A stretch of 64,000 nucleotides of DNA, from assembly GCA_964016885.1 (NCBI GenBank), contig OZ024742.1, forward strand, positions 109,740,001 through 109,804,000, written 5' to 3'. The DNA is from Eledone cirrhosa (Eukaryota). Below the pieces are notes generated by a model, which searched no databases, was not told where the DNA came from, and was given only the letters and a program-made list of their open reading frames with translations. Each line of letters opens with the position of its first letter. Position 1 is the first letter of the stretch. Both the position numbers and the translations under genes were made by a program. Shown in pieces: positions 1 through 64,000 of the stretch.

Positions 1-1830
1 TGGCAACAAAGCCACGATTGGGTTTTTCACGGACCGAGATGGGCGCGTTCTGCTCAATTCAAAGCAGATGTGTACGGTTTTTCGGCAACACTTTGCATAA
101 CTGTTCGGGACGTGCATGGGGTTAGAGAAGGTAGCGGACTACGATTTCTACCTCCACATCCTGACGCGTCTCTCGATGACTGATGCGGAATGCTGCGAAA
201 AGCCGATAACAGCATCTGAGATACGGGAAGTACTGGCTGGCTATACGATGCACACATCACCCGGTTTGGATAGTTTGCTCTATGAATTTTACGTAGATAT
301 GCCAGACTTATCCCCGATATCCTCGAAGTTGTCTACCGCAACTGGCAAGAGAACGGGAACATTCCCAATTTTGTGAGTCAGGTCGTAGTAACACTGATGA
401 GAATAGACGAGAACAAGGGGGAGGTTATATATGATTTCCGGCTTATAACTCTTCTCAACACAGAGTTTAAGATTTTGGCCAAGGAGCTGGCAACGAGGAT
501 GGCGTTTTTTGTCAAAATTCTGGTAGTGGAGGCGCAGAAGTTTGCAATCCCGACCAGGTCCATACAAGACCTCATAGAAAGGGTAGAGAGTAAACCTGTC
601 TTCGGTGAAGCTCTGATCAATTTGAATCAATCGAAAGCTTTCGATATGGTCGACCATCGATACTTGTAGGCTGTCCGCAATGCAGCCGGCTTTGGTCCAG
701 TCTTCAGTGGCTGGATCGCTGCGATGCACAGCGGCATCTGATCGGTGGTCAAAGTGAATGGCCACATATCGGAACCATCCCAGATCATTCGTTCGGTCCG
801 TCGAGGATGCCATCTCTCCTCCCTTCTGTACGTACTGTCCTTCGAACCACAACTTCGGAAGCTGGAGTTGTTGCAGGGGCATCCCGCTCTAACCGGGACA
901 TGGAAGGGTTGTGTCGGCATATGCGGACGACGTCAGCGTGATGATATCAAACACCTCGGAAATCGGGGTTGTCGGCAACTTCTTGGGGGAATTTGAAAGC
1001 TTGACGGAAGCAAAGATCAACTCGGAAAGGACGGTGGGGCGGACTGGTGTAGTTGCTCGAGATCTGGTTTGGTCCAGATCTCCAGGTGGATAAGAACTGG
1101 AACGAAGTAACAGGCAAAATGCCCACTCTCACCTAGAAATGGGCCTAGAGGAAGCTATCGCTGAAAGGTCGGGCAGTGGTAGCGAAACCATACATGGCGT
1201 TCGTCATCTATTACTGCCTCACCAAATTGGAGCGCTTGCTCTTCAATTTCTAGGCCATTCCGTGGCTGATGATGCTAAAACATACGCTTAGACTAAGGTA
1301 TCTCTAGATATTCTTAAACAGTGAACAAGTGTAGTTACCGTTTATGAAACAGTTACTATCGCATGTAGGACAGACCCGTTGTTTATAGATCGATACTATC
1401 ATGAAGATTGTCCCACTGCCTTCTTTTAGTCACGAAGGACAGACAATTTTTCTCTGTCTGGTGGCTGTAGCGAAAGATGTGTGGTAGACAAAGCTGAAAG
1501 GACTGAAGACACACTTTACTCTTCGGCCAAGCCCTCATTAACTTTTTCAAGCTCCATTTGGAAATTAAGGTGATAGTGGAGAGGGAAGTGCTGTCTTTGT
1601 TAAAAATGGGTGAATGTAGCGAGAATGGTCTCAGCAAATGGACCAACGCTGACCATGCGCCTGTTAGTTGGAAAGTTTTAGAGAGGAGAGGGGCACATTT
1701 TGATAGTGCTCTTGAGGATTGGGGTGGTTTAGGATCTGTGGGTTTCACATGTTTCATGTAAATCCCCACTGTCCCTGTTTTTCTATTGTCCTTTATGTTT
1801 CGGCCTTAGTGACCAATAAAGAAATAATTA
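1..1830 (+). mobile_element. Degenerate Tx1/L1-clade LINE, reverse transcriptase and 3' part
   Basis: Frameshifted RT motifs SPGLDSLLYEFY, DFRLITLLNTEFKILAK, LNQSKAFDMVDH, VRRGCHLSSLLY and AYADDV. Ends near AATAAA plus (ATT)n at about 1815-1840. Confidence 0.8.
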
Positions 1831-2629
1831 TTATTATTACTTATTTTCTCATCTATTTTTGTATTTTACTGTTTTTTAGTTTGTTTGATGTCTTTCTTTT
1901 TTTGTTTTTGTTTTTTGTTTGTTTGTTTATTCGTTTTTTTTTTTTGTTGTTTTGTTTTTTTGTTTCTTTGTAGCTGTTGAGAATTTAATTCTGTTGAACC
2001 GACCAATTCCGACATTGCTCGTTGACATGGCTTCACCGACAAAAATATGTTTGCTTTTATTTATTTATTCATTTATTTATTTGTTTGTTTGTTTATTTAT
2101 TTATTTGCTAGTTTCTTCTAAGTGGAAGATTTTGAGAACAATTGGTACTTTTAGATATCGCTGTGGGAATAATTTAATGGTGGAAAGATTTCTCAATTAT
2201 ATGATCATTTTTGCCAGTGGCTTAGTAGTTAGAGTATTGGTTTCACGATCATAAAATCGTGGGTTCCGACCGAGATGTGATTTTCAGTCAAACCGCATCT
2301 CACAGTGCTTTTCGTGATAGAGTCGCGACCCCTGTCATTAAAACCTACCAGAAACGTACCATGAGACACAACTACATAGATGTGAGCTGTGACGACATGA
2401 TAGAACTGGTACCCTATCATTAAAACACTCAAGAAACCTCCCTATGAGATGTACCCTAGTAAGAGTCCAGCTAAACCGGCATAGGTGTGAGCTGTAAGAT
2501 ACTTTTTTTTTTCATTTCATTTCACCAAACATGTGGTTCTGGTTGTAGTAGTTGTTGATCAAATGCGTTTCAGCAATAACAAACCTGTTTTTTTTTTTTG
2601 TTTTTTTTATATCAGAGACTACACTTATC

Positions 2630-3050
2630 AATTTGCATTTTACTTATGTTCTAGTTGGGGGGGGGGGGTATGAATCTAATATAGGCCAGATTTTGGTTGT
2701 TGTTTTTTACATATTTTACAATTGACAGCTGTCTGTGTCTTTTCCATTCAAAATTTAAATTTCATTACATTTTGCTGTTCAGCGTCCATTCTTAAATCTC
2801 TATATTTCATTTGTAGTCCTGGAAACCAGTTCCTACCTTTAAAACTGTATTCTCTTTCTTAATTTACTGTCGTATTTATTGCAGTTTTTATACTGACATT
2901 TTTTATATCGATAGATTTTAGAAATATCTTCATTTCTAGGGACAAGAAAATACATCAAAAAAATGTCCTTCTCCTCTTCAGCGCCACCTATGACTTTCAC
3001 TGCTAGAGTTACTCTCTCCCAATTATCCTGTCTTATTGTTATTAATTGCT
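2630..3050. repeat. Left arm of an inverted duplication (partner 6540-6945)
   Basis: Reverse-complement match to 6540-6945, including an identical core of about 63 nt; divergent elsewhere. Confidence 0.85.
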
Positions 3051-3208
3051 ATTTCTCATTCTCCCTCTCTCATTCTTCTCTCTTCCCTCTCATGCTCTCA
3101 CGCTCTCTCCTTCTCTCTCTTTCCTTTCCTTTTTTTTCCGTCTCTCTCTCTCTATCTATCTAACTAGCTATCTATCTCTCTATCTATATTTTTATCTCTT
3201 TCTCTCCC

Positions 3209-3297
<89 letters not shown>

Positions 3298-3506
3298 ATC
3301 TCTTCTTCCTAGAAGACGGCAGATCGACAGAATCGTTAGAGCGTCGAATAAAATGTGTTGCAGTGCTTGTTCCAGCTCTTTATTGTTTTTGTCTCCTACA
3401 TCGAATTCAAAAACTTATATAACCAATCAAGTACTGAGGTCGATATAATAGATTTTCCCCTTTCTCCCAAAAATGTCTGAACTTTTACCTATTTAGAAAC
3501 CATTCG

Positions 3507-4132
3507 GGTGATTGGCAGTATCGGTAGAGGGTCGGACGCCATTCTTTGACGCATAGAGTTACGGCCCTTGCCATTCTGAGTTCAAATCCCGCCGAGGTTA
3601 ACTTTGCCTTTCATTCTTACGGGGTCGATAAAATAAAGTACCAGTAATGCACTGGGTAATTGCTGGCCCTGTGCCAAAAGCCGAAACAATTATTATTTTC
3701 AGATAAAGGGCGGGGGATTGGCAGTATCGGTAGAGGGTCGGACGCCATGCTTTGCAGCAAAGAGTTACGGCCCTTTGCAGTCTGAGTTCAAATCCCGCTG
3801 AGGTTAATTTTGCCTTTCATCCTTACGGGGTCGATAAAATAAAGTACCTGTAATACAATGGGATAATTGCTGGCCTTGTGTCAAAAGTAGAAACAATTAT
3901 TTTCAGATAAGATGGCGGTGGATTGGCAGAATTGTTAGAGCATCGGGCAAAATACTTAGCAGCATTTAGTGACAGCACTTTACGTTAAGAGTTTAAATCC
4001 CGCTATGGTTAACTTTGCCTTTCATTCTTCCGAGGTCGATAAAATAAAATACCAGTTACATACTGAGTCCGATGCAATCCACTTTTTCCTTCTCCCATAA
4101 ATTATTGGCCTTGTGTTTAAATTAGAAATTAT
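3507..4132 (+). mobile_element. Three tandem copies of a tRNA-derived SINE (family A)
   Basis: Each copy reads TGGCAG(T/A)AT(C/T)G(G/T)TAGAG (A box), GAGTT(C/T)AAATCCC (B box), TTTGCCTTTCAT..GGTCGATAAAATAAA, and ends GAAA(C/T)(A/T)ATT. Copies at about 3507-3692, 3714-3899 and 3919-4132. Confidence 0.85.
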
Positions 4133-4766
4133 TATTTCCAGATGAAGACTTTCAGATGCTTCTTGTCTTCCTTCTCTTTCATCAACAAATGATTTATAAA
4201 AGTGATAAGGGTGTTCGGCTATGGTCGTAAGGTTTTGAGTGGCGGGTCCCTCAAGGCGGCACTCTATTTCACATCGCTCCAGTCCACTCAGCTGGAAAAA
4301 ATGAATTATGCCTGTAATTCAAAATGCCAGCTGTTTCACACTATGTCACGCTAAACTTTCCTGTGAACTACATGAAGGATACATATGTTTATGGAGTGCT
4401 CAACCTACCGATCCTACACAGACTATTCTATAAGAAGTATGACGAGGATCATTATCCATACCACCACTCTTTCTATGGACTAGGAGACCAAAGAATATTC
4501 TGATTCAACAGCATTTTGGGTGTATTTTTTTTTTTTTGGGGGGGGGGGGGGGGGGGCTTTGGGTTAGACTGTCCGATAGGATTTTTGTGGTATTCGATCC
4601 GGATCTCTGTGTTCTGAATTCAAAACCCGCCAAAGTCAACTTTCCTTTTCACCCTTTCGTGGTCGATAAAAAAAAAGGACCAGTCCAGTAATGGGATTAC
4701 TTCATCCTCTATATCTCTTTCTCAATTCCTCTCCATCCCCCTCTTTCTCAATTCCTTTTTATCCTA

Positions 4767-4797
<31 letters not shown>

Positions 4798-4801
4798 CAA
4801 C

Positions 4802-4832
<31 letters not shown>

Positions 4833-5210
4833 TCTCTTTCCCTCTTTCTCTCTCTCTCACCCTATCTCTCTCTCCCTTTCTCTCAGGAAGAAATCTGCTG
4901 TGTTCAGAATTGAAGAGAAATGGGCTCAGCCAGGTTGTAAAAGATGCTCTACGACTCCACCAGGGGTCATAAGCCGATACATAGATCGATATATTTTATA
5001 AATAATCATAAGTGATAATGATGTGACTCCGAGGGGGATAAATAAATATATAATAATTAAATATAAATTATTGATCTCAACATCGACTAGAAGTAAGAGT
5101 AAATGAGGAATGCTGAGCTGAAACAAACACCGTAAGGTATTTTGTCTGACACTCTAACAATTCTGTTGATCTACCGTCCTCTATCTGAAAGTTATAAGCT
5201 TAAATAAGAT

Positions 5211-6200
5211 CGAGAGAGATGGGGTGGAGAGCGTGAGAGAGTGAGAGAGAGATGGGGTGGAGAGAGTGAGAGAGTGAGAGAGAGATGGGGTGGAGAGAGT
5301 GAGAGAGTGAGGGAGAGATGGGGTGGAGAGAGTGAGAAAGTGAGAGAGAGATGGGGTGGAGAGAGTGAGAGAGAGATGGGGTGGAGAGAGTGAGAGAGTG
5401 AGGGAGAGATGGGGTGGAGAGAGTGAGAAAGTGAGAGAGAGATGGGGTGGAGAGAGTGAGAGAGAGATGGGGTGGAGAGCGTGAGAGAGAGATGGGTGGA
5501 GAGCGTGAGAGAGTGAGAGAGAGATGGGGTGGAGAGAGGGAGAGAGTGAGAGAGAGATGGGGTGGAGAGAGTGAGAGAGTGAGGGAGAGATGGGGTGGAG
5601 AGAGTGAGAAAGTGAGAGAGAGATGGGGTGGAGAGAGTGAGAGAGAGATGGGGTGGAGAGCGTGAGAGAGAGATGGGTGGAGAGCGTGAGAGAGTGAGAG
5701 AGAGATGGGGTGGAGAGAGGGAGAGAGTGAGAGAGTGAGGGAGAGATGGGGTGGAGAGAGTGAGAAAGTGAGAGAGAGATGGGGTGGAGAGAGTGAGAGA
5801 GTGAGGGAGAGATGGGGTGGAGAGAGTGAGAAAGTGAGAGATATGGGGTGGAGAGAGTGAGAGAGAGATGGGGTGGAGAGCGTGAGAAAGTGAGAGAGAT
5901 ATGGGGTGGAGAGAGTGAGAGAGAGATGGGGTGGAGAGAGTGAGAGAGTGAGAGAGAGATGGGGTGGAGAAAGTGAGAGAGAGATGGGGTGGAGAGAGTG
6001 AGAAAGTGAGAGAGAGATGGGGTGGAGAGAGTGAGAGAGTGAGGGAGAGATGGGGTGGAGAGAGTGAGAAAGTGAGAGAGATATGGGGTGGAGAGAGTGA
6101 GAGAGTGAGGGAGAGATGGGGTGGAGAGAGTGAGAAAGTGAGAGAGATATGGGGTGGAGAGAGTGAGAGAGAGATGGGGTGGAGAGAGTGAGAGAGAGAA
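5211..6200. repeat. Purine-rich minisatellite (ATGGGGTGGAGAGAGTGAGAGAG..., 25-33 nt units)
   Basis: Direct tandem repetition visible; source of the spurious 402-457 aa ORFs. Confidence 0.95.
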
Positions 6201-6328
6201 TGAGAAAATAAGAAACAGAGGAGTGGAAAGGTAGAGAGAATGAATGTGACGTGGAGAGAGAGAGAGCGAATCAGATAGAAAATGAGAGGGTGGATATATA
6301 TATATATATGTGTGTGTGTGTGTATCAG

Positions 6329-6359
<31 letters not shown>

Positions 6360-6488
6360 AAAAGGTAAACAGAAATAACAACACAAATGGTACAGTACAT
6401 GGAAGAAATATATTAGTTTAACGCTTGAAATAGCAGGAAGAATATATATACAGAAAGAGAGAGAGAGAGACGAAGAGAGAGAGAGAAT

Positions 6489-6523
<35 letters not shown>

Positions 6524-6539
6524 GGTGAGTGAGACGGCA

Positions 6540-6945
6540 GTTAATAACAATCAAAGAGGATAACAGGGAGGGGACAAGGTAACTCTAACAATGAAAGTCA
6601 TAGGTGGCGCTGTAAAAGAGAAGGAAATTTTGATGTATTTTCTTGTCCCTGGAAATGGAAGTATTTCTAAAATCTATCGATATAAAAAATGTCAGTATAA
6701 AAACTGCAATAAATACGACAGTAAATAAAGAAAGTGAATAAAGGTTTGTAGGTAGGAACTGGTTGCCAAGACGCTGAACAGCAAAATGTAATGAAATTTA
6801 AATTTTGAATGATTTGGGGAAAGTTACAGACAGCTGTCAATGGTGAAATATTTAAAAACTGTCCTAGATTAAATCAGGGAAAGAATATAATATTAGATTC
6901 ATAAAAAAAAAGCTTAAGTGAGAATACGTAAGTAAAATTATTTGT
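6540..6945. repeat. Right arm of the inverted duplication (partner 2630-3050)
   Basis: See left arm. Confidence 0.85.
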
Positions 6946-7336
6946 GTGATTGAAACTTCAAAATGAAAAGTGGCAGCTTCCACAATGTTAAATAGCGTAT
7001 TTCATGGCAAATTCCTCGTGAGAAAATACATTAGCTTACCAAATACTTCAACTTTCCTAATAAAACCCGGGTGAGATTTTCTAACCATTTTCAGGTGAGT
7101 AAGGAATCTTATATGCCATTAAATACGGTAATTTGTAACGAAATTTATATAAAAAGATATGCGGTTCGACCCGAGGATATAGTTATAGAGAAGCTTGTCC
7201 AATATGCCATGGAATGAGACAGAACGCTGAACCTCATGATTGCGAAGCGAACTTCCTAACCGTTTGGCCATGCCCACGTCCAGACTAAATAAAGTAAATA
7301 ATTAATTACTGTCATTTACTGCTATATAATTTGAGT

Positions 7337-7620
7337 GAAGCCGTGTGGCTCAGTGGTTAGGATGTTCGGTTCATGATCGCTCACAAGATCATGAGTTCGA
7401 TTTTCAGACCGGGTGGCATGGAGCAAGACATTTTATTTCGCATTGCTTTAGTCAACTCAACCGAAAGGAAATGAATTGTACTTATAATTTAGAAGGCCAG
7501 CCGTGCTCTGCACTGTGTCACTGAGAACTACGTTAAGGTTACAGGTATCAGTGGAATGTTCAGCAAGAAGGCTGTTCCGTAGATCAAACAATTGGGACAC
7601 TTATCATTGTAACTCTCGTG
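7337..7620 (+). mobile_element. Degenerate tRNA-derived CORE-type SINE (family B)
   Basis: GTGTGGCTCAGTGGTTAG...GAGTTCGATT...GAGCAAGACATTTTATTTC, shared with 19910-20105, 25637-25770 and 38132-38358. Confidence 0.65.
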
Positions 7621-9163
7621 GATCCAACACACACACATTTACATGTCTTAACATGTCTCTTTTACGTATATCTCCGCCAACCAACACCACTCAGCTGAGA
7701 GTCGTTAAATTTATCATATTCTAAGCTAACTTTTGTATTTAAAAAAATAGGCTAACGACACAAAAATATGCAAAAATCGGACGGAATTTGTAATTTCGTT
7801 ATCATGAAAAAAACTGCCTGTGATTTTGAATTAATATTGAAAATAACCAAGAATTTAGAGGGATTTATTAATATGATTAACTTTCTCCTTATTGATCTGG
7901 TATTTGAGGTACAACCTAACAAAGGTTCCTACATAAGATTATAGTGGAAAGCGTTTGGATAACTATAAACACTTTAAAACAAACAGTTTTGTATCATAAA
8001 ATGAAGAGTAGTTTCAGGTACTTTGGTATCAAAAGAGTTAAGAAAGAATGAAATTGCTTGATCTTGGCTAAATTTATTAATTGTTTTCCACTTGAAGTAC
8101 ACTGAACACTTAGATAAAATAAAACTAATCATCAGAAGACTTTCAGGTGAAATTAATACCACAATGGAAAATATAATCAAACGAGCTATTTCAAGAAAAT
8201 CAAGTAGAAACTATTAACTGCCAAGTATTTACAGTAGCAGGCCATGTGATGAACACAGTTGGACTTAATAAATTAGATCTAGTAAAAGCAGAATAGAATG
8301 ATTAAGAAAAGTTCTAAGAGAGTATATGCTATGCAGTATGGCATGCAAAGATGAAAGATTGATCATAAGAACATGAATGAAATAGTAGGTGTTAGAATAT
8401 GAAAGTTGAAACGAAATTAAGAGTGGCATGTTGCGTAGCAATAAAATTAGGAATAGTTGAAAACTACATCGAGGAGAACGAAATTGATGAAACTGGATTA
8501 AACTTGGAGTAGGTTATACGTCATAGTTGGTTTGAACGGAGATTAAGTTTGATAGCAGAGAGATCATAGTGTATGAGGGAAGAATGAAATGGAACTCCGT
8601 CGATTTCGATGATGTCTATTTTACGCTTTCAAGAAACAGTAGCTATTGGGTTCCCAGAATAATCATAGAATGGAATGGATCTAATCGTTTCGACGATGAA
8701 TGTTTCAGCTGTTCGGTCCAAAGAATAATATATTCAGGAAACATGTGTACCCCTTAACGTAATTATCAGAGAAATTCAGTGTAACACAGTGTATGACAAT
8801 ACTGCCCCTTTGAATTACAGATGGAGTCGATCTGACGAGCTTCCAAACAGTTTTGTCTAGCCAATTTCATACTTAAAGCTTGGATCGACGCAGAGTGATG
8901 TTAAATAAGACTTGCCCAAGATCATACACAGAGGGATCGAACTAGGACATAACGACTGCAAAGTTTATCTTTTAACCATTCGACCATGCTGCTTTCACAA
9001 AACCATTTGGTGGATTTCAGAAATTGAACAACATAAAATAAATTTTTTTTTACAGATTTCCTGTAAAACTAAAATAATTTGTTTTAAAAATATCCATAGT
9101 ATTTTCTTTTACTAGTTTCAGTCATTTAACTGTACCCATGTTTTTACAATATATGTGTGTGTG

Positions 9164-9236
<73 letters not shown>

Positions 9237-9911
9237 GTAGGTAGATAGATAATAGATAAATAGATAGATAGATAGATACTGGTTATACACATTTATAACT
9301 ATATGCTATATGTGAAATGATAAATGATAACGAAACGCAAATACAAATAGCTGAAACCGAAGAAAAGAATTTTTTTACTATCACATGACCGAAGAAGATA
9401 TTTAAGAAATCACGTGTATTTCGTGTTCTCTGTTGTTGTTTTTTTCTATAGTTCATTATCGTCTGTTCTTTTAACCTGTTTTAACTTTACGTTTTGGGTA
9501 TCTTCACATGAACAGTGATCAATATTATGTAGCCAGCATTCATTGAAATGAAAGGTTAAACGGATGTTTTCTAACTGAGTAACGCAGACGACTGTTCACA
9601 CGGAACAGAAAAATATTCTCCCAATTGAGATTATATCTGAAGAAGGTTATGATAAATCTGTTTAAAATTAGTCTATTAAAAAGAGACAACTAGCAGCATT
9701 GAGTTGTCCTCGTTGAATTCCATTGCAATATATACCAAATCGAGGCTAAATATTTTATACGTAAACAAAACATTACTGAGTCTATAGAAATCAATTGGCT
9801 ACAGATAAAACATATATCTCGGTTGTTGTAAAGGTCGAACGTTTTTAGTTCACAGAAATACAAAGATATCTGTCTAGTTTTATCGACCAGGGTTGGTAGG
9901 TCTTAGGTTAA

Positions 9912-10312
9912 CCTTTTTGATACCAAACCGCCTGAAACCACCAATGATCCTATGATACTAAACTGTTTATATTTATTTTAAACCCTCCTTCATAATTTTA
10001 TGTAAGAACTTTTGTTATGATATGTTCCAAACACCAGCTTAGTAATGAGAAAGTTGGTTATCCCTCCAAATTCTTTTCCGAAGTATTTGAAAATCATAAA
10101 TCACTCGAAATGTTTGTTTACAAAATTATTGGAAAATTGTAAACAGTATTTTCCTTATAAATATGTTAATGAAATGGTTAAAGTGTATATATCTATCTAC
10201 AAATCTTTCCACATAACATTACACAAGAACCTTTGTTATGTTCCAAATACCAGTCAAAACTATTTGAAACTCATAGACAATGTCTTTCGTTGAAAATATG
10301 ATAACGAAAGGG
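9912..10312 (+). mobile_element. piggyBac-type MITE flanked by TTAA
   Basis: TTAA|CCTTTTTGATACC...ATAACGAAAGGG|TTAA. Related copies at about 7790-8040, 31080-31780 (split by CR1), 34220-34460, 45230-45420, 55650-56260 and 58845-59163. Confidence 0.65.
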
Positions 10313-10820
10313 TTAAAATATCATAGAAAGATTGAAGAGAAGATAATTGTTTGTTGTCTGTGATAGAAGAGTTAGACTTATTCTGAGAAGGAAATTCTCT
10401 ATTTAGTAAATCGAGTTCAGTTAATGTCGGTTCACAAAATGGAACAAACAAGTTGAATCACTCGTACCGACAGACACATCATACCGACCATTTTAGAATT
10501 ATATAAAAGACCATTCTATTTCCAACGAATTGATAATGAAAGAAACGATAAAATGTCTCGTTTCCGGATCAACGAAAAAGGAAATTCTTTGGAAAATACA
10601 CGCGGAACATATGACCACACTAAACATCAATCGAGTTCGTGTACATATCGGTAATGGTGTAACGAATATGACAGGACAGGAAGTCGCAACACTTAAAGTT
10701 GGCATTTATATGGAATTTGAAATGATGTATTTGAACGATCTTATAAATTCGTAGTGTGTTGGACCTCCGTTGGTTTCGATGAACAGTCTTCCAGTTGTTT
10801 GACCTACGCCGCACTACACC

Positions 10821-11546
<726 letters not shown>

Positions 11547-11719
11547 ATATATATAATTCTTTTACAGTTCCTCATCTTCCCCCAAAATGTTCTTCTTACG
11601 GCCAATAGTTAGTATCAATAATGGAAAGACCAATGGAAACATTATTTTCTAGTCCGGTCTGACGATCGACTTCATTCCTTTCCTTTATATAATAATAATC
11701 CTTAAGCTACATTTAATCT

Positions 11720-11901
11720 GGATTGGCAGTATCGGTAGAGGGTCGGACGCCATGCTTTCCAGCATGGTTACGTCCCTTTACGATCTGAGTTCAAATCCCG
11801 CCGAGGTTGACTTTGCCTTTCATCCTTACGGGGTCGATAAAATAAAGTACCAGTAATGCACTGGGTAATTGCTGGCCTTGTGCCTAAAGTAGAAACAATT
11901 A
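11720..11901 (+). mobile_element. SINE family A copy
   Basis: Near-identical to 3714-3899 and 52007-52189. Confidence 0.9.
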
Positions 11902-12077
11902 TATGTGGAACAGAACTCGTGAGCAAGGGAATTTTATATAAATAGAGTGACCTGCAAACATACACCTGTTCATACATATATATACCTCCATACATATATA
12001 TATATTCACTGACAAAAGGCATATAACTCACATAAATATATACACTGTCGTACTTCTTGCATACATAATATAACGTT

Positions 12078-12136
<59 letters not shown>

Positions 12137-12320
12137 GTGTATATTGTGTAGATGCGAGTATATTTGCGTGCATATATGTATAAATGCACACACACATATA
12201 TATGTAAGTTATATATATATGTGTGTGTATGTATGTCTACTTATATGTATGTATTTATGTATGCATGTGTATACATACATACAAGCACACACACAGACAC
12301 ACACTCACACATACACATAT

Positions 12321-12352
<32 letters not shown>

Positions 12353-12787
12353 CGCATACACACATATACATACACGTACTGTTGTTTGTAAGAAAGCAGT
12401 TGGTAGGTTTGGAAGTTATACAGTATTGACAAGCAATACGAAGAACATCGAGAGCATATTTTCTCGACATTCAGTCGATAATCCTATGATAGACGGCTAA
12501 GTTGGCTGTCGGAACCGGTTCTTTCCAGCTTTCTGACTTTCTCTTCATGCTCAACTGAATGTCTTTTACGCTTATGGTTTTTTCTCTGCTGATAAACCAA
12601 CCGATGAAATCGTTTTAAGATGTTGTCGTTGTTGCTGGTGTTGTTGTCGCTGATGATGTTGCTACTAATGCTGTTGGTGATATATGAAGGATGATGAAAG
12701 AATGAGGAGAGGAGATTTCTGTTTACGTATCTATTGTGAAGTGTGGATCCACTAAGATGGAGAAGAACGAAGGAAAGAAAGAAAGAG

Positions 12788-12854
<67 letters not shown>

Positions 12855-12974
12855 AGAAGAAGAAGAAGAAGAAGAAGAAGAAGAAGAAGAAGAAGAAGAA
12901 GAAGAAGAAGAAGAAGAAGAAGATAAAAAGTGATCATATAATTATAGAAAAAAAAAGAATATATATATATATAA

Positions 12975-13038
<64 letters not shown>

Positions 13039-13485
13039 CAGCAACAACAACAACAATACAATAATGACAAAAACAACATCGATACTGCTATTAAAATGAA
13101 AGTGTAGTTCTTTGTTTGATAGAGTTGAGATTTTTTTCCCCTTTTATTATTAGTAGTAGTATTGTTATATTTCTGTTTTACCTGAAGTTTTGAAGAGAAC
13201 ATCTGCTCTAGCTAAAATTTACTTCTTAAGTAAGATTAAAGTGTTTTAGTCTGTCTACATTTAGAAAATTGGAATATCTCCGGGTTTTTTTGTTTTTGTT
13301 TTTTTTAGGGGGGTTAGTCGGAATTCTTTTATCTATCTATCTATCTTAAAAACACTTCTTCTTTTAATAATGATAACAATAATAAATCAATATAAACAAA
13401 ATTATGGTAATTTAATTTCCTTCTTTTTTATAATATATATTATATATATTATATATATATGTATATATACATATATATATGTATA

Positions 13486-13525
<40 letters not shown>

Positions 13526-13543
13526 TATATGTGTATATATATC

Positions 13544-13669
<126 letters not shown>

Positions 13670-13758
13670 TACACACACATCAAAGAGACATACATATGTG
13701 TGTGTGTACAACTCGAAACATACAGATCTATACATGCAATAAGATCCACACCTGCACT

Positions 13759-14100
<342 letters not shown>

Positions 14101-14934
14101 ATATATATATATATATATATATACATTATCTTTAGTGAAACCAGTTTTCTGTAGTCATATGTCTCATTAAACATTTCTGGATGTTCCCGATTTATACAGT
14201 AAAACATTGCCAATGACTCCACAGCTAAGAAATTACCTTAATTTTGTTCGATTTTTTCTATAAAGGAAATTCAATTTTTTGAATAAAGGAAAAAAATATT
14301 TTTTTTAATAATCATAAAACAAATATGCTGAAGGGACAAGAAGAATCTAAATGACCGCATAAATGGGTTTATAAAACAGCGCATTAAATATATACAAAGT
14401 AGGCTAATTGGGTCATTATTTATTATAAGAACAGTAGCTAATGATTTCAAAAGTTTAGAATCGTGGTTACTAAACTATGTGCCTTACTACATTCATGTGT
14501 CACGATATGTAATTAGGTACACCATGAAAAAGTGAGATTCTATTTCAAAATATGAAAAATACAAATTGAAATTCGTAATTAAGTTCAAATATAACTGTCA
14601 AAGTGTGAAACAAGTAAACTAAGTATGAAAATGGTGCAAAACAAAAAAAAACATTAATTATATGTTTGCTCATTGGTAACAATGCTCCATTTATTGACTT
14701 AAAAGGAAGTATAAATAATTTTTCTGTATTATTAATTATCTTTATTTCTACTTTATGTTATGCTAATATGTATGCCCTTTTGAGAAAAATTCAAATTTAG
14801 ATGCAAAGTGTACCAAAATATTTTCACATGTTCTAAAGTATGTCATGGGTAAAAAAAAGGTTTGGGCAGCACTGGTTTAGTCAACCTCATCTTGTCCTTA
14901 GCACAACACTGCACGTGGCCAAGAGACTCTAAAC

Positions 14935-15225
14935 CAGTCATGGGCAACCCGCGGCCCATGAAGCTTTCTGAATGGCTCGCCTATGTCACCTAAGTGAAAT
15001 CTTTCTGATTTTTTTACCCCAACTTTTCAGTCGTAATTTACCTTTCTATCATTTTTACGATCGAGGAAAACAGCGTTTACGAATTTTGAAGAAACAAATC
15101 AATACAACCTGAGTGACCACCCTATTTTTTAATGTGGGCACGAACGTAAATTAGGGATTGCGGCCCGCCTGATTATGAGCCATATCTCATGCGGCCCGCT
15201 TCTCGAAAAAGGTTGCCCATGCCTG
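14935..15225. mobile_element. hAT-type MITE
   Basis: TIRs CAGTCATGGGCAAC / GTTGCCCATGCCTG, subterminal GCGGCCC motifs, perfect 8-bp TSD CTCTAAAC (14927-14934 and 15226-15233). Confidence 0.9.
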
Positions 15226-15682
15226 CTCTAAACTCTCAACAGTCCAGTCCACCTGGATAAAACCAAGTACCAAGGAGTGAGATAACTCTGTAAAACTAAC
15301 AAGTGTTTGTTGACATTGTTGGATACAATCTTTCTATGAAGGCTAACAATGTTGAAAATGAAATACAATTTACAGTCACACATATGCAAGTTTAGCTGGC
15401 CTCCTACGAAGTGGCATCTGAAAAGAAGTTTCTTTGGTGTTTTAATATAGACCCTAGTCATACTGTGAATAGAAATGTAAAATGAAGAATATTGCTGAAG
15501 AACACAATGCCCCACTTTCACATCTATCCCCATCACTCCATAATTATGACTCAGCTGAAAACATTTCCTCAAATCATTTGAAATGTTCTCCTAAGCCTCA
15601 CACCTGCTTAATCTTTCCCCGCCAGAGAAAAATAATCTGTTCATCTTTTCAATAAGATTAAAGGAAGATGTTTCTTTAGTTG

Positions 15683-15799
<117 letters not shown>

Positions 15800-15989
15800 C
15801 ACACACACACACACACACACACTCATACACAAGGTGTCGAATTGCAAGAGAAATTAGAATGCTGGAGAGAATGAATACTTTGCAGTATTTGTTTCGGGCT
15901 TTTTTTGCACTTTGAGTTCAAATCCCACTGTCAACTTTACTGTTTTCCTGTTAAGGTCAATAGATAAAGCACTAGCCTATGAAATCTCT

Positions 15990-17740
15990 TCCAAGCCTTA
16001 CCAAGCTGAATAAGGACGATGGTGATGTACAAGAGCATTATGACAAAATATTAAAATTATAGATGCTACAAATGAGAAACTCTTAGCAAAGAAGAAAAAA
16101 AACTCAATAGATCAGTGAAAATAGCGAGAATCTTATTGAAAGGCATAAAGCAGCTAGGAAAAGATACCAGAACCATTGGAATCCAACAGAATATCGAATG
16201 TTGACATGCTGCAGAAGAGGCAGAAAAATCGATAGCTTCAGACAAACAGAATTACCTAACCTTTATTGGTGAATAAGCAAATGAAGCAGTCAGAACTGGC
16301 CGGATTGCTGAAGTCTACAGGATGATTTAGATACTTTACAACAAGTAATAGGTATGCTCTGCTTTACTTATCAACAAAATGGATTAACTATTAAGTGAGT
16401 AGGCTAAAAACTTTTCCAAACTTCTAAACCTGTGTTGCTCAGTTGAAACAACATACATTACCAGCTGCAGGACATGACATCCGCGCAAATTACTTTATCC
16501 TGGAAGAGCTGAACGACCTTAAACTTGGAAAAGCAAGTGAGATGGATAGATCGGTTAGACCAGAAGTTCTGAAGTTTGGTAGTCAAACCCTTCATCGGCA
16601 TCCCCTGGGTGTATGCAACAACATTTACAACAATCATAAACCACCAATGCAATGGAAGCAGAATGTTATCACCCCCATACCGAAAAAGTCATCCAAAAGA
16701 ATGTCAGACTTCAGAGGTAGCTCTATTGCAGCAAACGCTGACAATAAAATGTTAAACCACCTGTATCCGACTGTGAACGATAAGCTGAGACCATTTCAAT
16801 CTAGTTTCTGAAAAAAGCTGAAGCTGTGCAATGCAAATCTACATCTTAAGAAGATTATTAGAAGGTTTCTACCAGAAACAACTGTTAATTGTTGTCACGT
16901 TCTTAGACTTCAGCAAAGCCCTTTATTCGATAGACAGAAGTAAGATGTGAGTGATACTGCGTTATTATGGAGTACCAAATAAAATCATAGAAGCGATATC
17001 ATGTATCTACGAAGGTAGTGGAAGCTATGTCAAACTTGACCAAGAGCTAAGTGAATTCTTCAAAATCAAAACCAGAGTGCTCCAAGGAGGCACATTGACG
17101 CCACTTCTTTTCATCATTGTACTGAATTACGTCTTGGAAAACCCATAATACGGTCTGCAGATACATATAGATTACACACTCCCGGACTTGGATTTTGCAG
17201 ATGGTATTGCTCAGTTGAACTCTTCTGTAGAAGAAACTATCCAACACCTTCAGAGAATAGAAAAGAAAGCCCAACGAATTGAACTTAACATCAACCGTAC
17301 CAAACGATAGGGATAGGCCTTGACACCAACATAAGTGACATCCACATGCCTATTAACAGTATCATTGAAACTGTTGAAGACTTTAAGTATCTTGGCTCCA
17401 GAATCAGTTCTTCGTTTGATGATTTCAAACAACGACGTGCAATAGCCTTTGACAAATTCTGACAACTTCAAAATATAGAAATCAACCAGCATTACAGTGA
17501 ATCTAAAACTACAACTCTTTGATTCCCTCATCATTTCTATATTGTTTTATGGAGCTGAATCATGGACAGTCACCAAACGCATGGCAAGTGTGCGTTTTGG
17601 TACCACCTGTTACAGGTATATTTTCAGTATTAAGCGAACTGACCGTGCCGAAACAATGAGGATATTTTACAAATAGTCACCAGACAGCTACCGATCAAGA
17701 ATCATTACATACGACAGTTAAGAACTTTAGGATGTAGGGT
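15990..17740 (+). mobile_element. Degenerate RTE-group LINE
   Basis: Disrupted motifs PIPKK..SDFRG, FLDFSKA, YGVPNKII, VLQGGTLTPLLFIIVL, DLDFADG, FKYLGS and LFYGAESWT. Confidence 0.8.
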
Positions 17741-18029
17741 CTTTTCCTACTACATCATACGTTAAACTAATATATTCTTTCATTGTAATGTGTTGTTTGC
17801 TTTGTTGATTCTGTTTACTTCTTGCATACATACATATACAGGGGCGGTGGAAGCATTTCTGAATTAGGATGGGGTGCAAATTTGGTTAATTTAGTTGTAG
17901 CGATTAGTTTAGCTGTTATCAAATATCAACCAAGATATAAAAAAAACTTCGATATGCGATAGACATAACATGTACATAAATTGTAGCGCAAAAATATAAT
18001 TATTCTCTCTCTCTCTCTCCAAACTCTCT

Positions 18030-18066
18030 ATTTTCTGAAGAAGGACTTATGTCCGAAACGTCAAAT
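18030..18066 (+). ncRNA. Minimal type I hammerhead ribozyme core, Penelope-associated type
   Basis: ATTTT-CTGAAGA-a-GGAC-ttat-GTCC-GAAACGTC-AAAT: CUGANGA and GAAA boxes, 4-bp stem II, palindromic ACGT stem III, GUC triplet, very short stem I. Confidence 0.55.
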
Positions 18067-18179
18067 CCTCTTCTACTTCCTCTTAAGTATGATATTAATA
18101 CAACTTTGTGTTTATATATCGCTATATTTGTCTTAACATTTCTTTGGGAAAAAAAATATATATATATTCATTTTGTTAA

Positions 18180-18620
18180 GGCTGAATAGTGAGTCTTGTT
18201 AATCTGGAGTTTCGCCTGTTTATCACTTCGTGCCAACCCTTACCTACGGTCATCTTGAGTAATGACCGAAAGAATACGATCGCGAATACAAGAGGCCGAA
18301 ATGGGGTTCCTCCGAAGAGTCTTTAAAGTAACGTTACTCGATAGAGTTCGTAGCTCGAAGATCAGAGAGTCACTCCGAATTGAGAGACCACAGCTACGAT
18401 AATATAGGCATGTCGTTAGAATGTCTCAGGAAAAACACGCTGGACAGATTTTACGGGCAAAACCAGCCGGCAAGAGACACCCCCACCCCCTAGATAATAT
18501 CCATGGGGATCCAGCCAGATTAATTGGAGATGGTTGCATTTGACAGGACCCGCTGGAAGGATTGTTGGAGGACCCTCTCGGGAATAAGTGGACGAAGAAG
18601 AAGAAGAAGAAGAAGAAGAT
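18180..18620 (+). mobile_element. RTE/Expander-like LINE 3' fragment with (GAA)n tail
   Basis: Translates to MTERIRSRIQEAEMGFLRRV..LLDRVRSSKIRESL. Confidence 0.7.
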
Positions 18621-19207
18621 ATATCAATACAAACATCTATATACACTTTCTATTTAAGCTATTTATTTGTGTGTATTTATGTGTATACATATGTGTGTGT
18701 GTATAAATATATATATATTATAGAAATGGACTACAGGACTATGAAACAGTTCTATTCCTATATATATATATGTACATATACACACACACACACACTGATA
18801 CATAAATATATATTTCTATAAAAACATGTAGCATTATATTCATAGAAGAGTAGAAACAATGATATTGATATAAGACTAACAGACAACTGCCTATCGACCT
18901 TGTCAGCCACCTGCTGGCTGACAAGGTAGAATGCAGTGGTCTCTTAATCTTATGTAACCATTTTTTTCTGTGTGTGCATTTTCTGCTGATACATATATAA
19001 ATACATATATATACATATATACATGTATGTGTGTGTGTGTGCGATAGGTAGATTCCCGAAGGGGATCAGGAGTGAACACAGTTAAAGAATGTACTAAATA
19101 CGTTGGTAGACTATCAGCATCTTTATTTTATATAGAAATAATTCTACAGGACTAGAACTGTTTCATTCGGATGAAATCATCAGTTCTAGTCCTGTAGTCT
19201 ATTATTT

Positions 19208-19326
<119 letters not shown>

Positions 19327-19555
19327 CGATTGTGTTGTTATTTCTGTTTGTATATATATATATATATATATTCAATTTGTTAAGACTGAATAGTAAATCT
19401 TGTTAATCAGGAGTTTCGCCTGTTTATCACTTCGGGCCAACCCTATAATAAATGTTCGGTAAACCCATACGTACATATATATATATGTGTGCACGTATGT
19501 ATGTATATACATACTACTGTACCTCTGTATATATATATGTATATACGTATACATA

Positions 19556-19602
<47 letters not shown>

Positions 19603-19832
19603 ATAATAATTGTTTCTACGTTAGGCACAAGGCCAGCAATTATCCCAGTGCATTACTGGTACTTTATTTTATCGACCCCGTAAGGATGAAAGGCAAAGTT
19701 AACCTCGGCGGGGTTTGAACTCAATGTGAAGACTAAAATCCAAAGAGGGCTCGATAGGGATAAATATATATCAAATATATATATATATATATCAAATATA
19801 TATATATATATATATATCAAATATATATATAT

Positions 19833-19883
<51 letters not shown>

Positions 19884-19909
19884 AATATATATATATATAT
19901 GTGTGTGTG

Positions 19910-20105
19910 TGTGGAGGCGTGTGGCTGAGTGGGAAGAGAATTGGATTCGCAATCGTGAGGTTATGAGTTCGATTCCTGGACCAGGCGATGCGTTATGTCC
20001 TTGAGCAAGAGCCTTTATTTCACGTTGCTTCTTCTACCCGGAGTTGCGACCGATAGAAAGACCAGCGGAAACATTGTTTCCTCGGTCAGATTTGACGAAA
20101 GTCGA
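19910..20105 (+). mobile_element. SINE family B copy
   Basis: tRNA-like head plus TGTCCTTGAGCAAG core; close match to 38132-38358 on the opposite strand. Confidence 0.8.
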
Positions 20106-20129
20106 TATGTATATATATATATATATATA

Positions 20130-21545
20130 ATCGTCTTTACGTCTGTTCTTCCATGCGTGCATGGGTTGACCGGGACCTTTTCAGCACGTCTCTCCACTCT
20201 TCGCGTTCCTTCGTTATTTCCACCGTGAGTTTCAGCGATTTAAGATCAGCTCTCACCACCTCGCCCCAGATCTTCCTTGGTCTGCCTCTCCCATGGCTTC
20301 TTTCCACTGGGATTTCCTGGCACTTCTTCACCCACCGATCATCATCCATGCACATCACATGTCCGTACAAACGCAGTGTTCTCTCTTGCACTCCACTTCT
20401 TATTCCTCTTAAATCTAGTTTCTCCCTCAGTCTATCCAAACTCCGCCCTTCTCTCACATTTACATTGCACATCCAATGAAGCATGGTTGTTTCATTTCTC
20501 TCCAGCCTACGCATGTCATCTGCAGTCATTGTAGTATTACATATAGCGTCCTTTCTACGTAGGGAGAAACCTTTGGTTGTCAACAGTGGGAGTAGCTCTC
20601 AAAACTTCTTCCATGCTATCCTTATACTAGCTATTATGCTCTCATAGAACCTTCCTCCGCTGCTAATTAGGTCACCTAGGTAGCAGAAGCTATCAACCAT
20701 TCCTATGGATCTTCATGTGATTGGAAAAGGTTTATATCACTGGCTTTCTTTCTATCGATTACCTCTGTGCATCTAATACATACGAAGACCTTTGTTTCCT
20801 GCTAATCTGCTGTCTATCCTACAACACCCTTGCGTCCCCAAGATTTGCATTGTGCGCATCGTATAGAGTTTCTAACTTCTCCTTTTTTAGATATCGAGCA
20901 ATACAATTTGGTTAATGGGATCTGCTTACCAACATTTTAGATTTTTCTAAGTTTACGCTCAACCCTTTCGATTGTAAATTGTTTCTATAGTCAAAACTTA
21001 TTCTCTAATTCTTTTAAGGATTCAGCAATACGGAGCAGATCATACACATAGAGAATTTCCCCATAGACAGCCAGACTTAAACTCTTCTGTTATGGCCTGG
21101 AGAACAGAAGTGGGCAAAGGACCGAGCTTTGATGAACTCCTACCTGTACCTTAAATTCCTCACTAAATGCATTTCTTTCTCTCACTTTACTGACAGCTCC
21201 TCTGTACATGGCTTGCACTTCCCACACAAACCATTTTTCTACACTTAATGTTTTTTAGTACCACTAGATAACAGGTCAAGTTACTCTCAAAGGCTATTTA
21301 TAGATTTTAATAATGGGTTAAATGTAGCGGCTTATTCTTGGCTTGGGACTATTCTTGTAGTTGCCTCATTAAGAAGAGGGCATCTGGAATACTTTTCCCA
21401 GGTATAGAACCGAAATGTATCTCGTCTAATTTGACTTTTTCCTTAATTAGCTGTTCTTGTACTCTTTCCATTACTTTCATAACTTGGTCGATTAATTTCA
21501 TTCCACTAGCTACCCAACTACCGTTCGCAGCATTAAAATGACTAG
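20130..21545 (-). mobile_element. Degenerate RTE LINE, RT to C-terminus
   Basis: HFGSIPGKSIPDALFLMRQLQE; RLERNETTMLHWMCNV; RLYGHV; GRGRPRKIW. Confidence 0.85.
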
Positions 21546-23739
21546 AGTTAGTCCTGTATACACAATTAATGTGAATCTTATGTTGTGCTTTACATAATGT
21601 TGGCAGGGTTTTTTTCTGGCTGGATGCCCTCCCTATCAGCAACTACTTTACAGCGTGAGCTGGGTGCATTATTCGTGCAACTAGCACTAGAGATTATCTT
21701 ACTGGACTCGTGAATCCTCTCCATCTTTTATCAGTTTTTAATCGGAGTCACTGCCCTCCTAGACGGGTTGCCTTCACTACGACTTACAGAGTCTTCGTCT
21801 GTCCCATGCAGTCGTTTTCAACCAGTCTCTCCCAATCTAGACGGTCAGCTTTCTCAATGCATTGCAAAGCTCAACATATGCCCCGTGCAATATTATTTTA
21901 CTTGAAACGACTGCTCTCCTTGACATTCATCTACACTGGGAAGCCATGGGAGGTAACTCATGCATCCTAAGCATCTTTCGTTGGCTTTTCCAAGAGTAAT
22001 TACGGTCCAGAGTAGTGAATCGACATTAGTCATGTGAGAGAGTCTGAAAAGCAACGGACCGGAAGGTGTTGAAAAAGAAGTGGTAGGATACGGTGACGAT
22101 GGAGCACGTCGCTAGAGTATGGAGGCGAACATTTAAAGGCAAAGTAGGTGGGGAAAGCACTTATGAAATAAAATATAAAAAGATCTTAGCTCATTCATTT
22201 CCTGTGTGAAAACACCATCTACTGCTGATCAAGTTGTTATATTTATACATATAATTGTGTGTGTGTGTGTGTGTGTGTGTTTGTGTGTTTGTGCGTGTCC
22301 AACTGTACATAGGAAAGGGAAAATGGACAAAAAAGGGCATCTATGTTTTTCATCAGCCACTTTCTGGAAAAGATCACTGCAACTTTGTAACGTTAAGGTG
22401 AGATCACTACTTTATTTCCATTTGTGCAATGCTTAACAACAAAGCAACGACTGAGGAAATGTGTGTTAGAAATATCATTATCATCATTTTACAAGAGCCT
22501 TCCATGTTGGCATGGGTTGGGTGGGTTGGCACAGCCTGAAACAAGCTGGATTGGAGAAACCTTGTCATGCTAATATGTTCTATATTTAGCATGGTTTTAC
22601 AGTTGGATACTCTTCCTAAAGCCAACCACCTTACAGCATATACTGGGGGAATTTTATTATGACTCCAGTACCACCCCTATGCAGAATGTATTGGTTGCAA
22701 TTTAACATGGCACCAGCACTATCATTTTACTGAGTGTACTGGATACATTTTAACTTGGCACCAACACTGGGGCAACTGTTGTGCTCTCAGTTGGGCTATA
22801 AGTGGCATTGATGGCACAGAGGAAGTGTAGATGAAAAAAATCAAACACAGAGGAGGAATGTCTTTAATCATAAATATACTTGATCAGGGCCAAACAGCAA
22901 CAACATCAGCAACATCAAAAATGACACCTACATCAATAACAGCAACAACATCAACTACAGCAACAGTAACAACAACTACAGTATAAACAACAACTACATC
23001 AACAACAGCTACATCAGCATGAACTAAATGAACAACAAAAATAGCATCTTCTCCTGTGTGTTCAATGCTTTATTTGGTTGGAGTGGATCTTGCATATTTT
23101 GAGGAATCCTTAATTCATTCTGGTAAAAGAGTTCATTTCTGGTAGTGCTAAGTCCATGAGGGACTCAAGCTGGAATTGTCAAAGTTAAAAAAATAGATGA
23201 CATCTGTACACACACCCATGTGACAAAGAAAGAACTTAATGCCTCAGGTGTTAGACTTTACAAAAAAAGTATTTCAAACCAAAATCAAATCCCATCTAAA
23301 ATGTTGGATAGAAAAAAGATCTCTTCTTCCCAACATGAGGCCTCAATACAAAGCAGAGTTCATTATTCATTGGCAGTGGGAACACTATGGACTTGACAAG
23401 TGTTTGGTTAATTTGACAGTATTGAAATGAATTGAATGAATGTGATTAAAATGGTATGGGTGGGGGAAAATGCTAATTTGACCCAACATTATGAAACATG
23501 ATCATATAGAGAGGAACTGGAAAAACTTCATCGAAGAATCTCATCCCCAAAATATTACAGAAATGGATTCATAAAAATTATAAAACAAATTTTAAAAAAC
23601 CTAATTCGTTATGACCTGAAATTGATGGAAGACATATTTATGTCAACCTAATTGCACTACTAGTCCAATTACACCATTGATCTAGTTCTGTTGGTCACAC
23701 TGCTATATAATTAACCACTTTGTATTATTTTTTACCAAG

Positions 23740-24217
23740 TCATGTCACTGACCCAGTTTTATCATTGACCTTATTACAGTGTGGATGTTATCAGGTAACT
23801 GACCCAGTTATGTCACTGGCCCAGTTTTATGTCACTAACCTAGTTTTGTCATTGACCTTATTACATTGTTGACCTCATTGTGCCACTGACCAAGGTAAAT
23901 CAGTAACATAGTTATGTCATCTTTGGCCCCTTGCTTTTGACTCCATTACATTGCTGGCCTAGTTACATTAATGCCTCCGTTTCATCAATGGCTTTCTTAC
24001 ATTGTAACATTCCATGCTACATCAATGACCTTCTTATATGTTGAACCTTGATACAACAGATGTTACAACAGAAATCTTATTGCAACAACCTTGTTACATC
24101 ATAGAACTTGTTACATATTGGGTTATATTACATCATAGAACGTGTTACATCTTGAACCATGTTACATCATAGAACTTGATACATCTTGAACCATGTTACA
24201 TTGGAGAACTTGTTACA
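23740..24217. repeat. Degenerate ~18-nt tandem repeats in the presumed XPA 3' UTR
   Basis: TGTTACATCATAGAACT-type units at 24040-24217 and TGTCACTGACCCAGTT-type units at 23740-23900. Confidence 0.75.
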
Positions 24218-24364
24218 TTTTCTCATAACTCATAACATTTCCACAAGTTGCGCAAGTCTTTGAATACATATCATCTTCTTCATTATAGCTCTCTTCGCCA
24301 TAACTATGTTCATGTATTGAAGTCTGTTTCTGCCACAAACTGCTCCGCACCGACATTCTTAATT
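24213..24364 (-). CDS. XPA: XPA exon 7 (last), C-terminal region
   Basis: AG acceptor, phase 1; ELRMSVRSSLWQKQTSIHEHSYGEE..DDMYSKTCATCGNVMSYEKM* matches the XPA C-terminus. Confidence 0.95.
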
Positions 24365-25130
24365 CTAGAACAAAGCATTTTAGAAAAAAAAAAGATAAAA
24401 TAATGTCAAGAACTTCATCATAAGCAGAAGATATTCAGCATCATAATTACCAAAAAGGTTAGTTCTATAAGAAAGAATGAATACCCAGCAGGTCAAATCA
24501 TAAAGTTACTGGGCAGGCTAAAAGCCTTCAACTGGTATTATTAGTGGTACTAAATTATATATATCTCTGGTACCTTGTTGATAGCATTTATATCTCTCAA
24601 TACATATATATATGTATATGTGCACGCATGTGTAAATGCATGTGTGAATGCATGTGTATACATATATATATATATATACACACTGGACCGAGACCTTTGG
24701 CGGTACTCAGTAATAGAGAAGACCCGCCTTGCCAGTAGGCATCTCTAACAAAATACACCCCGTCCCACCACCACCACCCCCACCCCATCCACACCACCCC
24801 GTTCTATGTAAAGTTATGTTGGTGCCGCGCCATCCAGGCCGAAACAAATGAGATCGTGTAGGTGTCACGACAAAAAATCACACAGTCCACGCTGTAATGT
24901 GGCCGTGTAGGCAACACGGTAAAAACCTCCCAGACACACACTGTAAATGTGGTTGGTGTTAGGAAGGGCATCCAACTGTAGAAAACCTGCCAGACAGTCC
25001 TATGCGAGCAAGAAAATCACTCTTGCCTCAAGTGGGAAAACCCCCGTCCAAACCCATGCAAGCGTGGAACACGGACGTTAAACGTTGATGATGATGATGA
25101 TGATGATACACACACAAATGCATTCATCCA

Positions 25131-25163
<33 letters not shown>

Positions 25164-25360
25164 TGTACTGGGGTCGATTCTTCCACTATATCTCTTTCTT
25201 ACTTCCATCCTCTCACACTCTCTATCCTTCTCTGGAAGAAATCTGCTGTACTCAGACCTGGAGAGGGATGAGCTCTGCCAGGCTTAAAATGCCCAAGAAA
25301 CATCATATGTCAATACAGCACCCCTACAACTCCCTCAGGAGTTACGGGACCATACCATAC

Positions 25361-25409
<49 letters not shown>

Positions 25410-25412
<3 letters not shown>

Positions 25413-25616
25413 CGAAGGAGTTATGGTAAGGAACCAGATGGACCATAACGCACCAGAGTACTCAATACTTAGGGTAATAGTGGGTAATACTTAGGGTAGA
25501 GTGGGTAATAGGAAAATGTATGACCCCGACGGCAGAGCTCAAGCTGTTTCGACAGCTATTTCTGGAAATAGCCATCGAAACGGCTTGAGCTCTGCCGTCG
25601 GGGTCATACATTTTCA
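25410..25616. mobile_element. Penelope-like relic ending in a ~105-nt near-perfect palindrome (25512-25616)
   Basis: Homologous to 13816-14100 in the opposite orientation. Confidence 0.55.
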
Positions 25617-26718
25617 TACATTACATTATGGAGACATATGGCTTAGTGGTTAGAGCATTGGCCTTGCAATCGAAAGGTTGTGAGTTCAATTCTCAGACCG
25701 GGTGATGTGTTGTTTCCTTGAGCAAGGCACTTTATTTCACATTGCTCCAGTTTACTCAGCTGTAGAAATGAGATGATAGGGACTGAGGTCCCTATCATTC
25801 CACTGCAAAGTGGTCGTGGAGGTGCCACAGCAAAAAAGCACCCAGCACTCACTGTAAATGAGGTTGGTGTTAGGAAGGGCATCCAGCTGTAGAAATCAAG
25901 CCAGAATCAGTTCCCGTCCCACCCTTGCAAGCAGGGAAAAAGCGGACGTAAAATGAAATGATGATGATGATGATTATCATATATTTTGTCTGATGAGGAC
26001 ATACTGAAAAAAAACAACACAGTACCTTTGAAATATATATAATAAAGTATATATTTTGATTATGAGAATATTTTTCATTTGTTAACATTTTGAATAATAT
26101 TAAAAACTCCAGGAAAACATTCTTGTTGAGTGCTTCTAATCTATTGTAAAATTGTATTCGTTGAGTAATCAACGAACCATACTAATCTTTGGTCATATAT
26201 ATATATATTGAGATGTGTGCTACAAGCCGAAGTGTATGATAAAATTATATCTGTATAAATACAGACTGTACCAAAATGTATAAATATATACACATATCTA
26301 TGATAATATGTAGGTATGTAGACATGCCAGAAAATACGAATTTCCCTGTAAATTGAAAAATAACCCATGCTAGCATGGAAGATGGACGTTAAACGATGAT
26401 GATAATGATGATGATTTTTAATCAATTTTAGATCTAATTGGACCCTCATCAGAAAACGTGTGTATCATCCAATCATGTATATACCCATTTGCTCTAAGTA
26501 TCATTCTGATATATATATATATATATATACTGTAAATGTGGTTGGTGTTAGGAAGGGCATCCAACTGTAGAAAACCTGCCAGACAGTCCTATGCGAGCAA
26601 GACAATCACTCTTGCCTCAAGTGGGACTACCCCCGTCCAAACCCATGCAAGCGTGGAACACGGACGTTAAACGTTGATGATGATGATGATGATGATGATA
26701 TATATATATATATATATA

Positions 26719-28001
26719 GTGGACAGCTTCCGTTACCTGGGTGACAAAATCAGCAGTGGGGGAGGGTGCTCTGAAAGTACAGTAGCTAGAGTCAGAACTG
26801 GATGGAAAAAATGAAAGGCAGGTTGTATGATGCCTGCATACGAACAGCAATGTTGCATGGCAGTGAGACCTGGGCATTGTGTGCAGAGGATATACGCAGA
26901 CTAGAGAGGAACGAAGCTTGCATGCTCCGCTGGATGTGTAATAGTAATATACGTGAACGGCAAAGCATAAACGAACTAAGGAAAAAATTAGAAATAAGAG
27001 GGATCAGATGTTGTTTACTCGAGAGAAGGCTACGTTGGTATGGTCACGTGATGCACATGAAAGACGATAGCTGTATAACAAAGTGCAGGGCAATAAAGAT
27101 AGACGGTAGCCACGGAATAGGCAGACCCAGAAAAACCTGGGACGAGCTGATAAATTCCGACCTCACACACTTACACCTCTCCAAGACAATGTCACTGGAC
27201 CGAGACCTTTGGCGGTACTCAGTAATAGAGAAGACCCGCCTTACCTAAATACAAAGTAAAACCTACTACAGTCAGTAGGCATCATCATCATCATCATCAT
27301 CATCAACGTTTAACGTCCGTGTTCCACGCTTGCATGGGTTTGGACGGGGGTAGTCCCACTTGAGGCAAGAGTGATTGTCTTGCTCGCATAGGACTGTCTG
27401 GCAGGTTTTCTACAGTTGGATGCCCTTCCTAACACCAACCACATTTACAGTGTGGGTCTGGGAGGTTTTTACCGTGTTGCCTACACGGCCACATTACAGC
27501 GTGGACTGTGTGTTTTTTTGTCGTGACACCTACACGATCTCATTTGTTTCGGCCTCGATGGCGCGGCACCAACATAACTTTACATAGAACGGGGTGGTGT
27601 GGATGGGGTGGGGGTGGTGGTGGTGGGACGGGGTGTATTTTGTTAGAGATGCCTACTGGCTGGAGTAAACAAAATACACCCCCACCCCATCCACACCGCC
27701 CCTTTCAATGTGAAGTTATGTTGGTGCCACAACATCCAGGCCGAAACAAATGAGATCGTGTAGGTGTCACGACAAAAAAACACACAGTTCACGCTGTAAT
27801 GTGGCCGTGTAGGCAACACGGTAAAAACCTCCCAGCCCCACACTGTAAATGTGGTTGGTGTTAGGAAGGGCATCCAGCTGTAGAAAACCCGCCAGATAGT
27901 CCTATGCGAGCAAGATAATCACTCTTGCCTCAAGTGGGAAAACCCCCGTCCAAACCCATGCCATAGTGGAACACGGACGTTAAACGTTGATGATGATGAT
28001 G

Positions 28002-28003
<2 letters not shown>
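26719..28003 (+). mobile_element. 5'-truncated RTE LINE with an inverted extra 3' UTR copy (27281-27660)
   Basis: ORF LHGSETW..RLRWYGHV..GRPRKTW is nearly identical to 42820-43398; (GAT)n tail. Further 3'-end copies at 24682-25107 and 26529-26698. Confidence 0.9.
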
Positions 28004-28064
<61 letters not shown>

Positions 28065-28393
28065 CTTGCTAGCAGAGAAAACAGATGGTAAATGATGATG
28101 AACACATATATATAGTGTGAAAAGGCACTATTGCCGAAACTTCAACGTCCCTGCTACCTTATATCATTCTGAAAATAAAGATTATACTCAACTTACATGT
28201 ATTCAGTGTGCATTCAGTTGATATTGACCCTGTGTGTGTGTGATACTTCCTATGTATAAAATACATAGAATGTATTACACAAACACATTACTGAGTGTGC
28301 TGGGTACATTGTATCATGGCACTAGCACAGCTAAACAACAACAACAGATAAGAAAAAGAGTAAAGTCCAAATAAAGGAAGAAAAAGCTGCAAC

Positions 28394-28511
28394 CTTTCAT
28401 TTTCTTGTTGAATTTCTTCTTTTTCATGTTATCACGTTTCTCTATTTTAGCTTCTTTGGCTGCTTCTAACTTTTCGTCTGATTCCCAGACTTCAATCGCA
28501 CGACTTTTCAC
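28394..28511 (-). CDS. XPA: XPA exon 6
   Basis: AG/GT bounded, 118 nt; VKSRAIEVWESDEKLEAAKEAKIEKRDNMKKKKFNKKMK. Confidence 0.95.
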
Positions 28512-28610
28512 CTGTTCAAACAAAAATGGAAAAGATATATTTCATACAAACATTTTTAGCCGCAATAGTCTCATCCTGTCTCTCTCTATATATATATATA
28601 TATATATAAA

Positions 28611-29111
28611 CAGTTGTCCCCTGGTATTCACGGATGTTATGTTTCTAGAGCACCCACGAAGAGTGAAAAACCACAAATATTGGACGTGGAACATAATAAA
28701 AGCCAATAAACATCAAAATATAATGTAATCTATAATAAAAACAGAGGGAGCATCTTATGTGAAGGGGTGTCCAATAGGCTGGCAAGTACGGTATATTGTT
28801 ATTAATAATTTTTTTTTGGTGTTAAAAATATATGTATTGCCACAACAAAAGCCATTAAAAAAATCGCAGATATTTACAATTCTGTGAATATGCAGTGATT
28901 TCCATGAACAATTATTAGTTAGATTCAAAAGAAAATTCCACGAATAAGCAGGACCGCGAATGGCAGGACCGCGAATGGCGGGACCGCGAATGTCGGGACC
29001 GCGAATGTCGGGACCACGAATGGCGGGACCGCGAATGTCGGGACCACGAATGGCGGGACCGCGAATGTCGGGACCACGAATGGCGGGACCGCGAATGCCG
29101 GAGGTTCACTT
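28611..29111. mobile_element. pogo/Tigger-like MITE with a 15-bp subterminal array
   Basis: Begins CAGTTGTCCCCTGGTATTCACGG and ends CCGCGAATGCCGGAGGTTCACT in TA-rich context; ten GGACC(G/A)CGAATG(G/T)CG units at 28950-29100. Confidence 0.6.
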
Positions 29112-30205
29112 TATATATGAATATATACATCATCATCATCATTGTCATTTTAATGTTCGCTTTCCTGCTAGCAAGGGTTGAATGGGTCTACATAGACCAA
29201 GTCAGTACTGAAGTGGAACCACAGATCTCCCAGACAGGCCAGGGATCTGTGTCTCACTTATGTATGGTCCCACATTCCACTGAGTGCACAGGAGGGGTTG
29301 TCATGCCTTTGCCAGAATTGAGGATCCTTCCAAACCTTTGTTTGGTAAGATTTCTACGGTTGGATGCCCTTCCTATCACCAACCACTTTACAGCGTGTAC
29401 TGGGTGAATTTGTCATGTAGATCACCAATACTAGGGAGGTTATCATGTCCTTGACTTAACTGAGGGGTCCTTCCAGCTCTTTGTTTGGCAGGCTTTCAAC
29501 GACTAGATGCCCTTCATATCACCAACTACTTTACAGCATGTAGTGGGTGCATACTGTGTTTAGATATATATATATGCTGAATAAGACCCGTCCCACCCTT
29601 GCAAGCAGGGAAAAGCGGATGATGATGATACAAAGTTGCACGCTAAGTAAACAAAATATATGATATGTAAATATATATATACATTTAGTTACTTCTATTC
29701 TGTATATAAACAAATTAACTTTATCATATATAAGATTTAATGCACCTAGTGCACTCTGTAAAGTGGCTGGAATTAGGAAGGGCAGCCAGGCATAGAAACC
29801 ATGCTAAAAATAGAACTCATGAGGAAGACATGGTCCTCTGACCAGCCATGTCAACCTGTCCTACCCACAGTAAGTTTGGTTTGATTGAAGTTTTCTATTT
29901 TTAGTAAGTCAAGCAACAACATATGAGCTTTCTTTTGATGTAATGATAGACTGTAAAAGATGGTAGGTGAGAGAAGGGGAGTATGATGAGGGAGTGGCTT
30001 GTAAGTGAGGGGGGAGTGGTAGTTAAGGAGGAGTAGTGGGTGAGTGGAGAGCAGTTAGTGAGGAAGTGAGAGCAGCAGAGAAAACCTGATTATAGGCTTG
30101 ATGTTGATGGTCATCCTCCAGCACATATTGAGAAGCTGATGATAACAACAGAAATGCATGGGGAGTGGAGAAGCAGGGTTATATCTAACGTCATGCTGTT
30201 CTTAC

Positions 30206-30374
30206 CTGAGACTCTAAATACAATTTCATATCCCCCCACCTCGGGTTGTGAGGGTTTTTTCTCACAATAAATTTCAACTTTGGTTCTCGTTTGTCCAGAT
30301 CAACATCGCTTAGTAAATATTTCGTCTTGGCATCTGTTTTAGTAATCAGGTTGTGTTTTTCATCGTTCTCTTCT
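30206..30374 (-). CDS. XPA: XPA exon 5, DNA-binding domain
   Basis: [51 protein letters not shown]; AG/GTAAG boundaries. Confidence 0.97.
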
Positions 30375-30602
30375 CTGAATAACATGGAAATGCAATACAT
30401 ATAGTTGCTACTATGAAAAGTTGCTGAATAAGGAGAAAAAAAAACTGCCCAAAGTCCCTTGTGTTCAACACTGATTTACATAGTCTCCCTTGTCAATCTC
30501 ACTGTCAAAAATACGGTGAAGCAGTGATTGGTTCATGGGAAATCTGTAATCAATGATGCTGTTGTCCACTAATTATTGAAATATAAAATCAATAAATCTT
30601 AC

Positions 30603-30711
30603 CGACATGAATCGCAGATTAAACAATCAAACTTTTTCAACAAATAAGACTCTATAAACTTTTGATGACAATCTTCACAGATATAGGTACCTCCAATTAG
30701 TAAAGATGGAC
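30603..30711 (-). CDS. XPA: XPA exon 4, C4 zinc finger
   Basis: ICEDCHQKFIESYLLKKFDCLICDSCR; AG/GTAAG boundaries, phase 1 to 2. Confidence 0.95.
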
Positions 30712-31166
30712 CTACAGGAAAAACAAGAGAAAAAGTGTCTACATTTGTGTCTGTGTCTGTGTTTATGACCTGTAACTTAATGGTTCAACAAAAATAGATT
30801 GAGACAATACATACCAGACTTGAAAAAATAAGTACTGCAGTTGATATAAATGACTAAATCCTTTAAAGGCAATGTCTCAGCATGGTTACAGACTAATAAC
30901 TGAAACCAGCAAAAGAGTAAAAGAATACAAGCATTTATAGGCCATTTTCTCTGCTTGGGCAGCCCCATGAAAGGTAGAGACACAAAAATGATTGACCAGA
31001 GATTAACCAGTGTTTGACAGGTGACTGACAAGTAATTGACGAGTGGTTTGTAATATACTAATGAAGAGTTATCTATTAACCCTTTCAATACCAAACCACT
31101 GGAAACCATCCTTGGTTTATGATAAAGTATTTATATACACCTAAGAAGCTTACATCATACTTCTAT

Positions 31167-31676
31167 AATAATAATAATAATAATGAAATTATTGTGTAAA
31201 GTGCTCAGGTGCACTACAACTCGTCAAAGGTGTATGTATAGTACATAGAATAATACACAAATGTCAGGGAAGTACATGTGTGTATGTGTTAGCTGTAGTG
31301 TTGGCGGATCTCGGGAAGCATGGAGGCCTTAAAGGATGCAGTGTCTCGACAGCTAACAACTGATGCAGGTAGTTTGTTCCATGCTTCAGCAACTCTGAGC
31401 GTGAAAAAATATTTCAGAAAATCATAGGAACTGTGCTGTTTTCTTACTTTGTGGGCATGTCCACGTGTGTTAGACACATGGAAATCAAAAAGGTACTCAG
31501 GGTTGTTGTTGGCAACATGGTTAACAATTTTGTGGGTGTTTACCAAGTCAGTTGCCAGGCGTCGGAGTTCAATGTATCCATGCCCAGGGAAGCAAGGCGC
31601 TCAGAGTATGGTAGATGCCTGATGGAGGGTATTCGCTTGGTTGCACATCTCTGAACAGTTTCCAGGCGGTCAATGT
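31167..31676 (-). mobile_element. CR1-group LINE 3' fragment with (ATT)n tail, inserted in a piggyBac-type MITE
   Basis: TRGHAHK..FFTLRVAEAWNKLP; closely matches 39815-40360. Confidence 0.9.
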
Positions 31677-31917
31677 AAGAACATTTATGAAGTTATGTTT
31701 CAAACACCAGTACAATAATGAGAAAGTTAGTTATATTACTAAATCCCTTCAAATATAGAAATACAGTAATGAAAAGGTTAAACAGATTGTGTCCCCTAGC
31801 GTCTTTTCTTACAGTGGGTGGAATGAATTGTGAGAGTGTACGGCTAGAGAATGAGAAAACAAACATAGAAACACCCAAGCACCATAGTTTTAAAAACCTT
31901 TCCACTCTCCACCTTAC

Positions 31918-32033
31918 CTTCTTCATAGATGACTTTTTGATTCTTCAGATTTTTTTCTTGCTCTTCATCTAAGAAAAATCCTGCTCCAGTATCAATTTCA
32001 CTGTTGCAAACCTTCATTATACTCTGGCTACCT
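31918..32033 (-). CDS. XPA: XPA exon 3, ERCC1-binding motif
   Basis: EIDTGAGFFLDEEQEK (compare human DTGGGFILEEEEE); AG/GTAAG boundaries. Confidence 0.93.
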
Positions 32034-32539
32034 CTGTAACATGGAGATCAAAATAATATCAATATTTTTTTTATCATTGATTTGTATTAAGAAGACTCTT
32101 TCCACACCTGGTATCAGGAAATCATCTGGGGCCTCATCTCTTGCAAGGTGGAGAGAATATGTTGAACACTGACAACGATGAAGGCCAACAGACCTGATAT
32201 AATTGTGTAGGACCGTAAAAAGAAAACATGCTTCCTATTTTCAAAATTAATTAAAAATTATAGGTAGTGTTTTTCATTAGAAATATCATAAAAAAAACTT
32301 TAATGGCTTATATTAATCTAAAACCTTCCATTATAATCATATATAAGAAATTTTGTTACTATGTTCCAAACATCAGCTTAATAATGAGAGATTCTGTTAT
32401 ATTACTAGATCCCTTTAAAGACTTAGTTATTTTCAGAATTGATTGAAAATTATAGGCAATGTCTTTCATTAAAAATATGGGTATAAAAGGCAATATCTTT
32501 CGTTAGAATTATGGTAATCAAAGGGTTAAAATTACTAAC

Positions 32540-32711
32540 TGTTTTGAATAAGGTTTACTGTTGAGTCTTGCTTGTCTAAGCATCAGAGCCCTCTGTCGGT
32601 TACGTTCAATTCGGGCACACATGGCAGCAGATAGCGGTTTCTCTGAGTGTTCCACAAGTTCTTCATCTGGAATATTGTCATCTGGAATGTCATCTTCAGT
32701 TTCAGTATGGA
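32540..32711 (-). CDS. XPA: XPA exon 2
   Basis: LSAAMCARIERNRQRALMLRQARLNSKPY, the typical XPA N-terminal helix; phase 1 to 2. Confidence 0.93.
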
Positions 32712-34879
32712 CTAAAAAAAACAACACAAAACAAACTTAGAAATCAAAACCTATTGACCGCACCAACATTAGGGGTTTTATGACCACTTCACATTAAAAA
32801 TAAGTCTTTGGTTTATTGCAAATTTTCACAGCAATCTCTCTACTAGTAAAGATACTATAAACATTTGAATTAACAAACTAGTTTTTAGATATTTTCTGCT
32901 AAATCATTACATGTGTATCCTGACTTTTAGAATAGGTACACCATATGGGGGCAACAAAAATAGTTGGCATCAGGAAGCGTATCACACCATACGACACTGC
33001 TTCAAAAAGTTCCATCCAACCCATGCCAGCATGGAAAAGCAGTCATAAAAACAATGATGATGGGACACCAGCATGTGTTTACTGTAAACCAAATAATCTC
33101 ATAGAATATCAATTGGGAATTCTTTTTTTTATGGGCGTGGGATGACAAATCGTCCCACGCCCATAAAAAAAAGAATTTTCTCACAATATAAGTGCACTCA
33201 TACAAACAAAGCCACACTATATACCGTGGGTCCCCATCTTACACAGTTTTAATTAGTGCAGTTTTGAACATAGGTTTCCAGGGTTTGGGGAGTTCTTTTA
33301 ATATTCAGAAAAGTTGTAAAAACTCTTAACATCTTGTTCTGCACAAAACCGGCATTACCTAACATAAGGGAGAAAACTCTAACACCAACTACTGACATAC
33401 TTTTCTTGAGTTTGTTTAACCTCCAGAGAACCAGACGTTATACCTCCTCCAAAACATCGATGTACATAGACTCCTTTATATCCACAAACACAACAAGCCA
33501 CACCTTCACAAACTGATGGGGCCTCCAAACAATTAGTATATATAAATGTATATCCGGTTTAGAACAGGTACACCATATCCTTGTGTCGTAAGAAGCGTTT
33601 AAAGGAGTTGGTGTTATGAATGCCATCTGACGTTAAATATTGCTGCAAAAAGTCCCACCCAACCCATGCCAGCAAGGATAAGTCAAAATAAATACAATGA
33701 TGATGAAAATAAGATTTCAATGTTTGTGAGATCTTTTGGTGTCATTTTTTTAACAAGGGAGCTCAAAAAACTTGATCCAGCCTTAGGTCACACCAAAACT
33801 AAATCCAAGGTATTTTTACCTTCTTTTTTTTGTGGGGGGGGGGTCTAAATTAGGGACCTCATTAAACACATACAATGCATACATAAATATCATAGCATGT
33901 GTATTTTTTAGAAATAGTATATAATTTTGAGGTGAGCTGGTAAGGTTTTTTTAATGCCCTATAGTATTTGTTCTGGCTCTCTACAGACTGAATTCAAATC
34001 TCACCAGTCAACTTTGCCTTTCATCCATTTGAATGTCAATAAATAAAGATCCAGTCGAGAGTGGGGTATTTGTGGAGCTGCTAGATCAGTCAGGGTAATG
34101 TGCCTTGTGTGTTGGATCCAACAATAATGTATTTTGAGAACTGGATTGGCAAACTTTTCATCAATGTTCCTTAGATATCTGCCTTCCCTTTTTTAAAACT
34201 CGTTTTTAAAAATGTTTAACCATTTCATTGCCATAATTCTAATGAGAGACAATATCTATGATTTTGAAAATAATCAAGAATTTGGAGGGATTTAATAGGA
34301 TAATTAACATTCTCACTATTAAGTTGATGTTTTGAATATAATTCAATGAAGGTTCTTACATAGAATTGATGGAATTTCTTTTGATAAATAAACTGTAAAA
34401 TAAACCATTTAGTATCATAAAACCCGGGGCAGTATCAGGTGGTTTGGTATCAAAAGGGTTTAAAAAAAACTATTTACTAAGTAGTGAGGTAATCCTATAT
34501 TGAAGTGAAAATCAGCTAATTTAATGTACTGGATACTGTGATAGTAATTAAAGAATTGAATGTAAAAAAACAAAATCTAACCAAAGTGAACAATATGTAG
34601 TTAACATAACATATAAAACTCATTTACAGAATTATATATATACACACACATATATATACATATCATTATCATAATCATCATCATTGTTTTAACATCTGCT
34701 TTCCCTACCAACAAGGATTGGACGGGTCCACACAGACCGAATCAGTACTGAAGCAGGATCACAGATCTTTCAGATCACCAACACTAGGGAGGCTGTCATA
34801 CCCTTTACATGACTGAGGGGTTCACCTAACCCTTTGTTTAACAAGCTGATACATTGGCCTCAGTCTCTAGTTTAATTGG

Positions 34880-35820
34880 CATTGCTGGCATTTTTCATTG
34901 TTGACCTCCAGTCATGCCCTCATCAACAAGGTTCTCCACAACACATCAGAGCCTACTGTGATCAGGAACTTGAAGCAGCCTACATAACTTGAAGCCAACT
35001 TAATCTCAATCCTCCAGACGCTCAATCTCCTTTCCATTCTGTGGTCATCCAGTCTCCCCAAAGTAACTGGGATGCAGTCCAGTGAAACAGAGCTTCAGAT
35101 AGCTTTGTGCACTTGCTTGACCAGCACAGTCTGGTATGTTTCTGCTTTGCCTCCTAACCCCATAGCAGTGCCTAGCTAACTGCCATACCCTAGCTAATAA
35201 TTGGTACTCAGCTGGACTGTGATTGTCTATGCATGGGTGTTTCCCAGAGGCGGAGTCTCTGGATCTGCAAGCATCAAATGCTGTTGTGGATCCACAGTAG
35301 ACACTTTCTGCCTTCACCTAATGTCATTCTGTCAGTGAGTGTTGCCTACCATGCTATACTGCTCTCAATGAGATCATTAAGAATGGATTACATGCCACTG
35401 GCTATCCGTTGCAGCTTGAACCAATGAAGTTAGATCAAGGAGACAGCAAAAGGCCAGATGGCATCACAATTTTCTTTTTCTGCAGTGGTACATCTTTCAC
35501 CTGAGTTGCGACATGTAATGACAGATTCTCTAGCAGCTACTTTGTGCATTTGGCGATAGGTCTAGATTTCGTTACCTGACAGGCTGAAGTTCGCAAGCTC
35601 TTGAAGTATTGGCCGTTTACCAACAGATTTGTTGTTGAACCTATTGCAATGGAAACTTCTGGCGTTTGGAGTCCCTAAACCATCTACCTACTCACTGATG
35701 TCAGGATGAAGTAGACCACCAGAAGTGGACCAAGCAAGTTGGAATCTGTATTTCAACACTTTCACTCGCAATCATCTGGAGTAACACTTTGTCCATTCAG
35801 GCAGCTGGACCTATGAGACA
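34880..35820 (+). mobile_element. Decayed CRE-like non-LTR retrotransposon, restriction-like endonuclease region
   Basis: DSKRPDGITIF and FVVEPIAMETSGVW remnants; same domain as 62027-62521. Confidence 0.65.
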
Positions 35821-35927
35821 GCTTGTGCTGGGATTCTGTACGTCAGAAAGCGTTCTCCTACATTGTCAGGAAAATGTATCACTCATGTAAGGATAATAAA
35901 TTATTAACAGAAAGAGTACAAACAGTT

Positions 35928-35999
<72 letters not shown>

Positions 36000-37080
36000 T
36001 CCTTGAGTTGTCTCCCTTGAGGAACAAAAACAAATTTGTGAATTATATATGAATTTGATTACATAAATGTCATTCATATCATTCATATATAATATAAACA
36101 TTGAACAGCCATAATATTGCAGAAAGTTGGTATTCTTAATTTTACGGTTTGAAATAATTGCACGTTTTTTTTTTACGTATAGTTTATATTGAAATGTTCT
36201 TAAAGACAGACTATAGTACTGACTATGAGTAAATTAAAACTAATATTTATAATTAGCGTCTTCCACCTCCAACTCGGTAATATTAACTAAAACTGGGGGA
36301 TAACGTCCGATAAATCCCGTAAGTGTAAATGACAATTTTTATATTACTGTTATCAACATAATCATAATCTACACGTTCGAAGGTGTATCTTGGCAAAAAA
36401 AATAAGCATTAAGTTATGAGAAAACAGTCTTGTGGAGGCATAATTGTAATTATGTCTTGTACAGACAACATAATTACAGAGTAGTGACTCAACCTGACTT
36501 TCTTAATAATGAATATTTTGCAGATAAATTTTTCAATGTGCTGATTACTCTTTAAATATTTTATTCTTTTAGTGGTTTCAGTCATTAGACTGGGGTCATG
36601 CTGGGGCACCCATCCTGATTTAGTTGATCATATCGACCCGAGCACTTATTTCACTGATCTCTTTTTTTGTCGAACCGCTAGTTTACAGGAAATAAACAAA
36701 CATAGTGACATGACTGACAAACATATACATACATACACACACGACGGGTTTCTAGTTTCCGTCAACCAAGTACCACTTGTAAGACATTGGTCAACTGGGG
36801 ACTATAGTACAAGACACTGTTTATAATGTTTTTTTTATTATTATTATTAATTTCAGTCACGGAAATTACCGGAATTTGTTTGTGATGTTAAAACGAAGGA
36901 TTGCCGATAAATTTATGATAATTGTTAAATTGAGTGAAGTTGACGATGGAATATTATATAATTGTTTCTACTTTTGGCACAAGGCCAGCAATTATCCTAG
37001 TGCATTACTGGTATTTTATTTTATGGACCACTGTAAGGATAAAATAATATTATGTAATATTGTTAATGCTGTTTACATAC

Positions 37081-37105
37081 CAGCAGCAGGGTGCGAAGAC
37101 GCCAT
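37081..37105 (-). CDS. XPA: XPA exon 1, coding part (MASSHPAA)
   Basis: AAGATGGCG start context and GTATGT donor in phase 1, matching exon 2. Short, so less certain. Confidence 0.75.
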
Positions 37106-38131
37106 CTTGAAAAGTAATTCTGTACTCAAAACTGCTACCTAACACCTTCCTCGCACTAGTACAACTCTCCTAGCAAAGGAGGAATTGCCGGGAAGGGAGC
37201 TCCGTCGATTTCGACGATGAGTGTTCCAGTTGTTCGATCAACAGAACAGCCTTCTTGTAAAATTAACGTGCAGGTTTATGAACATTCCATAGACACGTGT
37301 ACTTTTAACGTAATTCTCAAGTTTTTAAAATTTACTGCTGGAAATGCAGTGGATTAATATGTAGGATCATGAAATATATTCATACTATAGCCCTCTTTAA
37401 TACTATTTCTATTAATTTTTTCAATAAAGTAAAAACCATTCTCAAGGAGATAGAGCGTAATACAGCGTTTGATAAAGTTAGCCTTTTGAATTATAAGTAA
37501 AGTCTATCCGACTGGCTTCCACGCAGTTGCTGTCTATCCAATTTCACTCGACCCGATGCAGTGGGATTGAACTTGGAATCTTATTACTGCGAAACGGACG
37601 ATTTAACCATTCGGCCATGCAGCGTCCACTACAAAGAATATAATTACATTTCCATCTAAGATGTGTAATTGATACATATACTGTATAAGATACCAGTACT
37701 TGACTGATTCCTTATCTTATCAGCCACCTCCATCTGGAAGGACGAAAGGTAAATTTGACTTTGTACACGCACTCTCTTTTAGCCATTAGACTGCACCTAT
37801 GTTAGGGCACCTCCTTGAAAGTGTTTGTCAACCGAATCGGTTTCTGGTACTTGCTTTAACGATGTCATTTTGACGAACCATTAAGTTACTGGGCAAGGAC
37901 ACGTGCGTGTGTATATATGTATGTATTTACGGCGGGGAGATCTCACACCCACTTTGGGGTAGGTGAGAGATGTCTTCTCTTGTGAAAATGGGTATAGCTT
38001 TCATTATGTAAAATCTCCCCATTTTGCCTCATTTCGGGACACTTTTGGCACTGGTTTGTTTTTGTCTGTCAGCAAGCGGTGAACCCCGCCTATAGTTCCT
38101 CCCGTCGTTTACATCCGTAAAGTGACTAAAG

Positions 38132-38358
38132 GAACGATCGACTTTCATCAAATCGGACCGAGGAAACAATGTTTCCGTTGGTCTTTCCAATTGCTAATAC
38201 TATCTATCGGTCGCAACTCCAGGTAGAAGGAGCAACGTGAAATAAAATGTCTTGCTCAAGGACATAACGCATCGCCCGGTCCAGGAATTGAACTCACAAC
38301 CTCACGATTGCGAATCCAATTCTCTAACCACTCAGCCACACGCCTTCACAAAACTAAC
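38132..38358 (-). mobile_element. SINE family B inserted in Merlin
   Basis: Flanked by the 10-bp TSD GTGACTAAAG (38122-38131 and 38359-38368). Confidence 0.85.
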
Positions 38359-39029
38359 GTGACTAAAGATTAAAACAAATGTAATATATTTACGGTTAGG
38401 GTTAAGAGACGAGCTAAACATACAGAGAATAAAAAAAATTGAACAGAGAAGATAAATATTGAGTAGCATGGATATTTATCACGAATATGTTCCAATAATT
38501 TTACAATGGCATGGATAGTGATTACAAATGTGTTCCAATAATTTGTCGAAATGTTCATCCTTAAATTCATACCGCCACATGGATTCGGTCAGATGGGAAT
38601 CAAGCAAATTTCTTGCTGTTCCTTTTTCTCTTTTGTTACGATTCTTAACATGTTTCCACAAGCATTCGATGTGGTTAGTTGTGGCAAATGTTACGGGATC
38701 AACAACATTCATAGAATTCACGGTCAAATGTTGATAGCCTAGCTGATTGAGCGTATCATAAGAGCGCCAGAGGTCCGAAATTATTGTGGTACCAGGCAAT
38801 ATACGATCTTGTATAATTGCTAAAAGCGTGTCTGCTGTGCGGTCTGCCACTGCCACTAAAATACATCTTCTGGTATCTCTTTCCAAAGTACCAAACACCT
38901 ACTGTGTTTTAACCTCCTGGCCAACATTATATTTTCTTCTGACGAAGGCGCTCTCGTCAATCTCAACAATTCGGTTTTGTGCCACATAATATTCGGCGCA
39001 TATTTCACGGCAAAAGTTACGCCAATCCG

Positions 39030-40362
39030 CTACGGCCTCCTTCGCAATACCACATTCATGCTGTGATCAACTTATCGAGTTTCTTGAAGACATCACCCGG
39101 ATCACTGATGGTGGCTCATGGGTGGATGTTGTTTACCTTGACTTTGCGAAAGCTTTCAATTCTGTGCCACACAAAAGGCTTATGACAAAACTCTCTGCAA
39201 TGGGTGTGACGGATGATCTTTTTAACTGGTTGAAGTCCTTCATTCTCAGTCGAAGAGAGGTAGTCACGGTTCTGGGACAGCATTCCTCACCATATGAGAT
39301 GTCATCTGGTGTACCACAGGGATCTGTTCTTAGCCCCCTTTTGTTTTTGCATATATTAATGACATAGATGCCAACTTAAAGAATGCCTCAGTACTAAAGT
39401 ACGCAGATGACATCAAGCTGTACCTTGAGATAAAAAGGACAGATCCTGAACACTAGATCTTGCTTGCAATCTGACCTGGACACAATGCAACAATGGATCT
39501 CAGACTGGCAACTCAAGCTAGCTGTGGACAAGTGCACCACCATGCATTTTGGGAGTAAAAACCCAGCGTCCACATACTCCCTCCACAGCACTAATATCAA
39601 TAATATCAAGAAGTCTTCTTGTGAACGTGACCTGGGCATTACGGTCAGCAGCGATTTGCGTTGGACGAAGCACGTCTCTAAAATTGTCAAGAGGGCTGAG
39701 GGTATCTTAGCATCACTCAGCAAGACCTTTGTCAGCCGCTCTCCAGCTATTTAAGGCTATGGTGCGGCCACACTTAGAATTTCCACCACCAGTCTGGAAC
39801 CCCTATCTTGCTCAGAACATTGACCGCCTGGAAACTGTTCAGAGACGTGCAACCAAGCGAATACCCTCCATCAGGCATCTACCATACTCTGAACGCCTTG
39901 CTTCCCTGGGCATGGATACATTGAAGCTCCGACGCCTGGCAACTGACTTGGTAAACACCCACAAAATTGTTAACCATCTTGCCAACAACAACCCTGAGTA
40001 CATTTTTGATTCCATGTGTCTAACACACGTGGACATGCCCACAAAGTCAGAAAACAGCACAGTTCCCATGACTTTCGGAAACATTTTTTCACGCTCAGAG
40101 TTGCTGAAGCATGGAACAAACTATCTACATCAGTTGTTAGCTGTCGAGACACTGCATCCTTTAACACCTCCATGCTTCCCGAGATTTGCCAACGCTACAC
40201 CTAATGTTCCCCCTCCATACACATACACACATGTATTTCATGACTCATACACTATTCACTTCTCTGACATTTATATATTATTCTATGTACTATACATGCA
40301 CCTTTGACGAGTTGTAGTGCACCTGAGCACTTTACACAATAATTTCATTATTATTATTATCA
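39030..40362 (+). mobile_element. 5'-truncated CR1-group LINE inserted in the Merlin transposase
   Basis: DVVYLDFAKAFNSVPH, SGVPQGSVLSPLLF, YADDIK, ERDLGITV, VRPHLE..WNPY; (ATT)n tail. Confidence 0.92.
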
Positions 40363-40556
40363 TCGATTGACCACATGCAGGGCTGTCCTTGTGAGTATTT
40401 AGAAGGCCATGTTGTTTGAGCCAATTAACGCAATCTGCTGTAGTAGCGGTAGCGACGACAATATCACGATGCGTAATTTTATTTACGCTGGGGTATAAAT
40501 TATTATTCATTTTAGTTTTCAAGTTGAACAGATGGTCAATAATTAAGACGAAAGTC

Positions 40557-40867
40557 GGCACTGGTTTGTTTTTGTCTGTCAAAAGTGAAAGTTTGCGTCT
40601 CAGCAAGCGGTGAACGCCGCCTACAGTTCCTCCCGTTATATCCGTAAAGTGACTAAAGATTAAAACAAATGTAATATATTTACGATTAGGGTTAGGGTTG
40701 CGGTTAGGGACGAGCTAAACATACAGAGAATAAAAAAAATTGAACAGAGAAGAAAAATATTGTGATTTCACTTTACGGATATAAACGACGGGAGGAGCTA
40801 TAGGCAGGGTTCACCGCTTGCTGAGACGCAAACTTTCACTTTTGACAGACAAAAACAAACCAGTGCC
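40557..40867. mobile_element. Merlin-derived MITE
   Basis: About 95-bp TIRs (GGCACTGGTTTGTTTTTGTCTGTCAAAAGTG...) and a perfect 8-bp TSD CGAAAGTC (40549-40556 and 40868-40875). Confidence 0.92.
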
Positions 40868-41018
40868 CGAAAGTCTATTTTTCATACAATGTACAATTCC
40901 ATGTATTATATCTTTCACTTTCATTTGATTTACGGGAGAAACTATTGACAGGGTTCGCCGCTTGCTGAGACGCAAACTGGGGTTTGGGTTTTTAGAGGTT
41001 GGCAGGTCTGGTATATAC

Positions 41019-41049
<31 letters not shown>

Positions 41050-41390
41050 AGGCGGCGAATTGGCAGAGTTCTTAGAACGATGGATAGAATGCTTTGCGGT
41101 ATTCGCTTTGACTCTGCTCTCTGAGTTCAAATCCTGCAGAGGTAAACTTTGCCTTTCATCCTTTCGCGGTCGATAAAAAAAAGTACCTGTCTAGTACTGG
41201 ACTCGATTCTTCCTCTATATCTCTTTCTCACCTTTTTTCAATCTCTCTAGCCTTCTCTCGGGAGGAAATGGGCTCTACCAGGTTTTAAAATGCCCTAAAA
41301 ATGCTGTATGTTAATACGGCACCCCTATGACTCTCTCGGGAGTACGGGACCATGCATGGATATAAGTATATATATATATATATATATATA

Positions 41391-42404
41391 CTAGCATTAA
41401 AGCCGGCGTTGCTCGGGGTCAGTAAGTTACCAAAGTTAGGTTGCACCACCCATTTTATGCCAGCTCTTTTTGTCTGCCAGGCACTGGGTGAATGAATTGC
41501 AGACCTGGACTGCCGAAGCATGAGCTGCACCAGCAGTGACAATTGTAATTTCGCCTATGGATATTATCTCTGTGCAAAGAAGTGTTGAAATTTATTGTTT
41601 CACAGTACTTGCGCAACACGCGCGTAGACGATGCCAGCCGAACAACAGAGCTGCGATGGAGTTGTTCTGCATGGTTGTCTAATGTGTGTTTTCTAAATTG
41701 AAGACAGTAGGGAGGGGTGTGATATGGGGAAAGTTAGCTGCTGTTTCTAGCAGGTTTAGTGACCTCATAGAGGATATGTTTCCTAAATTTAAGACAGTAG
41801 GGAGGGTGTGATATGGGGGAGATTTAGCTGATGTTTCTAGCAGGTTTAGTGACCTCATAGAGGATATTATTGTGTATAGTAAATGAACTGATACTTCTTT
41901 CTTCCACGTTCGTTGATAGATGTTTTAAAAAAGATTTATCGCTATTTTTTTTGTTGTTGAATAAATTTTATCTGTTGCTTTTGAATAATTGTTGTTTCGT
42001 ATGAAATGTAATAAGTTCTCTTTGTCATTGAAGTAAATAAATGTTTGACCGTTCCACACTCAAAAACAAACGTTCCCTCTCTCTCTCTCCCTCTCACTCT
42101 CTTAAAGTTTGTAAGTTTAATCGTATATAATAGAAAGTTGCAGCATGTATGTAGTTTTATCGAATTTTAAGGGGAGTTAAGAGAGTAAATCAGATTGTAT
42201 TAGAAGGGTAAAGCGTCATGTATTTAGTTTTATCGATTATTTCCGTAATTGTTGGTGAGTTTGAATGAAATAAATAGTGGTTGACCTAAGTTAGACCATT
42301 TACAACATTCTAACATACTTTGAGTCGAATCGGTTTGAAATTGTGCAAATGTATAAACATGGAACATGCACACACACACACAACAACAATCTGCCTTTTA
42401 TAGA
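41391..42404 (-). mobile_element. Non-autonomous Helitron
   Basis: Minus strand reads A|TCTATAAAAGG..(GT)n...CCGAGCAACGCCGG hairpin..CTAG|T. Confidence 0.75.
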
Positions 42405-42617
42405 TAATGATATGCTGCAAAATCAAAACAAGATATTTTTGCGAGCAATGAACCTTGATGTGGATTTAACCCCAAAAACTCTTTCCGAGCAATATAAGGA
42501 ACACTTGTGATTATTTATGCCCTTGAGAAGCCCAACTGGGCGATACGAAGGTGATATTTTAAATAAACATGTTTTAACGGTCTATTCTCCGATTTTTTAC
42601 TTTTTTACTTTCCCACG

Positions 42618-42699
<82 letters not shown>

Positions 42700-42706
<7 letters not shown>

Positions 42707-43795
42707 AAGTTTAGACAAGTATAGATTTTACATGTGGCCGGTGCTCTGGTGCAATAAGTAGCAGCAAGTGCCCACAAAATACTAGCTCTTTCAATTGCAC
42801 AGAGGGTTCTATAGAAATAGTGGACAGTTTCCGTTACCTGGGTGATAAAATCAGCAGTGGGGGAGGGTGCTCTGAAAGTACAGTAGCTAGAGTCAGAACT
42901 GGTTGGAAAAAGTTCAGAGAGCTTATACCACTATTAGCTGCTAAAGGGTTCTCCCTAAAAATGAAAGGCAGGTTGTACGATGCCTGCATACGAACAGCAA
43001 TGTTGCATGGCAGTGAGACCTGGGCATTGTGTGCAGAGGATATACGCAGACTAGAGAGGAACGAAGCTTGCATGCTCCGCTGGATGTGTAACAGTAATAT
43101 ACGTGAACGGCAAAGCATAAACGAACTAAGGAAAAAATTAGAAATAAGAGGGATCAGATGTTGTTTACTCAAGAGAAGGCTACGTTGGTATGGACACGTG
43201 ATGCGCATGAAAGTCGATAGCTGTATAACAAAGTGCAGGGCAATAAAGATAGACGGTAGCCACGGAATAGGCAGACCTAGAAAAACCTGGGACGAGCTGA
43301 TAAACTCCGACCTCACACACTTACACCTCTCCAAGACAATGTCACTGGACCGAGACCTTTGGCGGTACTCAGTAACAGAGAAGACCCGCCTTACCTAAAT
43401 ACATAGTAAAACCTACTACAGCCAGTAGGCATCTCTAACAAAATACCCCCGTCCCACCACCCCCACCCCATCCACACCGCCCCGTTCTATGTAAAGTTAT
43501 GTTGGTGCCACACCATCCAGGCCGAAACAAATGAGATCGTGTAGGTGTCACGACAAAAAAACACACAGTCCACGCTGTAATGTGGCCGTGTAGGTAACAC
43601 GGTAAAAACCTCCCAGACCCACACTGTAAATGTGGTTGGTGTTAGGAAGGGCATCCAACTGTAGAAAACCAGCCAGACAGTCCTATGCGAGCAAGACAAT
43701 CACTCTTGCCTCAAGTGGGACTACCCCCGTCCAAACCCATGCAAGCGTGGAACACGGACGTTAAACGTTGATGATGATGATGATGATGATGATGA
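42700..43795 (+). mobile_element. 5'-truncated RTE LINE with intact C-terminal ORF and 3' UTR
   Basis: FRYLGDKI..ARVRTGWKKFREL..LHGSETW..GRPRKTW; tail GGACGTTAAACGTT(GAT)n. Confidence 0.92.
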
Positions 43796-44610
43796 AGACT
43801 ATTATTCAGCTTAATGCTTGATATATATATATCATGGTTTAACATCACATTTCTGAGTCAGATTTTTAAATTCTTTTCTTATACTTCATTATTGATTCAA
43901 CTACAGGAACTCCTAGATAGTCAGTCTTGAACTCTCTTATGGCCTAGAGAAAAAGAGAGGGCTGAGAACTGAGTCCTGTAGACTAAATTCTTCACTGAAC
44001 CCATTGCTAACTCTTACTTGGTTGATAGTACTCACAAACCATTCCTTTATACCTAGTTTTCTTATCAAACACCAGACTACAGAGAGTACCCTTGACAGGG
44101 TACTACTTCTCAAGATCAACAAATGCTCTGTATAGTGGATTGATTTTATCTGTGAATTTCTCCTGTAGTTCTCTCACTAAGAAGAGTACAAAACCTGACA
44201 CAAAACTAAACTCATTTAATCGTCTCCCTGATTAGCAGCATTAGATGATGAAGTACGAAATGAAAGCCAGGGATTTGGCAAGAGTGGGAGGTGTAGACGA
44301 TAGGGAAAAATGTTAACCTCTGCTTTAGTAGGGACAATGCCCTTCAATCAATTATTATATTTTTAAATTAATGGGGGGGGGGTTGGGGGGGGGATAGGCT
44401 CTGCCAAGTTTAAATGCCCAAGACATCATATAACACAGTAGTACCCCTATAGCTCAATCTCGAGTGCAGGACCTGTGGAATAATCCACTGAATGTGAAAA
44501 TAATTAAATCTATCTTGGAAACATAATGAAACATCTATAATGGATATAAACCAATGAGCAGGTTTTTATATCATTCTCTTATTCATTACATCTTCATGTA
44601 AACATATAAA

Positions 44611-44717
44611 CAGGGTGTCCCCAAAAAATATATATACATTTTGATTAACTGTACAGACAATATTTATTAGAATGCTGTTGAAGTCATCATCATCATCATA
44701 TACATTTTTGGGGGACA

Positions 44718-44721
<4 letters not shown>
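44611..44721. mobile_element. Tc1/mariner-type mini-MITE
   Basis: TIRs CAGGGTGTCCCCAAAAA / TTTTTGGGGGACACCT. Confidence 0.6.
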
Positions 44722-44766
<45 letters not shown>

Positions 44767-45423
44767 TGTAAAGTGGTCATGTAAAATACACGGTAAAAAG
44801 CACCCAGCACACACTGTAAATGTGGTTGGCACTAGGAAGGGCATCTAGCCATAAAAAACCATCCAGAAACTGTCCTATATGAGCAAGACATGGTCACCCA
44901 ACCCAACTTGCCTCTAAATAGGACAAACCCGTCTAACCCATGCTAACCTGGAAGATGGACGTTAAACGATAATGATGATGATGATGATATATTTATATTG
45001 AAAAGAAAGCGAGGTTTCACATTAAGGTCTTTATTGATTATACATAGTTATGACCATTTCACAGATGAGTGGCTCAGGATCTATATTACTGCTATAGACC
45101 CAACTCCAGCCTGATCTGTTGTTCAGACTTGTTAATCAAGCAAAAAACAAAAATAAAATATTTACATCCATTGCAATTTTCTAACTAAATTTTCTCAGAT
45201 AATATAGAACTTTTATTTTCTTTAAATTAACCTGAAACTACCACTGATTCTGATACAAAACTGTCCATTTCAAAATGTTTATTTAAAAACCATCCAACAT
45301 AATTTTATGAAAGAAATTTCTATTCAGTAATGTCCCAAACACCATCTTACTAATGAAAAGGTCAGTCATATTACTAAATTTCTAAAAATCCTTAATCATT
45401 TGCAAAATTAATTAAAACATAGT

Positions 45424-45930
45424 ATGGAGGATGACAGCTGCATAAAAAGGTGCAGAGCACTAGAAGTCGATGGAAACCGCGGAGTGGGGAGACCCAAGAT
45501 GACTTGGGATGAGGTGATAAAAGCCGACCTTACCCAGTTACACCTCTTAAAGGCGATGACACACGACCGTGACCTCTGGCGTCACGCAGTAATACAGAGT
45601 ACCCGACCTCCCATGGGTACAAGCTGAAGCATATAGACAATATGCCCCCACACCCTCCCACTGCAAGGTGGTCGTGGAGGTGCCACGGCAAAAAAAGCAC
45701 CCAGCCCGCACTGTAAAGTGGACGTGTAGGCACCACGAAAAAGCACCCAGCACTCATTGTAAATGAGGTTGGTGTTAGGAAGGGCATCCAGCTGTAGAAA
45801 TCAAGCCAAATCAGTTCCTGTATGAGCAAGGCATGGTCAGCCGACTAGACACTGCCCACAGCACGACAACCCATCTAACCCATGCTAGCGTGGAATAACG
45901 GACGTAAAACGGTGATGATGATGATGATGA
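45424..45930 (+). mobile_element. RTE LINE 3' fragment, second subfamily
   Basis: GNRGVGRPKMTWDEVIKADL plus (GAT)n tail; lies just past the PINK1 stop codon. Confidence 0.85.
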
Positions 45931-46057
45931 GTCAGTGTATTTCATAAGAAATAAATGAGTTAAATATATTTTTTTTTCTTTAAAGTTCCTTTCTAAGTTT
46001 TATTTAATTCTCTTTTACTATTTAATACTCTTGTCCTATGCACAAGCTGGTCTCAAT

Positions 46058-46348
46058 TTAAGCTGACATCAAAATCATGTCAGTTTTATAACTTGGGAAC
46101 TGTTGAGCCACTCTCCTTATATCTACAGGATAACTGAAGTTGGGATAAACAAACGACATTGCATCAAACAGGAAGTTGGTGTTCAGATGTTTCACAAAAT
46201 TTTCTTTTAAGGTTACATCTGGAGAATTCTTCAATTCATCACTCTTCCTTAATTGTTGTAAAAACAATCTTGGCTGCTGCTTAACATTGCAGGAGGAGTT
46301 CCACAGATAGATATTCAAGACATTGCACGCGGTGATGGCATCAAGACG
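46058..46348 (-). CDS. PINK1: PINK1 last exon, subdomain XI Arg and C-terminal extension
   Basis: TTTTCAG acceptor, phase 0; RLDAITACNVLNIYLW...ILMSA* (compare RPSARVAANVLHLSLW). Confidence 0.85.
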   Translation of the reverse strand, partial: RLDAITACNVLNIYLWNSSCNVKQQPRLFLQQLRKSDELKNSPDVTLKENFVKHLNTNFLFDAMSFVYPNFSYPVDIRRVAQQFPSYKTDMILMSA

Positions 46349-46817
46349 CTGAAAATCAGAAAATTCAGTAATTATTTCAAGGGTCAACAAAACAACAAAC
46401 ATTTCTACATCTTGAGTGTATCTTAGTTTTTAGAATAGGTACACCATATAACTGCAGGTTATATGAAGTGACTAAAAGGGTTGGCTTTAGGAAGTGCATT
46501 AGGCTATAAAATAGCACTTCAAAAAGTCCTGTCCAAACCCATGTCAGCACGGAAAATCGCCATTAACATCATGTTACATCCAATTTCACGCTGGCATGAG
46601 TTGGATGGGTTATGTTTCAAGGAAAAGCAGATGATGATGATGATATTGGTTTCTCTTCACAAGATTCAAAAACTCTGTTGCTAGAGGAAAAACAATGGCA
46701 TACTGTAACATCATCATCATCCTCTTAATGTTTTTACATTCATTAAGTTTAGTCCATCCCATGTCAGCATGGAAAAGCAAACATGGTTGTGTGGGAGGAG
46801 GAGATAATCAGATATAC

Positions 46818-46879
46818 CTGTGCAGGATCTTTAATCATCAGCCCATCAATCACTCTTTGGACCACAGCTGGAATGAAAT
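46818..46879 (-). CDS. PINK1: PINK1 exon, subdomains X-XI
   Basis: DFIPAVVQRVIDGLMIKDPAQ; phase 1 to 0, AG/GT. Confidence 0.85.
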
Positions 46880-47594
46880 CTGAAGATAGAGAGAAAGAAA
46901 CAACTAGTTTATTAGTTTTAATCAATAAAATATGTGATGTGATTTCATGATAGGCTATGTAGTTGTTCTTACAGCTCACACCTATGTATGTTTAGCTGGC
47001 CTCCTACAAGGTTGTATCTCATGAGCTTTCTTGGGTGTTTTAATGACAGGACCCCCAGTCCTATCATGTTGTTACTGCACATACCTACATAGGTTAAACT
47101 GGCCTCATACAAGGCTGCATTTCATAAGCTTCTTGATTGCTTTAATGAAAAGGGGCCCTGTCCTATCATGATGGAGGCTGAAGGTGTAAAATGATGGTGA
47201 AGTGTAGTGGTGTAACAATTATGTGTTCACAACAATATACACCACAGTTAGTTAGGTCTCCTAGAAAGAGAAGCTATCAACTACTTATATAGAACCTTTC
47301 CTGAATAAGAAAAAGTTTATTTTATTAGCATCTGCCACATACAAAGTCTACTTCTTTTCTGAATGGATACCTATAGAGAGTTCAACAGTTATCATCAACA
47401 ATAACAACTATGGCAATGATTGTGAGGACAATGATGATGATGATGAGGTGTATGATGTTGAAGATGATAATGTTTTGTCCCAACTGAGGTTGAGTCATTC
47501 AGTTTATACTGAAATGGTTTACTAAGTCTAGAAACAGAATTATTTCCACATGAAAACATTGAAGAGATATTTCAGTAAAATTTCAGGCACTTAC

Positions 47595-47730
47595 CAGGAA
47601 ATTCTTTCCTTTCTTTCGTTCTCAGGTCAAAGCAATCGGTAATGCCAAAGATCTCAAATGCCAAAATTCCAGCTGCCCAAAGATCAACTTTTGAACAATC
47701 TACCATTTCATAAGATTTAGCATCAGATAC
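47595..47730 (-). CDS. PINK1: PINK1 exon, subdomain IX
   Basis: VDCSKVDLWAAGILAFEIFG; AG/GTAAGT. Confidence 0.92.
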
Positions 47731-47793
47731 CTTTGTAAAGAGATTATAAATATGCCAGTACAAGAATAATACAATATAAATATCATACATATA

Positions 47794-47990
47794 CGAATGT
47801 GGGCTGAAAAGTTCATAGGCTGACTATGTAGGAGTGCTGCTAGATCTGTGAAATATTGCATACATTAATTTCAACTCTTCATATTAATAACTGCATTGTT
47901 TCTTTCCAGGGACTATGTTGAAAAATAAACCTCATTTGGTCATTCCATGAGTATCTTGGTCAGCCTATGAACTTTTCAGCTGAACCCCTG
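47794..47990. mobile_element. mariner-derived MITE
   Basis: Inverted repeat GCTGAAAAGTTCATAGGCTGAC / GTCAGCCTATGAACTTTTCAGC. Confidence 0.75.
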
Positions 47991-48727
47991 ACACAGAGTT
48001 ATTATAAACATAGACACACAAAACAAATATCTATGATATATATATATATATATAACTCATAATTTAAATATGACCACTCACTTCCTCCTCATCCTGTAAA
48101 CTTTCCCCTCATTATCTCAGTATCCCACCTTAGTCCTCCCACACTCACTCCCACTATCTCCACTCTACCTTGCACACCCAACAACTGCCAGCAGAGAAAG
48201 ACAAAGCCCCAAACATCCCTGCTTGTCCAACTCATTCCAGCATGGAGAGATAACCACCTTCATCCACTCCTCACACAGGTCAACAACATACAAAGATGGA
48301 TGCCTCAAACCAAGCCCTACCAACGTGTAAAGCCAGAAACACTCCACCTTGTCCCATGATAAAATGCTTGGTTAGGGGTCAGAAAGATGTCTTACTAGGA
48401 AGGTCATGCCAAAGCAAAAACAAAATGTATGAACTAGACATCTCCTGCCTGGCCAAGTCTCTGAGGATGACAGCCCATACTAAGACAACCTGACAGATTT
48501 CAGTCTTAAATTTAGAGTATGCATATGCCTTACTGGATAAACTGCAACTGTTGTGCCTACTGTCATACTACATGATGATCAGTAATGTGTGTATATATAT
48601 ATATAGGTGATATGATATGGACCTATAACTCCTGAGGGTTCCGTAGGGGCGCCATGTTGGCATACACCATTTCTTAGGGAATTTTAAAACCTGATGGAGC
48701 CTATGCCCTCTCCAGGCTTGAGTACAG

Positions 48728-48804
<77 letters not shown>

Positions 48805-49160
48805 TTGCATTGTTAAGAGGTTCGCTTAGCAACCACATGGTTCTGTGTTCTGTCCTATTGAATGGCACCTCTACCAAGTTGACCAATGCTTTGTTAGTGG
48901 AATTTGGTAAATGGAAACTGCAGAAGCCCATCATATATGTGTGTGTGTCTGTGTGAGTGTCTGTATTTACATTTTTGTATCTGTCTGTGTCTTGTAACTT
49001 GTACTTCTGTTCAGCAAAAAGAGCTTGATATTATATGTACTAGGCTTGAAAATGAAACAAGGGTTCATATGATTGACTTACTCAAGGCATGTCCACAGTC
49101 TAATGACTAAAAACAGTAAAATAATGATAAAATATATATCAAATCTAAAAGGTAACAAAC

Positions 49161-49279
49161 CTCTGGGGCCTGGAAGACAGCATTCCCATCCTTGGCCTGA
49201 TGATATGGCACCATCATACCAGAAGATTCTCCAGTGTAGCAACAACCAAAATCTGAGATGACAAGATGAGGAGAAACAT
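49161..49279 (-). CDS. PINK1: PINK1 exon, DFG to APE activation segment (absent from the ORF track)
   Basis: DVSPHLVISDFGCCYTGESSGMMVPYHQAKDGNAVFQAPE; phase 1 to 0, AG/GT. Confidence 0.93.
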
Positions 49280-50304
49280 CTGAAAAATAAAGCAGAAATG
49301 TCTTTTATTTAGTTATATCCACAAAGACAGAGAAATAATAACCCAACTGGAATATCACCCTTCTACTAGTTCCAAACATTGGCTCCCACCACAATAGAAG
49401 GCACTTGGCACACTCTGTGTTGTGGGTGACATTCAACTGGTAACAGCAGAGAGGACACTTCAGTTGTGTCAATGATTTGACATCCTCGCTAGTGTTGGTG
49501 ACACGATAAAGTGCACCCTTTGTGGTGTGGTAGACCTTGTACCACAACAAAATATACCAAAATGCAGTCTATAAAGTGAGAGTGAAGTGTCAAGATAAAA
49601 TTAATCCAGTACATTATATAAAGTGGTTGGCAATCAAACAAAGACAATACAGGGTAGAGAGGATTCTTCAGTTGTGTTAAGAACATGACAGCCTCCTAGG
49701 TGTTGGTGCCACAATAAAATGCGCCCTGTAAACTCTGTAAAGTGGTTGGTGTTAGGAAGAGCATAAATCATACCAAAACAGGAATGTATGAAAGCGAGTT
49801 GTAGCCCTCAGCAGAACAGGTAAGACTTATAATGTTGTGACAACCTATGTCAGCATAGTAAACCAATGTTGATTGATGATGATGATGATGAAGTGTCACT
49901 GGGCCCTTGTCATGTTGTAGTACCACCTTCAGGGCTTGTAGTCAATCACAGGTGTGGCCATCAGAATACAGAGAGCTGAAATAAAATACCAATCCACCAT
50001 CCTGAATTGGTATTTTATTTATTGCCTCTGAAAGGACGATAGACAAAGTTGACTTTGGCACGACTTGAACACAAAGTGCAGAGCTGGACAGATACCATAA
50101 GTATTTTATCTGACGCTTTAATAACTCAGCCAGTTCACCCAAATTGCCAGACAAAATGCCTTGCAATTTTTAGTTACATCTCTTTACCTTCTGAGTTCAA
50201 ACCCTGCCTTGGTCAATGTTGATTTTGAGGGGTGAGTACTGGCTTAGTCTGTGACGACCCATCCAATCCTTGCTAGCAAGGATATCATAAGAGTTTATTG
50301 TTTA

Positions 50305-53300
50305 CTAGCAGAGGTACCCGGCGTTGCCCGGTATAACTTTCAATGGAGTAGTCGTTTGAATGAACCGAAAGACTTCCGTTAAATACGACTATAAAAGTAA
50401 CAATTTATAGGTGTTGGCCTTTGAACGTTCACTTTGAAATATCTCTGCAGTGGTGCTGCCAGCAAAAACGAATCTGATGGTAACAATTTAAAGTTGGTGG
50501 CCCTAAAGAGAGCCTTGGATCGTTCAATCTTAAAAGTCTCAGCCGCGGTGCTGCCAGCAAAGACAAATCCAGCGGTAACAATTTATAGTTGGTGGCCCTG
50601 AAGAGGACCTTTTAACATTCGCTTTGAAATATCTCAGCACTGGTGCTGCCAGCAAAGATGAATCCGATGCTAACAATTTAAACTTGGTGGCCCTGAAGAG
50701 GGCCTTGGATCGTTCACTCTAAAAACTCCCAGTGGCAGAGCTGTCAGCAAAGACGACTCCTATTAGAGGTGGTGGCCCTTAAAAAGTCCGTCACACCACT
50801 TTGGTGTGTCGTATTTGCTTTGCTTGTTATTTGAGATTGTAACCTAGAAAAGCATGTAACAGTCAGTGGCCACAAAAACGGCCTTGGCAAGATCACGCTG
50901 GAATGTCAAAAAAATGTGTAGATAAGATGTAGGTAAAAGTAGATTAATTAGGTTAAAACTATGGAACATTGATAGTAAAGCGTAATAGCAACATATAAAT
51001 GCGGAAAACAGAAACATTGAACATTTATAACGTATAGCAAAAGCAACCTCAGAGGACTATGTGGTATTGTCAAAAGGACAAAAATAGCACACGGATACAG
51101 CAAATGTAAGCACTTATACAAAAAAAAAACAGCGATTACTTGTTGGCGGATGGGGTACCTACAAAACTTCCTTATAGACTATATTTTGGGCTTTCTCGCG
51201 AGTTGCAAAAGCAAATAGGTTATGTCGGCTCCCCACTCGAGAGCAGCCAACATATAGTTGACCATGGCAGAAGCACGGTTCTTCTAATTTAAGCCCTACG
51301 ACCGTCACCGTCTGACCCTGTGATTTGTTAATCGACATGGCGAAACTGAGCCGGAGAGGGAATTGCAGCCTTCTGAATGTGAAAGGAATGTCTTTACCGG
51401 ATGGAATGAGAGGTATCCTTAGTATGAAGACAGTATCCCCCTTACCACATCCTATAAGTATTGTGCCTCAATAACATGAGGCACTGCCTTTTGGAGGACC
51501 AGACGCGTGCCTTTGGATTTCCAAATTCCTGAGGAGCATGACAGGAGCACCTTTCTTAAATCGCAGTAAGTGTGGTGGCAATCCGGGAGGGTCTAGAGAG
51601 TTAAGAAATTCTGTGGGGTAATTAACAAATTCGTCCGTATCAGCCATAGAGTCAAAGGACATGCAGGTTTCCAGGCAAGCACAGCGTAGTTGGAGGAGGG
51701 GTCGTAGTTAAAGGCCTTCAACAACCATCGTGAATTGCAAGTCCTAGAAATGCCACGTAACGATGATCGCCGCTGTTCACTTTGCAGAAGTCGGCCATGT
51801 CGTTGCTCTATGGTTTCAGTATTTCATGCAGCAGTAGTGGCAGCGGCGTCCCTGCTTCATCGAACGGCGCGTCATCCTTCATCCTCTCGAGCGCGAGCAG
51901 CAGCAGTCGCAGCAGCATCTTTGTTCCGTCGAAGTTCACGCCGACTGTCATCCTCCTCCGCTCTTGCAGCTGCCGTCTGCACAGCATTATGTGAGAGCCT
52001 GATCGGTGGATTGGCAGTATCGGTAGAGAGTCGGACACCATGCTTTGAAGCATAGAGTTACATCCCTTTATGATCTGAGTTCAAATCCCGCCGAGGTTAA
52101 CTTTGCCTTTCATCCTTACGGGGTCGATAAAATAAAGTACCAGTAATGTACTGGGTAATTGCTGGCCTTGTGCCTAAAATAGAAACAATTATGTGAGAGC
52201 CTGATCGTAGTCGCATTTACATCTTTGGTGAAACACCTTCGCTTAGACCTACTTGCATCATTAGATAATCTACCAATTAAAGTTCTTTTCTTGGGTGGCA
52301 TTGTTTTTAGAAAATTAACGAGGGAGAACGATAAATAGTGGACAAATAACGTTTAAGTAAGCAAATCTAAACACAGATATAAATTGTGAAAAAATGTGAT
52401 AAATCTATGTGGTCTGAGAAAGTGGGTATGTTTTGCAAGATTTTGTGTACCAGTCAAATTTCAGGTTTTAAGTTAGGCGCAACGCAGCATACGGACTACC
52501 TGTGATAAAGGAAATTAAATAGTGTGGCTACAGTGGTAGGTATATAAGTGTCAGTATGTTTGTTCAGTTCAAACATAGCAATAAGTAAGTACTAACCATT
52601 GAAAGGATACAGGCAAAAATGGCCGAAAAATCACAGCATGATAAACTGGAACCTTATGACCATAAACACATTAACTAAACGTCCTTTAAGGTGACAAATG
52701 TTGAAGAAGCATGCATTTCAGAAACATTGGGTAGCTTATGCAAGTACACATGTAAAAAAAACCTACCACTTGTCAAAAGCCAAAAAAGAAGTGTCGGACC
52801 GATATAAATAGGAGTGATTTCGCTTAATGAACAGCACTCGAGTTCTCTGATTAGTTAGAAAATACAAATAAGTGTGATGAAATCTACTGAACACAACTCA
52901 CTGATGTGTGGTTGGCCAGAGGTTGCCATTTCGCACTTAATTGAGGTGCAATTAAACGGGGGAGACAACCGGGTCCAAAAACTAATCAATCATTCGCACA
53001 GTTTAGGCATGAGTGTGAAATAGCACAATCCACATACAGTAGGCATTAAAATTTACACCTGGGTTAAATCGCGCTTTCTTGGTTAGGAGTGTGAAATGAC
53101 GCCAAAGTTCAAGGAAAAAAATTTAACTCCCCATTCCGCACTTAATTGTGGTGCAATTACACGGGGGAGACAACCGGGTGCAAAATTAAATTCAATCATC
53201 ATAAAGTTAACTAAACAAACTAAAGTAAAGTCAGGGGGATTTAAAAATTTGCTACGCCATTTGTAGGACATGAGTAACCGATGCGTCAACTTCCGTTTAA

Positions 53301-54447
53301 ATTGACTTTTATTTCCAGAAGTTGAAATGCTTTGCTGCGACCATAATATGAACTTTAAAAGTGGTCCAAAGGGGCTCACTGCCCTCCCTTGGGAGTTCCC
53401 TTGCAAAATTTAAGTGATAACGAATGTGTGGAGCTTTATCTTATGGCAGGCAATAACCATTTCATTTAGTTTTTGTAAGAATCAAGTATAAACTCCTGAG
53501 GTTATGGTGCTTTTTTATTGTGGCAGTTTGAACTTTTATAGGTTAATGAATTGGGCTCATTGTCCCCGAGGGGGTCCTCTTGCTGAATTGAAATGAAAGT
53601 AAATGTGCCTCACTGTATCTTCATCTGTAGTACATGAATAACAACTAAGTCGAAATTCGTTTTATTGGACTACTAATTATCGAAGCTATAACGCTTTGCT
53701 GCATTACAATAGCCAAAGTCAATAAATGACTAGCCAAGACTTACTGGCCCCTGGGGGTCCCCTTGCTTGTTCCGGGTATAGACAGTGTCTTCAACATCAT
53801 CTTTAGGCAATGAGTAACCAATGTGTCCGGTAAAGTTAAAATCGAACGTAAACTTCAAAAGTTATCAGTACAGTGTTAATGTGAACTTCAATAGAAAAGT
53901 CGAAGGGGCTTACTACCCGCCCCCGCCCCCGGGTCCCCTTGATAAGTTCAAGTAAAAGTTCATATGTTCACCTTCCTTTATAAGCCATGGCTAACCAATA
54001 CGTCTCGCTTCGTGAAAACCAAACACCAACTCAAGCAGTTATGACGTTTTGTTGCATTGATGATATCAACTTCAACATTCAAGCCGGTTTACTGCCCCCG
54101 CAAGGGGTCCCCTACCTGAACTTCTGCGCAAGTGCATGCCTGCAAATTTATTTGTAGGCCATAAGCAAACAAAAGATTAATTTTGGTGAAGATGGGAGGC
54201 AAACTGCAGGAATTATGGGGCCTTTATGCAGTAGTACTGCTGACTCCAAGCGAGAGGCTTAAGGGGGTTACCTGCCCCTGGCAGACTCCACAATCGATGT
54301 ACGGAAAAATAAAATAGCCTACGACACGTAATAGGACTTCAGAAACCTATGTATGAAATTTGGTGCAAATCGGTTGCAAAATGTAGAAATGCATGCGGTT
54401 ACACAAACAGACAGACAGACAGACATCTTCTGTTTTATATATATAGA
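50305..54447 (-). mobile_element. Helitron with both termini and an internally deleted Rep/Helicase
   Basis: A|TCTATATATATAAA...(CTGT)n at 54447; hairpin TACCGGGCAACGCCGGGTA plus CTAG|T at 50305. PIF1 motifs YPTEFLNSLDPPGLPPH, QFPLRLSFAMSINKSQGQT and HGQLYVGCSRV at 51150-51660; MPPKKR start at 52301; internal tandem repeats. Confidence 0.92.
52007..52189 (+). mobile_element. SINE family A inserted in the Helitron ORF
   Basis: About 20-bp TSD ATTATGTGAGAGCCTGATCG on both sides. Confidence 0.92.
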
Positions 54448-54669
54448 TTATTTCCATCCTGGTAGGGGTTGTATGGGCTGTCATGTTATGAGGCCAAACA
54501 GGTGGGGTGACCCCCATCTTGCTTATACACTCAAATTTTGGCTTTATTTGCTACAGCTGGATGCCCTTCCTAATGCCAGCCATCTTGCAAGGTGGAAAAC
54601 GAACGTTAAATGATGATGATGAGATGATAATAATAATAACGATGAGTCAAAGAGATGCTCATTCCTCAC

Positions 54670-54848
54670 CTGAAAAATCATCCAATGGAACATCTTCCAA
54701 GAGAATATTATTAGGTTTGAGATCACGGTGAACTATTTGATGGTTAATCATGTGTCGAATACCTTCCAGCAATTGTGTGAACAACATCACTCTCACTCGT
54801 ATAGAAGGGTTTCTTGTTTGTAGGTATTCATTCAATGTCATCTTGTAT
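54670..54848 (-). CDS. PINK1: PINK1 exon, catalytic loop
   Basis: YKMTLNEYL..LFTQLLEGIRHM..IVHRDLKPNNILL; AG/GTGAG. Confidence 0.95.
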
Positions 54849-55727
54849 CTAGCAAGTAAAAACAAACAGTCAATTCTTTAATATTTCAGTTATTAAAAAG
54901 AATTTCGTTTTTCATGTCAACCTTATTTTTAGAGTTGGACATCATCATATCATCTAATGTCTGTTTTCCCTGCTAGGAAGTATTTGACAACAATCAGTGC
55001 TTAAACAGAGCCTCCGACCTGCAGGTGGACCAGGGACCTAACATACGATCCCGCACTCTACCAATGCATTTTGTTGTGGTACCAACAATAGGGAAATTAT
55101 CATGTTTTTGGCATAGCTAAAGCAACTTCCCAAACTTTTATTTAGCAAGCTTTCTATGACTGGATGCCCTTCCTCTCATCAATGACTTTACAGAGTGTAC
55201 TGAGTAGTCGTTTATTGTGTAGATCATCAATACGAGAGAGGTTGTCATATCTATGGTGAAACCGATCCTATCAATTTACAGAGTGTAACATCTAATTAAT
55301 ATTTAATATTGACATCTACAGTAGAAGACCAAGGGAGATTTGGGTAGACATGGTGCACTTCACAAAGGAGATGTCAAGGAAAACAAATGAGGCTGAGCTG
55401 GAAAAGAACTATTCAACCCATGCCAACATAGAAAAATAGATGTAAAATAAGGCTGATGATGTTCACTACATTTCAATTGGTTTGATCTGTGACAGTCATC
55501 AGGTGTCTATTCTTAGGATGTGAACATAGTAGCTGACTGGATTTGAACTAAGAACTTTTATTTCCAAACAAAATTTAATAATGCTCCAATCCACGTGTAG
55601 TTTTAAAAGAACATTTTTACTGCTAAAAATAAGGTAAATAAAAAAAAAAAAAGTGCCTTTGGTTCTACAATGCAAATTTATTTCTTTTAAAGTGTTTATA
55701 TATATCTAAAAACCTTCCATTATAATT

Positions 55728-56120
55728 GGATTGGCAGTATCGGTAGAGGGTCTAACGCCATGATTTGCAGCAAAGAGTTACGGCCCTTTATGGTCTGAGT
55801 TCAAATCCCACCGAGGTTTACTTTGCCTTTCATCCTTACGGAGTCGATAAAACAAAGTACCAGTAATGCACTGGGTAATTGCTGGCCTTGTGCCAAAAAG
55901 TAGAAACAATTATAATTTTAAGTAAGAATAGGCCGTGAATTGGCAGTATCGGTAGAGGTTCGGATGCCATACTTTGCAACATAGAGTTACGACCCTTACG
56001 ATCTGAGTTCAAATCCCGACGAGGTTAACTTTGCCTTTCACCCTTATGGGGTTGATAAAATAAAGTACCAGTAATGCACTGAAGTAATTGCTGGCCTTGT
56101 GCAAAAAGTAGAAACAATTA
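55728..56120 (+). mobile_element. Two tandem SINE family A copies
   Basis: Copies at 55728-55911 and about 55935-56120; the second is flanked by the duplicated ATAATTTTAAGTAAGAATA. Confidence 0.9.
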
Positions 56121-56404
56121 TAATTTTAAGTAAGAATATTTGTTAAGTTCCAAATACCAGCTTAATAATGAGAAAGTTTGCTAACCTATTCAAAATTCTC
56201 AATTATTTTCAAAATCATACATAGTGTCTTTCATTTAGAACATGGTAATGAAAGTGTTAAATATCTACATTTGAATTCTTCAGCTTTTATACTCCTTTAA
56301 GTTGATAAAATAAATACTAGTCACAAAATGAACGATTATTGATCCAGTCAGCCCAACTACTAATCTGTTAAATTGTTAATTAGAATACAAAGATAGAAAA
56401 ATAC

Positions 56405-56581
56405 CTTTTCATTATCAAACATAGTGTCATACTACGGCCGAAACTCTCAGGATATAGATTCTGTGGCAAGGCAGATTGAAAAAACTCAGCTGACTCTGGC
56501 ATGTCCGGAAGACTTCCATGAAATACGTTGTATATCGTTACAATGTTAGGGTGGGGAGGAAGTCTGCTCTTCATGAGAGTA
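56405..56581 (-). CDS. PINK1: PINK1 exon, insertion 3 and hinge
   Basis: LPPHPNIV...SALPQNLYPESFGRSMTLCLIMKR, a PINK1-specific region; phase 2 to 2. Confidence 0.95.
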
Positions 56582-57050
56582 CTGCAAAATATAATGAAAA
56601 TTTCACATCAAAATATTTTCCTTAAGTTCATATAAAAGTGGACTGTCTGCTTTGGGGAAGGTAACTCACTGAGGAAAGTAGTCACTGAATAAAATCTTAG
56701 TGTATGTCTGTGTGAAAGAGACAAAGAGAGATGAGAGATAGAAAAAAGGAATTAGTGGGGGGGGGGAGGGGGAGAAACTCCACAACTGAAGCGTAATGGA
56801 CATAAAAATATGAAAATATGGTTAACACAAGAGTGAAGTAGAATTTTATTAGGGCTTTTTGCATATTCTCTAAGGTAGCAAAAAAATTAATTTAGAGCCT
56901 CTAGCTACATACAACCTAGTCAGCCCCCTCCCTCATATTTTAATCCAGCATGGGGTAAACAATCTAAAAAATACAGATTAAAGTGGCAATTGCTGTTGTT
57001 ATGAAAATGATTCACTAGCATACATGTGTAGTACAAAGATAAACATTAAC

Positions 57051-57195
57051 CTGTCAGGTGTATCATCTTGGCCACTGATATGAAGACTAGGAACTGCTTC
57101 ATTCCAAAACTTGCTTAACAGTTCATTATAATTACTTTCCACATAGTAATTGAACAGACATTTGCTGACAAGTTCCACATGTTCCGTGCTTTTTG
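57051..57195 (-). CDS. PINK1: PINK1 exon, beta3 Lys, autophosphorylation Ser and alphaC
   Basis: ELVSKCLFNYYVESNYNELLSKFWNEAVP (compare insect LAVKMMFNYDVESNS..ETVP); phase 1 to 2. Confidence 0.92.
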
Positions 57196-57642
57196 CTGTA
57201 CAAACAGCTAAAAGTATAGAATATCATTGTAAAAGAAAAAAAGTATTGACATATATATGTCTGTGTGTAATTGTGACTGTTATCATTAACATCATTTTTA
57301 TGTCTACTTTGGTGCATTTGTGGCATTTAGGCAAGCAGATCTTTCTATATATGAATATGTGTATGCACATATGTGCATGTGTGTTATTTAGGCAACAACT
57401 GTTTTGATGATGATCATGTGCGTATGTATATATGCAATTACATATGTGCATGTGTGGTATTCAGGCAACAGCTATTTATGTGTGTGTATGTGTCATTCAC
57501 ATACGTGAATGTGTAGTATTTAGGCAACAGCTATTTATGTTTGTGTATGTTTGATTTACATGCATGTGAAAAGAAGAACAATGAAGATAGAAAAAAAGAA
57601 AAGCTCCTAATAATAAGAATAAGATATATAAACTGTCCTTAC

Positions 57643-57702
57643 CTTCTTGGTTTTGGTTCTCATCTAAAGTCGATTCACTCATATTGGAAACATCACTTTC
57701 TG
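57643..57702 (-). CDS. PINK1: PINK1 60-nt exon, copy C (AESDVSNMSESTLDENQNQE)
   Basis: CAG|CAG acceptor, G|GTAAGG donor, phase 1-1, open frame. Inclusion inferred. Confidence 0.75.
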
Positions 57703-57780
57703 CTGTAATACAACAGATAAGGACATTATGGATTTCATTAGACCAACATTATCGATTAAATTGGACTAATATTATGTATT

Positions 57781-58750
57781 GTATCAGATCAACATAGTGT
57801 GGTACACCAGATCAACAGTGTGGTACACCAGATCAACATTGTGTGGTACACCAGATCAACAGTGTGGTACACCAGATCAACATTGTGTGGTACACCAGAT
57901 CTACATTGTGTGGTACACCAGATCTACATTGTGTGGTACACCAGATCAACATTGTGTGGTACACCAGATCAACATTGTGTGGTACACCAGATCCACATTG
58001 TGTGGTACACCAGATCAACATTGTGTGGTACACCAGATCAACATTGTGTGGTACACCAGATCAACATTGTGTGGTACACCAGATCTACATTGTGTGGTAC
58101 ACCAGATCTACATTGTGTGGTACACCAGATCAACATTGTGTGGTACACCAGATCAACATTGTGTGGTACACCAGATCAACATTGTGTGGTACACCAGATC
58201 AACATTGTGTGGTACACCAGATCTACATTGTGTGGTACACCAGATCTACATTGTGTGGTACACCAGATCAACATTATGTGGTACACCAGATCAACATAGT
58301 GTGGTACACCAGATCAACATAGTGTGGTACACCAGATCTACATTATGTGGTACACCAGATCTACATTATGTGGTACACCAGATCTACATTATGTGGTACA
58401 CCAGATCAACATTGTGTGGTACACCAGATCAACATTATGTGGTACACCAGATCAACATTATGTGGTACACCAGATCAACATTGTGTGGTACACCAGATCA
58501 ACATTGTGTGGTACACCAGATCTACATTGTGTGGTACACCAGATCTACATTGTGTGGTACACCAGATCTACATTGTGTGGTACACCAGATCAACATTGTG
58601 TGGTACACCAGATCTACATTGTGTGGTACACCAGATCTACATTATGTGGTACACCAGATCTACATTATGTGGTACACCAGATCTATATTATGTGGTACAC
58701 CAGATCAACATTGTGTGGTACACCAGATCAACATTGTGTATTTCACCAGA
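57781..58750. repeat. 23-bp minisatellite, about 42 copies (ATTGTGTGGTACACCAGATC[A/T]AC)
   Basis: Direct tandem repeat with no spacers; the ORFs over it are artefacts. Confidence 0.97.
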
Positions 58751-59344
58751 CCAAAATTGTGTATTAAACCATACAAACAATACATACTGTACCAGAACAT
58801 GATCTATTGCATTAAACCAACATTCAAGACAAAATCTTGAGGAGTAACCCTTTTCATACCAAGCCACCTGAAATTGATCCTGGTTCTATGATAGTTTTAA
58901 GTACATTTGTTAAGTTATGCACCAAAAACCAGCTTAATTAATTGCAAACTATATGCAGTGTCTTTCATTAGAAATATGGTAAGTGTTTATACTTATCTAA
59001 AAGCCTTCCATCATAATTTTATGTAAGAACCTTTGTTATAAACATCAGCTTAATAATGAGAAAGTTAATATTACTAAATCCCTCCAAATTTTTGATTATA
59101 TTCAAAATCATTTAAAAACCATAGGCAGTGTCTTTCATTAGAAATATGGTAACAAAAAGATTAAGGAAGTTTCCAATAGACTGGATTCCCAACCAGCCTC
59201 TTGCAGTTGAGAGGAGGTACTAGTGATCTTGGGTCACCCATGCCACTGGATTTGTTTCTATCACCATGAAATGGTACTAGTGTGGTTACTGCTGTTGTAA
59301 TGTTGGAATACTCCCACTTCTGTAGTTTCCTCATTCAAATCATA

Positions 59345-59832
59345 TCTAAACTATAATAAAGTAAGAAGCGCGAGACTGCGTACGGTTTATAATTTTTTAT
59401 TCCCTTAGTAAAATAAGTTGGATTACTTTGAATAAATAATGAATGAATATTACATAATTTATCTACTAAATTTCATGGCTGTTTATTAAATATATTTTAT
59501 TACTTATTTAAAGATTGACTTCTCTAAAATTTTCAAATGTCAACACTTCCGGTTAGCGATCGTTTAAATAAATATTCATATATTTCTGTCACTAATTTTC
59601 TCCTAATGTAATTTATATATAATATCGTCTTTTTTTAATGTATCATGGATTACATTACTGATTAAATAAGACAGTGTAACGCAGTCTTCGTTCAATTTCT
59701 ATGAATTATATATTGTCAATTATGATTTTATTTGATGTATCATATCTACATGTATATATACCTGCATATAATATCAATATACACACTACACATGCTAGCA
59801 GAAAACCACCCGAAGGGTGGTTTTTCTGCTAG
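59345..59832 (+). mobile_element. Short non-autonomous Helitron-like element with a long terminal hairpin
   Basis: A|TCTAAACTATAATAAAG start; CTAGCAGAAAACCACCC-GAA-GGGTGGTTTTTCTGCTAG|T end. Confidence 0.6.
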
Positions 59833-59856
59833 TCTTGAATAATTGACAGTCCTTAC

Positions 59857-59916
59857 CTTCTTGAGTTTCGTTTCCACCCAAAGTGGACTCACCCATATTG
59901 GAAATATCGCTTTCTG
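59857..59916 (-). CDS. PINK1: PINK1 60-nt exon, copy B (AESDISNMGESTLGGNETQE)
   Basis: CAG|CAG acceptor, G|GTAAGG donor, phase 1-1, open frame. Inclusion inferred. Confidence 0.7.
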
Positions 59917-60003
59917 CTGCAAAACAACAAATAAGTATATTATGCAAGGAAAATAAATAAATTTTTGTTGTTGTTTAGCCCCAAAATAATAAACAGTCCT
60001 TAC

Positions 60004-60063
60004 CTTCCTGAGTTTGGTTTTCATCCAAAGTAGACTCATCCATATTGGAAATATCACTTTCTG
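60004..60063 (-). CDS. PINK1: PINK1 60-nt exon, copy A (AESDISNMDESTLDENQTQE)
   Basis: CAG|CAG acceptor, G|GTAAGG donor, phase 1-1, open frame. Inclusion inferred. Confidence 0.75.
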
Positions 60064-61407
60064 CTGCAAAACAAATAAGTATATTATGTAAGGAAAAGAA
60101 GTAAATTTTTGTTGTTGCTTAGCCCCAGGCGAGCTCTGATTAGGCAGACCTATTATCAAAGTTATTCCAACCATGACCATCCAATCTTATTTTCATTGGG
60201 ATCTTTTAGCAGCGTTCATTCTCTCGCAAGCATTTGGGTCAGGTCTCTGGTTAGAGGATAACTTCCACCCTTCTTCCCATCAGTCTCGGAGACCTTGCAA
60301 AGGGTTATGAGTACTGCCCTCCCTCCTGAGTAAATGATTAAAAAAAACTTGTATTTTCAAACACCAGAACAAGAACATTGGTGTATGTGGCGGCTATGAT
60401 CATACTGTGTTGGACCTCCGTTGGTTCCAATGATGAATGTTCCAGGTGTTCAAACAACAGAACTGTCTGTTCCTGAACTTAGGCAAATGTCTGAGCATTT
60501 AACAGACATGTGTATCCTTAACATAGTTCTCAGGGAGATTCGGCATATTGTAGTGTGTAACAAGGCTAGTCCTTTGAATTACAGGTATACCTCATTTTTG
60601 CCAGCTGAGTGGACTGAAGCAAAATGAAATAAAGTATCTTGTTCAAGGATACATGCCGCCAATAATCAAATTCATGAACATGATTGTGAGCTAAACACAG
60701 TAACCACTAAGTTACATGACTATGGTCACACTACAACATATGAAAAATATTATGGTTCCAATGTTGTGTGATACAAAAGATGTTACTTATAATAAACATG
60801 TGGACTAGTGGTTTAGGTGTTGGACTCACAAGGTCCCAAATTGGAATGTGTGCTGTATTCGTGGGCAAGATGCTTCATTTCATCTTTCTTTTCATAATAA
60901 AACTGGGCCCCTATCATTAAAACAAAACCTATAAGATGCAGCTTCATAGGAGGCCAGCTAAATCTGTATATGTTGGACACAAGATACCATGCCATGAGAT
61001 CAAACATGAAACCTAATGATTGCAAATCAAACTTCCTAACTATTTAGCCATGCTGCAAAAAGATACTTTTGCTGTACCACTCTAGTACTAGTAGCAGTTG
61101 TGTTCTGATTTGGAGAAGGATGGGCTCTGCCAAGTTTAAAATGCCTCAGACATACTGTGTGTCAAGACACCCCAGAGTCTCTGCCAAGTTTAAAATGCCT
61201 AAGACATGCTATGTTTCAGGACAGCACCCGTTTGATGCCATCTGGAGTTAAGTGACTTTTACTTTATCTTAGGTAGGGGGGGGAGCTGTGGTAATAACAA
61301 CAACAACATTATGTATACCTACCATGTTCGTCTCTATGGCATCTAGCAGTCATCTTCGTAGTAGCAGTAGTAAAAGTAGCAACAACAACAATATTATGTA
61401 TACTTAC

Positions 61408-61555
61408 CATGTTCATCTGTACGACATCGAACTGAAAACACAGCACCATTGCACCCTTTGGCAAGGAACTGCAAGAACTCAATGTTTGAATAGTTGTCAG
61501 GAACATTCACTCCATTCAATGGATCTGTTTTAGACGACTGTTTCTCATAGGAACT
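61408..61555 (-). CDS. PINK1: PINK1 exon 2, glycine-rich loop
   Basis: SSYEKQ...IEFLQFLAKGCNGAVFSVRCRTDEH; TAG acceptor, GTAAGT donor, phase 0 to 1. Confidence 0.92.
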
Positions 61556-62026
61556 CTACAAAGTAACAAAGACACTAGTGAACAATGAAAGAAGTAAACG
61601 AACTCAGTTTCAAATGAAATATACTGTTTGCAGTGTTTCAGGTAATTTTACTAAACTGGGAAATAGCAAAAGAAAATTAATAAAAAAGGCTTGTACTAAA
61701 AATGGCAGAAGGGTTTAACATTTTTAACATAAAATTAGGATTCTGCATTTAAAAAAAAAAACTCTTTTCTTACTTCTTTTGTTTGAAGCCTCCTCCTCCC
61801 CCTCTCTCTCTCTCTCTCTTTTGCTATTCCCCACGAACTAATAGGGTAGCTTCTCTACATGATCTTTCGAAATACTAGAAATAGTAGCCAAAAATTAAAC
61901 AGTTCATGGGTGGGGAAAAAGTTAAGTATGGGAGGGGGAAGAATCGCAAAACAGAAAATTCCGGAAAAATAACCTAATAAATAAGTTATGGCCATTTACG
62001 TGTGGTAGGGTATAATTCATATCAAT

Positions 62027-62521
62027 TTGGAACCATCTGGGTTGTCCAGAAGTGACGGCAAAAGACCTGACGGTCTTACCCTGTGCCCCTGGTCAAGAAG
62101 CAGGTGCCTTGTCTGTGACGTCACTGTTAGTGACTCCTTTGCTCCTTCCCACATCCTGGATGCTGCGGTTAGGACGAGAGCCACAGCTTCTGAAGCCAAG
62201 CGGAGTAAGACCCTCAAATACTCTGATCTGTCGGCCAGCTACATTTTTCAGCCTGTGGCTTTCGAGATGTTTGGGGGAGTCGGGCCGCTGACTGCGAGGT
62301 TCCCTTCCTCACTGGCGGCTCGCCTAATAGAGGTGACTGGCGAATCTCGCGAGGGTGCTTGGCTGTTTCAGCGCATCAGCCTCGCCATCACCCGAGGCAA
62401 CGCTGCGAGTGTGCTGGCTTGCCTCAAAATCATTAGAGAGGTTGCCCAGTACTCGCGACGTTGCTGTCTTTTGCTCTGGTGTTGGCTCCGTTGTTCACTC
62501 CTTCTTCTACATTTTCTTTAA
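62027..62521 (+). mobile_element. CRE-like non-LTR retrotransposon 3' fragment, restriction-like endonuclease domain
   Basis: EPSGL..DGKRPDGLTL.PW...DVTV.D..KTLKY..FQPVAFE.FG..LFQRISLAITRGNA. Confidence 0.8.
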
Positions 62522-62559
62522 TATTGTAGCATTGAAGGAATATATCTTTCATTATATCG

Positions 62560-62739
62560 TGGATTGGCAGTATCGGTAGAGGGTCGGGCGTCATGATTTG
62601 AGTACTGGGCAACCTTTATGATCTGAGTTCAAATTCCACCGAGGTTAACTTTGCCTTTCATCCTTACGGGATCGATAAAATAAAGTACCAGTAATGCACT
62701 GAGATAATTGTTGGCCTGGTGCCAAAAGTAGAAACAATT
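62560..62739 (+). mobile_element. SINE family A copy
   Basis: Family consensus match; flanked by duplicated ATTATATC. Confidence 0.88.
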
Positions 62740-63098
62740 ATATCATCCTTTGTAGTGCTACCGAGACATTTGTAATGTTATTTATGTATATATTTAAAAC
62801 ATATTTGTTATGTTATTCTACTGTAAATTTATTTATATGCTGTTTATATTTTCATTCTGTAAGAATAATGTAAACTGATTTATACTAATAGTGTAAACTT
62901 ATATTAATAATGATTTCTTTACTTCTTTATAATAATTTTTTTTGTGATTTTAAAAGACTTTATTGACATTTAGTAGCATAAAATATACGATTTAGCACTG
63001 TTGATATAATCTGTATACAGGACACAAACTTATTTCATTAGACTCCCCATAGATGTGTGATAAAGCAAAAAGCGAAAAAAACAATACTTTTAACTCAC

Positions 63099-63479
63099 CT
63101 GTAAATCCGAGATAATTTCGCCTAATTGCTGGGGACTGTTGTTATAAGGATGTCTATTATGAAAAGAGAAACCTAACAGAGCAAAAGTAGGAAGGTAAGT
63201 AGAACGAGAAAACCTGGGTGCTTTTGAAAACCTTGAGGCCAAATTTTGGCCCCAAAACCTAAAAGCGGCCCTGCGTCTCAGATCAGCCACGAAGTTGTTG
63301 GTACAGTAACGATATATCCATCGTGTTAGGGGAGTCCTGCATTTAGTAATGGAGGAAATCAGTGGCTTCTGGTGGCGTATTAGCCGAGTGAATTGACTAA
63401 ACCTCCAAAATGTACTGGACTGCTGTACTAAGTGATTCCTCACATTTAACAGTTGCTTGAACAGACCCCGAAAGGCCAT
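63099..63479 (-). CDS. PINK1: PINK1 exon 1, mitochondrial targeting sequence and TM-like segment
   Basis: Arg-rich, acid-poor N-terminus; DLRRRAAFRF and PTFALLG motifs like invertebrate PINK1; CAG|GTGAGT donor in phase 0. Confidence 0.9.
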
Positions 63480-64000
63480 TTTGACGCTACCCTAATCTCT
63501 ACAACAGAAATAGGGAGAATGTGTGTGTTTGGTGTTCTGATGTCGTGGGAACACGCCCTAGACCTACAGTCTACCTTTGCTTAACTAATCTGCACAACTT
63601 TAATACAGATGCCCTCTGCTATTATAACAAAACAAGGTCACGATTTTACGCAATTCAATTTGGTTTTCATAAAAACAAGAAATTAAGTGCTTAAAATATT
63701 TATTTTAAAAGCTATCGAGTAAGCATGAATTTTGACATAGCATAACGCTTAAATTATTGACAAATAAAATTTAAACCAATAGTTGAAAAGTTGTTAAAAG
63801 TGCCGTGCTATCGGAAGTAATAATTTTCTCCTGGATTAATATTGTTGACAATGTAGATTTATCAAAACAAACACTACGTCGCAGACAAATTACCCCAGAT
63901 ATATTCTATATAGATAAATCATTGCATTTCTCATATAGGGGGGATGTCCACTCCTAGCTGAAAATATCACAATACGAATTTGATTAATGGTGAAATTGAA

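Follow-up and report, generated by a model that had tools for sequence, protein, structure and literature searches.

Three paralogous 60-nt exons are joined in one spliced contig within insertion 1 of an octopod PINK1 gene

The PINK1 gene on the minus strand of the window, by which is meant the whole 64,000-nt stretch of Eledone cirrhosa DNA that was analysed, carries three paralogous 60-nt exons (copies A, B and C) in insertion 1 (Ins1), and all three follow exon 2 in a single contig of the spliced run X1. The explanation favoured here, with moderate confidence, is that A, B and C are spliced together, with two lineage-specific tandem duplications of an ancestral exon having expanded Ins1 from roughly 44 residues to roughly 84, default inclusion of the copies and a decayed motif in a tolerant loop. 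Of the readings weighed below, default joint inclusion ranks first, a working FIP200/ATG8 tether second, a combinatorial module third and mutual exclusion or pseudo-exons last.

That the gene is PINK1, as the initial annotation had claimed, is borne out by a PINK1-type N-lobe and by structure and protein matches. A Gly loop, a beta3 Lys followed by the activating Ser, Ins2 and Ins3, HRD, DFG and a C-terminal extension are all found. With the exon containing the Ins2/Ins3 region as query, 12/12 PDB matches were PINK1, the top matches of the protein search were the named Octopus and Argonauta PINK1, and the genome search gave 1 match among 4 candidates, indicating a single PINK1 gene. Nine exons without the three copies give a stop-free frame of 545 aa when the acceptor of the beta3-Lys exon is set at 57195. 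The previously proposed range of 545-605 aa was reproduced with this acceptor, but ortholog alignment prefers 57207, which makes the protein about 609 aa with three copies. Because 57195 leaves a four-residue gap relative to the orthologs, 57207 is the preferred boundary, and from this alignment the acceptor probably lies there, 12 nt upstream. A one-copy model (copy C only, acceptor 57207) has 569 aa, the same length as both Octopus proteins, and is identical to O. bimaculoides PINK1 at 438/568 positions. The features are as follows.

63099-63528, minus strand: PINK1 exon 1, with ATG at 63479 and 5′ UTR to at least 63528, joined to exon 2 in the run X1 contig.
61408-61555, minus strand: exon 2, with the Gly-rich loop AKGCNGAVF, ending in phase 1 (gene model and X1 contig).
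60004-60063, minus strand: copy A, AESDISNMDESTLDENQTQE, with joints 61408/60063 and 60004/59916 and canonical ends in run X1.
60041-60061, minus strand: FIR-like core of copy A, with Met at the last position (motif profile).
59917-60003, minus strand: A-B intron of 87 nt, passed over by the X1 contig; its retention would bring in an in-frame stop.
59857-59916, minus strand: copy B, AESDISNMGESTLGGNETQE, the most diverged copy, 11/19 to the Octopus unit (X1 contig and ortholog alignment).
59838-60127, unstranded: 147-nt tandem duplication (acceptor region, exon and donor) behind A and B (repeat analysis, 89% matches).
57643-57702, minus strand: copy C, AESDVSNMSESTLDENQNQE, nearest to the single ortholog unit (15/19), at the X1 contig end, first 30 letters 30/30.
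57051-57207, minus strand: beta3-Lys/alphaC exon, in which KCLFNYYVES holds the counterpart of the activating Ser; its acceptor is placed at 57207 by ortholog alignment, and 57195 would also be in frame.
56405-56581, minus strand: exon with the Ins2/Ins3 region and hinge (PDB, protein and genome searches).
54670-54848, minus strand: catalytic-loop exon, HRDLKPNN.
46058-49279, minus strand: four 3′ coding exons (DFG, APE, C-lobe and C-terminal extension) at 49161-49279, 47595-47730, 46818-46879 and 46058-46348 (gene model).

The octopod PINK1 is itself divergent in the exons 54670-54848 and 49161-49279, with HRDLKPNN against HRDLKSDN in insects and a shorter activation segment. Long branches lead to the cephalopods and octopods in the tree.

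Three paralogous 60-nt segments were confirmed at these coordinates, each with a CAG/CAG acceptor, an AAG/GTAAGG donor, phase 1-1 and an open frame, and computation showed that any subset of zero to three copies stays in frame, as had been described. The nucleotide identities are 53/60 for A/B, 50/60 for A/C and 48/60 for B/C (blastn E 1e-10 to 1e-17), and a DNA search of the genome with the copies gave only these 3 matches. One contig in each of three DNA runs, possibly from the assembly's own sample, spans 59809-60532 with 0 differences, so the A-B pair did not arise through misassembly. The copies differ from one another by 8 synonymous and 7 replacement changes, giving an omega of about 0.2-0.3 (P 0.002-0.03 depending on transition bias), and this synonymous excess indicates translated exons. 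Computed from these 15 changes, the constraint on replacements exceeds what would be expected of a neutral spacer, which counts against a loop that is simply tolerated; a cruder test, in which third positions made up 7/14 of the variable columns, was not significant (P 0.15).

One 19-residue unit was found at the same position in each of the three octopod orthologs, O. bimaculoides, O. sinensis and Argonauta, with exon boundaries inferred from proteins and not from DNA, and among 50 candidates there were no short octopod fragments with other copy numbers. With a single copy in 3/3 octopod orthologs the triplication is likely lineage-specific, and the zero-copy form is not the baseline. The comparison of copy number that the initial annotation had proposed for other cephalopods was realised in part, giving one copy in Octopus (two proteins) and Argonauta and three here. 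Since C is nearest to the ortholog unit (15/19, against 14 for A and 11 for B), C would be the original, a first duplication would have given the ancestor of A and B, and the 147-nt tandem duplication would then have given A and B themselves. The frame would have been kept because every copy came with splice sites of its own and with a length that is a multiple of three.

The runs available were four from one study, none of them recorded as RNA, and X1, of unrecorded kind and tissue, was the sole spliced one. X1 was taken as RNA on the grounds that its contig shows splicing at canonical sites and leaves the introns uncovered; a processed gene copy as the origin of the contig is unlikely, as the genome search gives no further match. 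The contig has 762 letters at a depth of 98.7 and joins exon 1, exon 2, A, B and then C, all letters being accounted for as 4+430+148+60+60+60. Both the exon 2-A joint, which is the junction 61408 to 60063 that had been put forward as a check, and the A-B joint across the 87-nt intron have canonical ends. Of the last 60 letters after B, the first 30 match C at 30/30 against 26/30 for A and for B. The segments are thus real exons, joined as exon 2-A-B-C in one spliced contig.

In this one sample, the same contig contradicts the mutually exclusive use of A and B that had been considered, as it lacks the 87-nt intron and contains all three copies together. That the copies are mutually exclusive exons, or one true exon accompanied by two decaying pseudo-exons, is very improbable: the short distance of only 87 nt between A and B, the strict YTRAY branch motif that was not found in this intron (a donor-to-branch-point distance below 50 nt would be typical of mutually exclusive clusters), though the intron is spliced in X1, and the 3 Gly replacements in B would fit such an explanation, but A-B and B-C are joined in one contig, the copies contain no stops or frameshifts, and there is the excess of synonymous changes.

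A combinatorial cassette would have tissues or stress states include zero to three copies, together with one-residue NAGNAG variants, and so tune the length and charge of Ins1. All subsets keep the frame and CAGCAG is present at the acceptor in 3/3 copies. The ortholog proteins, with their 19-residue unit, match the distal AG and X1 uses the proximal one, so that the tandem acceptor has shifted in evolution. Exons of this kind also tend towards surface loops and disordered regions (PMC5740500, available in part), and a stress-switched duplicated exon is described in an oyster mitochondrial gene (PMC5589949, in part). Against such a cassette, the X1 contig is unbroken from exon 1 to C, the only joints in 59790-61620 in X1 are exon 2-A and A-B, both of the all-in form, and A, B and the start of C all take the proximal CAG. 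Neither copy skipping nor use of the distal AG was seen in the X1 contigs, which represent one sample and can drop minor forms, since they derive from graph simplification (10.1101/2024.07.30.605881, in part) in which minor skipping forms may be lost. The strong donor AAG/GTAAGG is common to the three copies, whose acceptors have a pyrimidine content of 65-70% and are as pyrimidine-rich as most others in the gene (60-90%), and neither member of the Octopus cluster is named as an isoform. The variable module of the initial annotation therefore stands as to frame but only the all-in form was seen, in 1/1 spliced runs, and its NAGNAG variants stand as to the layout in all copies and the fit of the distal AG to ortholog proteins, but only the proximal AG appears in X1. 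Regulated combination of the copies is accordingly regarded as unlikely.

The X1 contig breaks off precisely where C ends, 60 letters past B, which is a point against the favoured explanation. Because no 30-mer is repeated in the modelled transcript, a branch at the junction of C with the beta3 exon is possible, and the stop may mark branching or variation there. A duplicate of the exon 2 3′ end and donor lies 85 nt downstream (61291-61343 against 61376-61428, 85% over 53 nt, GT kept); it would shift the frame if used, and the X1 contig takes the original donor. Under default joint inclusion, the preferred reading, the copies would be included as a matter of course and not in regulated combinations.

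The position of the segments in Ins1, between the Gly-loop strand and the beta3 Lys, and the acidic character of the loop agree with what had been claimed, and the loop is in addition predicted to be disordered. In the AlphaFold model of the O. sinensis ortholog pLDDT is <50 at 177-204, between the strands 165-172 and 209-214, and the three repeats have a FoldIndex of -0.50, the catalytic exon one of +0.14. Counted between the Gly-loop motif and the beta3 Lys, Ins1 has 84 residues here versus 43-45 in three octopods; six squid/cuttlefish-type proteins have 197-212 aa and the snail Nucella has 236, and Ins1 spans 11-261 aa in 182/264 PINK1-like proteins (82 not measurable), 88 of them with at least 80 aa. 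The length as such is unremarkable because of this span in other PINK1s and because a beetle PINK1 is nearly without Ins1. Tribolium PINK1 is active with almost no Ins1, and human PINK1 without Ins1 (180-209) is described as a 'striking contrast' to the inactive Ins3 deletion (PMC5679756, in part). The extra 40 residues would be tolerated and catalysis unaffected, since the surface loop that Ins1 forms between beta2 and beta3 is predicted to be disordered and varies about 20-fold in length among animals. Ins1 lies near the dimer interface in low-resolution models of a 2026 preprint (10.64898/2026.08.19.745768, in part), and given this reported proximity its length may not be neutral. Ins1 swaps gave no better soluble expression (10.1101/2023.12.23.573181), the role of Ins1 is poorly known according to a 2021 review (PMC8616241, in part), and the available parts of PMC10798554 and PMC12669725 contain nothing on Ins1.

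Of the 182 other Ins1 loops measured, only 3 contain an internal repeat with an identity of 10/15 or more. The Ins1 of P0158 and P0194 have exact 15/15 internal repeats with periods of 60 and 11, which by their sequences are independent Ins1 duplications in other lineages.

The unit encoded by the copies resembles a motif that is stronger in the Ins1 of relatives, and an adaptive explanation builds on this resemblance. Each exon would be a working low-affinity FIR/ATG8-binding motif, and the triplication would restore by avidity a multivalent array like that of squid and snail PINK1, directly recruiting FIP200 (ULK complex) or ATG8 to damaged mitochondria. We consider this improbable, though second in rank. 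On its side is a repeated [DES][DES]D[IF]x[IV][LI], with a consensus continuing SE, in long acidic Ins1 loops of non-insect invertebrates. The pattern [DES][DES][IVFWY]xx[LIV] occurs 63 times in 24 long acidic loops versus 18.5 in shuffles, while the reversed pattern is not enriched in the same loops (21 versus 18.5). With the last hydrophobic residue one place nearer, the pattern is enriched (50 versus 18.1), and one place further it is depleted (4 versus 17.7). In the 20 non-redundant loops, which are the 24 less four near-identical cuttlefish rows, 30/37 anchors of the form [DES][DES]D[IFV], picked blind to what follows, carry L/I/V at +3 (background 18%). At least two motifs are present in 16/20, compared with a mean of 3.3 and a maximum of 8 in 500 shuffles. 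These counts concern a pattern chosen after sight of the sequences, in relatives that are not independent, which weighs against the adaptive explanation.

In a quick tree the stricter motif is present in 17/68 rows, namely cephalopods, one gastropod and several deep branches, and is absent from all 32 rows of the group with all named insects and from all 6 rows of the vertebrate-containing group. The PINK1 structures found here come from these motif-free insect and vertebrate groups. Motif-bearing Ins1 rows are P0009-P0014, P0027, P0029, P0074, P0133, P0135, P0136, P0148, P0154 and P0158, with up to 5 motifs per loop.

Published FIR peptides are similar, which again favours the adaptive explanation. 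Those of CCPG1 (SDDSDIVTLEPPK, PMC7946963), NAP1 (EDDICILNHEK) and NDP52 (ENEEDILVVTTQG, both PMC8363153) and ATG16L1 (EQDDDIEVIVDET, PMC12513996) bind the FIP200 Claw and ATG8 proteins (these three sources and PMC5791736, all in part). The FIR consensus is an acidic or phospho residue, I/L/V/F/Y/W, then L/I/V three residues on, and the dimeric FIP200 Claw accommodates two peptides (PMC7946963, in part), a further point for the adaptive explanation. As sequences, the relatives' motif and these FIP200/ATG8-binding FIR peptides match closely, and the chance that FIP200/ATG8 truly recognise the relatives' motif as a ligand is put a little below even. A SUMO-interacting pattern is enriched in relatives as well (23 versus 6.2 shuffled), which counts against the adaptive explanation. 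SUMO-interacting motifs have a [VI]x[VI][VIL] core with flanking acidic residues, and the window cores ISNM and VSNM do not fit this core.

Another word was seen in Dipteran-type PINK1 (e.g. P0051, P0028 and P0025), where [RK][VI]xF is conserved in long Ins1 loops; we take it to resemble the PP1-docking RVxF motif. It has 42 matches in 40/164 loops versus 3.9 shuffled and only 2 versus 0.9 among 62 representatives, the excess being due to many related flies.

A profile of 51 non-octopod instances (median 12.8, minimum 5.0) gives the Octopus unit ESDISNLSE, a full match, a score of 13.3. For the window copies the scores are 4.5-5.6, which exceeds 99.5% of random 9-mers, of which only 0.46% reach 4, yet lies at the bottom of real instances. 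In favour of function, ESD[IV]SNM is kept in all three window copies, and the acidic-then-hydrophobic step of the FIR is present as D-I in A, D-I in B and D-V in C. Against it, the L/I/V of the FIR consensus is absent from the last core position in 3/3 window copies, which have Met there and Asn just before; both Octopus orthologs have Leu, and Met at +3 occurs in 0/37 anchors of relatives. The aromatic first core position of a canonical LIR/AIM is also absent from the window copies, which have Ile or Val, and Phe is found in 11/37 of the relatives' anchors. Argonauta is without the motif (best score -5.5), which makes it dispensable in at least one octopod, and what ties the squid motif to the octopod unit is 8/13 identities (E 0.005-0.02 in a small set). 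The window motif is likely a weakened remnant of the FIR/LIR-like motif of relatives; its copies fail the strict FIR test and may work like weak FIRs. That the triplicated Met copies still act as FIP200/ATG8 ligands is, judged from their letters, doubtful.

Complex prediction for GABARAP with O. sinensis Ins1 170-204 gave a score of 0.02 against a mark of 0.34 and is evidence neither way; the GABARAP was taken from a metagenome contig and shares 97% identity with the 66 residues encoded by the genome's own exon. The FIP200 Claw was not found in the genome, with 0 matches to PF10377 and only coiled-coil-type matches to PF04108. Under default joint inclusion the loop would offer an acidic tether with three short ESD[IV]SNM motifs.

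The locus is rich in repeats. A 23-nt minisatellite at 57785-58762 (42.7 copies, 95% matches) ends about 80 nt upstream of the copy C acceptor. High-copy repeats were found in PINK1 introns at 62009-62521 (plus strand), 62555-62742 and 58951-59833, the last forming the block between B and C, and an element of about 190 nt in the introns is also present at 52007, 55727 and 55935. The stretches 58951-59152 and 55690-56248 were considered as a larger gene duplication, which was dropped as the stretch is a high-copy repeat. A 170-aa frame in the intron repeats had no Pfam match and presumably resembles a retrotransposon end. The 5.4-kb PINK1 intron holds a broken Pif1-type helicase fragment at 51159-51707 (minus strand, PF21530, E 1.6e-12), likely a Helitron remnant, and an ISXO2-like transposase fragment was found at 38479-38898 (minus strand, PF12762, E 1.4e-15).

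Taken alone, the triplication is a modest example of how exon duplication can lengthen a loop. It marks out one unit of Ins1, a region of poorly known role, and tracing this unit into relatives led to a repeated, direction-specific motif like FIP200/ATG8-binding peptides. Should the motif bind, the damage sensor of some animals would be linked straight to the initiation of autophagosomes and Ins1 would have a function open to testing, for which squid (at least 3 motifs), Octopus (1), this genome (3 weakened) and Argonauta (0) form a natural series of motif counts. In a bolder version, PINK1 of many non-insect invertebrates would be its own mitophagy receptor, with Ins1 motifs recruiting FIP200 and ATG8 without adaptors of the OPTN/NDP52 type; octopods would have cut the array to one exon, and the present lineage, after the Leu-to-Met weakening, would have rebuilt a three-motif array with a valency adjustable by splicing. 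Read from sequence, this scenario seems unlikely to us.

In the literature searched, where subscription journals were mostly outside the scope and supplements were excluded, nothing was found on exon duplication in cephalopod PINK1 or on FIR/LIR motifs in Ins1, and alignments in those journals and supplements may show the motif. The loop corresponds to PINK1 insertion 1 as known from human (180-209) and from the loop remnant in Tribolium (PMC5679756) in its position, variable length and predicted disorder, and differs from other PINK1 Ins1 in being built from three paralogous exons. It is like H2d-H2a of vertebrate COE/EBF (PMC2394523, in part) in that a duplicated exon is included beside the original and lengthens the protein, and unlike it in having three copies, in a disordered loop and not a helix, apparently in one lineage, with joint inclusion known from one sample. 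Mutually exclusive tandem-duplicated exons (PMC5740500 and PMC9741552; oyster AOX exon 10, PMC5589949; all in part) share with the window equal-length homologous tandem exons and one short intron between them. Unlike those, the window copies are joined in one transcript and lie within a loop; 87% of structure-mapped human cases of mutually exclusive exons have an end in a secondary-structure element (PMC5740500, in part). FIR and non-canonical ATG8-binding motifs of CCPG1, NAP1, NDP52 and ATG16L1, in the partly available sources cited above, have the same order of acidic/Ser lead-in, Asp, Ile/Phe and, after two further residues, a hydrophobic one; they too lie in disordered segments, often more than once per protein, whereas the window candidate lies inside a kinase domain, ends in Met preceded by Asn, and is known here as a sequence.
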